Assembly (NCBI GenBank): GCA_963667785.2
Contig: CAXXMU010000001.1
Location: forward strand, 672,001-736,000
DNA length: 64,000 nucleotides
Source of the DNA: Alphaproteobacteria bacterium
GTDB taxonomy: Bacteria > Pseudomonadota > Alphaproteobacteria > UBA828
Direction: 5' to 3'
The translations under genes were made by a program, and so were the position numbers. Below the pieces are notes generated by a model, which was not told the origin of the DNA, did no database searches, and worked only from the letters and a program-made list of their open reading frames with translations. How positions within the stretch are numbered: position 1 is the first letter of the stretch; every line of letters starts with the position of its first letter. Shown piece after piece: positions 1-64,000 of the stretch.

Positions 1-485
1 GCGACACGTCGCGCCTCTCGCTCCTCAATTTCGAGCGCTACACCATCGACCTGGGCGACTTCGTCCAGTCCGGCGGCTCCCGCCATCGCGAGCCGCGCGA
101 GCGCTTCATCGACGAGCTGCTCAGCCCCGACGCCGAAGGGGTCGAGACGATGCGCGGCAAGTTCCTCTCCGAGGCGCACAGCCGCATCGTCACGCCCCTT
201 TTCGCCTACGTGCTCATGGCGATCGCCATGGCGGCGCTGCTCTCCGGCAACGTCGACCGGCGCGGATACTGGCGGCGCATGCTCGTCGCCATCGCGGCCG
301 CGGTGCTGTTCGAGGCCCTGGCGCTCTTCCTGGTGAATGCGAGCGCCAAGAACAGCCAGCTCATCCCGCTCATGTACCTGAACCCCGCGCTCGTGATCGC
401 CGTCGCGGTCGTCTTCATGCGCCGCCGCCTGCTGCGGCTGCTCGGCGGCCGCACTGCGGCGCTCGGGCCCGGCGCGCAGGGATAG
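1..485 (+). CDS. lptF: LPS export ABC transporter permease LptF (5' truncated by window)
   Basis: Open frame from base 3 (DTSRLSLLNFERYTIDL...EAHSRIVTPL) with C-terminal TM helices; directly upstream of lptG. Confidence 0.9.
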   Translation, partial: DTSRLSLLNFERYTIDLGDFVQSGGSRHREPRERFIDELLSPDAEGVETMRGKFLSEAHSRIVTPLFAYVLMAIAMAALLSGNVDRRGYWRRMLVAIAAAVLFEALALFLVNASAKNSQLIPLMYLNPALVIAVAVVFMRRRLLRLLGGRTAALGPGAQG

Positions 486-495
486 GGCACGCGCG

Positions 496-1590
496 ATGCG
501 CCTCTCCGGCACGCTCTCACTCTACATGGGCAGGCAGTACCTGCAGCACGTCGCGCTCGTCTTCCTGCTCGTCATCCTGACCATCCTCATCGCGGACACG
601 ATCGAGCTGCTGCGCCGTGCCTCCGGGTCCGACAAGACCGCCACCCTCGAAATCGTCCTCCGGATGGCGTCGCTGCACATTCCCTTCATGGCCCAGAAGG
701 CGCTGCCCTTCGTCGTGCTCGTCGGCGGCATCGTGACCTTTGCCAAGCTGACGCGGAGCCGCGAGCTCGTGGTCGCGCGGGCGGCGGGGGTCTCGGTATG
801 GCAGTTCATCCTGCCGGTGCTCATCATCTCCGCGCTGCTCGGCGGCCTCTTCATGATGGTCATCAACCCGCTCGCCTCGGCCACCACCGCGCGCTTCGAG
901 CAGATGGACGCGACCCACCTGCGTGGCAGCTCCAGCCTCATGGCTCTGTCCAAGTCCGGGATCTGGCTCAGACAGGGCGATGCGGAAGGACAGTCGGTGG
1001 TTCACGCCGAGCGGATCGATCAGGACACGACGACCCTGCATGACGCCATCATCTTCCTGTACGCAGAGGAGGATCACTTCGTCGGTCGCATCGATGCCGC
1101 CGAGGCCCGGCTCGAGGACGGATACTGGAACCTCACCGACGCCCTCTTCAGCGCCCCGGACGAGCCCGCCCGGCATCGGGCGAACGCCCGCATCCCGACC
1201 GATCTGACCCTGGAGCGCATCCAGAACAGTTTCTCGCCACCGGAGACGCTCTCCTTCTGGGCCCTGCCGGGCTTCATCGACGTGCTCGAAGAGTCCGGCT
1301 TTTCGTCCGTCAAGCACCACCTGCACTGGCATTCGCTCCTGGCCGGTCCGCTGCTGCTGTGCGCCATGGTCCTGATCGCGGCGACCTTCTCGCTGCGTTT
1401 CACGCGGCGCGGCACCTGGGTGCTGGTCGCGGGCGGGCTGCTCACGGGCTTCCTCTTCTACTTCCTTTCCGACCTCGTGCTCGCCCTCGGCATTTCCGGC
1501 AAGCTGCCGCCCATACTCGCGGCGTGGACGCCGGCGGGCATCTTCACGCTGGTCGGCGTCGCGGGGCTCTTCCACCTCGAGGATGGCTAG
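496..1590 (+). CDS. lptG: LPS export ABC transporter permease LptG
   Basis: YjgP/YjgQ motifs (ELVVARAAGVSVWQF, LPPILAAWTP, LEDG end); lptF-lptG-lptD order. Confidence 0.93.
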   Translation: MRLSGTLSLYMGRQYLQHVALVFLLVILTILIADTIELLRRASGSDKTATLEIVLRMASLHIPFMAQKALPFVVLVGGIVTFAKLTRSRELVVARAAGVSVWQFILPVLIISALLGGLFMMVINPLASATTARFEQMDATHLRGSSSLMALSKSGIWLRQGDAEGQSVVHAERIDQDTTTLHDAIIFLYAEEDHFVGRIDAAEARLEDGYWNLTDALFSAPDEPARHRANARIPTDLTLERIQNSFSPPETLSFWALPGFIDVLEESGFSSVKHHLHWHSLLAGPLLLCAMVLIAATFSLRFTRRGTWVLVAGGLLTGFLFYFLSDLVLALGISGKLPPILAAWTPAGIFTLVGVAGLFHLEDG

Positions 1591-3757
1591 CGCCCGCATC
1601 ATGAGGGTCGTCTTGTGGCTGGCGTTTGCGGGCCTTCTCGGGCTGTACGCGCCGGCGGCGGGTGCACAGCAGGCCGGCGACGAGCCCGGCCTGCGCGAGG
1701 CGTTCGTCGGCGACGTCCTGATGACCGCCGACGAGCTGGTCTATGAGGACGACGCCGACACGGTCATCGCGTCGGGCAACGTCGAGGTGGCCCAGGGCGG
1801 GCGGGTGCTGCGCGCCGCCCACATCCGCTACAGGCGCGGCGACGGGGTGGTGACGGCATCGGGCGATGTTGCGCTGCTGGAGCCGGGCGGCGAGGTGATG
1901 TTCGCCGATTCCGTGGAGCTCACCGGCAACCTGCGGAACGGCGTGATCCGTCGTCTCAGCGCGCTCCTGACCGACGATTCGCGGCTCACCGCGAGCAGCG
2001 CCCGGCGCACGGACGGCAACCGCACGGCGATGCGGAAGGCGGTGTTCTCTCCCTGCGAGCTGTGCCCCGACAATCCCGAGCGGGCGCCGCTCTGGCAGAT
2101 CAAGGCCGACGCCGTGATCCACGACCAGGAGGCACGCTCGCTGACCTACAACGACGCCTGGCTCGAATTCTTCGGCACGCCCGTCCTGTACACGCCCTAT
2201 TTCCGCCACCCCGACCCGACCGTGGACCGCCAGACGGGATTCCTGGTCCCGCGCTACCGGAGCTCGACCGCCCTCGGCGTGGACGTGACGGTCCCCTACT
2301 ACTGGGCCTTGGCTCCGAACCGGGACCTGACCTTCTCGCCGCGCTTCACCTCCGAAGAGGGCGTGGTGCTGGCGAGCGAGTACCGCGAGCGCACGCGGGA
2401 CGGCCGCTTCAGCATCGATGCCAGCCTCACCCGGGCCAACACCCCGTCCGAGGACAACCGCAGGATGCGCGGGCATCTCTTCGGCGAGGGCGCGTTCGAT
2501 ATCGACCGGGAATCGCGCTGGGGCTTCACCCTGGAGCGAGCCCTCGACGACACCTATCTGAACCGCTACGACATCTCGTCGAAGGACGATCTGATCACGA
2601 ATCTGTTCGCGGAGCTATACCGGCAGCGCAGCTACGTGGCCGGCAACGGCTACGCCTTCCAGAGCCTGCGCGCCGGCTACCAGGGCGACCGCACCCCGAT
2701 CGTCCTCCCCCTGCTCGAAGCGAGCGTCGTGAGCGCGCCGCGCTACGCCGGCGGCTACACCACGCTCGACGCGAACCTCATGGTGCTGGAGCGGCTGGAA
2801 GGGAACGACAGCCGGCGCTTCTCGATCACCGGCGGCTGGCACCGGCCGGCCATCCTGGCAGGCGGCCACGTCGTCCGGCTGGATGCGAGCGTGCGCGGCG
2901 ACATCTACCACGCCTACCTCTCCGACGCCGTCTCGCGGCTGCTCGACAGGCCGCAAAGCGAGACCGCCTGGCGGCTGGTGCCCGAGTTCGCCACCGAATG
3001 GCGCTTTCCGCTCGTCGCCCGCATCGGGACGATCCGCCAGCTCGTGGAGCCGATCGTGCAGGGTGTCTTCAGCCCCTACGGCGTCAACCCCGGAGAGATT
3101 CCCAACGAGGACAGCCGGGACCTCGAGTTCGACCACACCAATCTGTTCAGCACCAACCGCTTCCCCGGCTTCGACCGCATCGAGACCGGGCTGCGCGTGA
3201 ACTACGGGGTTCGCCTCGGATTTTTCGGTCAGAACGGCGGCCGCGTGAGCGCCATAGTCGGACAAAGCGCTCGCGCGAAGGACGACAGGCAATTCTCTGA
3301 CGGCAGCGGGCTCGAACGCGAGCTCTCCGACGTCATCGGCCGTATATTCGTGCAGCCGTCGCCCTTGCTGGACCTTTCCTTGCGGTTTCGCCTCGACCAC
3401 CGCAACTTCGCCACCAGGCGCAACGAGATCGACCTCGACGCCGGCCCGGAGTGGCTGCGGGCGCGAATCGGTTTCGCCGACCTGGAACGGCAGCCCGAGA
3501 GCATCATTGGGGAGTCCGTCGGCGGCAGGGAGGGCGTGCTCGGCGTCACGTCGGGTCTCGCCGGCGGCTGGACGCTCTCCGCCGAGACCCGTCGCGACCT
3601 CAAGGACGATGCCAGCATCGACTGGAGGGCGGCTCTCGCCTATGAAGACGAATGCATCCGAATCAGCACCGGCATCTCGCGGTCCTTTACCCGCGACCGG
3701 GACATCCAGCCGGATACGGTCTTCCACCTGGCCGTCAAGCTGAGGCCTGCGGGGTGA
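1583..3757 (+). CDS. lptD: LPS assembly protein LptD
   Basis: Signal peptide, OstA-like N-terminus, FSPCELC, PDPTVDRQTGFL, IPNEDS, NRFPGFDRIE, YEDEC. Confidence 0.95.
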   Translation: MASARIMRVVLWLAFAGLLGLYAPAAGAQQAGDEPGLREAFVGDVLMTADELVYEDDADTVIASGNVEVAQGGRVLRAAHIRYRRGDGVVTASGDVALLEPGGEVMFADSVELTGNLRNGVIRRLSALLTDDSRLTASSARRTDGNRTAMRKAVFSPCELCPDNPERAPLWQIKADAVIHDQEARSLTYNDAWLEFFGTPVLYTPYFRHPDPTVDRQTGFLVPRYRSSTALGVDVTVPYYWALAPNRDLTFSPRFTSEEGVVLASEYRERTRDGRFSIDASLTRANTPSEDNRRMRGHLFGEGAFDIDRESRWGFTLERALDDTYLNRYDISSKDDLITNLFAELYRQRSYVAGNGYAFQSLRAGYQGDRTPIVLPLLEASVVSAPRYAGGYTTLDANLMVLERLEGNDSRRFSITGGWHRPAILAGGHVVRLDASVRGDIYHAYLSDAVSRLLDRPQSETAWRLVPEFATEWRFPLVARIGTIRQLVEPIVQGVFSPYGVNPGEIPNEDSRDLEFDHTNLFSTNRFPGFDRIETGLRVNYGVRLGFFGQNGGRVSAIVGQSARAKDDRQFSDGSGLERELSDVIGRIFVQPSPLLDLSLRFRLDHRNFATRRNEIDLDAGPEWLRARIGFADLERQPESIIGESVGGREGVLGVTSGLAGGWTLSAETRRDLKDDASIDWRAALAYEDECIRISTGISRSFTRDRDIQPDTVFHLAVKLRPAG

Positions 3758-3767
3758 GGCGGCGGTA

Positions 3768-4733
3768 ATGCGTCGTCCGATCGTCCGCGCGGCTCTGCTT
3801 ATGCTCGCGCTCCTGCCGCTCGCCTTAGGCCCGGCCGATGGCGCGCGTGGCCAGGAGGTCGTGCGAATCGCCGCAGTGGTCAACAACGAAGCGATCTCCG
3901 TTCCTGATCTCGTGGCGCGGATCGACGTCGCCATCGCCTCGTCCCGCCTGCGTGCCGACGACGAGCTGCGGCGCCAGCTTGCGCCGCAGGTGCTCCGCGC
4001 GATGATCGACGAGCGGCTGAAGCGGCAGGAGGCGGAGCGCCGCGAGGTGACGGTCGGCGAAGAGGAGATGGCCGGCGCGCTCAGGACCCTTGAGCAGCGC
4101 AACGGTATTCCCGAAGGCGGCTTCGAGGACTTCCTGAGAGACCAGGGTCTCGACGTGTCCTCGGTCAGGGAGCAGATCCGCGCCGAGATCCTGTGGGCCA
4201 AGCTGGTGCGTCGCCGCCTGGGGGCATCGGCCGCGGTCGGCGAAGGCGAGATCGACGAGGCGATCGCCCGTCTGGAGGCCAATCGAGGGCGTCCCGAATA
4301 CCGCGCCGCCGAGATCTTCCTCGCGGTGGACTCCGGTGAGGGCGAGGAGGAGGTGCGTGCCGCTGCGGCGGGCCTCTACGAGCAGCTTGCGGCGGGCGCG
4401 AGCTTCACTCAGATCGCCCGCCAGTTTTCGCAGAGTGCGACGGCCGCAGTCGGCGGCGACATCGGCTGGGTCGTCGAGGGGCAGCTCCCGAGCGAGATCG
4501 ACGATGTGCTTGCGCGCATCGAGCCGGGAGACATCGCCCCGCCGGTGCGGTCGTTCGACGGCTACTACATCATCTCCTTGATCGATCGCCGCACGGTGCT
4601 CTCGAGCGCGTCCTCCGCCGGCCCGGATCGGGAGGAGATCCGGCAGGAGATCGCAGGGCGGCGCATGGAAATGCTCGCCCGGCGCTACGTGCGCGACCTG
4701 CACCGGTCGGCCTTCATCGACATACGCATTTGA
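3768..4733 (+). CDS. surA: SurA-like periplasmic chaperone/parvulin PPIase
   Basis: IAAVVNNEAIS N-terminus, parvulin motif FTQIARQFSQSATAAVGGDIGW; follows lptD. Confidence 0.9.
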   Translation: MRRPIVRAALLMLALLPLALGPADGARGQEVVRIAAVVNNEAISVPDLVARIDVAIASSRLRADDELRRQLAPQVLRAMIDERLKRQEAERREVTVGEEEMAGALRTLEQRNGIPEGGFEDFLRDQGLDVSSVREQIRAEILWAKLVRRRLGASAAVGEGEIDEAIARLEANRGRPEYRAAEIFLAVDSGEGEEEVRAAAAGLYEQLAAGASFTQIARQFSQSATAAVGGDIGWVVEGQLPSEIDDVLARIEPGDIAPPVRSFDGYYIISLIDRRTVLSSASSAGPDREEIRQEIAGRRMEMLARRYVRDLHRSAFIDIRI

Positions 4734-5611
4734 GCGGCGGCGGCGTCCCCGATGCGGCCGGCGGCGAGCGAGAGGGCCCGCTGGCGCCGCTCTCCGCCGT
4801 CATCGCCCGCCACGGGCTCCGGCCCAGACGCGCGCTGGGGCAGCACTTCCTCCTCGACCCCGGGCTCTGCGGCAGGATCGCACGGGCGGCCCGGCCCCAC
4901 GCGGCGAGCGCCATCCTGGAGGTCGGCCCCGGGCCGGGCGGCCTGACGCGGGCGCTGCTCGCCGCCGGCGCCGCCCGCATCGTCGCGGTCGAGAAGGACC
5001 GCCGCTGCGTCGCCGCGCTGCAGGAGCTCGCGGCCCGCTTTCCCGGCCGGCTCGAGATCGTTGAGGGCGACGCGCTGGCCTTCGACGTGGCGTCCGTCGC
5101 GCCTGCCCGGATCGGGATCGTCGCCAATCTTCCCTACAATATCGGCACACGGCTGCTGCTGCGCTGGCTGGATCGGGCCGAGCGCATCGACAGCATGACG
5201 CTGATGTTCCAGAAGGAGGTGGCGACGCGGCTCACCGCGACCGGCGGGCGGGAATACGGCGGGCTATCGGTGCGCGCACAGTGGCTCTGCGACTGCGAGC
5301 GGCTGTTCGACGTGAGCCCCGGCTCCTTCCAGCCGCCGCCCGCCGTGACCTCGACGGTGGTGCGCCTGGTGCCGAGAGCGGAGCCGTTGGCGCCGGCGGA
5401 GCCTGACGCGCTGGACGACGTGACGCGCGCGGCGTTCGGCCAGCGGAGAAAGATGCTGCGCAGCGCCCTTCGCAGGCTCACCCGAGACCCGCATGCCCTG
5501 CTGGAAGGCGCCGGCATTGCGCCGGAGGCGCGGGCCGAGACGCTCTCGGTCGCGGATTTCTGCGCGCTGGCGCGGACCTGGGCCGCCATGCGGCGGGCGG
5601 AGGAGCCATAA
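4730..5611 (+). CDS. rsmA: 16S rRNA m6,2A dimethyltransferase RsmA/KsgA
   Basis: LGQHFL, LEVGPGPGGLT, ANLPYNI, MFQKEVA, FGQRRKMLR. Confidence 0.95.
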   Translation: MSGGGVPDAAGGEREGPLAPLSAVIARHGLRPRRALGQHFLLDPGLCGRIARAARPHAASAILEVGPGPGGLTRALLAAGAARIVAVEKDRRCVAALQELAARFPGRLEIVEGDALAFDVASVAPARIGIVANLPYNIGTRLLLRWLDRAERIDSMTLMFQKEVATRLTATGGREYGGLSVRAQWLCDCERLFDVSPGSFQPPPAVTSTVVRLVPRAEPLAPAEPDALDDVTRAAFGQRRKMLRSALRRLTRDPHALLEGAGIAPEARAETLSVADFCALARTWAAMRRAEEP

Positions 5612-5761
5612 TTCCGCTTGCCAACGGGCCCGGCACGCCTTAGTCACCCTGCCGTCATGCCAGTCAATGCTCGCCTGCGACGACGAGACGCCTGACCCCG
5701 CCGCGCCACCGGCGCGGCGGCTGCTCCACCCAGCCCGTCCGTCGTCGAGAGCCGAGCCATC

Positions 5762-6277
5762 ATGACTCCCATCCGTCCCGAGGGGCCGCAAGACGGCCCG
5801 CATATCGAAGCCCTGCTCGACCGCGCCTTCGGCGCGGACCGTCACGCCCGTCCCTCCTACCGCCTGCGCGACGGCATCCGACCGATTGAGAGCCTCTGCT
5901 TCGTCGCGGAGGCCGAGGGCCGGATCGTCGGCACGATCCGTCACTGGCCTGTCCGCATCGGCGATGCGGGGCGTGCGCTGCTGCTGGGGCCGATCGCGGT
6001 CGAGCCTGCCCGCGAGCGCCAGGGGATCGGCGGCCATCTGGTGCGGACAGGCCTGGATCGGGCCGCAGCCGCAGGGCACGAGGCGGTCGTCGCGGTCGGC
6101 ACGCCGGCGTTTCTCGGCCGCTTCGGGTTCGCGGCCGCGGGGCCGTTCGGGATCACGCTTCCCGGACTGGACGATCCGCGCCGGCTGCTCGCCCTGCCGC
6201 TCGTCCCGGGCGCGCTCGAAGGCGCGGGCGGTGCGGTCCGCCGCTTCAGTCCGCCGGCGGTTCCGCCCCCTTCGTGA
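5762..6277 (+). CDS. GNAT family N-acetyltransferase (YhbS-like)
   Basis: IRPE start, LLGPIAVEP..RQGIG acetyl-CoA motif, RFGF. Confidence 0.85.
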   Translation: MTPIRPEGPQDGPHIEALLDRAFGADRHARPSYRLRDGIRPIESLCFVAEAEGRIVGTIRHWPVRIGDAGRALLLGPIAVEPARERQGIGGHLVRTGLDRAAAAGHEAVVAVGTPAFLGRFGFAAAGPFGITLPGLDDPRRLLALPLVPGALEGAGGAVRRFSPPAVPPPS

Positions 6278-6932
6278 GGCCCGCCACGAAGTCGTCGAGT
6301 CCTCTCAGGCGGCCGCGGCGCAGCCGTTCCGCGCGGAGGATCGAGCGCACGTCGATGACGGCCTGCTCCAGCGCGGCGTTGACCACGACGTAGTCGTACT
6401 CGTCGTAGTGCCGCATCTCGTCGCCGGCCCGGCTCATGCGCTGGGCCACCACGGCCGCGCTGTCCTGCGCGCGGCGCTTGAGTCGCTGCTCCAGCGCCTC
6501 CAGCGACGGCGGCAGGATGAAGATGCGGACGAGGTCGCCGCGCACGGCCTCGGCGAGCTGCTGGCTGCCCTGCCAGTCGATGTCGAAGATCACGTCGCGG
6601 CCGGCCTCGACGGCGCTTTCGACCGGATCGCGTGCGGTGCCGTACCAGTGGCCGAAGACCTCGGCGTGCTCGAGAAACGCCCCGCGATCCCGGAGCCGCG
6701 CGAAGCCGGCCTCGTCGACGAAGTGGTAGTCGCGGCCGTCGATCTCGTCCGGCCGCTTCGGCCGCGTAGTGTGGGAGACCGAGATCGTGACCTCCTCGCC
6801 CTCCAGCTCGACCAGGCGGCGGGTGATCGTCGTCTTGCCGGCGCCCGAGGGCGAGGAGAGTACCAGCAGGAGGCCCCGGCGTCCGAGGCGCCCGAGGCGT
6901 TCGAGGGTAGCGTCACTGCCCGCGGTGCCCAT
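6246..6932 (-). CDS. gmk: Guanylate kinase
   Basis: SSPSGAGKTT, SHTTRPKRPDEIDGRDYHF, DIDWQG. Confidence 0.96.
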   Translation of the reverse strand: MGTAGSDATLERLGRLGRRGLLLVLSSPSGAGKTTITRRLVELEGEEVTISVSHTTRPKRPDEIDGRDYHFVDEAGFARLRDRGAFLEHAEVFGHWYGTARDPVESAVEAGRDVIFDIDWQGSQQLAEAVRGDLVRIFILPPSLEALEQRLKRRAQDSAAVVAQRMSRAGDEMRHYDEYDYVVVNAALEQAVIDVRSILRAERLRRGRLRGLDDFVAGLTKGAEPPAD

Positions 6933-6935
6933 GGC

Positions 6936-7832
6936 CTACTCGACGTTCTGCGCCTGCTCGCGGAAGCGGTCGATGGCCGCCTTGAGCGCGAGGCCGGTGT
7001 CCGTGAGCGCGGCATCGGAGGCCTTGGAGCAGAGGGTGTTGGCCTCCCGGTTGAACTCCTGGGCGAGGAAATCCAGCTTGCGCCCGACCGCGCCGTCCGC
7101 CTCGAGGTAACGCGCCGCCGCGGCGCAGTGAGACGCGAGCCGGTCGATCTCCTCGGTCACGTCGATCTTGACCGCGAGCAGCGCAAGCTCCGCCGCCAGC
7201 CGCTCCTCCGGCATCGGCGCGCCGGCGTCGAGCAAGGCCGCCACCTGCGCGCGCAACCGCTCGCCATGCGCTTCGAGGCGCGTGGGCGCCAGGGTCTCCG
7301 CCCGCCGGGTCAGGGCCGCGATCTCCTCGATCTGCTGCGCGAGCGCCGCAGCCATCGCCGCCCCCTCCGCCCGTCGCTCGCGCACGAGCTCGCCGAGCGC
7401 GGCATCGAGGGTCTCCAGCATGGCGCCGTCGTCCCCGGTGGCGTCTTGGTCGTCGCTCGCCTCGGCGGACTCGATGACGCCGCGCAGCGCCAGCAGGCCG
7501 TCGAGGCGCGGCGGGGCGATGCCCTCGTGCGCGCGATAGTTGGAAGCGAGCGCGACCAGCTCGTCGAGCCATGCCCTGTTGACGCGCATGGCCGCCTCCC
7601 CCGGCGCTTGGCCGAGCCTGAGGCCCACCGTGACGCTGCCGCGCCGGAGCCGTGCCGCCACCGCGCTGCGGACCGCCGGGTCGAGCCGCTCCATGCCGGC
7701 CGGCAGGCGGCAGCGGATATCGAGCGAGCGCCCGTTCACGCTCCTGACCTCCCAGCTCCAGACGCTCGCGCCGGCACCGCCGCTCGCGCGCGCGAAGCCG
7801 GTCATGCTGGAGAGGCCCGCAGCGCCGCCCAT
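6936..7832 (-). CDS. yicC: YicC family endoribonuclease
   Basis: SMTGFAR, SVNGRSLD, EEIDRL, GRKLDFLAQEFNREANTLCSK, REQAQNVE; start set to ATG at 7832. Confidence 0.93.
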   Translation of the reverse strand: MGGAAGLSSMTGFARASGGAGASVWSWEVRSVNGRSLDIRCRLPAGMERLDPAVRSAVAARLRRGSVTVGLRLGQAPGEAAMRVNRAWLDELVALASNYRAHEGIAPPRLDGLLALRGVIESAEASDDQDATGDDGAMLETLDAALGELVRERRAEGAAMAAALAQQIEEIAALTRRAETLAPTRLEAHGERLRAQVAALLDAGAPMPEERLAAELALLAVKIDVTEEIDRLASHCAAAARYLEADGAVGRKLDFLAQEFNREANTLCSKASDAALTDTGLALKAAIDRFREQAQNVE

Positions 7833-7845
7833 TCGCGCTCTCCCG

Positions 7846-8841
7846 CTACTGCCCGTCCGTCGCCCGCTGCGCCCGCCAGCGTGCGACGTTGCGGTTGTGC
7901 TCGTCGAGGGTCTCGGCGAAGGCGTGCCCGCCGCTGCCGTCGGCGACGAAGTAGAGGGCGGTGCTTTCCGCCGGCTGCATGACGGCGGCAAGCGCCGCGC
8001 GACCGGGATTGGCGATGGGCCCCGGCGGCAGGCCGCGCACGCGGTAGGTGTTGTAGGGGCTGTCGACGCGGAGATCGGACCGGGTCAGCGCCCGGCCGAG
8101 CGGACCCTCGCCGCCGGTCAGCGCGTAGATGACGGTCGGGTCCGATTGCAGCCGCATGTTCTCGCGCAACCGGTTGAGGAAGACGGCGGCGATCACCGGC
8201 CGCTCGTCGGCGACGCCGGTCTCCTTCTCCACGACGGAGGCCAGCACCACCGCCTGCTGCGCGTTGTCGAGAGCGAGCGTCGGGTCGCGCGTCTGCCACA
8301 GCTCCTCGACCAGCCGGGTCATGGCGTGCTGCATGCGCTCGACGAGGCCGGCGCGGCTGTCGCTAAGCGCGTAGTGATAGGTCTCGGGCAGGAGCGAGCC
8401 TTCCGGCGGCATCGCCGCGATCTCGCCCTCGAGCCTGGACGTCGCGTCGAGCGCGGCCACGATCTCCGCACTGGTCATTCCCTCGGCGACGGTGAAGCGG
8501 TGCACGACGGTATCGCCGGCCACCAACTTCTCCTTCACGCCGCGCGGCGTGACCAGCGCCTCGAACGCGTACTCGCCCGGCTTGAGCGCGTGCTGCTCGT
8601 CCTCGATCCAGAGGCCGGCGACGAAGAGGACCGGATCGTCGATGACCCCCGCCTCGGCCAGCCGGTCGGCGATGTCGAAGGCGCCCAGCCCCGGCGGCAG
8701 GACGAGGGTGTGCGCCTCGCGCAGCGGCCCCGGCGTGTCGAACTGGCCGTGGACGTAGAGCCAGCCGGCGATGGCGAGCACGACCGCAAGGCCGAACGCG
8801 ACCGCGAGCCCCGTCAGCGGCCACAGGACGGCGCGCCTCAT
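7846..8841 (-). CDS. mltG: Endolytic transglycosylase MltG
   Basis: EGSLLPETY, ASVVEKET, NRL...LQSDPT, SPYNTY, GLPPGPIANPG. Confidence 0.95.
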   Translation of the reverse strand: MRRAVLWPLTGLAVAFGLAVVLAIAGWLYVHGQFDTPGPLREAHTLVLPPGLGAFDIADRLAEAGVIDDPVLFVAGLWIEDEQHALKPGEYAFEALVTPRGVKEKLVAGDTVVHRFTVAEGMTSAEIVAALDATSRLEGEIAAMPPEGSLLPETYHYALSDSRAGLVERMQHAMTRLVEELWQTRDPTLALDNAQQAVVLASVVEKETGVADERPVIAAVFLNRLRENMRLQSDPTVIYALTGGEGPLGRALTRSDLRVDSPYNTYRVRGLPPGPIANPGRAALAAVMQPAESTALYFVADGSGGHAFAETLDEHNRNVARWRAQRATDGQ

Positions 8842-8849
8842 CGCACCCC

Positions 8850-10121
<1,272 letters not shown>

Positions 10122-10190
10122 CCACGTCTCTCCGGCTGTCGCGGTCTCGCACAGGCCGCGTCTGCGCCATCGGCCCCTCTGGCCGCCCGG

Positions 10191-10430
10191 TCAGGTGATC
10201 TGCTCGATGTGGTCGATGGCGTCCTTCACCGTGAGGATCTTCTCGGCGGCGTCGTCGGGAATCTCGCAGCCGAACTCCTCCTCGAAGGCCATCACGAGCT
10301 CGACCGTATCGAGGCTGTCCGCGCCCAGATCGTCTATGAAGCTCGCGTTCTCGGTCACCTTTTCCTCTTCGATGCCAAGGTGATCGACGACGATTTTCTT
10401 GACGCGCGCGGCGATATCGTTATCGCTCAT
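10191..10430 (-). CDS. acpP: Acyl carrier protein
   Basis: [20 protein letters not shown]; start at MSDNDIA after GAGGGAAGG. Confidence 0.97.
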
Positions 10431-10673
10431 GTAACCTTCCCTCGTCGGACTGCGTGAACGGCTTCGCCGGTCTGAACCAGCGGACAGCGGCCTCGCGCGG
10501 CTCGCGCACCCCAAGCGGGCCGGCCCGCGCGGACGGACGGGGCGCTAGGTAACACATTTTCAGGCGATACTCCATACGCTCGCACGGCGGCATCCGAGAG
10601 AGTGTCGATTCGAGCCCGAGGCCGGGCCGAGAGCCATGAGAGAGACACCGAATCCGCCGCCAGGCACGCGTCC

Positions 10674-11576
10674 ATGACCGATCGTCAGTCGCAACTCGCC
10701 GCCCCGCCCGGACGCCGGCGCGTGCTGCTGGGCTCCGCGCTCGTCGCGGCGTCCGGACTGATGTTCGCGCTGGCCGGCATGGGCATCAAGATGGCCGAGG
10801 AGAGCCTCTCCAGCTTCGAGGTCCTCTTCTGGCGCAACGTGCTGAGCCTCGCGATCCTCGCGCCGTGGGTGCTCTGGCACTGGCCGCGCTCGCTGCGTCC
10901 GGCCCATCGCGGCCTCATGGCGATGCGGGGCGTGGCGCTGGTGGCGGCGCTGCTCTGCTACTACCACGCAGTCAGCGTGCTGCCGCTTGCCGAGGCGGTG
11001 CTGCTCAACTTCAGCGCGCCCATCTTCGTGCCCGTCCTGGGTTTCCTGCTGTTCCGATTCGCGCTCGACGGCAGGGTGCTGGCGGCGGTGCTGATCGGCT
11101 TCGCGGGCGTCGCCCTGATCCTGAAGCCCGGAACCGAGTTCTTTCAGCCCGCAGCCCTGATTGGGGCTGCCTCCGGCGTGCTCGGCGGGCTGTCCGCCGT
11201 CGCCATCTGGAAGATGCCGACCGAGGAGAATCCGATCCGCATCGCCGTCTACTTCGCCCTGATCGGCATTCTCGTCACGCTCGCGCCGGTGCTGATGAAC
11301 CCGACCGTGCCCCCTGCGGAGGCCTGGCCCGGGCTGGTCATGCTGGGCGTCTTCTCCACCGCCGCGCACGTCCTCTTCGCGAAGGGCAGCCTCATCGCGC
11401 CGACCGACCGGGTCGGCACCTTCATCTACACGTCGGTGCTGTTCGCCGCCCTGTTCGGCTGGCTGTTCTGGGACGAGGGCCTGGACTGGCTCATGGCAGG
11501 CGGTGCGGTGCTGATCGTCGCAGCCGGCGTGATCGCCATCCGCGCCGGCCGACCCGGACGGGAAAACGTTTCCTGA
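10674..11576 (+). CDS. DMT/EamA family transporter
   Basis: About 10 hydrophobic helices in two EamA-like halves; start set to MTDRQ. Confidence 0.85.
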   Translation: MTDRQSQLAAPPGRRRVLLGSALVAASGLMFALAGMGIKMAEESLSSFEVLFWRNVLSLAILAPWVLWHWPRSLRPAHRGLMAMRGVALVAALLCYYHAVSVLPLAEAVLLNFSAPIFVPVLGFLLFRFALDGRVLAAVLIGFAGVALILKPGTEFFQPAALIGAASGVLGGLSAVAIWKMPTEENPIRIAVYFALIGILVTLAPVLMNPTVPPAEAWPGLVMLGVFSTAAHVLFAKGSLIAPTDRVGTFIYTSVLFAALFGWLFWDEGLDWLMAGGAVLIVAAGVIAIRAGRPGRENVS

Positions 11577-11609
11577 GGTGCGTACCGGCGAGGGGCGGGC
11601 GCGCCGGCC

Positions 11610-12347
11610 TCAGATCATCGCCATGCCGCCGTTGACGTGGAGCGTCTGCCCGGTGACGTAGCGGGCCTCCTCGCTCGCCAGATAGACGCACGCGGCGGCG
11701 ACGTCGCCCCCTTCGCCGAAGCGGCCGGCGGGAATTGCGCCGAGCAGCGTCTCCTTCTGGGCATCCGGCAGTGCGTCGGTCATCGCCGTCTCGATGAACC
11801 CCGGAGCGACGCAGTTGGCGGTGACCCCGCGCGCCGCCGCCTCCGCCGCGAGCGCCTTCACCATCCCTGCGAGGCCGGCCTTGGAGGCGGCGTAGTTGGC
11901 CTGGCCGGCATTGCCGGTCGTGCCCACCACCGAGGTGATGAAGATGAGCCGCCCCCAGCGCTGGCGGATCATGCCGCGCAGGCAGGCGCGCGCCAGCACA
12001 AAGCCCGCGCTGAGATTGACTTCCAGGACCTCCTGCCAGTCCTCGTCCTTCATCCTGAGGGCGAGGCCGTCGCGGGTGATGCCGCCGCAATGCACCAGGA
12101 TGGCGGGCGCGCCCAGCGCGTCCGCCGCCCGCTCGGGCAGCGCCGCGAGCGCATCGCGGTCGGCAAGATCGCAGGGCAGCGCGCACGCCCCCTCGCCGAG
12201 CCGCCCGGCGAGCCCCTCCAGCGCATCCGCCCGTCGGCCCGAGAGCGCCACGGCCGCACCCTGGCTGTGCAGGGCCTCGGCGATGGCGCCGCCGATGCCG
12301 CCCGAGGCGCCCGTTACCAGCGCTACCTTTCCCGACAGATCGAACAT
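11610..12347 (-). CDS. fabG: 3-oxoacyl-ACP reductase
   Basis: TGASGGIG, GITRD, NYAASK, APGFIET, GQTLHVNGG. Confidence 0.96.
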   Translation of the reverse strand: MFDLSGKVALVTGASGGIGGAIAEALHSQGAAVALSGRRADALEGLAGRLGEGACALPCDLADRDALAALPERAADALGAPAILVHCGGITRDGLALRMKDEDWQEVLEVNLSAGFVLARACLRGMIRQRWGRLIFITSVVGTTGNAGQANYAASKAGLAGMVKALAAEAAARGVTANCVAPGFIETAMTDALPDAQKETLLGAIPAGRFGEGGDVAAACVYLASEEARYVTGQTLHVNGGMAMI

Positions 12348-12382
12348 CCCTCGCCGCTCCCCGCTCTTGCCGTCCGCTGCCT

Positions 12383-13327
12383 CTAAGCCGCCTGTTCCAG
12401 CAAAGCCTCGACCTCCGCGACCGTGCCGACCGAAGAGGCGCCGAGCCCCCGGTCGATACGCCGTGCTAGGCCGCTGAGCACCTTCCCGGCGCCGACCTCG
12501 ATCAGCGTGTCCGCGCCGTCTTCCGCCATGTTCAGCACGCTCTCTCGCCAGCGCACCATCGCCGTCACCTGGCGCACGAGCAATGCCGGCACCTCGGCGG
12601 CGTCCGTCACCGGCCGGGCGGTGACGTTGGCGACAACCGGCACCGCGAGCGGCATGAACTCGACCTCCCGGAACGCCGCCGCCATGGTCTCTGCCGCAGG
12701 CGCCAGCAGCGGCGAGTGGAAGGGGGCGCTGACCGGCAGCATGACGGCGCGCCGCACGCCGTGGTCCGGAGCCAGCGCGACCGCGCGCTCCACGGCCGAG
12801 GCCGTGCCGCTGATCACGACCTGCCCCGGCGCGTTGTCGTTGCCGATCACGCAGACCTCGCCTTCGGCAGCCGCCCCGGCGATCGCCTCGGCCTGGGCGA
12901 GATCGGCACCGAGCAGCGCGGCCATGGCGCCGGCGCCGACCGGCACGGCCCGCTGCATCGCCTCGCCGCGCAGGCGCAGCAGGCGCGCCGCGTCGCCGAG
13001 CGCGAGGCAGCCGGCGGCGGCGAGCGCCGTGTACTCGCCCAGCGAGTGGCCGGCGACGAAGGCGGCCTTCTCGTCGAGGCGCCAGCGGCCCTCGGCCTCA
13101 AGCGCGCCAATGGCCGCAAGCGAGACCGCCATGAGCGCCGGCTGCGCGTTCCTGGTCAGCGTGAGCTCGTCTTCGTCGCCCTCGAACATGAGCCGCGAGA
13201 GGGGCTCGCCGAGGGCGTCGTCGACCTCCTCGAACACGGCGCGGGATGCCGGGAACGCGTCGTGAAGGTCGCGGCCCATGCCGACCGCCTGGGAGCCCTG
13301 TCCGGGAAAGACGATGGCTGTCTTCAT
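12383..13327 (-). CDS. fabD: Malonyl-CoA:ACP transacylase
   Basis: FPGQGSQ, GHSLGEY, SAPFHS. Confidence 0.96.
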   Translation of the reverse strand: MKTAIVFPGQGSQAVGMGRDLHDAFPASRAVFEEVDDALGEPLSRLMFEGDEDELTLTRNAQPALMAVSLAAIGALEAEGRWRLDEKAAFVAGHSLGEYTALAAAGCLALGDAARLLRLRGEAMQRAVPVGAGAMAALLGADLAQAEAIAGAAAEGEVCVIGNDNAPGQVVISGTASAVERAVALAPDHGVRRAVMLPVSAPFHSPLLAPAAETMAAAFREVEFMPLAVPVVANVTARPVTDAAEVPALLVRQVTAMVRWRESVLNMAEDGADTLIEVGAGKVLSGLARRIDRGLGASSVGTVAEVEALLEQAA

Positions 13328-13578
13328 CCGAGAGACCGTCGCGCGTCCGAGAGATGTCCGCGTGCGCGGCGCTACTCACCATGCGGCCCGGCACCTGTCA
13401 AGCGAGGCCGCTTCGAGGTCGTCTCCTGCATCGCGTCTTGGCGGCGGGGTTCCCGGCGGGCGTCTTGCGCGGCGGGAGCGATGATGTATAGTCCGCCGCC
13501 TGGGTCCGCCGCCCCGCCGCGCTGCAGGGCGGGCGGGCTGTCACGCGCCGCGACCGATACTCAGGAGAACAGCGCCGC

Positions 13579-14139
13579 ATGCCGCTCTACGAGAGCACCT
13601 TCATCGCGCGCCCAGATATCTCGTCCCAGCAGGTGGACGGCCTTGCCGAGCAGTTCCGCGAGATTCTCACGGACGCCGGCGGCGCCGTCGCCAAGACCGA
13701 GTATTGGGGGCTGCGCAGCCTGGCCTACCGCATCAAGAAGAACCGCAAGGGCCACTATTACTTCATGAACATCGATGCGCCGGCGGACGCGATCGCCGCG
13801 ATGGAGCGCACGATGCGCATCAACGAGGATGTGATCCGCTACCTGACAGTGCGGGTGGAGGAGCACGATCCCAACCCGGCGCCGCTGACCCAGTCGCGCG
13901 GACGCGGACGCGACGGGCGCTCCGGCCGCGGCGGCAGGTGGGAAAGCCGCGGCGGCGAGGGCCGGCGCCGCGACGATGATGGCGAGCGCGGCGACCGCGG
14001 CGAGCGCGGTGAGCAGGGCCGCGAGCGGCGCGACGCTAAGCCGCAGGACGCCGCCGCGCCGGCGGACGCAGCGAGCGCTGCCGGCGAGGGCTCGTCCGGC
14101 AGTGGCGAAGGCGGCGGCGAGGAGAAGAGCGATGGTTGA
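13579..14139 (+). CDS. rpsF: 30S ribosomal protein S6 with long low-complexity C-terminal tail
   Basis: [31 protein letters not shown]. Confidence 0.96.
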
Positions 14140-14515
14140 GGGCGAACGGACCGAGGGCGCCGCACAGCCCGCCGGCGAAGGCCGGCCGCCACCGCCTGGC
14201 GGCGCGCGCGGCCGGCCGCCGCACGGCGCCCCGCGCCACGGCGGCCCCGGCGGCGGCCGCGGCGGCGGTGGCGTGCCCGTGGTGTCGTTCCCCAGGCGGC
14301 CCTTCTTCCGGCGCAAGAAGTCGTGTCCGTTCAGCGGGCCCAACGCGCCGAAGATCGACTATCGTGACGTCAAGCTCCTCCAGCGCTTCCTCTCCGAGCG
14401 CGGGAAGATCGTGCCGAGCCGCATCACCGCGGTGTCGGCCAAGAAGCAACGGGAGCTCGCGCGGGCGATCAAGCGCGCGCGCCATCTGGCGCTTCTGCCC
14501 TACGTCATCAAGTAG
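14132..14515 (+). CDS. rpsR: 30S ribosomal protein S18 with G/P/R-rich N-terminal extension (start uncertain)
   Basis: [36 protein letters not shown]. Confidence 0.95.
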
Positions 14516-14585
14516 CATCGGCTAGCCGGACCTCGCCCAGCGCCAGCGGCGCGGCCGGGCGATCCGCCAAGCGGGGAACAGGGGC

Positions 14586-15275
14586 ATGGAAGTCATCTTG
14601 CTCGAGAGGATCGAGAAGCTCGGCGGGATGGGCGACGTCGTCGGGGTGAAGGACGGCTACGCCCGCAACTTCCTGCTGCCGCGCAAGAAGGCCCTTCGCG
14701 CCACGCCCGAGAACATGGAGCGCTTCGAGCGGGAGCGCGAGGCGCTGGAGAGGCTGAACGGCGACCGGCGCGACGCGGCGCGCTCGGCGGCAACCCGGCT
14801 GGAGGGCGAGAGCATCATCCTCATCCGCCAGGCGAGCGACACGCTCCAGCTCTATGGCTCGGTCAGCGCGCGCGACATCGCCGAGGAGATGAGCGGGCGC
14901 GGTGCCGAGGTCAGGCGCCAGCAGGTGCGCCTCGACCGCCCGATCAAGGCGCTCGGCGTTCACGAGGTGCGGATCGCGCTGCACCCGGAGGTGACGGTGA
15001 TCGTCAAGGTCAACGTCGCGCGCTCGCCGGAGGAGGCCGAGATCCAGGCCCGTGGCGGCACCATCCTCGACGACGTCGACGACGAGGCGGATGAGGCTGC
15101 CGACGAGGCTGCGGATGCCGGCGAAGGCGGCGAGCCGTCTGCGGCGGTGGCGAGCGAGGGCGATGACGCCCCGGAGGCGGAAGCCGCGGCCGACGAGGCC
15201 GAGGCCGGGCCCGAGGACGAGAGCGGGCCTGAGAGCGAAAGCGCCCCCGAGGACGAAGGCGCCCCCCGCGACTAG
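14586..15275 (+). CDS. rplI: 50S ribosomal protein L9 with acidic tail
   Basis: MEVILLERIEKLG, VKDGYARNFLLP, LYGSVS, LHPEV. Confidence 0.96.
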   Translation: MEVILLERIEKLGGMGDVVGVKDGYARNFLLPRKKALRATPENMERFEREREALERLNGDRRDAARSAATRLEGESIILIRQASDTLQLYGSVSARDIAEEMSGRGAEVRRQQVRLDRPIKALGVHEVRIALHPEVTVIVKVNVARSPEEAEIQARGGTILDDVDDEADEAADEAADAGEGGEPSAAVASEGDDAPEAEAAADEAEAGPEDESGPESESAPEDEGAPRD

Positions 15276-15299
15276 GAAGGAAGCCCCGGACGACACGCC

Positions 15300-16514
15300 G
15301 TGCTGGTCGCGCCCCTTCTGCGGACACTGATGAAGCGGGGCTCGCTCCGCGTGGTGGACGCGCGCGGCAAGCTCCATACGTTCTCTGGCGAGCCGGGGCC
15401 GACGGTCACCATCCGACTGCACGATCGCTCGCTGCACTGGAAGCTGCTCTTGAACCCGCGTCTCGCGGTCGGCGAGGCCTACATGGACGGCACGCTGACG
15501 CTGGAAGACGACGCGACCGTGCGCGACTTCCTGCACCTGGTCGGCGCCAACATCCACCTGCTCGACGAGAACACCGTCATCAAGGCGCGCAACTGGCTCG
15601 CGCAGTGGGTTCGCCCGCTCCAGCAGCACAACCCCATCGGCCGCGCGCGGCAGAACGTGGCCCACCACTACGACCTGTCGGACGATCTCTACGACCTCTT
15701 CCTCGACCCGGACAGGCAGTACTCCTGCGCCTATTTCGACACCCCCAACCACACGCTGGAGCAGGCCCAGCACGCCAAGAAGCGGCATCTCGCGTCCAAG
15801 CTCCTGCTCGAGCGACCGGGGCTCTCCGTGCTCGACATCGGCTCGGGCTGGGGCGGGCTCGGCATCTATCTTCACCAGGAGACCGGCGCGAGCGTGACCG
15901 GGCTCACGTTGTCGCGCGAGCAGCAGGCCTACGCCACCGAGCGCGCGAAGACGCTCGGCATCGAGGAGCAGGTCGCCTTTCACCTCCGCGACTATCGCCA
16001 GGACACGGGCAGCTATGACCGGATCGTCTCGGTTGGCATGTTCGAGCACGTGGGCGTCAAGCACTATCCCGAGTTCTTCCGCAAGGTGGAACGGCTCCTG
16101 AAGGAGGACGGCGTCGCGCTCCTCCACACCATCGCCCGCTGGGACGGCCCGAGCGTCACCAATCCGTGGCTGCGCAAGTACATCTTTCCGGGCGGCTATT
16201 GCCCCTCGCTCTCCGAGGTGTTCGCCGCCATCGAGCAGACCGGCCTCAAGTCGCTGGACGTCGAGCTGCTCCGCCTCCACTACGCCGACACGCTCAAGCA
16301 CTGGTCGCGCAACTTCGCCGCGAGCCGCGAGCGGGTGAAGGCGATCTACGACGAGCGCTTCTGCCGGATGTGGGAGTTCTACCTCGCCGGGGCCGAGGCG
16401 GCGTTCCGCCATCAGGACCACATGGTGGCCCAGATCCAGCTCGCCCGGCGCCAGGACGCGGCCCCGCTCACCCGCGACTACATGGTGGACTGGGAGCGCG
16501 CCCACCCGGCCTGA
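15300..16514 (+). CDS. cfa: Cyclopropane-fatty-acyl-phospholipid synthase family methyltransferase
   Basis: NVAHHYD, YSCAYF, LDIGSGWGG, SVGMFEHVG, KYIFPGG, RMWEFYL. Confidence 0.92.
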   Translation: MLVAPLLRTLMKRGSLRVVDARGKLHTFSGEPGPTVTIRLHDRSLHWKLLLNPRLAVGEAYMDGTLTLEDDATVRDFLHLVGANIHLLDENTVIKARNWLAQWVRPLQQHNPIGRARQNVAHHYDLSDDLYDLFLDPDRQYSCAYFDTPNHTLEQAQHAKKRHLASKLLLERPGLSVLDIGSGWGGLGIYLHQETGASVTGLTLSREQQAYATERAKTLGIEEQVAFHLRDYRQDTGSYDRIVSVGMFEHVGVKHYPEFFRKVERLLKEDGVALLHTIARWDGPSVTNPWLRKYIFPGGYCPSLSEVFAAIEQTGLKSLDVELLRLHYADTLKHWSRNFAASRERVKAIYDERFCRMWEFYLAGAEAAFRHQDHMVAQIQLARRQDAAPLTRDYMVDWERAHPA

Positions 16515-16773
16515 GCGCGCCGGGCTTTCGGCGGTTCTTCACATCCGCGCTGCGCCGCCGATCGGCGCCCTGCACCGGGAAGCGCCCGCTTCCCCCGCAT
16601 TCCACGGGGTGTGGAAAAACCCTTTCCCCGCTTTCCCCACGTCCCCCGCCTTTCACCGTTTTCGACATCCCGAGTGGCGGCACGGCGCTCGGGTCCGTGT
16701 TCTCCCCGGTATCCCCGCGTTCCCCCGCGTTCCAGGCGTGGAGCGAACGGTTGCACGCGTGTATATCGAGGGC

Positions 16774-18273
16774 ATGGCCACGCGCGTCCCCCTCGAGGAA
16801 GCAACGACCGAGACGCCGGGCTATCGCTCCCCGCCGAGCAATCTCGAAGCCGAGCAGGCGCTTCTCGGCGCCCTGCTGGTGAACAACGAAGCCGCCAGCC
16901 TGGTCAGCGCCTTCCTGCTGGCGGAGCATTTCCTGCTGCCGGTGCACGGTCGCATCTACGACGCGGTCCTCCGCATGATCGAACGCGGGCAGATCGCCAA
17001 CCCGGTGACGCTGAAGCATTTCTTCGAGCGTGACGAGGCGCTGGAGGAAGCCGGCGGCGGCCAGTACCTGGCGCGGCTCGCGGCGTCCGCCGTGACCGTG
17101 ATCAACGCCGAGCACTACGGGCGCGCCATCCACGATCTCGCGCTGCGGCGCGCGCTGGTCGGCATCGGCGAGGACGTGGTGAACGAGGCTTACGACGGGC
17201 CGCCGGACCAGCCGGCGTCCGAGCAGATCGAGGAGGCCGAGCACAAGCTCTACCAGCTCTCCGAGGAGGGCAGGGTCGACCCCGGCGGGCAGGACTTCGC
17301 GTCGCCGCTCGCCAGCGCCGTCGAGATGATCGAGCGGGCCTACAAGCGGGACACCCATCTGACCGGCGCGCCGACCGGCTTCAACGATCTCGACCGCCTG
17401 CTGGGCGGGCTGCATCCATCCGACCTCGTCATCCTGGCCGGCCGCCCCGGCATGGGGAAGACGGCGCTCGCCACCAACATCGCCTTCAACGCCGCCTCGC
17501 GCTTCCACAAGGGCAGCGACGGGCCGGACGGCAAGCGGCCGGGCGACGGCGCGAGGGTCGCCTTCTTCTCGCTCGAAATGTCGGCCGAGCAGCTCGCGAC
17601 CCGCATTCTCGCCGAGCAGACCGGCATCCCGTCCGACAAGCTCAGGCGCGGCGAGGTGCGCGACGCGGACTTCGGCGAGATCGTCAAGGCCAGCCGGGAG
17701 ATGGAGGTGCTGCCGCTCTTCATCGACGATTCGCCGGCGCTCACCATCGCCGGCCTGCGCGCCCGCGCCCGCCGACTGAAGCGCCGTCACGGCATCTCGC
17801 TGATCGTCGTCGACTACCTGCAGCTCATGCGGCCGACCACGAGCATGCGCCTCAACAACCGGGTGCAGGAGGTATCGGAGATCACCCAGGGCCTCAAGGC
17901 GCTGGCCAAGGACCTGAACCTGCCCGTGCTGGCGCTCTCGCAGCTCAGCCGCGCCGTGGAGAGCCGGGACGACAAGCGGCCGCAGCTCGCCGACCTGCGC
18001 GAATCCGGCTCGATCGAGCAGGATGCGGACGTGGTCATGTTCATCTACCGCGAGCAGTACTATCTCGAGCGTCGGGAGCCTGCCGTGGACAACGCCACCG
18101 ACCATGCCGAGTGGCAGGAGAAGATGGAGAAGGTCCACAACAAGGCGGAGATCATCATCGCCAAGCAGCGCCACGGCCCCACCGGCAAGGTGGACCTCTA
18201 CTTCAACGCCCTGCTGACCAAGTTCGACAATCTCGACTCCGTCCACACCTCAGACGAGGCCCCCCCGTTCTAG
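16774..18273 (+). CDS. dnaB: Replicative DNA helicase
   Basis: EAEQALLG, AGRPGMGKT, FSLEM, DYLQL, LSQLSR, DLRESGSIEQDAD, KQRHGP; start set to MATRVP. Confidence 0.97.
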   Translation: MATRVPLEEATTETPGYRSPPSNLEAEQALLGALLVNNEAASLVSAFLLAEHFLLPVHGRIYDAVLRMIERGQIANPVTLKHFFERDEALEEAGGGQYLARLAASAVTVINAEHYGRAIHDLALRRALVGIGEDVVNEAYDGPPDQPASEQIEEAEHKLYQLSEEGRVDPGGQDFASPLASAVEMIERAYKRDTHLTGAPTGFNDLDRLLGGLHPSDLVILAGRPGMGKTALATNIAFNAASRFHKGSDGPDGKRPGDGARVAFFSLEMSAEQLATRILAEQTGIPSDKLRRGEVRDADFGEIVKASREMEVLPLFIDDSPALTIAGLRARARRLKRRHGISLIVVDYLQLMRPTTSMRLNNRVQEVSEITQGLKALAKDLNLPVLALSQLSRAVESRDDKRPQLADLRESGSIEQDADVVMFIYREQYYLERREPAVDNATDHAEWQEKMEKVHNKAEIIIAKQRHGPTGKVDLYFNALLTKFDNLDSVHTSDEAPPF

Positions 18274-18300
18274 GCGCCGCGGGCGCTTGCGCGCGGGAAT

Positions 18301-18315
18301 GTTCTTGTAATGTTC
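18301..18315 (+). promoter_or_regulatory. Alphaproteobacterial LexA (SOS) box GTTC-N7-GTTC
   Basis: gttc ttgtaat gttc, 24 bp upstream of the radical SAM gene start. Confidence 0.75.
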
Positions 18316-18339
18316 TCGTCGACGGCGTAGCCTGCGAGG

Positions 18340-19404
18340 ATGAAGGACGCGCGCAAGGGGCGCGGGGCAGCGAGCAACCGGAGCGGGCGCTACGAGCGCC
18401 ACCGGCACGAGGCGTTCGACGACGGCTGGGGCACCATCGACGAGGAGCCGGCACCGCTCGGGACCGAGGTGCGCCCGGACGCGAGCCGCACGGTGATCGC
18501 GCGCAACGCCTCGCCCGACCTCGGCTTCGACCGCTCCATCAACGTCTATCGCGGCTGCGAGCACGGCTGCGTCTATTGCTACGCCCGCCCCACCCACGCC
18601 TTTCTCGGCCTGTCGCCCGGCCAGGACTTCGAGAGCCGAATCTTCGCCAAGCACGATGCCCCCGCCCAGCTCGAACGCGAGCTCGCCCGCCCGGGCTACG
18701 CCTGCCGCATGATCGCCATGGGCACCAACACCGACCCCTACCAGCCGACCGAGCGGCGCCTCGCGCTCACGCGGGGGGTGCTCGAGGTGCTGGAGCGCTG
18801 CGAGCATCCCGTCGGCATCGTCACCAAGTCGGCGCTGGTCGTGCGCGACGCCGACATCCTCTCCCGCATGGCCCGGCGCCGGCTGGCCACCGTGTCGCTC
18901 TCGGTCACGACGCTGGACCGCGATCTCGCCCGCACCATGGAGCCGCGCGCCTCGACCCCGGCCAAGCGGCTGGAAGCGATGAAGGCGCTCGGCGCGGCGG
19001 GCGTGCCGGTGGGGGTGATGGTGGCGCCCATCGTGCCGGGCCTCACCGACCACGAGATGGAGGGGATCCTGGAGGCCGCGCATGCGGCGGGCGCGGGCCG
19101 CGCGGGCTATGTCCTGCTGCGGCTGCCGCGCGAGGTGCGGGAGCTCTTTCTGGAGTGGCTCTCCGTCCATGCGCCGAACAGGGCCGGGCGCGTCGTCTCG
19201 CTGCTGCAGGGGATGCGCGACGGCGCGCTCAACGACCCGCACTTCGACTCCCGCATGACAGGCAAGGGGCCCTATGCCGCATTGCTGGCCGCGCGTTTCG
19301 CCAGGGCGACGCAGCGGCTCGGCCTCGCGCGCCGCGGGCCCGGCCTCGATACCGAGCGCTTCCGCCCGCCCTCGCGCGATCCGGCCCAGCTCGCTCTCCT
19401 CTGA
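18340..19404 (+). CDS. PA0069/Rv2578c-family radical SAM protein (SplB-like, putative DNA repair)
   Basis: KGRGA, FDRSINVYRGCEHGCVYCYARPTH (CxxxCxxC), NTDPYQP. Confidence 0.9.
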   Translation: MKDARKGRGAASNRSGRYERHRHEAFDDGWGTIDEEPAPLGTEVRPDASRTVIARNASPDLGFDRSINVYRGCEHGCVYCYARPTHAFLGLSPGQDFESRIFAKHDAPAQLERELARPGYACRMIAMGTNTDPYQPTERRLALTRGVLEVLERCEHPVGIVTKSALVVRDADILSRMARRRLATVSLSVTTLDRDLARTMEPRASTPAKRLEAMKALGAAGVPVGVMVAPIVPGLTDHEMEGILEAAHAAGAGRAGYVLLRLPREVRELFLEWLSVHAPNRAGRVVSLLQGMRDGALNDPHFDSRMTGKGPYAALLAARFARATQRLGLARRGPGLDTERFRPPSRDPAQLALL

Positions 19405-19428
19405 CCGGCGCCCGTGCTAGAAGGCGCC

Positions 19429-20079
19429 ATGGCAGGGAGGCGCGCGCCGCGGGCACGGCCCGATCTTTCGCTGGAAGCTGCGGTGGGCGTGCGCGTGGCC
19501 GGGGTCGACGAGGCCGGCCGCGGCCCCTGGGCCGGGCCCGTGGTGGCGGCCGCGGTGGTCTTCGCGGCGGACGGCCCGCCGCCGTCGCTGAGGGTCGCCG
19601 TCACCGATTCGAAGCTGCTGACGGCGGAGCGCCGCGCCGCCCTTCATCCGGCGATCCTGGCCTGCGCCGATGCCGCCACGGGCCTCGCCAGCGTCGCCGA
19701 GATCGACGCCATGAACATCCTCCAGGCCACCCTGCTCGCCATGCGCCGCGCGGTCGCCCGGCTGGCGGAGACGCCCGACGCCGTGCTGGTCGACGGCAAC
19801 CGGGTTCCGCGCCTGCCCTGCCCGGCACGGGCGGTGGTGGGCGGCGACCGGCTGAGCCTCTCGATCGCCGCCGCTTCCATCGTCGCCAAGGTCACGCGCG
19901 ACCGGCTGATGGCGGAGCTCGCGGCGCACCACCCGGGCTATGGCTGGGAGCGCAACGCGGGCTACGGCACGGCGGAGCACCGGGCCGGCCTCGCGCGCCT
20001 CGGGCCCTGCGCGCACCACCGGCGCTCCTTCCGCCCGATCCGGGCGCTGGTCGACGGGGCGGCGAAGGCATCTCCGTGA
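19429..20079 (+). CDS. rnhB: Ribonuclease HII
   Basis: [32 protein letters not shown]. Confidence 0.95.
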
Positions 20080-20615
20080 GCAGGGCGCGCGCCGACGACC
20101 TCGTCGTCCGCCCGCCGGGCACGCTCCGCTGGCGCGGGCGCCGCTTCGCCTGCGCGATCGGCTGGGGCGGGGTACGCGCGGACAAGCGCGAGGGCGACGG
20201 CGCGACGCCAGCCGGCCGCTTCCCGCTGCGCCGCGTCCTCTACCGGCCGGACCGCCTGGCCCCGCCCCGTACCGCGCTCCCCATCGCGCCGCTCGGCCCG
20301 CAGGACGGCTGGTGCGACGATCCCGGCCACCCCCTCTACAACCGGCCGCTCGGCCTGCCCCATGCGGCCCGCCACGAGGCGCTGTGGCGCGAGGATCACG
20401 TCTACGACCTGATCGTCATCCTCGGCCACAACGACGACCCCGTCGTGCCGGGCATGGGCAGCGCGATCTTCCTGCACGTGGCCGGGCCGGACTATGCGCC
20501 GACCGCCGGCTGCGTCGCGATGGCACAGGGCGATCTGCTGACGATCCTGGCCGGCATCGGCCCGCGGGCCTGGCTCCGCGTGCCGCCAGCACCAGGTGCG
20601 ACGCGCTTGAGCTAG
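20076..20615 (+). CDS. L,D-transpeptidase-like (YkuD family) protein
   Basis: GTG start overlapping rnhB stop; [27 protein letters not shown]. Confidence 0.85.
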
Positions 20616-20680
20616 AGCGAGGCTGTCCTAGACGGACTCGCGACAGGCCGCGACCGCGGCCCGCCGCTTATGCGGGGCGC

Positions 20681-20790
20681 CCGCATCGTGCGCTCCGCGC
20701 GCGTGGACGCGCGACGGCGCCGGCTGAAGGCCGGCTGCCGTGAGCGACAAAGACCTGAAGCGTTTCGGTGTGAAGCGGAAACGCTTCAGG
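20681..20790. repeat. Composite dispersed repeat: 36-bp unit (exact reverse-complement copy at 29715-29750) plus ~62-bp unit with palindrome cctgaagcgtttc...gaaacgcttcagg (related reverse copy at 57005-57066)
   Basis: Direct sequence comparison. Confidence 0.75.
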
Positions 20791-21499
20791 GAGCGGGCCG
20801 GGGGCCGAAGATCGCGGTGCCGACCCGGACGTGGGTGGCGCCGGCGGCGACGGCGGCCCGGTAGTCCGCCGACATGCCCATGCTGAGGTGCCCGAGTCCG
20901 TGGCGCGCCGCGAGCTCGCGCAGCAGCGCGAAGTGGGGCGCGGGGTCTTCCGTCGCCGGCGGGATGCACATGAGGCCGCTGACGGGCAGCATCAGGGCGT
21001 GCCGGCACTCCGTCACCAGGGCGTCGAGCCCCGCCGGCAGGACGCCCGCCTTCTGCGGCTCGGCGCCGGTATTGACCTGGATGAAGCACGCCGGGCGGCG
21101 GTCCTGGCGCTCCATCTCGCGGGCGAGCGCCGCCGCCAGCTTCAGCCTGTCGATGGCGTGGATGGCGTCGGCGACGGCCACCGCGTCGCGTGCCTTGTTG
21201 GTCTGCAGGGCGCCGATGAAGTGGAGCGCCGCGTCAGGCCATGCGGCGCGGAGCGCGGGCCACTTCTCGCATGCCTCCTGCACCCGGTTCTCGCCGAAGA
21301 CGCGGTGACCGGCGGCGAGCGCGGCCTCGATGCGGGACGCGGGGTGTCCCTTGGAGACCGCGATCAGCGTAATCTCGTCCGCTGCGCGCCCTGCGGCGCG
21401 CGCCGCCGCCTGGACCTCGGCCCTCACACGGGCGAGATTGGCCGCGATGTCGACGACGGACGGGCCGTCTGCAGCGGGGGCAGGGGGTGCGTTCGCCAT
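20786..21499 (-). CDS. yggS: PLP homeostasis protein YggS/PLPBP
   Basis: LIAVSK, FGENRVQE, HFIGALQTNK, GLMCIPP, LSMGMS.D, VRVGTAIFG. Confidence 0.95.
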   Translation of the reverse strand: MANAPPAPAADGPSVVDIAANLARVRAEVQAAARAAGRAADEITLIAVSKGHPASRIEAALAAGHRVFGENRVQEACEKWPALRAAWPDAALHFIGALQTNKARDAVAVADAIHAIDRLKLAAALAREMERQDRRPACFIQVNTGAEPQKAGVLPAGLDALVTECRHALMLPVSGLMCIPPATEDPAPHFALLRELAARHGLGHLSMGMSADYRAAVAAGATHVRVGTAIFGPRPAP

Positions 21500-21518
21500 G
21501 GGAACCTGAACCGGGCGC

Positions 21519-22145
21519 GTGATGGGAACGCTAGCAGAGGCGGCGGCGAGCCTCAAACGGGCGGCGGGCAGCACCCTGCCCGCGCTCGTGCTCATGACCG
21601 ACGAGGCGCGTCTGCCCGATCCCCTCCCGGCGGCAGGCGCGCTGCCGGCGGGCAGCGCCGTCATCCTGCGCCACTATGGCGCGCCCGGCCGGGCCGCGCT
21701 CGCCCGCCGCCTCGCCGCGATCGCGCGCCGCCGCGGGCTGCTGCTGCTGGTGGGCGAGGACCCGGCGCTGGCGCGGCGCGTCGGCGCGGCCGGGGTTCAC
21801 CTGCCGGAACGCGCGCTCCGGCGCGCTCGTGCCGTGCGCTGGCGCGGGGGATGGCTGGTCACGGCCGCCGCCCATTCGCACGCCAGCCTGCATGCTGCCG
21901 CCGCCTGCGGTGCCGATGCCGTGCTGCTCTCGCCCGTTCTTGCCACGGCGAGCCACCCGGATGTCCGCCCCCTCGGTCCCCGCCGCTTCGCCGCGCTGGC
22001 GCGGACGAGCCCGGTGCCGGTCTATGCGCTGGGTGGCATCGACGGCACGCACGCGCGCATCCTGCGGGGCAGCGGCGCCGTCGGCATCGCCGGCATCGGC
22101 GGGCTCATCCCGGAGCGCCCGGATCCTCCGTCGACTCCTCCCTGA
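21519..22145 (+). CDS. Thiamine-phosphate synthase-like (ThiE/TenI family) protein
   Basis: AAGVHLP, AAAHS, LLSPVLATASHP, VYALGGI. Confidence 0.8.
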   Translation: MMGTLAEAAASLKRAAGSTLPALVLMTDEARLPDPLPAAGALPAGSAVILRHYGAPGRAALARRLAAIARRRGLLLLVGEDPALARRVGAAGVHLPERALRRARAVRWRGGWLVTAAAHSHASLHAAAACGADAVLLSPVLATASHPDVRPLGPRRFAALARTSPVPVYALGGIDGTHARILRGSGAVGIAGIGGLIPERPDPPSTPP

Positions 22146-24255
22146 GCTCCGCAAGGGTGAAGTGCCGCTCCACGTAGTCGACCAACGCCCTGAGCGACTG
22201 CTCGACCGGGCGGTCCCCGGTATCGACCGTGAGCTCTGGCACTTCCGGCGCTTCGTAGGGGGCCGAGACGCCGGTGAAGTCCGCGATCTCGCCGGCGCGC
22301 GCCCGCCGGTAGAGGCCCCTGGGATCGCGCTGCTCGCAGACGGCGAGCGGTGCGCGGACGTAGACCTCGTGGAAGCCCTTCGGGCTCGAGCGCTCGGCCG
22401 CCGCCCGCGCCCGCGCGCGGTCCGAGCGGTAGGGCGAGATGAAGGCGGTGACCACGATGAAGCCGGCATCGGCGAAGAGCGCCGCCACCTCGCCGACGCG
22501 CCGGATGTTCTCGGCCCGGTCCTCGGGCGAGAAGCCGAGGGTGGCGTTGAGCCCGTGGCGGACATTGTCGCCGTCGAGCGCGTAGACTTGGTAGCCCTTG
22601 CGGAAGAGATGCTCCTCGGCGGCGATCGCGAGCGTCGACTTGCCGGCGCCCGAGAGGCCGGTGAGCCAGATCACCCCACCCGCATGGCGGTTGCGCCGGG
22701 CGCGGGCGCCGCGGCTGACGCCGTGGTCGATGATGGAGACGTTGCTCGCGCGGCCGGTGATGAGGGAACGCTGGTCCGGATAGCCTTCCATGCTGACGAG
22801 CCCGCCGCCGGCGATCCCGTTCCCGTCGACGAGGACGAAGCGCCCGGTGCGCGGGTTGGCCGTGTGCTCGTCGAGCGCCAGCATCGCGCCGGAGCGCAGC
22901 ACGGCCTCGGCGATGCGACCGTGCCCGATCTCCGCCTGCGCCTCGCCTTCTTGTGGCCCGTCCGGCCCGCTCGGATCGATGACGCGGTCGATGGACTGCA
23001 CCTCGACGGGGTGGGCGGCGGTGCAGAGCTGGAGGGTGCAGCGCCGGCCGGGTCTGAGCGGCGTGCGCCCGAGCCAGAAGAGCCGCGCGCGGAAGACGTC
23101 GGTCTCGATCGGCGGCCTCGCCTCGTGGCTCACCGTCTCGCCCCGCTCGACCGGGAGCCGCTGGTCCAGCGTGAGGCCGACCGAGCGCCCGGCGGTGGCG
23201 TGCGCGAGCGGTGCCGGCGCGTTCCACGTCTCGATGCTGACGACGCGCGCGGTTCTGTTGGACGGCGAGAAGAGCACCCGGTCGCCCGCGCTTACCCGGC
23301 CGCTCTCGATGCGGCCCGCGACGATGCGCCGCTCGTCGAACGCGTAGACCCCTTGCACGGACATGCGGAAGGGTAGCGCCTCACGCTCCTCCGTCGGCTC
23401 GCTGGCAGAAAGCGCGCCGAGCAGACGCCCGACCGGGTCCCCTGCCTCGCGGTCCGCGTCCCGGCCGGCGCCCGCGGCTCTGCCGGTCATCTCCAGCTCG
23501 GCGACGATCTCCTCCACCGTGGCGGCATCGCTCTCCACCGATTGGGCGACGTCCTGGTCGCCGACGGAGCGGTGGCGCCTGCGGTCCTGCGCGAAATAGA
23601 GGGGCACCACCGGGATGCCCTCCCGCGCTGTGTAGCGCCAGACGTCGATCTCCGACCAGCGCAGCAGGGGGTGGACGCGCACATGCCCGCCGGCGGGCAC
23701 GGTGCCGTTGTAGTGGTCCCAGAACTCGGGCGGTTGGTAGCGGTAGGCCTGCGCGCCGTCGCCGCCGCGCGGGCTGAACACGCGCTCGTTCGCGCCCGTG
23801 CCCTCCTCGTCGCGTCGGTTGCCGGCGAGAAGGCCGGTGAACCCCTCCCGTGCGATCACCGCCTCGAGGCCGGCGGCCACGCGCGCCGCAGACCGCGCCG
23901 CCGGCGGCAGCGAGGGGTCGCTGGCGGAGTCCGGCGGGCAGGGGGCGGGGACGAGCCGCAGATCCCATGCCGCGGCCTGGTGATCGCGGAACGCGTACGT
24001 CTCCGCGAACGCGCGCCCGGTATCCACGTGGACCACGGGGAACGGCACATGACCGAAGAAGGCCTTGCGGCAGAGCCAGAGCATGACGGTGGCGTCCGCG
24101 TCGAGCGACCAGAGCAGCGCCGGCCGGTCCAGCATCGCGTGGGCCTCGCGGATGATGTGGATGCTCTCGGATTCAAGGGCATCGAGATGCGTGTCCGCCG
24201 TGGTATCGGCCACAGGAGTCGCTGCCGGCCCCGTCCGGTCCGCGGGCGCGCTCAT
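22105..24255 (-). CDS. cysC: Fusion of degenerate CysD, CysN domains II/III (no GTPase domain) and APS kinase CysC
   Basis: HLDALESESIHIIREA, RRDEE, ERVFSPR, HPLLRWSE (CysD); FRMSVQGVY, GRIESG, GRFVLVD (CysN C-half); WLTGLSGAGKST, LDGDNVRHGL, FTGVSAPYEAP (CysC). Confidence 0.85.
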   Translation of the reverse strand: MSAPADRTGPAATPVADTTADTHLDALESESIHIIREAHAMLDRPALLWSLDADATVMLWLCRKAFFGHVPFPVVHVDTGRAFAETYAFRDHQAAAWDLRLVPAPCPPDSASDPSLPPAARSAARVAAGLEAVIAREGFTGLLAGNRRDEEGTGANERVFSPRGGDGAQAYRYQPPEFWDHYNGTVPAGGHVRVHPLLRWSEIDVWRYTAREGIPVVPLYFAQDRRRHRSVGDQDVAQSVESDAATVEEIVAELEMTGRAAGAGRDADREAGDPVGRLLGALSASEPTEEREALPFRMSVQGVYAFDERRIVAGRIESGRVSAGDRVLFSPSNRTARVVSIETWNAPAPLAHATAGRSVGLTLDQRLPVERGETVSHEARPPIETDVFRARLFWLGRTPLRPGRRCTLQLCTAAHPVEVQSIDRVIDPSGPDGPQEGEAQAEIGHGRIAEAVLRSGAMLALDEHTANPRTGRFVLVDGNGIAGGGLVSMEGYPDQRSLITGRASNVSIIDHGVSRGARARRNRHAGGVIWLTGLSGAGKSTLAIAAEEHLFRKGYQVYALDGDNVRHGLNATLGFSPEDRAENIRRVGEVAALFADAGFIVVTAFISPYRSDRARARAAAERSSPKGFHEVYVRAPLAVCEQRDPRGLYRRARAGEIADFTGVSAPYEAPEVPELTVDTGDRPVEQSLRALVDYVERHFTLAELREESTEDPGAPG

Positions 24256-25136
24256 CGGCCGGCTCCGGCGCCTTCCGCGGCCTCGACCTCGCCCGCGTCC
24301 TCGTAGCCTGCCGGCACGTAGCCGAAACGCGCCATCTGGGTGTGGTGGTGCTCGACCACCCGGCGCACCTGGGCATCGCTGAGGGCCTCGCGCCAGCCGC
24401 CCGCCTTGCCGGAGCGGAAGAAGCGGTCCTGCACCGGGGTGCGCTCGACGAAGCCGGTGCGGTCCTCTTGCGCGCGCAGGGCGCGGAACGAGGAGTGACG
24501 CATCGCGCGCTCCAGGCGCTCGCGCGGGGGCTTCAGCCCGAGGAAGGCGGCGACGGCGCGGAAGGTCGGCCCCGGGCGGCTGCTCATGTCCTCGAAACGC
24601 ATGACGTGGAGCTTCTGGTGCGCCCGGGCCGTCCAGCTCGCGACATGAGTGGACCAGTCCTCGTGATGCTCCGGCACGAGCGTCTCCAACGCGGGCGTCG
24701 CGAAGCCCGATGTCTCCATGAGCGCGATCACGTCGTCCAGCGGCTGCCCCAGGTGATGGGCGTAGGAGACCACCACGTCCAGCGGGTTGCGCACCACGTA
24801 GATCGCGCCGGCGGTGAGATTCTGGCTGATCATGGGCACGCCGGCGACCTCGATCAGCGCGTTGTGGGTCTTGACCATGACGGTGTCGCGCGCGCTCTCG
24901 CTGATGAGCGCGTGCACCCTGGGCCTGAGCTGCGCCAGATCATCCCGGCTGAGCTCCGCCGGCGGGCGCGGGTCGAGGCGCCTGAACCAGTGCGCCTGGC
25001 TGTCGCCCGCCGTGAGCTCCGACATCCGGTTGATGTCGAAGGGCTCGCGCGGGTTGCGCAATAGGTTGTGCAGGAAGGCGCGCAGCCAGGTGTTGCCCGA
25101 CTTGGGGTAGGAGGCGAGCCACAGGATGCCGCTCAT
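24252..25136 (-). CDS. Sulfotransferase domain protein
   Basis: 5'-PSB LASYPKSGNTW, 3'-PB RNPLDVVVSYAHH, FFRSGKAGGW. Confidence 0.9.
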   Translation of the reverse strand: MSGILWLASYPKSGNTWLRAFLHNLLRNPREPFDINRMSELTAGDSQAHWFRRLDPRPPAELSRDDLAQLRPRVHALISESARDTVMVKTHNALIEVAGVPMISQNLTAGAIYVVRNPLDVVVSYAHHLGQPLDDVIALMETSGFATPALETLVPEHHEDWSTHVASWTARAHQKLHVMRFEDMSSRPGPTFRAVAAFLGLKPPRERLERAMRHSSFRALRAQEDRTGFVERTPVQDRFFRSGKAGGWREALSDAQVRRVVEHHHTQMARFGYVPAGYEDAGEVEAAEGAGAGR

Positions 25137-25175
25137 CGCTTCGGCCCGGCCGAGGGAAGGAGGGGCGAGCGCATC

Positions 25176-26393
25176 CTAGAGGGGCGGTGCCGCGCCTTCG
25201 AGCGGGATGATCTCCACCGCGGACCCGCGCGGCAGCGCCGGCGCGTGCGGCGGCCGGACGACGAGGCACTGCGCCTTCACCAGAAGCGACAGCATCGAGC
25301 TGTCCTGCCGGGCGAAGGGGGTGGCCACCAGCGCGCCGCTCCCGTCGCGCCCGAGCGTTGCGCGCAGATAGTCCTGGCGCTCGTCGTTCTCCGCCACGTC
25401 CGCGCCGAGGCTCGCCTGCTGCGCGGCCGGCGCGGCGCCGTCGCGCTCCCCGAGCATCGCCGCGATCGCAGGCCTCAGGAAGACCAGCGCGCAGACGAGC
25501 GAGGAGACCGGGTTGCCCGGCAGGCCGAGCAGCCGGGTGCCGCCCACGGAGCCGAACATCAGCGGCTTGCCGGGCCGCATGGCGATCTTCCAGAAGTCGA
25601 GTGCGAGCCCTTCGTCCGCGAGCGCGTCGCGGATCAGGTCGTGCTCGCCCACCGAGGCGCCGCCGGTGGTGACCAGGAGGTCCGCGCCGCGCGCGCCGGC
25701 GGCATGGTCGACGAGGGAGCGGGCGTCGTCCCGTGCGATGCCGAGGTCCAGCGCCTCGCCGCCGCAGCCCTGCACCACGGCCCGGAGCGCGTGCGTGTTC
25801 GAGCTCACGATCTGGTTCTCGCCGCGCGGCTCGCCCGGCATGACGATCTCGTCGCCGGTGGCGAGCAGCGCGATGCGGGGCTTGCGCCTGACCGAGAGCC
25901 ACGGCTGGTCCATGGCGGCGGCGAGCCCGATGGCGCGGGCGTCGAGCCGGGTGCCTGCCGCGACTCCCACCTCGCCGGCGCTGAAATCGAGCCCGGCGGG
26001 GCGGATGTAGCGGCCCTCCGCGGCGCTCGCGTGCACCGTGATCGCATCGCCGTCCGCGCTCGTGTTCTCCTGGATCACGATGGTGTCGGCGCCGTCCGGC
26101 ACCGGCGCGCCGGTGAAGATACGCACCGCTTCGCCGGGGCCGAGGCTGCCCTCGAAGCGCGCGCCGGCCGGCACGCTGCCGATCTGCCTGAGGGTCGCCG
26201 GCACGCGCGCGACGTCGGCGGCGCGTGCCGCATAACCGTCCATCGCCGAGACGGCGAAGGGCGGCTGCGTGAGGCGCGCGATTACGTCCTCCGCCAGCAC
26301 GCGGCCGTGGGCCTCCGCCAGCGGCACGGTCTCCGCCGGCAGCGGGGAGAAGGCGGCGGTGATGCGGGCGACCGCCTCTGCGACCGGGATCAT
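25176..26393 (-). CDS. moeA: Molybdopterin molybdotransferase
   Basis: SAMDGYA, RIFTGA, TGDE, TTGGASVG, GLPGNP. Confidence 0.95.
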   Translation of the reverse strand: MIPVAEAVARITAAFSPLPAETVPLAEAHGRVLAEDVIARLTQPPFAVSAMDGYAARAADVARVPATLRQIGSVPAGARFEGSLGPGEAVRIFTGAPVPDGADTIVIQENTSADGDAITVHASAAEGRYIRPAGLDFSAGEVGVAAGTRLDARAIGLAAAMDQPWLSVRRKPRIALLATGDEIVMPGEPRGENQIVSSNTHALRAVVQGCGGEALDLGIARDDARSLVDHAAGARGADLLVTTGGASVGEHDLIRDALADEGLALDFWKIAMRPGKPLMFGSVGGTRLLGLPGNPVSSLVCALVFLRPAIAAMLGERDGAAPAAQQASLGADVAENDERQDYLRATLGRDGSGALVATPFARQDSSMLSLLVKAQCLVVRPPHAPALPRGSAVEIIPLEGAAPPL

Positions 26394-26396
26394 CGC

Positions 26397-26873
26397 CTAG
26401 GGCGCCCTGAACTCGCCCGACCTGCCGCCCTCCTTGTGGGTGAGCCGCACGTCCGTGATGCGCATGCCGCGATCGGCGGCCTTGCACATGTCGTAGACGG
26501 TCAGCGCCGCGACGCTGGCTGCGGTCAGCGCCTCCATCTCGACGCCGGTGCGCGCCGTGATCCGGCAGCTCGCCTCGATGTCGACGGCGCCCGCCGCCTC
26601 GTCGCAGCCAAGCGTCACGTCGATGGCGGTGAGCGCCAGCGGATGACAGAGCGGGATCAGGTCGGCGGTGCGCTTGGCCGCCATGATGCCGGCGAGCCGG
26701 GCAACCCCCAGCACGTCGCCCTTGGCGACGCCGCCCTCCGCGATCAGGCGCACGGTCTCGGGCTTCATCAGCACGCGCGCCCGCGCCGTCGCCCGGCGCT
26801 CGGTCACCTCCTTGTCGCTCACGTCCACCATGCGCGCCTTGCCGTCCGCATCGATGTGGGTCAGCCGTGCCAT
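26397..26873 (-). CDS. moaC: Cyclic pyranopterin monophosphate synthase
   Basis: [28 protein letters not shown]. Confidence 0.97.
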
Positions 26874-26876
26874 GGC

Positions 26877-27695
26877 TCAGCCCTCCGCCGCCCGGGCGCC
26901 CGGCTCGGTCGCCAGCAGCGCCGCCGTCGCCGCCGCCACGTCGGCCTGGCGCATCAGCGATTCGCCCACCAGGAAGCGGCGGACGCCGAGCGCCGTCATG
27001 CGCGCGAGATCGGCGGGCGTGTGGAGCCCGCTCTCGCAGACGATCGGCGGGCCGTCCGCCGCCAGCGGCACGAGGCGCTCGGTGGTCGCGAGATCGACAG
27101 CGAGGGTCTTGAGGTTGCGGTTGTTGATGCCGAGCAGCGAGGCGTCGAGTGCGAGTGCGCGGGCAAGCTCCGGCTCGTCATGGACCTCGACCAGCGTGTC
27201 CATGCCGAGCGCCGCTGCCGCCGCCGCGAGCTCGGCCGCCTGGCCGTCGCCGAGGGCGGCCATGATGAGCAGGATGCAGTCCGCGCCGAGCGCGCGCGCT
27301 TCGATCACCTGATAGGGGTCGAGCATGAAGTCCTTGCGCAGGACGGGCAGCGGCACCGCCGCGCGCGCTTCCTCCAGGAACCGGTCCTCGCCCTGGAAAT
27401 AGGGCTCGTCGGTCAGCACCGAGAGGCAGGCCGCGCCGCCGGCTGCATAGGCGCGCGCCAGCACCGCAGGCTCGAAGTCGGCGCGAATCAGGCCCTTGCT
27501 CGGCGAGGCCTTCTTGAGCTCGGCGATGAGCGCCGGCCGGCCGGCCCCGGCCACCGCATCCAGCGCCCGGGCGAAGCCGCGCGGCGCCGGTGCGGCGTGC
27601 GCCTGCTCGGCGAGCGCCGCCTCGGGCACCGCCTGCTTGCGGGCGGCGACGTGGCGCCGCTTGTCGTCGCAGATGCGGGCGAGCACGTCGCTCAT
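26877..27695 (-). CDS. trpC: Indole-3-glycerol phosphate synthase
   Basis: [36 protein letters not shown]. Confidence 0.97.
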
Positions 27696-28750
27696 TGGCC
27701 GGCACCGCTCCCGGCCTCGGCAGCCGCGCCCCGTCCACTGATCTCGACGAGCCGGTCGAGCGTGGCGCGTGCGCTACCGCCGTCGATCGCCTCGGCGGCG
27801 AGGGCCGCGCCCTCCCTGAGATCGCCGGCCCGGCCCGCGACGACGAGCGCCGCGGCGCTGTTCAGCAGCACGATGTCGCGTGCAGGCCCCGGCTCGCCGG
27901 CCAGCATGGCGCGGACGATGGCGGCGTTGGTCGCGGCATCGCCGCCGGCGAGATCGTCGGGCGCGGCGCGCGCGAGGCCGGCATCCTCCGGCGTGACCTC
28001 GAAGTGGCGGATCGTGCCGCCGTCGAGCTCCACCACCGTGCTGGGCCCCGTCGTGGTCAACTCGTCGGTGCCGTCGCCGCCGTGCACGACCCAGACTCGC
28101 TCCGAGCCCAGATTGCGCAGCACCTCGGCCATGGGCGCCGTCCACCTGGCGTCGAACACGCCGATGAGTTGGCGCCTGGCGCCTGCCGGGTTGGCGAGCG
28201 GGCCGAGCAGGTTGAAGACGGTGCGCGTGCCGAGCTCGATGCGGGTCGGCCCGACATGGCGCATGGCGCCGTGGTGCCGGGGCGCCATGAGGAAGCCGAT
28301 CCCGGCCTCCCAGAGGGACGCACGCACCAGCGCCATGTCCGCGTCGATGGTGACGCCGAGTGCCGCCAGCATGTCGGCCGAACCCGAACGCGACGAGAGC
28401 GCCCGGTTGCCGTGCTTGGCGACCGGCACGCCCGCGCCCGCAGCGACGATGGCCGCGGCGGTCGAGATATTGAAGGTGCCCTTCGCGTCCCCGCCGGTGC
28501 CGCAGGTGTCGATGGTCCCCTCCGGCGCTTCGATGCCGAGCGCCCGCGCCCGCATCGCCTGCGCGCCGCCGGTGATCTCGTCCACCGTCTCGCCCCGCAC
28601 CCGGAGCGCCATGAGGAAGCCGCCCATCTGCGAGGGCGTCGCCCTGCCCTCCATCATCGCGTCGAAGGCGGCCCGCGCCTCGTCGACGGAGAGCGACGCG
28701 CCGCTCGCGACACGCCCGATGAGCGCCTTGAAATCGGTCGGGTCCGTCAT
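27692..28750 (-). CDS. trpD: Anthranilate phosphoribosyltransferase
   Basis: [28 protein letters not shown]; start set to MTDPTDF. Confidence 0.96.
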
Positions 28751-28906
28751 GGAGACACGCTCGCCCACGCAGCGGCCGGCGGGCGGGCCGCCGGGCCGGA
28801 TCGCCCCCGTGTTATAGCCGGTTCTCGACGAAACGCCATGCGGCGCGGTGTCCCCCGCCGTCATTGACACTGGCCTTCGGCGCCCGACTCGGATTTCCTG
28901 TCCGCC

Positions 28907-29530
28907 ATGACCGCCGGCGACCCACGGGCGACCTATCGGCGCATCGCGCCCTTCTACGACTTCCTGGACGGGCCCTTCGAGCGCGGCCGCTACGCGCAGC
29001 TGCGCGGCGGGCTCTTCGCGGGCCTGGAGGGGCGGGTGCTGGATGCCGGCGTCGGCACCGGCCGCAACATCCCGCACTATCCGGCGCACGCGGACGTGAT
29101 CGGCATCGATCTCTCGGCGGCCATGCTGGTCCGCGCCAGGCGGCGGCGCGACGCGTGCGCCCGGGACGTGCCGTTGGCGGCGATGGACGTGCTCGGCACC
29201 GGCTTCGCCGACGCGAGCTTCGACGCCGTGGTCGCGAGCTTCCTCTTCTGTGTGATCGGCGCCGGGCAGCAGCAGGCGGCGCTCGTGGAGCTCGGGCGCA
29301 TCGTGCGGCCCGGCGGCGAGATCCGCCTGCTGGACTATTCGCTCTCGAAGCGCCCGGTGCGGCGCTTCGTCATGGGCCTCTGGGCGCCCTGGGTGCGCTG
29401 GGCCTACGGCGCGGGCTTCGACCGCGAGACCCACCGCCACGTCGAGCCCGCCGGCCTCGTGCTGGCGGAGAACCGCTTCCTGATCGACGACATCCTGAGA
29501 TACGTGGTCGCGCGCCGGCCGCCGGGATAG
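28907..29530 (+). CDS. Class I SAM-dependent methyltransferase
   Basis: [29 protein letters not shown]. Confidence 0.88.
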
Positions 29531-29841
29531 CCCGCATTTCTCACCAGGGTCATGGTCTGCGCGGCGCTGTCCGGCCGACAGGGTAGGAGAGGCGCGCAGC
29601 GCGTCGCGCGGGTACGCGCGCCTTCGGCGCGACGCGGGACATCGGGCAAGCGTCTCGACGCACACTGTCGGCCGGAGAGCGTCGCCCTTCGGGTCGCGCC
29701 CAGGCGCCCGCCCGCGTCGCGCGTCCACGCGCGCGGAGCGCACGATGCGGCCCTCAACCGTATTCCCTGATACGCTTTTCGGCCCGCTCCTAGCGGATCG
29801 AACGCTTGGTGCGCGACGCAGGCCGTGACCCTGGTGAGAAA
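29528..29841. mobile_element. MITE-like element with long terminal inverted repeats; right TIR truncated at the island junction
   Basis: tttctcaccagggtcatggtctgcg (29537-29561) pairs with cgcaggccgtgaccctggtgagaaa (29817-29841) with 2 mismatches; the missing TIR tip (tgcgggcta) is found at 49434-49442. Confidence 0.65.
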
Positions 29842-30031
29842 CCATAGTGAGCCACTTGTGCCTCCTAGTTCCCTGATGTTCCTGAAACGGCCTGGATGTT
29901 GATTTTGTTGTGATATTCGAATGGCCTATCCGGCCTCAAGCGGCCGGGAGGAGCCCCGAGCAGTCCTGAAGCTACTTCCATGTGTTGTGGCAGGTGTTGA
30001 TTTGTATGTCTCGTCATGACACAATCCATGC

Positions 30032-31300
30032 ATGTCAAATATATCCGGAAAGCGCGTCGCACGCGTCAAGCTCACAGTCGCCAAGCGCGCCATCGACAGC
30101 CTCAAGCCAGCCGAGAGGCCATGGATCGCGTGGGACGACAAACTCACAGGCTTTGGCGTCCAGGTCCACCCCTCCGGCGTCAAGTCGTATATCGTCAACT
30201 ACCGGCCCGGTTTGGGAGGCAGGGCGGCGCCCAACAAGCGCCTCGTCATCGGACGCTGCGACAGGATGGCGGCCGAGCACGCGCGTCGCGAGGCCCACAG
30301 GCTGCTCGGTATGGTCGCAGTCGGCGAGGACCCGGCGGCGGATCGCGCCAGGAGCCGGCGCATGCCGCTCCTCGGGCAGGCCTTCGAGGAGTACATGAAG
30401 GCCAATCCCAAGCGGAAGGCGCGCACCAACGAGCACTACCGCGATCGGTTCGAGCGGCCTCTCGCGGACTGGCTCGGCCGTCCCCTCGACGCCATCACGC
30501 GTAGCGACGTGGAGGACCGTTTCAACCGCATCACCGAGAAACACGGCTGGGCGACCGCGAATCAGTGCATCTCCCTGCTGCGCTCGGTCTATCGCCGGCC
30601 CTGCGTGGACCACGAGGGATTGGCCAATCCCGTCGATCTCTGGCTCGCGGGCGGCGGCAGGTTTCATCCCAAGCCGCGCCGCAAGATCCCGCCGCCGGCC
30701 GAGGTGCTGCCGTGCTGGCGGAAGGGCATAGAGGCCGTGGTGAGCAACCCCGCCCTTCGGGACGTGTTCTGGTTCGGCATGTACACCGGGATGCGGCGCG
30801 GCGAGGTGATGCCGCTCCGCTGGGATCGTGTCGACAGGGAGGCAGGGGTCTTCCGTTTGGACGAGACCAAGACGGGCACGCCGCTGGAGTTGCCGATCAC
30901 CCGGCAGCTCGCAGCCATCCTCGATCGCCGCTGGGCCGCGAGCGGCCATCTGAAGGGCGGCTGGGTGTTTCCCTCCGCCTCCAGCCGCACGGGCTACTTC
31001 GTGAAGCTGACCTATTTCCATCGCCGCATCAGCGAGGCCGGGGGTGCGAAGTTCTGGTTCCACGGGATGCGCAATTGCTTCATCACGGTGGCCGAGCGCG
31101 AGCTGATGCTGCCGCACGCTCTGACAAAGCGGCTGGTGAACCATGCGCCGCCCAACGACGTTACAGAGGGCTACGCCGCCGACTGGACCATCGGGCAACT
31201 CCGAGAGCCCGCTCAGCGCATCGCGGATCGCATCGAGGCGTTGATGGGAGCCGAGGCCCGCCATGTCATCGGGGGAAGGGCAGTGCTCGGGCAATCATAG
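30032..31300 (+). CDS. Tyrosine recombinase/integrase with arm-DNA-binding N-terminal domain
   Basis: WDDKLTGFGV arm domain; catalytic R (TGMRRGE), K (TKTG), HGMR, H (VNH), Y (TEGY). Confidence 0.92.
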   Translation: MSNISGKRVARVKLTVAKRAIDSLKPAERPWIAWDDKLTGFGVQVHPSGVKSYIVNYRPGLGGRAAPNKRLVIGRCDRMAAEHARREAHRLLGMVAVGEDPAADRARSRRMPLLGQAFEEYMKANPKRKARTNEHYRDRFERPLADWLGRPLDAITRSDVEDRFNRITEKHGWATANQCISLLRSVYRRPCVDHEGLANPVDLWLAGGGRFHPKPRRKIPPPAEVLPCWRKGIEAVVSNPALRDVFWFGMYTGMRRGEVMPLRWDRVDREAGVFRLDETKTGTPLELPITRQLAAILDRRWAASGHLKGGWVFPSASSRTGYFVKLTYFHRRISEAGGAKFWFHGMRNCFITVAERELMLPHALTKRLVNHAPPNDVTEGYAADWTIGQLREPAQRIADRIEALMGAEARHVIGGRAVLGQS

Positions 31301-31337
31301 CCTGAAAAACGCAGGTTCAAGTCCTGCCCCGCAACCA
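31295..31337 (+). pseudogene. Degenerate tRNA-Met(CAT, initiator-type) 3' half / att-like relic
   Basis: tcatagcctgaaaaacgcaggttcaagtcctgccccgcaacca resembles the fMet tRNA 3' half (CAT anticodon, T-arm, CCA); 5' half decayed. Confidence 0.7.
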
Positions 31338-31341
31338 CTGA

Positions 31342-31374
31342 AAACGGCGCTAACTTAATGAGTTAGCGCCGTTT
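31342..31374 (+). terminator. Intrinsic terminator-like hairpin
   Basis: aaacggcgctaact-taatg-agttagcgccgttt, perfect 14-bp stem followed by T-rich sequence. Confidence 0.7.
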
Positions 31375-31585
31375 CTCGTTTTCAACTCCCTGTAATTCTT
31401 CCAGACTGGCAAACTATTGGCAAACGTTTTGGATCAATCTCCAGGCCTCTCCAGGCGGCTAAGGGCCGTTTTCGCTCGTTCACCGGATGAAGAATTGTAA
31501 GCGATGGAGTGGACGCCCCTCCCGACGGCATCGCGACGTGCCATGTTGGCGGTGGTGTTAACGCCAAGAGAGGAAAGGGGCGCCC

Positions 31586-32608
31586 ATGGACCAAGCTACC
31601 ATGATCGGGATCGATCTTGCGAAGAACAGCTTTCAACTGCACGGCGCATGGGCCGACGGATCGGTGGCGTTTCGCAAGAAGCTGAGCCGGGGGAGAGTAC
31701 TGGAGTTTCTGGCATCCCAGCCGAGTTGCGAGGTGGCGATGGAGGCCTGCGCCGGCGCTCATTACTGGGGTCGGGAGATCGGCGATCTGGGTCACACGGT
31801 GAGGTTGATCCCACCGCAATATGTCAAGCCTTACGTCAAGCGTCAGAAGAACGACACCGCGGATGCAGAGGCGATCTGCGAAGCGGCGTCTCGTCCAACG
31901 ATGAATTTCGTGGCGGTCAAGACGGCGGAGCAGCAGGGTCGGGTGATGCTGTTCCGGACACGCGATCTGCTGGTGCGTCAGCGCACCCAGACGATCAACG
32001 CGCTACGCGGCCATCTGGCGGAGTTCGGCATCGTTGCGGCCCAGGGTCCCGCTCATGTCGACCGCCTGGCACCGGCGCTCGAGGATCCAGGCTCAGACCT
32101 GCCGGACACGGTCCGCGAGCTGGGCACGCTTCTGCTCGAACAGATCGCCGGGTTCAACGCGAAGATCGAGTGCCTGGAGAAGGAAGTCCACGCGAGTGCG
32201 CGGCGGGATGCAGAAGCACGGCGCCTGATGAGCGTGCCGGGGATTGACCCGATCACCGCGATGGCGATCCAGGCCTTCGCACCGCCGATGGAGACCTTCC
32301 GGCGCGGCCGGGACTTCGCCGCCTGGCTCGGCGTTGTGCCGCGCCAGCACTCGACCGGTGGCAAGCCGCGGCTGGGTAAGATATCGAAGATGGGCCAGCG
32401 CGATCTCAGGCGTCTGCTGATCACGGGCGCCATGGCGGTCATCCGCTGGGCGATCCGGCGCGGCAAGACGAACGATCCGTGGCTCGTCAGGATGCTGGCG
32501 CGCAAGCCGAGGATGCTGGTCGCCGTGGCGCTGGCCAATCGGATGGCGCGCATCGTTTGGGCGCTGATGACCAAGAAGGAGAGTTACCGGGCTCCCGCCG
32601 TCGCCTAA
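31586..32608 (+). CDS. IS110 family transposase/recombinase
   Basis: RuvC-like DEDD (GIDLAK, MEAC, KND..DAEAI); C-terminal catalytic Ser in QHSTGG; VAVALAN. Confidence 0.96.
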   Translation: MDQATMIGIDLAKNSFQLHGAWADGSVAFRKKLSRGRVLEFLASQPSCEVAMEACAGAHYWGREIGDLGHTVRLIPPQYVKPYVKRQKNDTADAEAICEAASRPTMNFVAVKTAEQQGRVMLFRTRDLLVRQRTQTINALRGHLAEFGIVAAQGPAHVDRLAPALEDPGSDLPDTVRELGTLLLEQIAGFNAKIECLEKEVHASARRDAEARRLMSVPGIDPITAMAIQAFAPPMETFRRGRDFAAWLGVVPRQHSTGGKPRLGKISKMGQRDLRRLLITGAMAVIRWAIRRGKTNDPWLVRMLARKPRMLVAVALANRMARIVWALMTKKESYRAPAVA

Positions 32609-32862
32609 GAGGCGGCCAGGCGGGTAGCTGTCGGGGACGTGGGCAGGTCTGAGGAAAGGCAAGGGCAAACGGTCAATCGAGACGGGATCGGGAAAACCAG
32701 CTTCCGGATGCGGAGCCTTCGAGCTCGCGTAAGCGATATGGACCCGGTCCGCGCATCTCCATGAAGGCCCGCGGCGTGTGAAGTGCCGCAACGAGAGGCC
32801 GGACACACGACAGCACCTGACCGCGTGCATCCAGTCGACCGAAGAAAATGCTTGCGTCAAAC
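32609..32862 (+). ncRNA. Putative bridge RNA/seekRNA of the IS1111-type element (ends approximate)
   Basis: Contains target matches ccggatg (32704-10) and gtaagcg (32729-35), and donor-junction matches ctccat (32757-62) and acacacg (32803-09), each pair flanking a hairpin. Confidence 0.75.
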
Positions 32863-32896
32863 GGGGCGTCCACACACGTCCGGTGAAGACCGCAGC

Positions 32897-33028
32897 TCAC
32901 ACAGTACCATCCCCGATCGATATAGCGATCCGGCGCTCCGTGATCGTTAGCTCGTCGTCGAGGCCGCGCCCGAAGATGTGAACTAAGAAGGTTTCGCTGT
33001 TGCCGCGCTGTGCGCTGCCGATCTGCAT
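32897..33028 (-). CDS. Putative 43-aa small protein (copy 1) MQIGSAQRGNSETFLVHIFGRGLDDE-LTITERRIAISIGDGTV
   Basis: GGGAGG SD before ATG; first 26 codons shared with copy 2 with only synonymous changes. Confidence 0.45.
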   Translation of the reverse strand: MQIGSAQRGNSETFLVHIFGRGLDDELTITERRIAISIGDGTV

Positions 33029-33140
33029 GGTGCCGCCTCCCGTTGGCCGGTCGATGAAGACGGCGGGCACGGCCCTCGCCGGAAGCCCACGCCCGCCGCC
33101 CGGCTACCGGCCAGGCTCTCCCTCTCGTCGGCGTGAGGGC
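32950..33140. repeat. 191-bp direct repeat copy 1 (copy 2 at 45743-45933)
   Basis: Manual alignment: no indels, about 15 mismatches. Confidence 0.9.
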
Positions 33141-33714
33141 CAAGAGCCCGGCGCAGAGAGCGAACGGGGTGCTTCGCAGACATTCGTGCGCCGGCGGGTC
33201 GCACCTGTATGTTGGGCAGAGAAGAGTTGGAGGGCGTTGGCTGCCGGCGGGAGCTTGAGGGCCGGCCGAGAACCAGCGATTGCGCTGCCCTAGCCCCTGA
33301 TTGCGCGCTAGCCTGTGGCCCCCGCCGGATCCTTACCGCCGATCAGCATGTAAGCGTATACATCGCAGCTCTCCGCTCGCCTCCGCGGGACGCCACTTCA
33401 TTTGACACGAGCTAGGTTCAGAGCTTCCTAGGCGAGCTGGGGAACTAGCTCCTCATCGGCTGTAGCCTCTAGACACTCAACGCGGTAAGGATCATGATCG
33501 AAGCGTCATGCTGCCGCTCCAACACGGTCACAGCCCGTTCGACACTGTGATACGGACCGTACACACCGGAGGCCCTGCCGTTGCCGGCCCTGCTGGCGCC
33601 TGAACTCAGTTACCCGGCCACTTCAGCCATGATTTCGCCCACAACTTTAGACTAACTTCAATCTGGACCACCCGACTAGTCCGGTGTGTCAAGTACCAGA
33701 CATTGTCAGGAGAA

Positions 33715-35988
33715 ATGATGCCTACCCTCTACCGAGATACCGGCTATTCGTTGACTCATCTGATCGAGGATATCAAGCATGACAATATCGCCCTGCCAGA
33801 GATCCAGAGACCGTTTGTCTGGTCGTCGGCCAAAACACGGGACCTCTTCGACTCGATGTATCGCGGCTATCCCGTTGGGACGCTCCTATTTTGGGAAACA
33901 GGCGCGGAGGTAGGCACTCGCCAAATCGGCGGCGGAGACAGTAAAAAGGTGGCTAAGCTCCTCATCGTGGACGGTCAGCAACGCTTGACGTCGCTCTTCG
34001 CCGTTCTCACAGGGAAACCCGTCCTGACCAAGATATTTGAGGACAAACACATACGATTAGCGTTTCGCCCTAGCGACGAAACATTCGAGGTAACGGACGC
34101 AGCTATCCGTCGAGACCCGGAGTTTATTCCCGATATTACTGTATTGTGGGCTGAAGGGTATAAGTCGACCGTTCGCGATTTCATGACCCACCTCTCCGAG
34201 AATCGCGACACTATGCCTAGCGACGCCCAGCAGGATCTGCTCGAAGAAAGAATTGATCGTGTGCGCGACCTGCGAGACTTTCGTTTCCAAGTTATTGAAC
34301 TCAATACTAGAGCTAATGAGGAGCAAGTTGCGGAGATATTCGTACGCATCAACTCTGAGGGCGTCAAACTTAATCAGGCAGACTTCATCCTTACTCTAAT
34401 GTCTGTTCATTGGGAGGAGGGGCGCCAACAACTGGAAGCCTTCTGTCGTGCTGCCGTTGATCCGAAAGTCTCCAGTCCCTCGCCAAAAAACGTTTTCATT
34501 GACCCCAGTCCCGATCAACTCTTGCGGGCTGGTGTCGGACTGGCCTTTCATCGCGGTCGACTTCAACATGTCTACAACATTCTTCGCGGAAAGGATCTTG
34601 AAACAGGCCAAGTCTCTGAAAACAGGCGAACACAGCAGTTCCACAACCTACGACGCGCGCAGCAGGTCGTCGTCGACTTGACCAATTGGCACGAGTATTT
34701 TAAGTGTCTATCCTATGCCGGCTTCCGCAGTCGCCGGATGGTGACATCTGAAAACGCACTCATATATACATATCTGTTTTGGCTGATAGGTCGGCGCGAC
34801 TTTGGTTTGGACCTAAAGGTGTTGAGAAGACTCATAGCCCGATGGTTCTTCATGTGTCATACGACAGGGAGGTACACCTCGTCCCCGGAAAGTCAAATTG
34901 AGGCTGACCTTAGTCGAGTATCGTCTCTACGTCCTGGCGACGCCACTGCCTTTTGCGAAGAACTCGATCGTATTGTCAGATCAAACTTCACCGGAGACTA
35001 CTGGGCTATTTCACTGCCAAACAGACTAGATACTTCAGCCGCGCGTTCTCCAGCTCTTTTCTCATACTGGGCTGCACTTAATCTACTTGATGCGGAGTGC
35101 ATGTTCAGTGACCTTAGAGTTCGAGATCTATTTGATCCAATGTCAGTTGCTCCACGAGGAATCGAACAGCACCACTTGTTCCCGAGAGCGTATTTGGCAG
35201 GCGTAGGTATATCATCGACTAGGCAAGTTAACGCCATAGCCAATATGGCTTTTTTGGACTGGCCCGAGAATGTCGAAATCGATAAAGACACACCGAGCGA
35301 CTATTGGTCAGCCATGACCGCCGATATGAATAAGGACCGGCTAGAGCAACAGGCTTACTGGCATGCCCTTCCAGCCGGCTGGAGCCATCTCGATTACCCG
35401 ACCTTCCTCGAACGACGACGAACATTGATCGCTACAGTGGTGCGAGATGGATTTGATACCCTGTGGGAGGATCGGAAGCCACTGCGAACAGCATCACTAC
35501 AGGACCTTTTAGTTGTCGGCGAGTCGCAAACTTTGGAGTTCAAGGCCGCCGCACGCTGGAATCTGCACACAAGTCAGGTAGACAAGAGGATTGAGCACGC
35601 CATTTCCAAAGCAGTATGCGGCTTTCTGAATGCAGAAGGGGGAAAACTCTTGATCGGTGTAGACGACCTTGGAAGACCCACTGGTCTTATCAATGACATG
35701 AAGACATTGCGAAATAAGCCAAACAGAGACGGCTTCGAACTGTTTCTTAGGCAGCATTTTGACAATAGTCTCTCTGTAAAAGCTGGTAGTGCTCTGAAAG
35801 TGGAGTTTGAGGAGTTGGAGGGCAAAGATGTTTGCATTGTGACTGTCGCCGCGTTCGGCAAGCCAGTGTTTGCCAAGGCAGCGGCAGGTAGCCAGGAGCC
35901 GTCCGAGTTTTGGGTGCGCATGGGGAACGCCACCAAGCAATTGCATGGCGACGATATGGTCCAGTATCAGGCCAGTCGGTGGAGTTGA
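33715..35988 (+). CDS. GmrSD-type (DUF262+HNH) modification-dependent nuclease fused to a C-terminal Schlafen/AlbA_2 domain
   Basis: LPEIQRPFVW, IVDGQQRLTSL, FVRINSEG (DUF262); EQHHLFP...NMAFL (HNH-like); GESQTLEFK, CGFLNAEGGKLLIGVDD (AlbA_2). Confidence 0.85.
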   Translation: MMPTLYRDTGYSLTHLIEDIKHDNIALPEIQRPFVWSSAKTRDLFDSMYRGYPVGTLLFWETGAEVGTRQIGGGDSKKVAKLLIVDGQQRLTSLFAVLTGKPVLTKIFEDKHIRLAFRPSDETFEVTDAAIRRDPEFIPDITVLWAEGYKSTVRDFMTHLSENRDTMPSDAQQDLLEERIDRVRDLRDFRFQVIELNTRANEEQVAEIFVRINSEGVKLNQADFILTLMSVHWEEGRQQLEAFCRAAVDPKVSSPSPKNVFIDPSPDQLLRAGVGLAFHRGRLQHVYNILRGKDLETGQVSENRRTQQFHNLRRAQQVVVDLTNWHEYFKCLSYAGFRSRRMVTSENALIYTYLFWLIGRRDFGLDLKVLRRLIARWFFMCHTTGRYTSSPESQIEADLSRVSSLRPGDATAFCEELDRIVRSNFTGDYWAISLPNRLDTSAARSPALFSYWAALNLLDAECMFSDLRVRDLFDPMSVAPRGIEQHHLFPRAYLAGVGISSTRQVNAIANMAFLDWPENVEIDKDTPSDYWSAMTADMNKDRLEQQAYWHALPAGWSHLDYPTFLERRRTLIATVVRDGFDTLWEDRKPLRTASLQDLLVVGESQTLEFKAAARWNLHTSQVDKRIEHAISKAVCGFLNAEGGKLLIGVDDLGRPTGLINDMKTLRNKPNRDGFELFLRQHFDNSLSVKAGSALKVEFEELEGKDVCIVTVAAFGKPVFAKAAAGSQEPSEFWVRMGNATKQLHGDDMVQYQASRWS

Positions 35989-36035
35989 TCTTTCAGTGCG
36001 TGTTCTCCTTACGACTAACTTTAAAGCAAGTTAGA

Positions 36036-37951
36036 CCCAACTTGAACAGTAACCGCCCGATTTGAGGGAGGTCTGGTCCGGTAAGTTGTTGAAATCGCTC
36101 AATACCGGAAGTCGATTTCACCAGATCGCGAAAAGTGTAGTGAAAACATTTTCGCCATGTGGGCCGTAGTGGCTTGATATTCTCGGCAGTTCCAGACACA
36201 ACATCTCGATGTTCGTCTGCGAAAAGGTCGCCCGGGGGCACCGATATCTCTACCTCGTAGAGAGTGTCCACGAGGGAAAGCGGGTACGCCAGCGCACCAT
36301 CCGCGCGCTCGGCCGCAAGGACGTTCTCCACGCCAGCGGCGAGCTCGACCGGCTGATCGCCTCCCTGGCGCGTCATTCCGAGCGGGCGATGGTACTCAAC
36401 GACATGGAAGCCGGCGCTCTGGCGTGCACCCGCATCGGCGGACCACTCTTGTTCGGGCGGCTCTGGGAGCGGCTGGAGCTGGGCGAGGTGGTGAACGATC
36501 TGCTGGATGGCCGCGGCTTCGAGTTCGCCGTCGAGCGGGCGGTCTTCGTCAGCGTCCTGCACCGTCTGTTCGCCTCCGGCTCGGACCGCTCGTGCGAGAA
36601 GTGGATGCGCGACTACGCCATCCCGGGGGTCGACGATCTGTGCCTGCACCACCTGTATCGGGCGATGACCTGGTTGGGTGAGGAGCTGGAGCCGGCCGCA
36701 GAGGGCGATCTCGCGCCGCGCTGCGTGAAGGACGAGATCGAGGAGCGTCTGTTCGAGCGCCGGCGGGATCTCTTCACCGACCTCTCGCTGGTCTTCATGG
36801 ACACCACGACGCTGTCGTTCCACGGCGCGGGGGGGGGGGGGGGGGGCGAGAGCCTGGGAGCGCACGGCCATTCCAAGGATCACCGCCCCGACCTGCGTCA
36901 GATGGTGCTGGCCGTGGTCCTCGACGGCGAGGGCCGTCCTGTGTGCACCGAGATGCTGGCCGGGAACACCGCCGACATGACCGTGCTCTTGCCCGTGGTC
37001 GACCGTTTGCGCAAGCGCTTCGGCATCGGCCGTGTGTGCGTGGTGGCGGACCGGGGGATGATCTCGGCGGCGACGATCGCGGCGCTGGAGGAGCGCGGCC
37101 TGGACTACATCCTGGGCGCGCGCGAGCGGGGCTCGGCGGTGATCCGCGAGATTGTGCTGAAGGACGAGAGGCCGTTCGTGCCGCTTCGGATTGAGCGCGG
37201 CCGCGGCGACACCCAGCTCTTCGTCAAGCAAGTGATGGTCCATGGCGCGCGCTACATCGTGTGCCGCAACGAGGCGAAAGCCGAGAAGGACCGGGCCGAC
37301 CGCCAGGCGATCGTCGCCACCCTGGAGAAGCGGCTCTCGGGCGGCGACAAGGCGCTGGTCGGCAACGCCGGCTGGCGCCGTTATCTGCGCAGGACGGGCA
37401 CCGGCAAGGCGTTCGAGATCGACGCCGGCAAGCTGGCCGAGGAAGCCCGCTTCGACGGCATCTTCGTGCTCAGGACCAACGCCGGCATGACGCCGCTCAA
37501 TGCGGTGCTGAGGTACAGGGAGTTGCTCCTGGTTGAGGATCTGTTCAGACGGGCGAAGGTCCAGTTGCGCACGCGGCCGATCTACCACTCCTGCGACGCG
37601 GCGATCCGGGGCCATGTCTTCTGCTCGTTCCTCGCGCTGGTGCTGCAGAAGGAGCTGGCCGACCTTTGCCGATCCCACGAGGTCAGCGTCGAATGGGACG
37701 ACCTGATCCGCGATCTCGACCGCCTGCAGGAGGCGACGATCGAGAAGGACGGCAAGCGCGTCACCACGCGCACGCACGTCGAGGGACAGGTGGGGCGGGT
37801 CTTCCAGGCCGCCGGCATCGCGCTTCCGCCCAACTGGCGCGAACACCTCGCCTGAACCTTCACACCCCCGAAATGTAGTGGAGACATCCGGCGGCGCCGG
37901 CATAACTTGTTGATCTATCGATTACTCTGGAATCGCACTGTTCAAGTTGGG
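36036..37951 (+). mobile_element. IS1634-family insertion sequence
   Basis: 15-bp TIRs cccaacttgaacagt / actgttcaagttggg; 5-bp target duplication ttaga (36031-35, 37952-56). Confidence 0.9.
36209..37855 (+). CDS. IS1634 family DDE transposase
   Basis: YLYLVES, FMDTT, GHSKDHRPD, VADRGM, VEDLFR, RPIYH, IRGHVF; in-frame G18 tract. Confidence 0.92.
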   Translation: MFVCEKVARGHRYLYLVESVHEGKRVRQRTIRALGRKDVLHASGELDRLIASLARHSERAMVLNDMEAGALACTRIGGPLLFGRLWERLELGEVVNDLLDGRGFEFAVERAVFVSVLHRLFASGSDRSCEKWMRDYAIPGVDDLCLHHLYRAMTWLGEELEPAAEGDLAPRCVKDEIEERLFERRRDLFTDLSLVFMDTTTLSFHGAGGGGGGESLGAHGHSKDHRPDLRQMVLAVVLDGEGRPVCTEMLAGNTADMTVLLPVVDRLRKRFGIGRVCVVADRGMISAATIAALEERGLDYILGARERGSAVIREIVLKDERPFVPLRIERGRGDTQLFVKQVMVHGARYIVCRNEAKAEKDRADRQAIVATLEKRLSGGDKALVGNAGWRRYLRRTGTGKAFEIDAGKLAEEARFDGIFVLRTNAGMTPLNAVLRYRELLLVEDLFRRAKVQLRTRPIYHSCDAAIRGHVFCSFLALVLQKELADLCRSHEVSVEWDDLIRDLDRLQEATIEKDGKRVTTRTHVEGQVGRVFQAAGIALPPNWREHLA

Positions 37952-38276
37952 TTAGAGTACAAGGGCTCAATTCAAATCTTGGTCTGTGTGGCTGCGTTTC
38001 TCAGTGTAGGCACGCATCTGCTGCATCTCGCGTACAACACGTGAACGGGACGAAGCACGTTCGATCCCAATCACTGTAACAAAGCTGTACAGCCTCCTTC
38101 ACCGCGGCCAAGGCAAGCATCTCTCTTTCCTGCAGCAACCCATTTTGCTGAAAGGGCTTCAGGAATGGTTAGCAACTCAGACCAAATGCACGCTGAAGGA
38201 GTCCTCTTTCTCCAATTGTATGCTTGCGTTACTGGAATCACGGTGTTATAGGACTAACACACACTTGGAGACTCTG

Positions 38277-38471
38277 TTGTCCAATCCGGCTTCCACGGCT
38301 AGGCGCTCCGATGAAGCACGCATGGTTCATGTGAGGCTTGATCCAGACTTGCATCGACGTCTTCGTATCGTGGTTGCTGCAGAGGACACGTCTCTTCAGG
38401 ATTGGCTGGCGCGTGTTGTCGAACAGGCCGTCATTGAGAAGTGGCCGAACGTGATAGCCGAAGGAGAGTGA
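38277..38471 (+). CDS. Small ribbon-helix-helix protein (possible RM regulator); start uncertain (TTG 38277 or ATG 38322)
   Basis: MVHVRLDPDLHRRLRIVVAAEDTSLQDWL has an RHH pattern; abuts the MTase gene. Confidence 0.6.
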   Translation: MSNPASTARRSDEARMVHVRLDPDLHRRLRIVVAAEDTSLQDWLARVVEQAVIEKWPNVIAEGE

Positions 38472-38473
38472 AT

Positions 38474-40450
38474 GTGGCCGCAGGCGGAGCCGAGACGCAA
38501 CTCGCTTCGGCACGGACTACCGCTGTCATCGTTCAACAAGGTAAGATCCTTGACTACATTGACGGCCTTACTCAGCGGACAGAAACACCGGAGGAGTACG
38601 TACGGCAGGAAATCGCAAAATCGCTAGTCCGCGAATATGACTACAACAAAAGAGATATTTTAGTCGAGTTCATCCTGCGCTTAGGCTCACGCAAACCGAG
38701 AGCAGATCTAGTGGTTTTTGATGAAAACGACCATCATGCTCAAGATCGCGTTCGCATAATCATCGAATGCAAGTCGCAAAAGGTCAAATCAACAGATCGA
38801 AAGGATGGCATTGGGCAGTTGAAGAGTTACATGTCTGCATGCCCGAACGTCGCGTACGGTATGTGGACTAACGGTGTTGAGCGAATCTGCTATAGGCGGG
38901 TCGTAACTGACGGAGAAGTTGAATTCGAGGAAATTCCTGACATTCCGGGCAAAGGTAGAACTGAAGATGAAGTGGAGCGTCCCCGTTTCGATCAATTGAA
39001 AGCCGCGTCGTCTGATGCCCTTCTGTTTGCTTTCCGCCGCTGTCACAATTACATCGCCGGAAATCAGGGTCTGCAAAAACCGGAGGCCTTTTGGGAACTA
39101 TTGAAACTAATTTTTTGCAAGATTCACGACGAACGCACTTCGGACGAAGTAGAGTTTTATGCCACTTCCAAGGAACGTCGCGGACTCAATGGTCGTCTGA
39201 AAGCCAAAAAAAGGCTCGACGGCCTGTTTCACGAAGTGAAGAGGGAATACCCCACGATTTTTCGTGAGAACGAAGCAGTGGAATTGAATCCCGAGGTTCT
39301 TGCATATATTGTCACCCAGCTTCAGATGTATTCACTCCTAGAAAGCGACATTGACGTTAAAGGTCGGGCCTACGAAGAAGTCGTCGGCTCCAACCTGCGT
39401 GGAGACCGTGGGGAGTTTTTCACACCGCGAAATATTTGTCAGATGATGGTGACCATGCTCGACCCAGGCGAGCGTCAAGTAATACTTGATCCGGCCTGTG
39501 GAACCGGAGGTTTTCTCATAACGGCGATGAACTATGTAATCCAGAAAATACAAAAAGCGGAAACCAGCAAGTGGGGTGACGTAGACCGTGCCGAGTCAGC
39601 AATCCGTCGACGCGTTCAGCGATACGCTGAGACGCACATTATGGGAATGGATCTCAACCCAAACCTAGTTAAGGCCTCTAAAATGAACATGGTGATGAAT
39701 AATGATGGCACGGGCGGGCTGTATCAAGCGAACTCCCTAAAGGCGCCGGCTACCTGGGGCGACGACCTTCACGCGCGCCGGATCATGGGACAAGTCGATC
39801 TTCTATTCACAAATCCTCCCTTCGGCTCGAAGATACCCATCGATGACCCAGCGGTTCTTGAGGCCTACGACCTTGGTCACGTCTGGAAGTACGATGAGAA
39901 GAGCGATGAGTGGTTGATCACCAAGGCTGTGCAGAAGTCACAACCTCCTGAGATTCTTTTCATAGAACGTTGTGTCAGGTTTCTCAAGCCGAAGACTGGA
40001 CGCTGTGCAATTGTGCTTCCGGATGGAATTCTCGGTTCCCCCGGCCTTGGCTACGTGCGAGAGTGGATCCTTCGCCATACTCGCGTGCTCGCGAGTATAG
40101 ATCTTCATCCGGACACGTTTCAGCCGCACGTAAGCGTTCAAACCAGTGTGCTTGTTCTCCAACGCAAGACCGAACATGAAATCGCTGTCGAAACGGCGGC
40201 GGGTCGCCTGAATGATTACGACGTGTTTATGGCACTGGCAAACCATATTGGTCACGACAAGCGAGGGAACATCACGTACGTTCGCGATCGCAAAGGCAAT
40301 GAGATCGTGGAGGAAGTTGAGGAAACGCTAAAGGAGTACGAGGCCGGCAGGCCAATTTACAGGAAGCAGCTCTCGAGACGAAAAGCTATAGATGACAATA
40401 CCCTTCAGGTGGCACAGGCGTTTCAGCTATGGCTCTCAGAGCAAGACTAA
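38474..40450 (+). CDS. Fused restriction endonuclease (HsdR_N-like PD-(D/E)xK) and N6-adenine methyltransferase
   Basis: PEEYVRQ, RADLVVF..IIIECK, QLKSY; GEFFTPR, DPACGTGGFL, TNPPFG, AIVLPDG. Confidence 0.9.
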   Translation: MAAGGAETQLASARTTAVIVQQGKILDYIDGLTQRTETPEEYVRQEIAKSLVREYDYNKRDILVEFILRLGSRKPRADLVVFDENDHHAQDRVRIIIECKSQKVKSTDRKDGIGQLKSYMSACPNVAYGMWTNGVERICYRRVVTDGEVEFEEIPDIPGKGRTEDEVERPRFDQLKAASSDALLFAFRRCHNYIAGNQGLQKPEAFWELLKLIFCKIHDERTSDEVEFYATSKERRGLNGRLKAKKRLDGLFHEVKREYPTIFRENEAVELNPEVLAYIVTQLQMYSLLESDIDVKGRAYEEVVGSNLRGDRGEFFTPRNICQMMVTMLDPGERQVILDPACGTGGFLITAMNYVIQKIQKAETSKWGDVDRAESAIRRRVQRYAETHIMGMDLNPNLVKASKMNMVMNNDGTGGLYQANSLKAPATWGDDLHARRIMGQVDLLFTNPPFGSKIPIDDPAVLEAYDLGHVWKYDEKSDEWLITKAVQKSQPPEILFIERCVRFLKPKTGRCAIVLPDGILGSPGLGYVREWILRHTRVLASIDLHPDTFQPHVSVQTSVLVLQRKTEHEIAVETAAGRLNDYDVFMALANHIGHDKRGNITYVRDRKGNEIVEEVEETLKEYEAGRPIYRKQLSRRKAIDDNTLQVAQAFQLWLSEQD

Positions 40451-41869
40451 CACCGCCACGAGAGCACCGGATAGAGTGGCCTTGGCATGAACTGCAGTCC
40501 TCATCACTTCGAGCGTCTCTGCTCTTTGCCGGTGAGCGGCGCATGGAAGCGGAGAACTACCTTGCGAAGGGCTTCGCCACCAGCTTAGCAATTCAGACGA
40601 AGTCGTCGGGCCACACTCGCCTGTCAGATGTTGCTCGCACTTGGCAGCCATCTCGATTGAAAGGAATTCAAGTTAGTCGTCAATTCGGAACCCCCTTTCT
40701 GACCGCAACTCAAGTTTATGACGTTCGACCAGTACCAAGAAAGTGGTTATCGCTCGATCGTACTCGTAACCACACAGAAAGGCTTGTGTCCCAAGGAACC
40801 ATTCTTGTGACTTGCTCTGGAAATGTCGGACGAGCGACACTCGCACGTTTGGCGATTGAGGACTTGCTCATTTCTCATGACCTTTTGCGTTTAGAAATGC
40901 TTCAGAAAGACTATTGGGGTTGGATATACGCGTACCTTCGGGCTCCTACTGTCCGGGAAATGATGAAAGCCACTCAATACGGTCATATTATCAAACACCT
41001 CGAAACCCACCACCTTGACGAACTCCCAGTTATTGTACCGAGACATAGCTCTCAGTTGGTGCGTTGCAATAACGCTGCACGACAAGTGTTGAATTACCGA
41101 AATGAAGCGTTTCGGAAAGCAAGTGCGGCAGACCAACTTTTCGAGAACCAGTTTTCTGCAGTACGTGACAAGTTCGATGAGACCCGCTTTGCTCGGCGAG
41201 CCAGTCAAACTCTGTTCTCGTCGCGCCGCCGATTTGATGCGTGGACCTATAATCCTGAAAAAATGTCCATAGAAAGATTGTTGCAAAAAAGGTAGCGAAG
41301 CCTGGTCAACACTGCAGGAGATAGGTTGTAGTGTGTGGCTGCCGAATAGATTTAGAAGAATTCCGGCACGGGATGGGATTGAGCTCATCGATAGCTCTCA
41401 AATCTTCGAGGTTAATCCCGACTATGCTCGACGAGTTGCGATCTCCGGGATCTCCGATCCTAATGACGGGTTCGTGTCTCCAGGATGGTTAATGGTGGCG
41501 CGGTCCGGTCAAATATACGGATTGCTCGGCTCAGTGACGATCGCGACCAAGCTTCATGCGGGGAAGATCGTATCAGACGACGTGATCCGAATTGTGCCAG
41601 GCGAGGATGTTCTGGCGGGCTATCTGTATGTTGCAATGGGACACGCTTTGCTCGGTCGGGGACGTGTAAAGTCTCTAGCGTATGGCTCAAGCATTCCACA
41701 CATCGAAGTTGACGACCTGAAGGAGTTGGCTATTCCCAGGCTCGACCGATCACTAGAGAAGAAGATCGCCGAACTGGTAGAGAGTGCGTTCTTCCTTTGG
41801 GCTCAAGCAGATGAAATGGAAAAGGAACTGTCTTGCTTAGCAGAAGATGAAATCCAAAGAACTCTTTGA
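40429..41869 (+). pseudogene. RM specificity (S) subunit with two TRDs, frameshifted at an A6 tract (41285-41290)
   Basis: Two homologous halves (GTILVTCSG / GWLMVARSG; YGHIIKHLE / YGSSIPHIE); removing one A joins ORFs 40429-41295 and 41333-41869. Confidence 0.75.
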
Positions 41870-42096
41870 TGAGGACCGAGTATTCTAGGTAGAACAGGGG
41901 CTCTATGTGGATTCGGACGACGAGAACCGCGGAGTCAAACGTAAGAACAGCCAACCGTTTTCCCGAAAAGCCTCAATATTGTATCAAGTATCAAAATGTC
42001 GCGTTGATGTGAGATAACGCTAGACAAGGAGCAACTCAACTTCAGAGGATCTGATGAATCAACTGGGGTCTTCGTATACATGGGAAGAAGCTCAGC

Positions 42097-44172
42097 ATGA
42101 ATTATGACGGGAGTCGAGCCCTAGAGCTCCTAAGGAGCGGAACCAACGACCGGAACTCGGTATTTCGTGAAGGACAAGAGGAAGCAATTCGGCACATCGT
42201 CGAGGGCCGCGGGCGGCTCCTCGTCGTTCAGAAGACTGGATGGGGCAAGAGCTTCGTCTATTTCATTGCCACCAAGCTGCTGCGCCAGGCGGGCTCAGGG
42301 CCTGCTCTGCTCGTGTCGCCGCTGCTTTCGCTCATGCGAAACCAGATCGAAGCAGCCGAGAGGATGGGCGTACATGCCCTCCAGATGACCTCTGAAAACC
42401 AGGAGGAGTGGTCCACGGTCGTAGATCGCCTTGAACGCGACGAAGCAGATATCCTTCTGATCGCTCCCGAGCGCTTCGGCAATGAACACTTTCGCACCCA
42501 AGTGCTCGCCGATATTGCAGGACGAATCTCCCTTCTTGTGATCGACGAAGCCCACTGCATTTCCGACTGGGGGCATGACTTCAGGCCGCATTACCGGCTG
42601 ATCGAACGCATTGCTTGCACCTTACCGCCGAACCTTCGGCTGCTCGCAACGACTGCGACCGCAAATGATCGAGTATTGGAAGATTTGCGCCTCGTTCTAG
42701 GCCCCAATCTGGAGGTGTTTCGTGGAGACCTCAATCGACCCTCCCTCAAGCTTCAGACCATACGCCTCGTCCAACAGTCGGAACGCCTCGCATGGCTGGC
42801 GCAACAGATCCCCCTCCTCCCTGGCAACGGGATCATCTACACCCTAACTGTGCGTGACGCCAACCAAGTGGCAGACTGGCTTCATTCACAGAATATCAAG
42901 GTGGAAGCCTACACCGGGCAGACAGGAGATCGCCGAGAAGAGCTGGAACAGGCTTTACTCAACAACGAAGTGAAGGCGCTGGTCGCCACCATCGCTCTCG
43001 GAATGGGCTTCGATAAACCCGATCTCGCCTTCGTCGTTCACTACCAGAGCCCAGCCTCGGTCGTGGCCTACTATCAGCAGGTAGGGCGCGCCGGCCGAGC
43101 GATCGATGCAGCCTACGGGGTCGTGCTGAGCGGTGAAGAGGAAACAGAAATCGCCGAATACTTTATCGACAGCGCCTTTCCCACCCGTGACGAGGTTGAT
43201 CAGGTGATTGCGGCTCTTGAGGCCACGCCCGATGGTCTCTCCGTCCCGAGCTTTCTTGGAGAGGTCAACATTAGTCGGGGAAGAATCGAAAAGACGATTG
43301 CACTCCTGTCGCTTGAGGCACCGGCGCCCATAGCCAAGGTCGGAACGAAGTGGCAGTTGACCGCAGCAGACCTCGACGATCAGTTTTGGGCACGAGCCGA
43401 ACGTCTGACCCGGCTTCGTCGTGAAGAGCGGGACCAGATGCAAGAATATGTCCAGCTTGAGTCCGGGCACATGGAGTATCTCATCCGCGCCCTCGACGGG
43501 GAGCCAGGGGAAATCCGACCTCCTGATCTACCCGACCTTCCAGTCCAAGCCGCACCTGAGCTGGTCCACGAGGCGGTACAATTTCTTCGACGTACCAGCA
43601 TGCCTATCAAGCCTCGCAAGCAATGGCCGATCGGTGGATTGCCCCGATTCGACCTTCGAGGGAGCATTCCCGCGGGCCTTCGCGCGGAGCCCGGAAGAGC
43701 CCTCTGCATCTGGCGCGATGCGGGATGGGGTGACCTCGTTCGAAGAGGCAAGTACGAGGACGGACGATTCGCGGATGAACTTGTCCACGCTTGTGCCCGA
43801 ATGGTTGCCGAATGGTCCCCGCAGCCACCACCTCAGTGGGTAACCTGCGTTCCCTCACGACGACACCCCGATCTCGTCCCCGAGTTTGCTTCGCGCTTGG
43901 CGAACCTGCTTCAGCTGCCGTTTCATCAAGCGTTGGAGGCGAGCGAGGATCGCGCCGAACAGAAGCTAATGGCCAATAGTACCCAGCAGGCCCGCAACGT
44001 GGATGGCTCGCTTTCACTTTATCAAGGGCCTATCTTCGAGAGTCCGGTCCTCTTGGTGGATGACATGGTCGATTCCCGCTGGACGTTGACGCTGGCCGCG
44101 TGGTTGCTGCTCTCGAACGGTAGCGGAGAGGTCTGGCCCCTCGCCCTCGCACTTGCAGGCGGCAGCTCATGA
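42097..44172 (+). CDS. RecQ-family helicase with C-terminal PRTase domain (PsyrT/RqlH-like)
   Basis: [43 protein letters not shown]; [16 protein letters not shown]-binding motif. Confidence 0.9.
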
Positions 44173-45593
44173 ACACCGACCTGTCTTCCAACGCGCAGGC
44201 GATTTTGCTGCTGACCGCTCCACTGATCATCGGTCAGAGCCGGTCATGCATCAAACCGCTCACCGCCAGCGAATATCGTGCTCTCGCCCGTCGTCTGAGG
44301 GAACTCAAGCGCCAACCTGCAGACCTGCTCGAGCCCGGTTCAACGAACGAGCTGACTGAATGGGGGTTCGATCTGGAAACCGGCCGCCTCCTCCAACTGC
44401 TCGATCGAGGCTTCCTCCTTGCCCAGGCGATCGAGCGCTGGCGCACCCGAGCGATCTGGGTGCTGAGCCGTGCGGATCCGGGTTACCCAACCCGCTTCAA
44501 GGAGCGACTCGGAGAAGACGCCCCCCCAGTTCTCTATGGTTGCGGCCATGCCTCCATTATGAATACGGGAGGCCTTGCGGTTGTGGGCTCCCGAAACCTG
44601 CACGATACGCTTATCGAATACTCCGAAGCGATAGGGCGACTCACTGCCGGCTCGCGACGTACCGTCGTTTCCGGTGGTGCCAGGGGTGCAGATCAGGCAG
44701 CGATGCGTGGAGCACTGATAGCCGGAGGACGCTCAGTGGCGGTGCTGGCAGACAGCCTGGAGAAAGCCGTGATGCGGAGGGAGAATCGCGACGCACTGAT
44801 GGGTGGCCGCTTAGCCTTGATTTCCCCCTACGACCCCGCTGCCCGTTTTCAGGTCGGACATGCGATGCAACGCAACAAGCTGATCTATGCCCTCGCGGAT
44901 GCCGCACTCGTCGTCAATTCAGATTACAAAAAAGGCGGCACCTGGACCGGAGCGGTGGAGCAGCTCGACAAGCTCAGATTTGTCCCTGTATATGTTCGCT
45001 CCCATGGCGAATGCGGAAAGGGACTCGACGACCTTCGCGAACGGGGAGCGATCCCTTGGCCCGATCCGAAGACGCCCGAAACTTTAGAGATGTGCCTAAC
45101 TGCGCATCTCGCCCTTGATTCTCAGGCACCAGAGGACGGTACGGTCTCGCCACCTCAACGCGATGAACTGCCTGCCCCGACCGACGAACCGCAGGACAAG
45201 GTGTCGCCAAGTACACCGTCCTTCTCGCCTGCGGATGCCGCGCTACCCACGCCAGCCGAGCAGCTGTTCACCACGGTTATAACGCTGCTCGACTCTATGG
45301 ATGGACCTAGGACCGAGGCGCGTGTTGCCGAGTTTCTGAAGGTCTCCAAAACTCAGGCCAGCGCCTGGTTGAGAGGCTTCAAGGAAACCAAGCTCAGGGA
45401 ATTGTTCGAGCGAACGGATGAACTCAGAACAGAATCCGAGCTTGCAGAGGCGCTTCACGTTTCCGGATCTCAGATCCGCAGTTCCCTGAAGCGATTGGTA
45501 GACCAGGGTTTAATTGAGAAAATCCCTCGCCCGCGCCCCACTCGATATCGACGGGCGGGATCCATCGGGACGCTATTTGGTAGGCATGGTTGA
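44169..45593 (+). CDS. DprA/Smf (SLOG) protein with C-terminal HTH-like region (PsyrA/RqlI-like)
   Basis: [40 protein letters not shown]; overlaps helicase stop. Confidence 0.88.
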
Positions 45594-45686
45594 TTCTTCT
45601 GTCCGCTTCGGGGAAGCCCTGATCGCTCGGCAAGCTAGTTCCCTGCCTCCGACTGTCGGAAGCGAGGAGTGCTAGCTCTAGGCCAT

Positions 45687-45821
45687 TCACACAGGACGGA
45701 TCTCGCCGTCGGCCATCGAGCGGAAGCGCTCGACGACATAGCGCTCGTCGTCAAGGCCGCGCCCGAAGATGTGAACGAGGAAGGTTTCGCTGTTGCCGCG
45801 CTGCGCGCTGCCGATCTGCAT
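45687..45821 (-). CDS. Putative 44-aa small protein (copy 2) MQIGSAQRGNSETFLVHIFGRGLDDE-RYVVERFRSMADGEIRPV
   Basis: Same SD, start and first 26 aa as copy 1. Confidence 0.45.
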   Translation of the reverse strand: MQIGSAQRGNSETFLVHIFGRGLDDERYVVERFRSMADGEIRPV

Positions 45822-45933
45822 GGTGCCGCCTCCCGTTGGCCGGTCGATGAAGACGGCGGGCACAGCCCCCGCTGGAAGCCCGCGCCCGCCGTCCCGTTAC
45901 TGGCCAGGCTCTCCCTCTCGCTGGCGTGCGGGC
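45743..45933. repeat. 191-bp direct repeat copy 2
   Basis: Matches 32950-33140. Confidence 0.9.
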
Positions 45934-46330
45934 GACAATGGGGTGTGAAAGGATAGGGGTGGCGTGGAACGAGTGACCGACGGCCGATGGGTGTCAACGG
46001 CGGATCGAAGCCGCGCAGGTGGGAAGGGATGGCGGTCCGCGCGGGGTCGGCGAGAGGGCGGGCTAGGCGACTTCCGCACCGGTCTCGCCAGCGCCGTTGC
46101 TAATCACTGACGTGTCGACGCGAAGAGCCGTGCGCTGAGCGGGCTCATGCAACTGTTCGTCGCGTCAATGGATCGCGCGGCAGTCGGTGATGTGCGAAGG
46201 CGGAGTGTGGTTAACCAGCCACCTCTATAACGCTTGCGGCATCAGCAGGCCGCGGTCGGCCAAAATAATGAAGAAGTTGCGCAGCCCGAGGCGTTAGACT
46301 TGCAGACTAGGCGAATAAGGGGCCTAAACA

Positions 46331-46840
46331 CTAAACATTCAAGGAATTATCTTCATCTCCGTAGCAGTGATAGTTCGGTATGTCATCGTACCTGTCGGTC
46401 AGCATCAGACCCGATACTTCGCTGAGAAGGCTTCTTCGCGCTCCCCAATTAAGGACGTGAATATCGGCGATTTCAGCGGCGAGAGCCCCGAGCGTTTGGA
46501 TATTGCGTGAATTCGCGGCGGGCCAGTGGCTATGGATCAACAATGTCTCAACCAAGTCGATCTGGTGCGCCCATTCTGCATCCGTTGATGTTCGTTCTCC
46601 TGCAAGACGACCGACATAATAGCGGATATTTCGCGCATCCTGGTTGTAATGCCAATACTCCTGTTGCAGCCTGGCAGAGAAAGTTTGCCCACTAGCCTTG
46701 CCAATATACAGAAGAACATCGGAGCCATAGATCGGATGAGAGCCATAGACCTGATATACACCATAATCGTAATCGTCGTCCATTCCTTGCACTTCTTGCA
46801 ACGTGAAGGGACCGTCCCATTGAAGGTGAAGCACGGGCAT
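46331..46840 (-). CDS. GIY-YIG-like nuclease
   Basis: GVYQVY...LLYIGKA..SARL..E..N pattern; GGAG SD. Confidence 0.7.
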   Translation of the reverse strand: MPVLHLQWDGPFTLQEVQGMDDDYDYGVYQVYGSHPIYGSDVLLYIGKASGQTFSARLQQEYWHYNQDARNIRYYVGRLAGERTSTDAEWAHQIDLVETLLIHSHWPAANSRNIQTLGALAAEIADIHVLNWGARRSLLSEVSGLMLTDRYDDIPNYHCYGDEDNSLNV

Positions 46841-46852
46841 CGGTTATCTCCT

Positions 46853-46945
46853 ATCGGTTGGGGCACCGCCGAGCACTGGATGCGCGTGCAGGCTGCGCAC
46901 GAGCTTGCGCAGACGCGTCGGGAGATGATTGCCGCTGAACGGTGC
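46853..46945 (+). pseudogene. HigA-type antitoxin C-terminal remnant
   Basis: IGWGTAEHWMRVQAAHELAQTRR resembles the HigA C-terminal helix; no N-terminal HTH. Confidence 0.5.
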
Positions 46946-47818
46946 GCAGGCGCATTCCCGGCAAGAACCGGTCTCCTGGCCCGCAGGTGCTGACAAGGCC
47001 GCCTGTCCGCGGTGCCGCATCCGCGGGCTTGTGCCTTTCCATCAAGTCGACAGCATCATGCGGAAATTCGCCCACAAGAATCCCGACCCAACCCGCTCTT
47101 CCGCAGCCTGCTGGGCGTCATTTTGCCAGCAGCCTCCATACGACGGCCTGTCGCATAACCCCCCGGCGCGCGCCTCCTATCATGCCCCTGGGTCGCCAGC
47201 AACACCGCACCGGGGCCCCAGAATTCGCGATTGTCGGAATTCCTTGGCAAAGGGCGTACATCCTTGCCTATCGGGGGTCGGCAAGCGACAATCTCAACCT
47301 CTTTGAAAGTCTCGTTCTTGCTGACAGTGAGTGTTGCCGGGAACGCTTCGAGCAAATGGAAAAGGAGCTAGAAGATGAGAGGAAGAAGCTGGCGCTATAT
47401 TGACCACATTGAGAGGCGAGCGGCAGCGAAGGCAATCAACAAGACTGTTGGGATGTTGGAAGAAGTCTTTGGCGTGAAGGCTGAGGGAAGCAGCCCCACA
47501 CGACGGCGCAAGTCCGTGATAGATAAAATTGACCGGAAAATGCGGAAGGCGCGGAAGAAACAGAAGGGAAAATGAGCATGCACAAACTTCTGTTTGCCCC
47601 TTTTCCGCCCACCATAAAGCGCCCCTGAGAGCCGAGATGCTGAACTCGCCTCTATAGTGTCGGAGGCACTGACCGGCAACCAACTATCGGAGAATCGGGT
47701 GGCCGGGCGTGCGGGGCCCGTTGTCCTTCGTCGCCGGTTTGATATAGCTGGCGATCAGCGGGCGTGACACGCGGTGCCGGGAGGAGCCGGCACCGGCCGT
47801 TGCAAGAGGGTGAGCGAG

Positions 47819-48949
47819 GTGCAGGAAGAGCTGTTCAAAGTCTGGCTGGGGATCGAGCGGGGACTGAGCGCCGGGACTGTCGGAAGCCGGATCAGCAACT
47901 GCAAGCGTGTGGAGCGTTATGAGGGCGATCTTGACGCCCATTATGATGCAGATGGACTGGCCAGCGTGATGGACTGCCTGAGCCCAAAGAGGCCGGAGCA
48001 CAAGATCCCGATCGATGGCAACGTCTACAACGGCACGGCGACGCTGAAGAACGCGGTTGGCCTCTATCGCGACTTTAGAAATGCGGGCAGCGGCAAAGTC
48101 GGTTCGACTGAAGCGCCGCAAGCGAAGCAACGACCTCAAGAGTGGCGAACCCGGCAACCGAGTGCAGACTGGCCGGCGTGGCCGACACCGAGCGACGAGG
48201 ATTTGCTTGAGCTTGCTCGAGCGATGACACCGTTCGTGCGCTTCCTCGATCCCGGCATCGTCTACGCTGTCGTCGAGGATAATCTCCGCATGGGGGCAGA
48301 CTGGTCTTCCCGGCTTGAGGCGCTCGGCATCGATTCCGCCATTTATCTGTGGGAAGGCTCGCCCTGCGTCTTCCCGGGCGTTCGTCGGTACGCCGGAAGC
48401 ACGGAGATTGCGGTGTTCCGGCAACGGGCTACGGCGGACGAAGTCCCCCCGCAATGCCTTGCGCTCGACGACAACGACTATCCGAAGCAATTGTGGGCGT
48501 TCGCCTTCACCGGCAAGCCGTTCCGCAAGCGCGGACCGGACGGCTACCAGCTTGCGCACCTCTTGGACCACAAGGAATACGGGAACCGCTGGCGTGAGGA
48601 GTTGGATATCCTGCCGGATGCCAAGGACCCGGTACTGCCGTACGGGTTGTTCACGAGCGCGGCGAACTCGGCTTATGTACCGGGTGCTTTCCTGAGGCCC
48701 ACGGACTTCTCGCCCAAGCTCCGGAGTCTGATCCAGAGACGGGCGCTGCTACTCTACGGCAACATATGCCACATCGTTCCGCCTTCCTTGTCAGTAAAGG
48801 CCTGCGAAGACCAGAACTGGTCTCTCGACAATTTCCAGTGGAGCACGCCCGTAGGTGGCATGGACAACGTTCCTGGCTTTCTGGAGTTCCGTCGCGAGCG
48901 CCTGGAGGAACTCTTCGACAAGCGGCATGCAGCGCTGCGGACGGACTAA
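47819..48949 (+). CDS. Hypothetical two-domain protein, possible HNH-like nuclease
   Basis: Long ORF with GAGG before GTG; N-terminal SRISNCKRVE..GDLD domain; YQLAHLLDHK...SAAN motif. Confidence 0.6.
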   Translation: MQEELFKVWLGIERGLSAGTVGSRISNCKRVERYEGDLDAHYDADGLASVMDCLSPKRPEHKIPIDGNVYNGTATLKNAVGLYRDFRNAGSGKVGSTEAPQAKQRPQEWRTRQPSADWPAWPTPSDEDLLELARAMTPFVRFLDPGIVYAVVEDNLRMGADWSSRLEALGIDSAIYLWEGSPCVFPGVRRYAGSTEIAVFRQRATADEVPPQCLALDDNDYPKQLWAFAFTGKPFRKRGPDGYQLAHLLDHKEYGNRWREELDILPDAKDPVLPYGLFTSAANSAYVPGAFLRPTDFSPKLRSLIQRRALLLYGNICHIVPPSLSVKACEDQNWSLDNFQWSTPVGGMDNVPGFLEFRRERLEELFDKRHAALRTD

Positions 48950-49070
48950 CGGGACCTGCTGAGAACCACAAGCTGCTGGGGTCGAATGACGGTGGTAGCA
49001 GGGTCTTTTGCGAAGCCGGGGACGGAAGTGCGCCGCTGCCGTGCATTGTAATGACGCAGCGGTCGGCGCG

Positions 49071-49230
49071 TTATCGCGGGGCGGCGTGTCCGGCCATGGG
49101 CTTCGCCATGGAGGCGAACCAGTCCCGCACATGCTCGACCGCGATCTCGTGGACGGCGAGATGGCCGAGCGACGGGAGGTTATACTTGCGCGGCGCATGT
49201 GCGCTGCGGACTGCGATGATTCGATGCGGG
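49071..49230 (-). pseudogene. Integrase core-binding domain remnant
   Basis: KYNLPSLGHLAVHEIAVEHVRDWFASM resembles the core-binding domain of tyrosine integrases; truncated. Confidence 0.5.
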
Positions 49231-49423
49231 ATAGGCACCTTGCACGGCACGGGGCGCGCGGACGCTCTCGGCGATCTCAAAAGTCAGGAGCACCCTGGAG
49301 TTTACTTTCTTGTGCTTACTTGGTGTGTATTTTCTCTGATCCGGTGTCGCAGTCACGCCCGCGCGGCCTTCCAAGCCATTGAGTTGAAACGACTATTATC
49401 GTCGATGCGGTAGATCGTGCCAG

Positions 49424-49442
49424 TGGTGAGAAATGCGGGCTA
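49424..49442. repeat. Perfect 19-bp inverted repeat of 29528-29546
   Basis: tggtgagaaatgcgggcta is the reverse complement of tagcccgcatttctcacca. Confidence 0.9.
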
Positions 49443-50177
49443 AGGCACCGGGTCATCGGCCGGGAGCGGGCCGGCGGGCGGGTCGAGGCCCGCCTTCGTG
49501 CGTCGCACGTGCTTGAGCGCTTCCCGCCGGCTCAGATCCGAAAGCGCCGGATGGGCGCCGACGAACGCCACCACCCAGTCCGGGTCGGTCTTGGAATACT
49601 CGCGCAGCGCCCAGCCGATGCCCTTTCGCAGGAAGAACTCCTGCGCACCGATGGACGGTCGGATCGCGTCGGCCAGCAGCCCGGTGTCCGTTGTGCGCTT
49701 AGCCCGAAGCTGCGCGAGTATCGCGGTCCGCCGTTTCCAGATGTCGTCGTCCTTCGCCCATTCGCGCAGCACGGCCTTCATCGGGCGGGGATGGGCGGCA
49801 AGCATGGTGCCGACCCCCCGGCCGGCGATCGCGTCCACGTAGTCCCACCAGGCGCCGGTGACCACCAGCTCCTCGACAAGGGGAAGTCTCGCCGGCTCCA
49901 GCCAGCGCGAATAGCGGCGGAAGAGCAGCAGCTCGATGGCCGCGTAGCGTTCCTCCCGGTGGGCGGCCTTGCGCCACAGGTCGAGGATCGTCGCCTCCCA
50001 CGCGCGGGCGTCCGGCAGCGGGTGCGTCCTGAACACGGAAGCGGCGATACGCCGGCATTGCGGCACGCCCACGCCGAAATAGGGCATGGCCGACTTCATG
50101 TATGCCTGCTGCTGCGGTGCTCTTGCCGGATCGGCGGCGTCGCGCAAGGCGGCGATGACGGAGTCCCGGATGTTCAT
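49440..50177 (-). CDS. alkD: DNA alkylation repair protein (AlkD family)
   Basis: QAYMK, REERY, WWDYVD, IWKRR, EFFLRKGIGWALREYSK, LSRREALK. Confidence 0.88.
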   Translation of the reverse strand: MNIRDSVIAALRDAADPARAPQQQAYMKSAMPYFGVGVPQCRRIAASVFRTHPLPDARAWEATILDLWRKAAHREERYAAIELLLFRRYSRWLEPARLPLVEELVVTGAWWDYVDAIAGRGVGTMLAAHPRPMKAVLREWAKDDDIWKRRTAILAQLRAKRTTDTGLLADAIRPSIGAQEFFLRKGIGWALREYSKTDPDWVVAFVGAHPALSDLSRREALKHVRRTKAGLDPPAGPLPADDPVP

Positions 50178-50223
50178 CGCAAGGCCGGTCCGACCCGGCG
50201 GCGCGTGCCTACCCGCCCGTTGT

Positions 50224-52128
50224 TCAGTTCTGCTGGCTGAAGAGCGCGGACAGTGTGCCGTCGTTGACCGAGATGTCGTGGCGGCCGTAGAGCGCGGCCC
50301 GGTAGACGTTGCTGAGGTCGCCGCGCCAGGCGCGCGTGAGCTCGTCGCGAATCCGGTCGCGCTCGCTGCCGGTCGCGCCCCGGCCGGCGTCGGAAATGCC
50401 GGTCAGCACGGCGACACCCCAACCGCCTACGGTCTCCGCGACCACGGGCTCGTTTGCGTCCTCGTCGGCGCCGAAGAGCGCCTGGATCAGCGCAAAAGAG
50501 ACGTCCTGGCCGGCATTGCGCCCGTCCCGCCGTACATTGTCGACGGTGATTACGGCAAGGCCGGCGTCGCGGGCGGCGGCATCCAGTGTCTCGCCGGCCC
50601 TGACCCGGTCGGCCAGCGTGCTCGCGATGCGTTCGGCCGCCTCGCTCTCCGCCTCGCGCATGAGCGCCTCCCGCACCTGCCCCCGCACCTCCTCCAGCGG
50701 CCGCGGCGCGGGCACCTCCACCTCGTCCACCCGCAGGATGATGTAGCTCCCGTCCGAGAGCTCGGTGAGGAGCGATTCCCTCCCCTCCGACGTCTGGTAG
50801 AGGAGGGCGAGCACGTCGTCGCGCCCGGCGAGCGCGGGTACCGCCGGCGTCCCGCTCCGGTCGAGGCCGTTGGCGGTGACGCCGCTGAGCGCGATCGGCT
50901 GGACGCCCACCACGGCCGCTCCCTGCTCCAGCGAGGCGCCGCCGCCGAGCTCGTCCTCCAACACGGTCGAGAGCCGGAAGAGCCCGGCGCCGGCGAGGTC
51001 GAGCGCCATCTCGTCGTGCAGCGACTGGCGTACCTCCTCGAAGCCCTGGCGCCTGGCCGGGACCACCTCGTTCACCCTGAAGAGGTGCCAGCCGAACGCC
51101 GTCTGGACCGGGTCGCTGACCGAGCCTGCGGAGAGGCCGAAGACGGCGTCCCGCGCGCCCCTCAGCGGCCCGTCTGCGGTGAAGTCGGGCAGCGTCGAGG
51201 TGCTCGCCCCGCGCCCCGCGAGGTCCGCGGCGATGGCGTCGAAGCTCTCGCCCGCTGCAAGCCTCTGCGCGCCCTCGCGGATCAGCGCCTCGTCCGGCGC
51301 GTTGATCTGGGTGACCGAGCGGCGCTCCGGCAGGTCGAACTCGTCGATCCGCGCCTCGTACTCGGCATAGACGTCGTCGTCGCTCAGCTCGATCTCGGGA
51401 AGGAGCGCCTCGGCGGTGAGATGCACCAGCACGCCGCTGCGCCGCTCGGGCGCCATGAACGAAGCCGTGTTCTCCTCGTAGTAGGCGGCGATCGCCGACT
51501 CGCCGGGTTCCGCGAGGCCCCTCATGCCGCGCGCCGAAACCAGCGCGACCCGCGCGCTGCGCTCCTCGGCGCGGTAGCGGTGGAGCGCTTCCGCCAGCGC
51601 TTCCGGCACCTTGCGGTCGCCGCCGATGGTGGCGGTGAGCTGATCGCGGAGCAGGTCGACGCGGATCAGGTCCTCGTACTCGGCGCGCGTCATGTTGTTG
51701 CGCTCGAGCACGAGGTCGTAGAGCTCGGGGTCGAACGCGCCGCTCTCGTTCGCGAAGGCGGGCGCGCTCTCCAGCTCCTGCCGCACGCTGCCGTCGGCGG
51801 CGCGCAGGCCCAGCGCGTTCGCCTCGGCATCCAGCAGGTACTCGCGGACCAGGAGGTTGAGCACCTGGCCCGTGAGGCCGGCGCGATGGGCCTCCTCGCG
51901 CGTGAGATCCGCCCGGCCCGAGCGCTCCCGCTCGCGCTGCAGGGCGCGCTGGAACTCGCGGTCGAACAGCACCGTCGGCACCTCGACGTCGCCCACGGTC
52001 GCCACCGCCGAGCGGCTGCCGCCGGTGAACACGTCGTTGATGCCGAAGGCGCCGAAGCTGAGCGCCAGGATGATGATGACGCCGCGGGCCGCCCATGACT
52101 TGGTGGCGTGGCGTATGGACTGCAGCAT
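50224..52128 (-). CDS. ppiD: Periplasmic chaperone PpiD
   Basis: MLQSIR..ILALSFGAFGI membrane anchor, SurA_N, PERRS, VQTAFGWHL; divergent from tpiA. Confidence 0.88.
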   Translation of the reverse strand: MLQSIRHATKSWAARGVIIILALSFGAFGINDVFTGGSRSAVATVGDVEVPTVLFDREFQRALQRERERSGRADLTREEAHRAGLTGQVLNLLVREYLLDAEANALGLRAADGSVRQELESAPAFANESGAFDPELYDLVLERNNMTRAEYEDLIRVDLLRDQLTATIGGDRKVPEALAEALHRYRAEERSARVALVSARGMRGLAEPGESAIAAYYEENTASFMAPERRSGVLVHLTAEALLPEIELSDDDVYAEYEARIDEFDLPERRSVTQINAPDEALIREGAQRLAAGESFDAIAADLAGRGASTSTLPDFTADGPLRGARDAVFGLSAGSVSDPVQTAFGWHLFRVNEVVPARRQGFEEVRQSLHDEMALDLAGAGLFRLSTVLEDELGGGASLEQGAAVVGVQPIALSGVTANGLDRSGTPAVPALAGRDDVLALLYQTSEGRESLLTELSDGSYIILRVDEVEVPAPRPLEEVRGQVREALMREAESEAAERIASTLADRVRAGETLDAAARDAGLAVITVDNVRRDGRNAGQDVSFALIQALFGADEDANEPVVAETVGGWGVAVLTGISDAGRGATGSERDRIRDELTRAWRGDLSNVYRAALYGRHDISVNDGTLSALFSQQN

Positions 52129-52364
52129 CGCGGAACCCGCCGGCTGGTGGAGGCGCGCCGCGGATAGCGTCAGGCGCGCTGCGCCGGATAATAGGTGCGG
52201 CTGCGGGCGCCGGGCAACTCGGAACCTGCCGGCCCGATGCCGGCCTGGCTACGGCCCGGGCGATGCTGGCCCCCCGGCGCGGGCCGTGATAGAGCAGGGC
52301 GGCCCCGGCGGGGATGCGCGTCCGCGCGCCGGGGCGAGAGACCGACAACTGCCGCGCCACCGCC

Positions 52365-53129
52365 ATGCCGCCCGATTCCCGGCCCCGCCGGCCGCTCCTG
52401 GTCGCCAACTGGAAGATGAACGGCCTCCACGCCGACGGGCTCGCGCTCGCCAGCGCGCTCGCGGGCCATGCCGCCACGGGCGAGGGCGGCGACATCGTCG
52501 TGTGCCCGCCGGCGACGCTGCTCTTCGCGCTGAGGGCCGTCTTCGCCGGCTCGGCCGTCGCCCTCGGCGGGCAGGACTGCCACACGGCTGCGGCGGGTGC
52601 CCACACCGGCGACGTGAGCGCGCCGATGCTCGCCGATGCCGGCTGCACCCACGTCATCGTCGGCCACTCCGAACGCCGCGCCGGCCACGGCGAGGGCGAC
52701 GAAACGGTGGCGGAGAAGGCGGCGGCGGCCCACGCGGCGGGGCTCACGGCGATCGTCTGCGTCGGCGAGAGCGCGGCCGATCGCGACGCCGGCCACGCGC
52801 TCACCGTGATCGGCCGCCAGGTCGAGGGCTCGCTGCCCGACGGGGCTGCGCCGGAGAACACCGCGATCGCCTACGAGCCGGTCTGGGCCATCGGCAGCGG
52901 CCGCACGCCGGGCCCGGCCGACATCGCGGCGGCCCATGCGGAGGTCCGCGCCGGTTGGGAGCGGCGATTTTCGGGAAGCGGCGCGGCGCTCCGCGTGCTA
53001 TATGGCGGCTCCGTCACGGCGCGCAACGCAGGCGAGATCCTGGCCGTGCCGGGAGTCGACGGCGTGCTGGTCGGCGGCGCCAGCCTGTCTGCGGACGCGT
53101 TCTGGCAGATCTGCCGGGCGTGGCGCTGA
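52365..53129 (+). CDS. tpiA: Triosephosphate isomerase
   Basis: NWKMNG, GHSERR, AYEPVWAIG, YGGSV, LVGGASL. Confidence 0.97.
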   Translation: MPPDSRPRRPLLVANWKMNGLHADGLALASALAGHAATGEGGDIVVCPPATLLFALRAVFAGSAVALGGQDCHTAAAGAHTGDVSAPMLADAGCTHVIVGHSERRAGHGEGDETVAEKAAAAHAAGLTAIVCVGESAADRDAGHALTVIGRQVEGSLPDGAAPENTAIAYEPVWAIGSGRTPGPADIAAAHAEVRAGWERRFSGSGAALRVLYGGSVTARNAGEILAVPGVDGVLVGGASLSADAFWQICRAWR

Positions 53130-53160
53130 GCCCGCCGGGTACGAGTGGCAAGGAGCGGCG

Positions 53161-53535
53161 GTGGAAACGATCCTGCTCGTGGTGCTGATCGTCATCGCGA
53201 TCGCGATGATCGGTCTCGTGCTGCTCCAGCGCAGCGAGGGCGGCGCGCTCGGCATCGGCGGCCCGGGCGCGATGTTCTCGGCGCGCGGCACGGCCAGCGT
53301 GCTCACGCGCGCGACCGCGGGCCTGGCGGCGGCCTTCATGATCCTGAGCCTGGTGCTCGCCATCCTCTCCGGCAGCTGGACGGAGCGTGAATCGGTGCTG
53401 GATGCCGCCGAGGAGGAGGTTCTTCCGGCCGAGACGGAGCCGCTGCCGCTGCCGGGCGAGCTCGATCTCCCCACCGATATCGACGCGCTGGACCTGCCCG
53501 CCGACGACGGCCCCGCCGCCCCCCGCGCCGAGTAG
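53161..53535 (+). CDS. secG: Preprotein translocase subunit SecG
   Basis: VLLQRSEGGALG, LTRATA; between tpiA and pyrG. Confidence 0.92.
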   Translation: METILLVVLIVIAIAMIGLVLLQRSEGGALGIGGPGAMFSARGTASVLTRATAGLAAAFMILSLVLAILSGSWTERESVLDAAEEEVLPAETEPLPLPGELDLPTDIDALDLPADDGPAAPRAE

Positions 53536-53603
53536 GGCGCCGCCCTGAAATTTTCCGCCGCCGGGTGGTGGCGAATCGGACTCCTTTGCTAAGGTAGGGG
53601 TCC

Positions 53604-55232
53604 ATGACGCGGTACATCTTCGTCACCGGCGGCGTGGTGTCCTCCCTCGGCAAGGGACTCGCTTCGGCGGCCCTGGGCGCGCTCCTGCAGGCGCGGGGCT
53701 ACCGGGTCCGGCTGCGCAAGTTCGATCCCTACCTCAACGTCGATCCGGGCACGATGAGCCCGTTCCAGCACGGCGAGGTCTACGTCACCGACGACGGCGC
53801 CGAGACCGACCTCGACCTCGGCCACTACGAGCGCTTTACCGGCGTGCCGGCGCGGCGCTCGGACAGCGTCACCGCAGGGCAGATCTACCAGACCGTGATC
53901 GCCAGGGAGCGGCGCGGCGATTATCTCGGCGGCACCGTGCAGGTGATCCCCCACGTCACCGACGCGATCAAGGAGGCGATCGTCCGCGACAGCGACGGCG
54001 CCGACTTCGTGCTGGTGGAGATCGGTGGCACGGTCGGCGACATCGAGGGCCTGCCGTTCTACGAATCGATCCGCCAGTTCGCCTACGAGCAGGGCCGCGA
54101 CAGGGTGATGTTCGTTCACCTGACTCTGCTGCCCTACATCGAGACGGCCGGCGAGCTGAAGACCAAGCCGACCCAGCACTCGGTAAAGGAGCTGCGCAGC
54201 ATCGGCATCGGCCCCGACCTTCTGCTCTGTCGGGCGGACCGCCCGATCCCGCCGGCGGAGTGCAAGAAGATCGCGCTCTTCTGCAACGTGCGCGAGGACT
54301 GCGTGATCGCGGCGACCGACGTGGAGACCATCTACGAGGTCCCGCTGAGCTATCACATGCAGGGCTTCGACACCCAGGTCATGCGCTATTTCGGGATTCC
54401 CGAGGCGCCGGCGCCGGACCTCTCGCAGTGGGAGGAGATCGTCAGGCGCACGCTCTCGCCCGAAGGCGAGGTGGCGATCGCCGTGGTCGGCAAGTACACC
54501 GGGCTCCGCGACGCCTACAAGTCGCTCTTCGAGGCGCTGACCCACGGCGGGGTGGCCAACAGCGTCCGCGTCGATACCCGCTGGATCGAGGCCGACGACC
54601 TGGAGGCGGACGGCGGCGGCGGCGCCCTCGAATCGGTCCACGGCGTGCTCGTGCCGGGCGGCTTCGGCGAGCGCGGCGTGCCGGGCAAGATCGCCGCGGT
54701 CGAATACGCCCGCACCCGGGCCGTTCCCTATTTCGGCATCTGCTTCGGGATGCAGCTCGCGGTGATCGAGACCGCGCGCAACGTCGCCGACATTCCGGGC
54801 GCCGGCTCCACCGAGTTCGGCCCCTGCGAGGACCCGGTGATCGGGCTCATGACCGAGTGGAACCGGAATGGCCAGGTGGAGCGGCGCAACGCCGGCGACC
54901 AGCTCGGCGGCACCATGCGGCTCGGCGCCTACGAGGCGGTGCTCGAGGAGGAAAGCCGCGTGCGCTCGGTCTACGGCAGGGAGCGGATATTCGAGCGCCA
55001 CCGCCACCGCTACGAGGTGAACAGCGCCTACCGCGAGCGGCTGGATGCGGCCGGCATGCGCTTCGCCGGCCTCTCGCCCGACGGCGCGCTGGCGGAGATC
55101 GTCGAGCGCCCCGACCATCCCTGGTTCGTGGGCGTGCAGTTCCACCCCGAGCTCACCTCGCGCCCCTTCCAGCCGCACCCGCTGTTCGCCTCCTTCATCG
55201 GGGCGGCGGTGAGGCAGGCACGGCTGGTGTGA
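53604..55232 (+). CDS. pyrG: CTP synthase
   Basis: [38 protein letters not shown]. Confidence 0.98.
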
Positions 55233-55239
55233 GGGCGCA

Positions 55240-56079
55240 GTGGGGGTGACGCCCGCCGAAGGCCGGGTGGCGATCGGCGACTTCGAGGTCGGCAACGCGC
55301 TTCCGCTCGCGCTCATCGCCGGCCCCTGCGCGATCGAGGGGCGCGATCACGCGCTTCACGTGTCGGAGAAGCTCGTCGAGATGACGGCGGCGAGAAACAT
55401 GCCCTTCGTCTACAAGAGCTCCTTCGACAAGGCGAACCGCACGTCGGGCGAGAGCCCGCGCGGCATCGGCATGGAGGAGGGGCTGGCGATCCTGGAGGCG
55501 GTGCGCGAGGCCCACGGCTGCCCGGTGCTGACCGACGTGCACCTGCCGGAGCAGTGCCGGGCGGCGGCCGAGGCGGTGGACGTGCTGCAGATACCGGCTT
55601 TCCTCTGCCGCCAGACCGACCTGCTGCTGGCGGCGGCGGCGACGGGGAGCGCCATCAACGTGAAGAAGGGCCAGTTCCTCGCGCCGTGGGACATGCGCCA
55701 CGTGGTGGCGAAGATCACCGGCGCCGGCAACGCCCGGGTGCTGGTGTGCGAGCGCGGCGCGAGCTTCGGCTACAACACGCTGGTCTCGGACATGCGAAGT
55801 CTGCCGCAGCTCGCGGAGACCGGCTGCCCGGTGGTGTTCGACGCCACCCATTCCGTGCAGCAGCCGGGCGGGCGGGGGGCGGCGAGCGGCGGCCAGCGCG
55901 AGTTCGTGCCCGTGCTGGCACGGGCCGCGGTGGCGGTCGGCGTCGCCGCGGTCTTCATGGAGACCCACCCCGCGCCCGACGAGGCGCCGTCGGACGGCCC
56001 CAACATGGTGCCGCTGGACGCCCTGCCGGCACTGCTGGATCGGCTGCGCGCCTTCGACGAGCTGGCCAAGAGACCATGA
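55240..56079 (+). CDS. kdsA: KDO 8-phosphate synthase
   Basis: [39 protein letters not shown]. Confidence 0.97.
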
Positions 56080-56090
56080 GGGAGAGAGCG

Positions 56091-56990
56091 ATGAAGGACG
56101 GATGCGTGTTCATCGGCGGCGAGTACGTCGCGCCCGGCGACGCCAGGATGTCGATCTTCGATGCCGGCTTCGTCTGGGGCGACACGGTCTACGACGTGAC
56201 GTCGACCTGGGGCGGCTGGTTCTTCATGCTCGACGAGCATCTCGAGCGCTTCGAGCGCTCCTGCACCGGCTTCCGGCTGGAGAACCCCCACGACAGGGGC
56301 GACATGCGCCGCATCCTCGCCGAGTGCGTGGCGCGGACGGGGCTGGAGAACTGCTACGTGAAGATCCAGCTCACCCGCGGCGTGATCGAGAGCCAGACCC
56401 GCGACCCGCGCCTGGGCGCGCCCGCCTTCGTCGCCTACGCCACGCCCTATGCCTGGATCTGGGGCGAGGAGAAGTGTCGCAACGGGGCCGCGCTCCATCT
56501 CAGCGGCGTCGAGCGGGTCTCGTCGAAGGCGATCGACGCCCGCTACAAGAACTACAACCGGGCGGACTTCGTGCAGGCCCGCTTCGAGGCCTACGACAGC
56601 GGCTGCGACGATGCGCTCCTGGTGGGCGCCGACGGCGCGCTCACCGAGGGGCCGGGCTACAACATCTTCGTCGTCAAGGACGGCGCCGTGGCGACGCCCG
56701 ACGCCAACGTGCTGGAGGGCATCACCCGGCGCGCGGTCGCCGAGCTCTGCGAAGAGGAGGGCATCCCCTTCGCCTATCGCCGGGTGGAGCCCGAGGAGCT
56801 GGGCGCGGCGGACGAGCTCTTCGCCAGCACCACGGCGGGCGGCGTCATGCCGGTGGTGCGGCTCGGCGAGAAGCCCATCGGCAACGGCCATGCCGGTCTG
56901 CTCACCAGCCGCATCCAGTCGCGCTACTGGAGCAAGCGCGCCGACGGCTGGCATGGCACGCGGGTCGACGAGATTCGCGACGCGGCGTAG
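56091..56990 (+). CDS. Class IV (fold-type IV) PLP aminotransferase
   Basis: IFDAGF..GD.VYD, HLERF, KNYN, EGPGYN, LEGITR, ADELFASTTAGG. Confidence 0.9.
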   Translation: MKDGCVFIGGEYVAPGDARMSIFDAGFVWGDTVYDVTSTWGGWFFMLDEHLERFERSCTGFRLENPHDRGDMRRILAECVARTGLENCYVKIQLTRGVIESQTRDPRLGAPAFVAYATPYAWIWGEEKCRNGAALHLSGVERVSSKAIDARYKNYNRADFVQARFEAYDSGCDDALLVGADGALTEGPGYNIFVVKDGAVATPDANVLEGITRRAVAELCEEEGIPFAYRRVEPEELGAADELFASTTAGGVMPVVRLGEKPIGNGHAGLLTSRIQSRYWSKRADGWHGTRVDEIRDAA

Positions 56991-57004
56991 CGGAACGGGC
57001 CGTT

Positions 57005-57066
57005 CTGGAGGGTTTCCGCTTTACACGGAAACGCTCCAGCCTCTTGGTCGCTCACAGCAGCCGGCC
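57005..57066. repeat. Palindromic dispersed repeat (reverse copy of 20729-20790)
   Basis: ctggagggtttccg...cggaaacgctccag followed by tcttggtcgctcacagcagccggcc. Confidence 0.75.
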
Positions 57067-57514
57067 GTCCCGCGATTCCGCGCGCCTGCCTGCCGTCATT
57101 CGATACCGCGCGCCTGCCGGCGCGACGGGGACCGAGCATCGCGCCCCGCCATGGCGACCGAAAGTGGGATTCGCCGGAGGGGGGGCATGCGGGATTTCGT
57201 GGGATAGCGAGGGATTCCGGCGGGACAGGCGGTCTCCATATCCCACCTGAGCACCTGAATCCCACTTGAGCACCGGCTCCCCCTGCCGTGCCCCGCTCCT
57301 TCCCGCTTGTCTTCGCTCTCCCGCATCATGCCGCCACCCTCGCACGGACACCCCCTGCCGTGCACCGCACCATGGTCCGGGCACCCGGCTGGGAGCGCGC
57401 GCCTGAGTCGCTCGTGCCTGCAAGGTCACGAGCGCGGCACATGAAGGTCGCGAGCGCGGAAGCAGGTCGCGCCAGGCTGCCAGCGTTCGATCTGCACGAA
57501 CCATCCGATTTCAT

Positions 57515-57604
57515 CGTCATGCCCGGACTCGTTCCGGGCATCCACGTTCTTTATCCCTGCCACACCAAAGCTCGTAGATGGCCGGAATAAATCCGGCCAT
57601 GACG
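57515..57604. repeat. Alphaproteobacterial REP-like doublet
   Basis: cgtcatgcccggactcgttccgggcatccacg ... cgtagatggccggaataaatccggccatgacg, two inverted hairpin units. Confidence 0.8.
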
Positions 57605-57683
57605 TGAAGAAGGAACGGCGCACGGTCGCGAGCGCGGAAGAAGAGTCACGGCCTGTCGCGTATCCGTCAAAGACGGATACGCG

Positions 57684-58673
57684 CTACCCGTCCACGTAGT
57701 CCTCGATGTACTGGCGCACCACCTCGTCGAGCGGCGGGTTCTGCGGCAGGCCGAGGGAGGTCGCACGCTCGGCCCTGGCGTAGGCCGGCCAGGAGCCGAC
57801 CAGCCGCTGCACCCCCTCGTCGGGCGCGTCCGTGACCGCGCCGAGCCTGCGGCCCGCGCCCACCCGCTCCAGCGCCGCCACCATCTCGCCTGCGGTTGCC
57901 GAGAAGGAGGGCAGGTTGATGGTGCGGTCGTCGCCGAGCGCCGCGCCCGGCACCTCGTGCAGCGCCACCAGGCTGTCCACGATGGTGCGGTAGCCGCCGA
58001 GGACGATGCGCGTCTCGCGGCTCACCGGCAGCGCGTGGTCGATGCCGGCGAGCGGCTCGCGGAAGAGCCCGCTGGCGAAGCCGGAGGCTGCCTTGTTGGG
58101 CTTGCCGGGGCGCACGATCACCGTGGGCGGCCTGCCGCCGCGGCCGTCCAGCCAGCCCTTGCGGGTGTAGTCCGCCAGCAGGTGCTCGTTGATGACCTTG
58201 GTCACGCCGTAAGTGCCCTGCGGCGTGATCTTGGTATCGTCGCCGATGGTCTCCGGCAGCGCGCTGCCGCCATAGACCGCGATGCTGCTGGTGAAGACGA
58301 GCCGGGGCAGGCCGGGCGCGGCGCGGCAGGCCTCGAGCACGTTGATGCCGCCCGTGAGGTTCACGCTGAGCGCGAGGTCGAAGTCCTGCTCGGCGCCGGC
58401 GCTCACCACCGAGGCGAAGTGGAAGACCGAGAGCGAAGGGCCTGCGATCAGCGCGCGCACCGTCTGGCCGTCGGACACGTCGCCCGCGACCATCTCCACC
58501 CGCTCGTCGTCGAGGCCGGCGGGCGGCCGCTCCGGCACGGCGGCGTCGAACAGGACCAGCCGCTCGATCGTCTCCTGCACGCCGGATGCGCCGGTCAGCG
58601 TTTCCCTCTCCAGGAGCGCCCGCGCCAGCCTCTGCCCGAGGAAGCCCAGCCCCCCGGTGATCACCACCTTCAT
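57684..58673 (-). CDS. NAD-dependent epimerase/dehydratase, D-erythronate dehydrogenase (DenD)-like
   Basis: TGGLGFLG, VVSAGAEQDFD, FTSSIAVYG, YGVTK, RPGKPNKAASGF..REPL. Confidence 0.85.
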   Translation of the reverse strand: MKVVITGGLGFLGQRLARALLERETLTGASGVQETIERLVLFDAAVPERPPAGLDDERVEMVAGDVSDGQTVRALIAGPSLSVFHFASVVSAGAEQDFDLALSVNLTGGINVLEACRAAPGLPRLVFTSSIAVYGGSALPETIGDDTKITPQGTYGVTKVINEHLLADYTRKGWLDGRGGRPPTVIVRPGKPNKAASGFASGLFREPLAGIDHALPVSRETRIVLGGYRTIVDSLVALHEVPGAALGDDRTINLPSFSATAGEMVAALERVGAGRRLGAVTDAPDEGVQRLVGSWPAYARAERATSLGLPQNPPLDEVVRQYIEDYVDG

Positions 58674-58835
58674 GCGTCCTCTCCATCCGCCCGGCCTCGT
58701 TCCCTCTCAACATATCCTATTGGCAGGGCGGGCCGGTATGCGGATGATAACCGCGCGGTCCGGCCCGCCCCGCGCCGGCGCGCAGCGGGGCAGGGCGGGT
58801 CGCGGCGGGGCATGACGGCGTGACGGGGGAGCGGG

Positions 58836-59984
58836 ATGACGACAGGTGCGGCGCTCGGGCCCAACGAATCCCTGATCGACGAGCGCGAATCGCGGGCCCG
58901 CCTCATCACCCCCGCGCTGGTGCTCGATCTCGACGCGATGGAGCGCAACATCGCCACCATGGCGGCCTACGCGGGAGAGCAGGGCGTCGCCCTCCGCCCC
59001 CACGCCAAGACGCACAAGAGCGTGCAGATCGCCCGCCGCCAGCTCGATGCCGGCGCGCTCGGCATCTGCTGCGCGACGCTCGGCGAGGCGGAGACGCTGG
59101 CGGCAGGGGGAATCGAGGGGCTGTTGATCACCTCGCCGATCGTGGCGCCGGCCAAGGTCAACCGTCTCATGGCGCTCCGCCGGGACCACGAGTCGCTCAT
59201 GGTGGTGGCCGACGACATGGACAACCTGCGCGCGCTCGAGGCTGCGGCCCAGGCCTCCGCCCTCGTGCTGGACGTGGTGGTCGACGTCGATGTCGGGCTT
59301 CACCGCACCGGCGCCCGTGACGCCGAGGCGGCGGCGGCGCTGGCAGAGGCGGCGGACGCGAGCGTCAGCCTGAACTTCGCCGGGCTTCAGGGCTATGCCG
59401 GGCACGTCCAGCATATCGAGGATTTCGGCGCCCGCCGCACGAGCTCTCACGGCGATCTCGCGCCGCTGCGCGAGGCCCGCGAGAGCCTCACGGGCCGCGG
59501 CATCGAGGTGCCCATCGTCACCGGCGCCGGCACCGGCACCCACGACATCGACACGGAAATCGGGCTGATGACCGAGCTCCAGGTCGGCTCCTACGTGGTG
59601 ATGGACGTCGAGTATCTCGACGTCCAGGCGCAGGACGGCGGCGACTGGCGCTTCGAGCCGGCGCTCTTCGTCCGCTCGACGGTGGTCTCGGCCAGCCATG
59701 ACGGCAGCGCCACCATGGATGCGGGCCTCAAGTGCTTCGCCACCGACGGGCCCATGCCGCGCTTCCACACCGGCGTGCCCATCGGCGCCCACTACGAGCA
59801 TTTCGGCGACGAGCACGGGCGCATCGTCTTCGCCGGCGCCAACGAGAGGCTGGCCATCGGCGCTGCGCTCGAGTGCATCGTGCCGCACTGCGACCCCACC
59901 GTGAACCTCTACGACCACTATCACTGCGTGCGCGGCGAGACCCTGGTCGACATCTGGCCCATCGAGGCCCGCGGCCGCCACTAG
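58836..59984 (+). CDS. DSD1-family PLP enzyme (D-threonine aldolase/D-serine dehydratase-like)
   Basis: TPALVLDLD, RPHAKTHK, QGYAGH, GDEHG, PHCDPTVNL. Confidence 0.9.
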   Translation: MTTGAALGPNESLIDERESRARLITPALVLDLDAMERNIATMAAYAGEQGVALRPHAKTHKSVQIARRQLDAGALGICCATLGEAETLAAGGIEGLLITSPIVAPAKVNRLMALRRDHESLMVVADDMDNLRALEAAAQASALVLDVVVDVDVGLHRTGARDAEAAAALAEAADASVSLNFAGLQGYAGHVQHIEDFGARRTSSHGDLAPLREARESLTGRGIEVPIVTGAGTGTHDIDTEIGLMTELQVGSYVVMDVEYLDVQAQDGGDWRFEPALFVRSTVVSASHDGSATMDAGLKCFATDGPMPRFHTGVPIGAHYEHFGDEHGRIVFAGANERLAIGAALECIVPHCDPTVNLYDHYHCVRGETLVDIWPIEARGRH

Positions 59985-59999
59985 CGGCGCAGTCGAACC

Positions 60000-61103
60000 A
60001 TGGCGTCGATCTCCCTTGCGGGCCTGACCAAGCGCTTCGGCGACCTCACGGCGGTGGCGTCCCTCGATCTCGAGATCAGGGACAAGGAATTCGTCGCGCT
60101 GCTGGGGCCGTCGGGCTGCGGCAAGACGACGACGATGAACATGATCGCCGGCATCGAGACGCCGTCGGAGGGCCAGATCCTGTTCGACGGCCGCGACATG
60201 CGCACGGTGCCGGCCAACCGGCGCAAGGTCGGCTTCGTGTTCCAGAACTACGCCATCTTCACCCACCTCTCGGTGCGCGAGAACCTGGCCTTCGGCCTCA
60301 AGGTGCGCAGCCTGCCGAAGGCCGATGTCGAGCGCCGCGTCGCCGCCATGGCTCAGCTCATGCGGCTGGAGGACCGGCTCGACTGGCCCACGGCGAAGCT
60401 CAGCGTCAACGAGCTGCAGAAGGTCGCGATCGGCCGCTCGGCCATCACCGAGCCCGAGATCTTCCTGCTGGACGAGCCGCTCAGCAATCTCGATGCCGCC
60501 TTCCGCGCCTTCATGCGGACGGAGCTCAAGCACCTGCAGCACCAGTTCCAGCAGACCATGGTCTACGTCACCCACGACCAGATCGAGGCGATGAGCCTCG
60601 CCGACAGGATCGCCGTGATGGACCTCGGCGTGCTGCAGCAGTACGGCTCGCCCATCGAGGTCTACAACGAGCCGCGCAACGTCTTCGTCGCCAACTTCAT
60701 GGGCAGCCCGAGCATGAACCTGGTGCCGTGCCGGCTCGCGGGCGGAGACGGCGCCTACGCGCTCGACTTCGGCGAGGGCGGGAGCGCGTCGGTCGCCGAC
60801 GAGGACCTCAAGCGGCGCTGCAAGGCGGCGCGCGATGGGGCGCTGGTGTTCGGCGCACGGCCCGAGGATCTGGACATCGCGCCGCCGAGCCACGACGGGC
60901 CGGCCATCGAGGCGACCGTCACCTTCGTCGAGCCGATCGGCCCGCGCACGATCGTCCATCTGGCCGCCGGCGAGCGGCGCATGAAGGTCGCCAAGGGCAA
61001 GCAGTACGGCATCGAGCTCGGCGCCCGGGTCAAGGCGGTGCTGCCGCCCGGCAAGTGTCACCTGTTCGACGCGGAGACGGGCGAAGCGCTCGGCATCGCC
61101 TGA
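60000..61103 (+). CDS. MalK-like ABC ATPase with degenerate signature motif
   Basis: GPSGCGKT, signature LSVNELQ instead of LSGGQ, LDEPLSNLD, YVTHDQ. Confidence 0.92.
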   Translation: MASISLAGLTKRFGDLTAVASLDLEIRDKEFVALLGPSGCGKTTTMNMIAGIETPSEGQILFDGRDMRTVPANRRKVGFVFQNYAIFTHLSVRENLAFGLKVRSLPKADVERRVAAMAQLMRLEDRLDWPTAKLSVNELQKVAIGRSAITEPEIFLLDEPLSNLDAAFRAFMRTELKHLQHQFQQTMVYVTHDQIEAMSLADRIAVMDLGVLQQYGSPIEVYNEPRNVFVANFMGSPSMNLVPCRLAGGDGAYALDFGEGGSASVADEDLKRRCKAARDGALVFGARPEDLDIAPPSHDGPAIEATVTFVEPIGPRTIVHLAAGERRMKVAKGKQYGIELGARVKAVLPPGKCHLFDAETGEALGIA

Positions 61104-61151
61104 GCCGTTCCGTCAGCCGACACCCACCCAAGGGAGAGTCCCAGCAGCGTC

Positions 61152-62231
61152 ATGGCCCGGCTCGAACTCAGGAACGCGAGCAAGTACTACGGCAAGACCG
61201 TCGCGGTGAGGAACATCGACCTCGTCGTCGAGGACAACGAGTTCTTCTGCATCTTCGGCCCGCCCAGCTCGGGCAAGACGACGATCCTGCGCCTCCTCCT
61301 CGGGCTGGTGGCGCCGGACGAGGGCGCGATCAGCATCGGCGGCGAGGCCGTCGGCGAGCAGGGGCCGAAGGAGCGCAACCTCGCTATGGTGTTCCAGAAC
61401 CTCGCGCTCTTTCCGCACATGACCGCAGGCCAGAACCTCGCCTTCCCCCTGGTCGAGCGCAAGCTGGAGAAGGCCGCGATCACCGCGCGGGTCGCCGAGG
61501 TGGCGGAGACGCTGCACATCACGCCGCTGCTCGACAAGATGCCGGCACACCTGAGCGGGGGCGAGCGCCAGCGCGTCGCCATCGGTCGGGCGCTGGTGCG
61601 GGACCCTGCGGCCTTCCTCATGGACGAGCCGATCGCCGCCCTCGACGCCAGGCTGCGCGAGGAGATGCGGGTCGAGCTCAAGCGGCTCCAGCGCGAGTTG
61701 CACCACACCATCGTCTACGTCACCCACGACCAGGAAGAGGCGATGTCGATCGCCGACCGCATCGCCGTGATGGAGGCCGGCGAGATCCGCCAGATCGGCA
61801 CGCCGGCCGAAATCTACAACCTGCCCAACAGCCGCTACGTCGCCGAGCTGATCGGCGCCCCGCCCATGAACTTCGTCGACGGCACGCTGGCCGACGGCGG
61901 CCGCTTCGAAGGGCGCGACGTGCCGCTCTCGGTCGCGCTGGAAGGCGCGGACGGGGCCGGGCCGGCGGCGCTCGCGGTGCGGCCCGAGGATATCGGCATC
62001 GACTCCGCCGGGTCCGGCAACGGCGCTGGCGTCGATGCGGAGATCTTCGAGGTCGAGCCGCTCGGCGCATTCACCATCGTCGACGTCAGCGTAGGCGAGC
62101 GAATCCTCAAGGTGCAGGCGCCGGGGCAGCCGCGGTTCACCCTCGGTGAGCAGGTGCGGCTCGCGCTCGATCCCGATCGCTGCCACCTGTTCCACGGCGA
62201 GACCGGCGATCTGATCCGCTCCGCCCGCTGA
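61152..62231 (+). CDS. MalK-like ABC ATPase
   Basis: GPPSSGKT, LSGGERQ, MDEPIAALD, YVTHDQ. Confidence 0.92.
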   Translation: MARLELRNASKYYGKTVAVRNIDLVVEDNEFFCIFGPPSSGKTTILRLLLGLVAPDEGAISIGGEAVGEQGPKERNLAMVFQNLALFPHMTAGQNLAFPLVERKLEKAAITARVAEVAETLHITPLLDKMPAHLSGGERQRVAIGRALVRDPAAFLMDEPIAALDARLREEMRVELKRLQRELHHTIVYVTHDQEEAMSIADRIAVMEAGEIRQIGTPAEIYNLPNSRYVAELIGAPPMNFVDGTLADGGRFEGRDVPLSVALEGADGAGPAALAVRPEDIGIDSAGSGNGAGVDAEIFEVEPLGAFTIVDVSVGERILKVQAPGQPRFTLGEQVRLALDPDRCHLFHGETGDLIRSAR

Positions 62232-62264
62232 GGCGAGCGTTGCCGTCGCAGAGCCTTTCGCGCT

Positions 62265-62295
62265 AGGGTAGAAGACCACAGTGAACTTCTACCCT
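62265..62295. promoter_or_regulatory. Inverted repeat, likely vapBC operator
   Basis: agggtagaag-N11-cttctaccct just upstream of vapB. Confidence 0.6.
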
Positions 62296-62307
62296 TGGGG
62301 GGCGGCG

Positions 62308-62565
62308 ATGGGCCTCAACATCAAGAACGACGAGACCTGCCGGCTCGCCCGTGAACTTGCGCAGCTCACCGGCGAGAGCATGACCGGCGCGATCACGGTC
62401 GCGCTCCGAGAGCGGCTGGAGCGCGAGCAGAAGCGACGCGACGCTGCTGCCTTGCTACGAGACATGCGCGCCATTTCGAAGCGCTGCGCGGCACGGCTGG
62501 GTCCGGGGCCCTCGGCGGTGGAGCACGGCGACTTTCTCTACGACGAGCGGGGCCTGCCCAAGTGA
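62308..62565 (+). CDS. vapB: VapB antitoxin (Rv0623-like)
   Basis: LNIKN..LARELA..TGES.T.AI..AL, LYDERGLP. Confidence 0.88.
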   Translation: MGLNIKNDETCRLARELAQLTGESMTGAITVALRERLEREQKRRDAAALLRDMRAISKRCAARLGPGPSAVEHGDFLYDERGLPK

Positions 62566-62948
62566 TCGTCGACAGCTCGGCTATTCTCGCCATCTTGCTC
62601 CGAGAATCGGATGCCCGACGCTTTGAGGATGCGATCGCCGACGCGTGGCCCCGCCGCATGTCGACGGCCGGGTTGCTCGAGGCGGCGATGGTTGTGGAGG
62701 GTCGAGGCGGAGCTGGGGCAGGAGACGATCTGGATGCCCTGCTGAGGAGAGCCCAGGTCCAACTGGTGTCCGTCACGCCGGAACAGGCGTACGCCGCCCG
62801 CCAGGCTTGGCGGCGCTTCGGCAAGGGCAACCATCCGGCGGCGCTGAACTTCGGCGACTGCTTCGCCTACGCGCTTGCCGCCACGACTGGCGAGCCGCTG
62901 CTCTTCAAGGGCGAGGACTTCGCGCTGGCCGACATCGAGGCGGCATAG
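62562..62948 (+). CDS. vapC: VapC PIN-domain toxin
   Basis: IVDSSAILAI, FGKGNHPAALNFGDCFAYA, LLFKGEDF. Confidence 0.93.
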   Translation: MIVDSSAILAILLRESDARRFEDAIADAWPRRMSTAGLLEAAMVVEGRGGAGAGDDLDALLRRAQVQLVSVTPEQAYAARQAWRRFGKGNHPAALNFGDCFAYALAATTGEPLLFKGEDFALADIEAA

Positions 62949-63026
62949 GCGATACGCCGCACTGCACGTAGCCGCCCCGTTCCATCGCCTCGCGCGGTTG
63001 CTCGACCAACTTCTTGATCCGTTGTC

Positions 63027-63041
63027 TATACAAATGGTATA
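63027..63041. promoter_or_regulatory. Palindrome, likely operator of the DUF1778-GNAT pair
   Basis: tatac-aaatg-gtata AT-rich inverted repeat upstream of the antitoxin. Confidence 0.45.
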
Positions 63042-63089
63042 CAGTCGACCGCGCAGTGGGCGCCGGCCGTCTGTTTGCAGGAGTGTGGC

Positions 63090-63347
63090 ATGTCGCAGGT
63101 TAACTTTCGTCTGTCGGAGGAGCGTCTGGCGCTGATCGACCGGGCGGCGGCGAGCCGCGGGGTGACCCGTACGGAGTTCGTGCTCCGCTCGAGCGAGGCC
63201 GCGGCCATCGAGGCACTGAGCGAGTGGCCCGTCGTCGCGCTCGACGACGAGGCGTATGACGCCTTCGTCGCCGCGCTCGACGCGGCGGTGACACCCGATG
63301 CGGGCACGAAGGAGCGTTTCGCGCGCCGTCCGTTGTGGGATCGGTAA
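63090..63347 (+). CDS. DUF1778 (TacA-like) antitoxin
   Basis: VNFRLS...LIDRAA..G.TRTEFVL, LDDEAYDAFVAALD. Confidence 0.88.
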   Translation: MSQVNFRLSEERLALIDRAAASRGVTRTEFVLRSSEAAAIEALSEWPVVALDDEAYDAFVAALDAAVTPDAGTKERFARRPLWDR

Positions 63348-63838
63348 CGCCGCCCGAGCCGCTCGGCGAACAGCACGACACCTCGCAATTCGATTCTGGC
63401 GTTTCCGGCCTCGACGCGTGGTTGCGGAACAAGGCCCGGTTGAACGAGGCCAGGGGAGGCGCGCGGACCTACGTGGTCTGCGATGGCGATCAGGTGATCG
63501 GGTTCTACAGCCTCGCCGCAAGCGCGGTGGAGAGGCGGCGACTCTCGTCGCGCGTGGGCAGGAACATGCCGGAGCCGGTCCCGGTCATCCTGCTGGGGCA
63601 GCTCGCGGTGGATTCACGCCACCGGGGCCGGGGCCTGGGATCGGACCTGCTGGTCGACGCGGCTCGACGCTCGCTGGCGGCGGCCGACGTGATCGGCGCG
63701 CGGGCGATCATCGTGCATGCGCTCGACGAGCGCGCCAAGGCATTCTACGGGCGGTTCGGGTTCCGTCCGTTCTCGGATCGCGAACCGCTCATGCTGATCC
63801 TGCGAATATCGGAGCTCAAGGCGCTGCTTCAGCCCTGA
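63335..63838 (+). CDS. GNAT acetyltransferase toxin (TacT/AtaT-like)
   Basis: FDSG...LD.WL, PVPVILLGQLAVD..RGRGLG, VHALDE.A..FY..FGF. Confidence 0.9.
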   Translation: MGSVTPPEPLGEQHDTSQFDSGVSGLDAWLRNKARLNEARGGARTYVVCDGDQVIGFYSLAASAVERRRLSSRVGRNMPEPVPVILLGQLAVDSRHRGRGLGSDLLVDAARRSLAAADVIGARAIIVHALDERAKAFYGRFGFRPFSDREPLMLILRISELKALLQP

Positions 63839-63868
63839 CGTAACGGCCCGAACAGGGGCCGCACGCAC

Positions 63869-64000
63869 CTACATCTTCTGCAGCAGGTGGATCAGGCTGG
63901 AGGTATCCCAGCGGTTGCCGCCGCGCTGCTGGACGTGGGCGTAGAACTGGTCGACCAGCATCGACATCGGCAGGAGCGCGCCGTTCTTCTTGCCTTCCTC
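63869..64000 (-). CDS. Beta-hydroxyacid dehydrogenase family protein, C-terminus (5' truncated by window)
   Basis: LVDQFYAHVQQRGGNRWDTSSLI. Confidence 0.8.
   Translation of the reverse strand, partial: EEGKKNGALLPMSMLVDQFYAHVQQRGGNRWDTSSLIHLLQKM

Follow-up and report, generated by a model that had tools for sequence, protein, structure and literature searches.

An IS1111-group insertion sequence with a predicted bispecific guide RNA downstream of its transposase gene in an alphaproteobacterial genome

In the 64,000 nt of alphaproteobacterial DNA analysed here (the window), a transposase gene (tnp) is followed by a non-coding region containing short segments that resemble both the insertion site and the ends of the element that carries them. 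The question raised by this locus is whether the region encodes an RNA that guides the transposase to target and donor DNA. The first-pass annotation had read it as an RNA-guided recombinase with a CG core and an identifiable guide set, and this reading is supported by covariation between guides and flanks, between guides and element ends, and within the helices. The locus is very probably an IS1111-group element whose DEDD/Ser-type recombinase would be directed by a bridge RNA (or long seekRNA), a bispecific non-coding RNA encoded in the 3' region on the tnp strand. The arrangement, an IS1111 element with a guide RNA after the transposase gene, is already known for IS110/IS1111, and this element is a further member.

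The element, its transposase and its genomic setting

Sequence anatomy and homologue comparison delimited a single intact IS1111-group element at window positions 31504-32878 (Table 1). The junctions read GTAAG/CG/ATGGAG from 31497 on the left and ACACA/CG/TCCGG from 32872 on the right. The subterminal inverted repeats were of 11 bp, with terminal extensions (core uncounted) of 5 nt at the left end and 3 nt at the right end, within the 7-17 bp and short terminal extensions described for IS1111 elements (PMC11208160). The longer non-coding region, of 270 nt, was found downstream of tnp, as is characteristic of IS1111, versus 82 nt at the left end. Insertion was site-specific and orientation-specific, without a long target duplication, and CG was common to both junctions; among homologues the core varied between CG, TG and AG. 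The end pattern core-ATGGR-GTGGAYGCC was common to most of 69 homologous copies, with ATGGT, ATGCT or ATAGG in a few.

The transposase matched the profiles PF01548 (52 bits, cut-off 29), PF02371 (IS116/IS110/IS902 C-terminal domain; 82.7 bits, cut-off 21.3) and NF033542 (IS110 family; 319 bits, cut-off 140). The NCBI family model already carries the name "RNA-guided transposase". Structures of the ISCro4 and IS621 transposases were also matched, the similarity to IS621 being mostly in the C-terminal domain only (E 1.2e-8). Residues D10, E53, D90 and D93 fall in motifs aligned with the ISCro4 chain. The conserved motif G-L-x-P-x-x-x-x-S(T)-G with a Ser/Thr nucleophile, described for IS1111 in PMC11187229, was present as G249-V-V-P252-R-Q-H-S256-T257-G258, with V instead of L after G; T257-G258 was aligned on the S-G of IS621 E-S-G-S-S, H-S-T-G-G overlying E-S-G-S-S.

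Table 1. Coordinates of the features of the element and of its predicted guide RNA (window positions)
Feature	Position	Strand	Remarks
Left target half-site (LT) GTAAG	31497-31501	+	Outside element; identical to guide 2
Core dinucleotide CG, left junction	31502-31503	+	Guides 2 and 4 follow core in homologues
Left end of IS, 82 nt	31504-31585	+	Includes right-donor half-site and left subterminal inverted repeat
Right-donor half-site ATGGAG	31504-31509	+	Inside left end
Left subterminal inverted repeat GTGGACGCCCC	31509-31519	+	11/11 complement of 32863-32873
Transposase gene, 340 aa	31586-32608	+	DEDD (RuvC-like) N-terminal domain and Tnp C-terminal domain; profile and structure matches
Right end / 3' non-coding region, 270 nt including core	32609-32878	+	Predicted bridge/seek RNA within
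P1, 5' strand (CGGUCA)	32670-32675	+	Helix 1; long-range stem enclosing both guide modules
Target-arm closing stem, 5' strand (GGAUCGGG), then AAAA and 3-bp stem CCA (32697-32699)	32685-32692	+	Helices 2 and 3
Guide 1 (right-target guide) CCGGAUGC	32704-32711	+	Complementary to top strand 5'-G/CG/TCCGG-3' (LT-1, core, RT+1 to +5), one G:U pair
Hairpin GAGC-CUUCGA-GCUC	32713-32726	+	Helix 4; caps target-binding loop
Guide 2 (left-target guide) GUAAGCG, then AU (32736-32737)	32729-32737	+	Top-strand sense of LT and core; would pair with bottom strand
3' strands: UGG stem (32739-32741) and closing stem CCCGGUCC (32743-32750)	32739-32750	+	Helices 2 and 3
Guide 3 (right-donor guide) CUCCAU	32757-32762	+	Complementary to top strand of IS left end ATGGAG
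Donor-module hairpin GGCC-C-GCGGC...GCCGC...GGCC	32766-32800	+	Helices 5 and 6
Guide 4 (left-donor guide) ACACACG, with next two bases 32810-32811	32803-32811	+	Sense of last 5 nt of IS and core
P1, 3' strand (UGACCG)	32818-32823	+	Helix 1
Conserved TTGCGT (family consensus CTTGCA), candidate -35 box	32852-32857	+	Inferred; promoter would be complete only once ends join in circle
Right subterminal inverted repeat GGGGCGTCCAC	32863-32873	+	Partner of 31509-31519
Core dinucleotide CG, right junction	32877-32878	+	From sequence
Right target half-site (RT) TCCGG	32879-32883	+	Outside element

The element is located in an integrase-borne island, adjoining a GmrSD-like defence gene. A search of its own genome returned a single complete copy; contig C2 carries 49 nt left over from a related left end (84%; L003), and a 51-nt repeat of this genome is part of the flank, outside the element. 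The exact free target GTAAGCGTCCGG was found at 0 sites of the own genome, and sites with one mismatch numbered 17 versus 20 for the reversed-pattern control, so that the target is not a repeated sequence there. Left-flank homology was searched in 20 genomes of the genus and gave no clean empty site: in 8 of the 20 the flank was homologous to regions beside related integrases, the homology ending 35-40 nt before the insertion point. Two candidate empty sites (L116 and L120) were rejected as mere resemblance to the joined target. Given the single copy, no clean empty site and no exact free target, the activity of this copy remains predicted. The reconstructed site of the window folds into a 9-bp stem (TTCACCGGA/TCCGGTGAA), insertion having occurred where loop and stem meet; a structural target rule (a hairpin at the target) was dropped, as the other 14 reconstructed sites were without a consistent hairpin. 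No tRNA was called by a scan of 29000-34000, which left unconfirmed a tRNA-like 3' fragment seen by eye after the integrase gene. For the host genome, the result amounts to one mobile element annotated correctly and completely, its predicted guide RNA included.

Covariation of the guides with target flanks and element ends

The homologue scan found at least 468 homologues, and covariation was computed on 68 copies. The set started from 99 transposase copies with tblastn coverage to residue 330 or beyond; 26 were left out for an inverted-repeat pair not recognisable in the search windows or for a contig edge, and 4 further copies for a poor repeat score. Of the 69 kept, one (L108) was dropped from the statistics for a 59-nt insertion that splits its guide-2 region. 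The remaining 68 comprise 51 distinct guide sets and 58 distinct non-coding regions, which form alignment A1 and include the window's own copy (L084). Of 20 other genomes of the genus, 13 keep the 3' non-coding region. Among the matches listed, its conservation after homologous transposase genes extends to many phyla; identity reaches 81% in genome copies from outside the genus and 68% in plasmid-borne homologues. Copies with identical guides occupy different loci that have the short target alone in common (L028/L029/L030, L011/L013/L014 and L101/L091). The homologue family amounts to about 50 naturally reprogrammed guide sets, with natural core variation (CG, TG, AG) in addition.

The motifs from which the first-pass annotation had deduced its guides, CCGGATG (32704-32710), GTAAGCG (32729-32735), CTCCAT (32757-32762) and ACACACG (32803-32809), were all found at these positions. 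Within 270 nt, the four occur together only here in the 64-kb window and on the + strand only (starts 32540-32704; the - strand has none). When the 270-nt region was shuffled with its composition preserved, all four were present in 0 of 200000 cases, and three or more in 29. Taken singly the motifs are not rare in the window (GTAAGCG 4+1 times, CTCCAT 14+19 times), and the real weight is therefore carried by covariation in homologues.

CCGGATG held as right-target guide, and its match proved better than the 6/7 assigned to it, since CCGGAUG pairs 7/7 with the top strand once U:G is allowed. Guide 1 is one base longer, C32711 pairing with the last left-target base (0.78 observed versus 0.40 expected). 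The check proposed at the time, whether guide positions covary with targets in homologues, was carried out on the 51 guide sets, and they do. The reverse complement of guide 1 had a mean longest match of 6.63 nt to its own right junction versus 3.32 nt to the junctions of other elements, with a summed own-flank score of 338 versus 172.8 ± 7.0 when permuted. For guide 2 the mean longest match was 6.12 nt to its own left flank versus 3.27 nt for others, and the score 312 versus 169.4 ± 7.3. For each guide, 0 of 10000 permutations reached the observed score. Crossed controls were at background (guide 1 against left flank, 3.41; guide 2 against right flank, 3.39). Because the guides covary with the targets, the interpretation as a guide RNA is supported.

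By position, guide 1 was complementary to RT+1 to +6 family-wide (0.60-0.79 versus 0.38-0.42 expected), and LT-5 to LT-1 matched guide 2 in 0.78-0.93 of sequences (0.26-0.34 expected), with a sharp 5' boundary at LT-6. Guide 2 equalled its own left flank and core at 7/7 in 34 of 69 copies and at 6/7 or better in 60, and the core was tracked by guides 2 and 4 (0.95-1.00 observed versus 0.45-0.46 expected). Some matches were imperfect: the longest own match was below 6 in 14 of the 51 guide sets for guide 1 and in 18 for guide 2, and the right flanks of some copies, e.g. L004 and L005, do not fit the guide. Two segments of one internal loop, then, match opposite strands of the target halves and covary with the target. 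In their order, with guide 1 (complementary to the top strand) 5' of guide 2 (complementary to the bottom strand), they follow the rule given for IS1111 in PMC11187229.

Both donor assignments were borne out in the homologues. ACACACG, as left-donor and core guide, agreed 7/7 with its own right end and core in 62 of 69 copies, covering 16 distinct end variants, and CTCCAT, as right-donor guide, agreed 6/6 (G:U allowed) in 41 of 69 copies and 7 variants. Guide 4 tracked LD-4, LD-2 and core position 1 at 1.00 (0.65, 0.51 and 0.46 expected), with a sharp 5' boundary at LD-6. Guide 3 followed the left-end variants ATGGT, ATGCT and ATGGG and covaried with RD+5 (0.76 versus 0.58 expected), its complementarity stopping short of the core (0.17 observed, 0.17 expected). 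The region therefore contains segments that match both element ends and change with them, guides and ends being linked on one element. As they are co-inherited, donor-guide covariation is less independent than target-guide covariation.

This dependence leaves some room for an alternative that we consider improbable, in which guiding is left to the target arm alone (a short seekRNA), the protein uses the subterminal inverted repeats to recognise the element ends, and CUCCAU and ACACACG are kept for another reason, e.g. as DNA sites or by co-inheritance. Such a division of labour has a precedent in ISEc11, for which a short seekRNA of 70-100 nt with target matches only reportedly sufficed for transposition, with the function of the long form left undecided (PMC11187229), and it would suit the absence of core complementarity in guide 3. 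Shared descent also inflates the correlation of guides 3 and 4 with ends on the same element, as illustrated by a P1 column that correlates by lineage with LD-9 (0.95, 0.64 expected). On the other hand, guide 4 tracks three independently varying right-end positions without exception and up to a defined boundary, and descent alone will not repeatedly change two sites alike. The donor hairpin and P1 are, moreover, kept with compensatory changes, and donor-binding nucleotides in a multiloop have been reported for IS1111 bridge RNAs (PMC11208160). A single RNA bearing target and donor guides is thus the preferred reading.

As bounded by the family comparison, each bottom-strand guide comprises 5 + 2 nt, the right-target guide about 6 + 2 + 1 nt and the right-donor guide 6 nt, without core. 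Together with the core variants, these boundaries constitute a useful design table for engineering IS1111-type bridge recombinases, which are less studied than IS621.

Secondary structure, strand and transcription of the predicted RNA

Six helices with 30 pairs were assessed in the alignment, and 94.5% of 1733 cells were paired, versus 21.8-44.4% with the 3' partners slid by 1-3 columns. Compensatory changes on both sides were found in 22 of the 30 pairs, and 0 of 500 shuffles reached any of five measures. The three stems already drawn in the first-pass annotation are real and conserved: GGAUCGGG/CCCGGUCC (93.9% of cells paired, changes on both sides in 8/8 pairs), GAGC/GCUC (96.1%, 4/4 pairs) and GCGGC/GCCGC (100%, 4/5 pairs). 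Helices 2 and 3 were paired in 93.9% and 97.7% of cells, with both-side changes in 11/11 pairs, and helices 5 and 6 in 98.7% and 100%, helix 5 being nearly invariant. P1 was paired in 84.9% of cells and changed on both sides in 3/6 pairs, e.g. GGUCA/UGACC versus GAUCGG/CCGAUC. This conserved structure, with a core of about 154 nt (32670-32823), presents the guides in loops, the donor guides being situated in a multiloop closed by P1.

The minimum free energy fold of the single sequence (32609-32880) contains P1 and the target-arm stems, and its energy of -98.9 kcal/mol compares with -103.9 ± 4.9 kcal/mol for shuffled sequences (z +1.02; 169 of 200 shuffles at least as stable). A scan of 31200-33200 against 4227 Rfam 15 models (E up to 10) matched no curated family, the best score being 15.5 bits versus a gathering score of 40; five matches to snoRNA/sRNA models were rejected as chance-level. 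The unremarkable stability and the lack of an Rfam match, as well as the frequency of each motif taken singly, would be expected if the four matches were due to chance, or if the region acted as double-stranded DNA only (protein sites, promoter) with no RNA guide. Such an explanation retains hardly any probability, against the shuffles that never united the four motifs, the guide-flank permutations with their clean crossed controls, and compensatory changes that double-stranded DNA sites do not need.

Equally negligible is the possibility that the guide RNA is real and made from the - strand: guide matches fit either DNA strand and do not fix it by themselves, and no promoter was called on either one, but the helix cells contain 83 G:U versus 44 A:C (an excess of about 2:1 only), guide 1 of the window needs a U:G pair at the core that would turn into a mismatch, C:A, in an RNA from the opposite strand, and the published IS1111 model places the long RNA on the tnp mRNA strand (PMC11187229).

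In that model, presented in the Discussion of PMC11187229, the long seekRNA is co-transcribed with the transposase mRNA. A sigma-70 promoter scan of both strands of the linear element (31400-33000) gave 0 promoter-like sites, and a terminator scan of the same interval gave 2 terminator-like sites (1.0 expected), which lie within tnp on the - strand. Around the conserved TTGCGT, T244 and G246 do not vary, and conservation is 90% or higher at C243, T245 and C247; read from the sequence with a 17-nt spacer, the -10 position would be CACG/AT, across the junction. Among RNA libraries, related sequence was detected in one metatranscriptome only (X1; 0.06 of sampled words). The four runs compared consist of contigs, mostly of relatives at 85-95%, and are informative on neither transcription nor RNA ends.

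Predicted mechanism and comparison with known systems

Expression and processing of the RNA, its binding by the transposase and the chemistry are presumed by analogy with characterised elements. P1 would enclose two modules, a target-binding arm and a donor module. In the target arm, formed by closing stem, internal loop and capping hairpin, the right target half and core would be paired on their top strand by CCGGAUGC, which forms the 5' strand of the loop, and the left target half and core on their bottom strand by GUAAGCG, which forms the 3' strand. In the donor module, the IS left end would be paired on its top strand by CUCCAU, and the IS right end and core on their bottom strand by ACACACG, these two guides flanking the GGCC/GCGGC hairpin inside the multiloop. 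As in IS621 and ISEc11, the element would excise as a circle joining ACACA-CG-ATGGAG, and the promoter created at the circle junction would drive transposase and RNA. Recombinase dimers with the two RNA modules may then unite the circle junction with the GTAAG-CG-TCCGG site, strand exchange taking place at the CG core.

A handshake of the IS621 type was rejected for the family, as the base after guide 1 and core is complementary to LT-1 (0.78 versus 0.40), not to LD-1 (0.10 versus 0.10); it was likewise rejected after guide 3, where the following bases match neither core nor LT-1. The AU after guide 2 equals the first two bases of the IS, and agreement with RD+1 (0.83) and RD+2 (0.76 of 58 sequences) was as expected, the partners being nearly invariant. 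Position 32810, the base after guide 4, equalled RT+1 in 20 of the 51 guide sets versus 11.5 expected (16 of 20000 permutations, kinship ignored). A base after a donor guide that tracks the target flank is a possible handshake-type signal and is regarded as a candidate. The AU and position 32810 make it conceivable, though on the whole doubtful, that members of this IS1111 clade have their handshake positions 3' of the bottom-strand guides, unlike IS621, and that the bottom strand (in transposase orientation) is exchanged first. With the element turned round, the RNA layout is exactly IS621-like (LTG'-hairpin-RTG'-core-handshake); if true, the mirrored handshake layout would explain in concrete mechanistic terms the "reversed order" of IS1111 left open by Siddiquee et al. 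In a literature search based in part on passages of the papers, no handshake guide in IS1111-type elements was found in print; the one main-text handshake passage of PMC13604230 concerns IS621, and IS1111 is present in PMC13626964 in the reference list only.

The closest known systems are the IS1111-group elements with seekRNA, ISEc11, ISPa11, ISKpn4 and ISPst6 (Siddiquee et al. 2024, PMC11187229). With them the present element shares a transposase of about 340 aa with the motif G-x-x-P-x-x-x-x-(S/T)-G (here G249..P252..T257-G258), subterminal inverted repeats with short extensions, a long non-coding region downstream of tnp, a top-strand guide 5' of the bottom-strand guide, and two matches that overlap in the target. 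The predicted core of about 154 nt is within the range of 145-172 nt reported for long seekRNAs (PMC11187229; PMC13604230). It differs from these four elements in its target, GTAAG-CG-TCCGG, and in the kind of evidence, co-purification and reprogramming being described for elements in PMC11187229, whereas the element of this study is known from sequence alone. IS1111 bridge RNAs are described as encoded in the long right end, often with donor guides in a multiloop, the arrangement also found here, and a bridge RNA was predicted for 93% of catalogued IS1111 elements (PMC11208160). Donor matches and the multiloop of other IS1111 elements may already be contained in Supplementary Figs 6-7 of PMC11187229 and Extended Data Fig. 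10 of PMC11208160.

As in IS621 (Durrant et al. 2024, PMC11208160; Hiraizumi et al. 2024, PMC11208158), one RNA has target and donor modules, and in each of them a capping hairpin is flanked by two guides, of which one addresses the left half (bottom strand) and the other the right half (top strand); donor and target have the core dinucleotide in common, and the protein has DEDD and Tnp domains. The two differ in RNA location (left end in IS621, right end here), in the order of the target guides (LTG-hairpin-RTG versus RTG-hairpin-LTG), in the setting of the donor guides (a simple internal loop versus a multiloop closed by P1), in the core (CT versus CG, with TG or AG in relatives) and in the handshake guides, which are located 3' of the top-strand guides in IS621, whereas the only candidates here lie 3' of the bottom-strand guides.

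Transposase, limits and surroundings of the element

The IS1111-group element (IS110 family) occurs as a single full copy in its own genome. Inspection of the stretch 31000–33200 and its ORF listing yielded the transposase gene, encoding a protein of 340 aa. The protein contained PF01548 and PF02371, the two Pfam domains of IS110-family transposases, and matched NCBIfam NF033542, named 'IS110 family RNA-guided transposase' by NCBI, with 319 bits (cut-off 140). The DEDD motif residues were D10, E53, D90 and D93. The C-terminal domain resembled the solved transposases of ISCro4 (E 1.4e-11) and IS621 (E 1.2e-8), its H-S-T-G-G aligning on E-S-G-S-S of IS621; by our own count, with the numbering of the deposited chain taken as shifted by two residues, T257 lies on S241, which Hiraizumi et al. 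(PMC11208158) name as the catalytic Ser of IS621.

At 82 nt the left end was much shorter than the right end, which spans 270 nt. The subterminal repeats, the junctions and this asymmetry of the ends are defining traits of the IS1111 group according to Siddiquee et al. (PMC11187229) and Durrant et al. (PMC11208160). All sequence-level tests of membership of this group, and of possession of its bridge/seek RNA, were positive for the element.

Features of the element and its surroundings (window positions)
Feature	Position	Strand	Sequence or remark	Basis
Left junction	starts 31497	+	GTAAG/CG/ATGGAG	sequence and relatives
Right junction	starts 32872	+	ACACA/CG/TCCGG	sequence and relatives
Subterminal inverted repeat	31509–31519 and 32863–32873		GTGGACGCCCC and GGGGCGTCCAC, 11/11 match	
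Second inverted repeat	~31524–31532 and ~32627–32636		CCCGACGGC (left end) and GCTGTCGGG (just past transposase stop)	
Transposase ORF	31586–32608	+	340 aa	ORF listing
Guide 1 (right target)	32704–32711	+		
Guide 2 (left target)	32729–32735	+	GUAAGCG	
Guide 3 (right donor)	32757–32762	+	CUCCAU	
Guide 4 (left donor)	32803–32809	+	ACACACG	
P1, long-range stem	32670–32675/32818–32823			added by eye
Candidate -35 box	32851–32855		CTTGC	alignment
P4-type tyrosine integrase	30032–31300		PF13356 + PF00589	
761-aa protein	33703–35988		GmrSD_N + Schlafen/AlbA_2 domains	
Insertion site without the element	31481–31502 + 32879–32887		9-bp hairpin TTCACCGGA ... TCCGGTGAA, 16-nt loop	
Right-flank repeat	32950–33000 and ~45743–45793		51 bp, 94% identity, ~12.8 kb downstream	

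The element lies between the integrase gene and the gene of the 761-aa protein, which places it within an integrative island whose cargo is defence-like. Directly after the integrase gene, the sequence was conserved beside related integrases in 8 of the 20 genomes of the genus; to the eye it resembles the 3' part of a tRNA, although no tRNA was called there by ARAGORN. The insertion point coincided with the 3' loop-stem border of the site hairpin, and no consistent hairpin was found among the other 14 reconstructed sites, all from relatives. Neither a clean empty site in relatives nor an exact free target in the own genome was found. A relic of a related left end, reading ...TGATGGAGTGAGCGCC...GACGGCATCGCGAAGTGCC, was present on contig C2 of the own genome (locus L003, ~1490–1550; 84% over 49 nt), with no transposase gene behind it.

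Covariation of guides with flanks and ends

The first-pass annotation had proposed a bispecific bridge/seek RNA at 32609–32862, for a recombinase with a CG core, on the strength of four guide motifs, and each was confirmed at its position. Together within 270 nt, the four occurred only here in the 64-kb window, on the + strand only, and 200000 composition-preserving shuffles of that 270-nt region never produced the full set. Because single motifs were common in the window, relatives had to supply the decisive evidence.

Scanning one genome per species with a back-translated pattern gave 468 stretches encoding a relative; the best 80 loci were kept, showing 53–85% identity and belonging to Alphaproteobacteria and to metagenome-assembled genomes labelled as several other phyla. 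When the non-coding region alone served as DNA query, 13 of 43 further genomes from the same family contained it, all 13 from the same genus (13/20). With tblastn, 99 near-full-coverage copies were obtained, 73 with a recognisable subterminal repeat pair, of which the 69 well-scoring ones were used. These shared the architecture flank, 2-nt core, 5-nt end, repeat ... repeat, 3 nt, 2-nt core, flank. The 5-nt left end was mostly ATGGR (variants ATGGT, ATGCT and ATAGG), the core CG, TG or AG, and the three terminal bases ACA, AGA, ATA, GCA or GGA; flanks were unrelated from locus to locus.

The non-coding regions were aligned (58 distinct sequences) and the columns of the four motifs extracted. 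Guide 2 equalled the own left flank plus core at 7/7 positions in 34 of 69 copies and at ≥6/7 in 60, with 40 distinct guide sequences. For guide 4, 62 of 69 copies showed identity to the own right end plus core at 7/7 positions, over 16 distinct end variants; among the seven exceptions, five departed solely in the right-junction core, at its second base. Taken in one fixed register with G:U pairs accepted, guide 1 was complementary at 7/7 in 21 and at ≥6/7 in 34 of 69 copies. Because its register moves by 1–2 bases in some sub-lineages, a register-free measure, the longest common word, was applied to the 51 distinct guide sets carried by 68 copies, with 10000 permutations. Guide 1 matched its own right junction with a mean of 6.63, against 3.32 for junctions of other elements (summed match 338 vs 172.8 ± 7.0 permuted), and guide 2 its own left flank with 6.12, against 3.27 (312 vs 169.4 ± 7.3); neither sum was reached in any permutation. 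Crossed controls (guide 1 with left flank, guide 2 with right flank) stayed at background, 3.41 and 3.39. Across homologous elements, the target guides track the element's own flanks. The own match was below 6 for guide 1 in 14 and for guide 2 in 18 of the 51 sets, and the right flanks of a few copies, e.g. L004 and L005, lacked any fit to the guide.

Position-by-position matrices, in which LT and RT are the left and right target halves and LD and RD the left and right donor halves (right and left ends of the element), delimited guide 1 to RT+6 to RT+1, core and LT-1; guide 2 to LT-5 to LT-1 plus core, with background at LT-6; guide 3 to RD+1 to RD+6, the core unpaired; and guide 4 to LD-5 to LD-1 plus core, with background at LD-6. 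Donor guides and ends are linked on one element, which makes the covariation between them less independent than target-guide covariation.

Five of the 69 copies (L098, L009, L010, L023 and L079) carried CA or AA at the right junction vs CG or AG in guide and left junction, and L040 and the L043 group had TG at the left junction, with CG in guides and right junction. One element can thus carry different cores at its two junctions, which suggests, from these sequences, that a core mismatch is tolerated at insertion. In a copy with 89% protein identity to the element (L108, copy ~297), a 59-nt insertion splits guide 2 of the RNA and probably disables targeting. Two copies of a sister IS (L063, copy ~1500; L111, copy ~1828) have inserted into the right end of a further member of this family. 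Their joined flanks resemble the conserved CTTGCATCA...GGAGG/CG/TCCACAGATG end of the L012/L017-type element, and their guides, GGAGGCG and reverse complement GTCCATAGA, are aimed at the subterminal inverted repeat of this sibling.

Predicted RNA structure and strand

RNAalifold recovered the target arm and the donor hairpin from the alignment. In the six-helix structure including P1, 94.5% of 1733 cells were standard pairs, against 21.8–44.4% when 3' partners were slid 1–3 columns; changes on both sides were found in 22 of 30 helix pairs, and 0 of 500 column shuffles reached any of five measures. One helix, GGCC/GGCC, hardly varies and is uninformative by itself. The target-arm layout agreed with the earlier reading: the two target guides face each other as the two sides of an internal loop, with the GAGC hairpin as its cap. 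The donor guides flank the GGCC/GCGGC hairpin in a multiloop closed by P1; donor guides placed in a multiloop are reported as frequent among IS1111 bridge RNAs (PMC11208160). The core enclosed by P1 measures 154 nt, inside the 145–172 nt reported for long seekRNAs (PMC11187229, PMC13604230). Among helix cells, 83 G:U vs 44 A:C favour the + strand. The anatomy of the element, with guide-flank, guide-end and helix covariation, was demonstrated in this analysis.

The single-sequence fold of the non-coding region was not unusually stable, and the region matched no Rfam family. One RNA library held related sequence, stored as contigs of 85–95% relatives. At the right-hand partner of the second inverted repeat most relatives read GCCGTCGGG, and the L024 lineage showed a matching double change, CCCGGCAGC / GCTGCCGGG. 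Additionally, the left end contained a conserved hairpin, GGCATCGCGAYGTGCC.

Proposed mechanism and comparison with known systems

Excision, transcription, loading and strand exchange would proceed as in IS621 and ISEc11. By this analogy, the element would excise as a circle joining ACACA-CG-ATGGAG. CTTGC is conserved family-wide at a place fit for a -35 box, a 17-nt spacer from which would put the -10 across the circle junction (CACG/AT), and a promoter scan found no sigma-70-like promoter in the linear element; transposase mRNA and guide RNA are thus probably one transcript from a junction promoter, a co-transcription proposed by Siddiquee et al. (PMC11187229). The RNA-loaded recombinase would pair GTAAG-CG-TCCGG, on both strands, with its target arm and the circle junction, likewise on both strands, with its donor guides, and would exchange strands at the core.

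In IS621, handshake guides directly 3' of the top-strand guides (RTG, RDG) pair with non-cognate DNA after exchange (PMC11208158). At equivalent positions no such signal was detected here: the partner of the base that follows guide 1 plus core is LT-1 in the same target rather than LD-1. The first-pass annotation had considered a handshake at the 'at' 3' of the bottom-strand guide 2, which, among 58 sequences, matches the first base of the element in 83% and the second in 76%, both partners being nearly invariant. In 20 of 51 guide sets the base that follows guide 4 plus core is the same as RT+1, vs 11.5 expected (16/20000 permutations), and the position after it also matches in 20 of the 51, vs 15.5 (481/20000); in the window's own copy only one of the two matches. 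With the element turned to the opposite orientation, its RNA follows the order of IS621 (LTG'-hairpin-RTG'-core-handshake), and the 'at' would then be naturally homologous to the TBL handshake of IS621. A mirrored handshake in an IS1111-type element is possible, given this modest signal among related sequences, and with it the strand exchanged first would be the other one; no statement of it was found in the literature searched.

The predicted bispecific RNA had been read correctly from the raw sequence. Systems of this kind have been known since 2024: 93.0% of the IS1111 elements catalogued had a predicted bridge RNA (PMC11208160), the NCBI model carries 'RNA-guided' in its name, and homologous transposases are on at least 5000 plasmid records. 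The element therefore adds to a known kind, and its added value is modest: a table of natural guide sets across the family, the exact lengths of the guides and the possible mirrored handshake.
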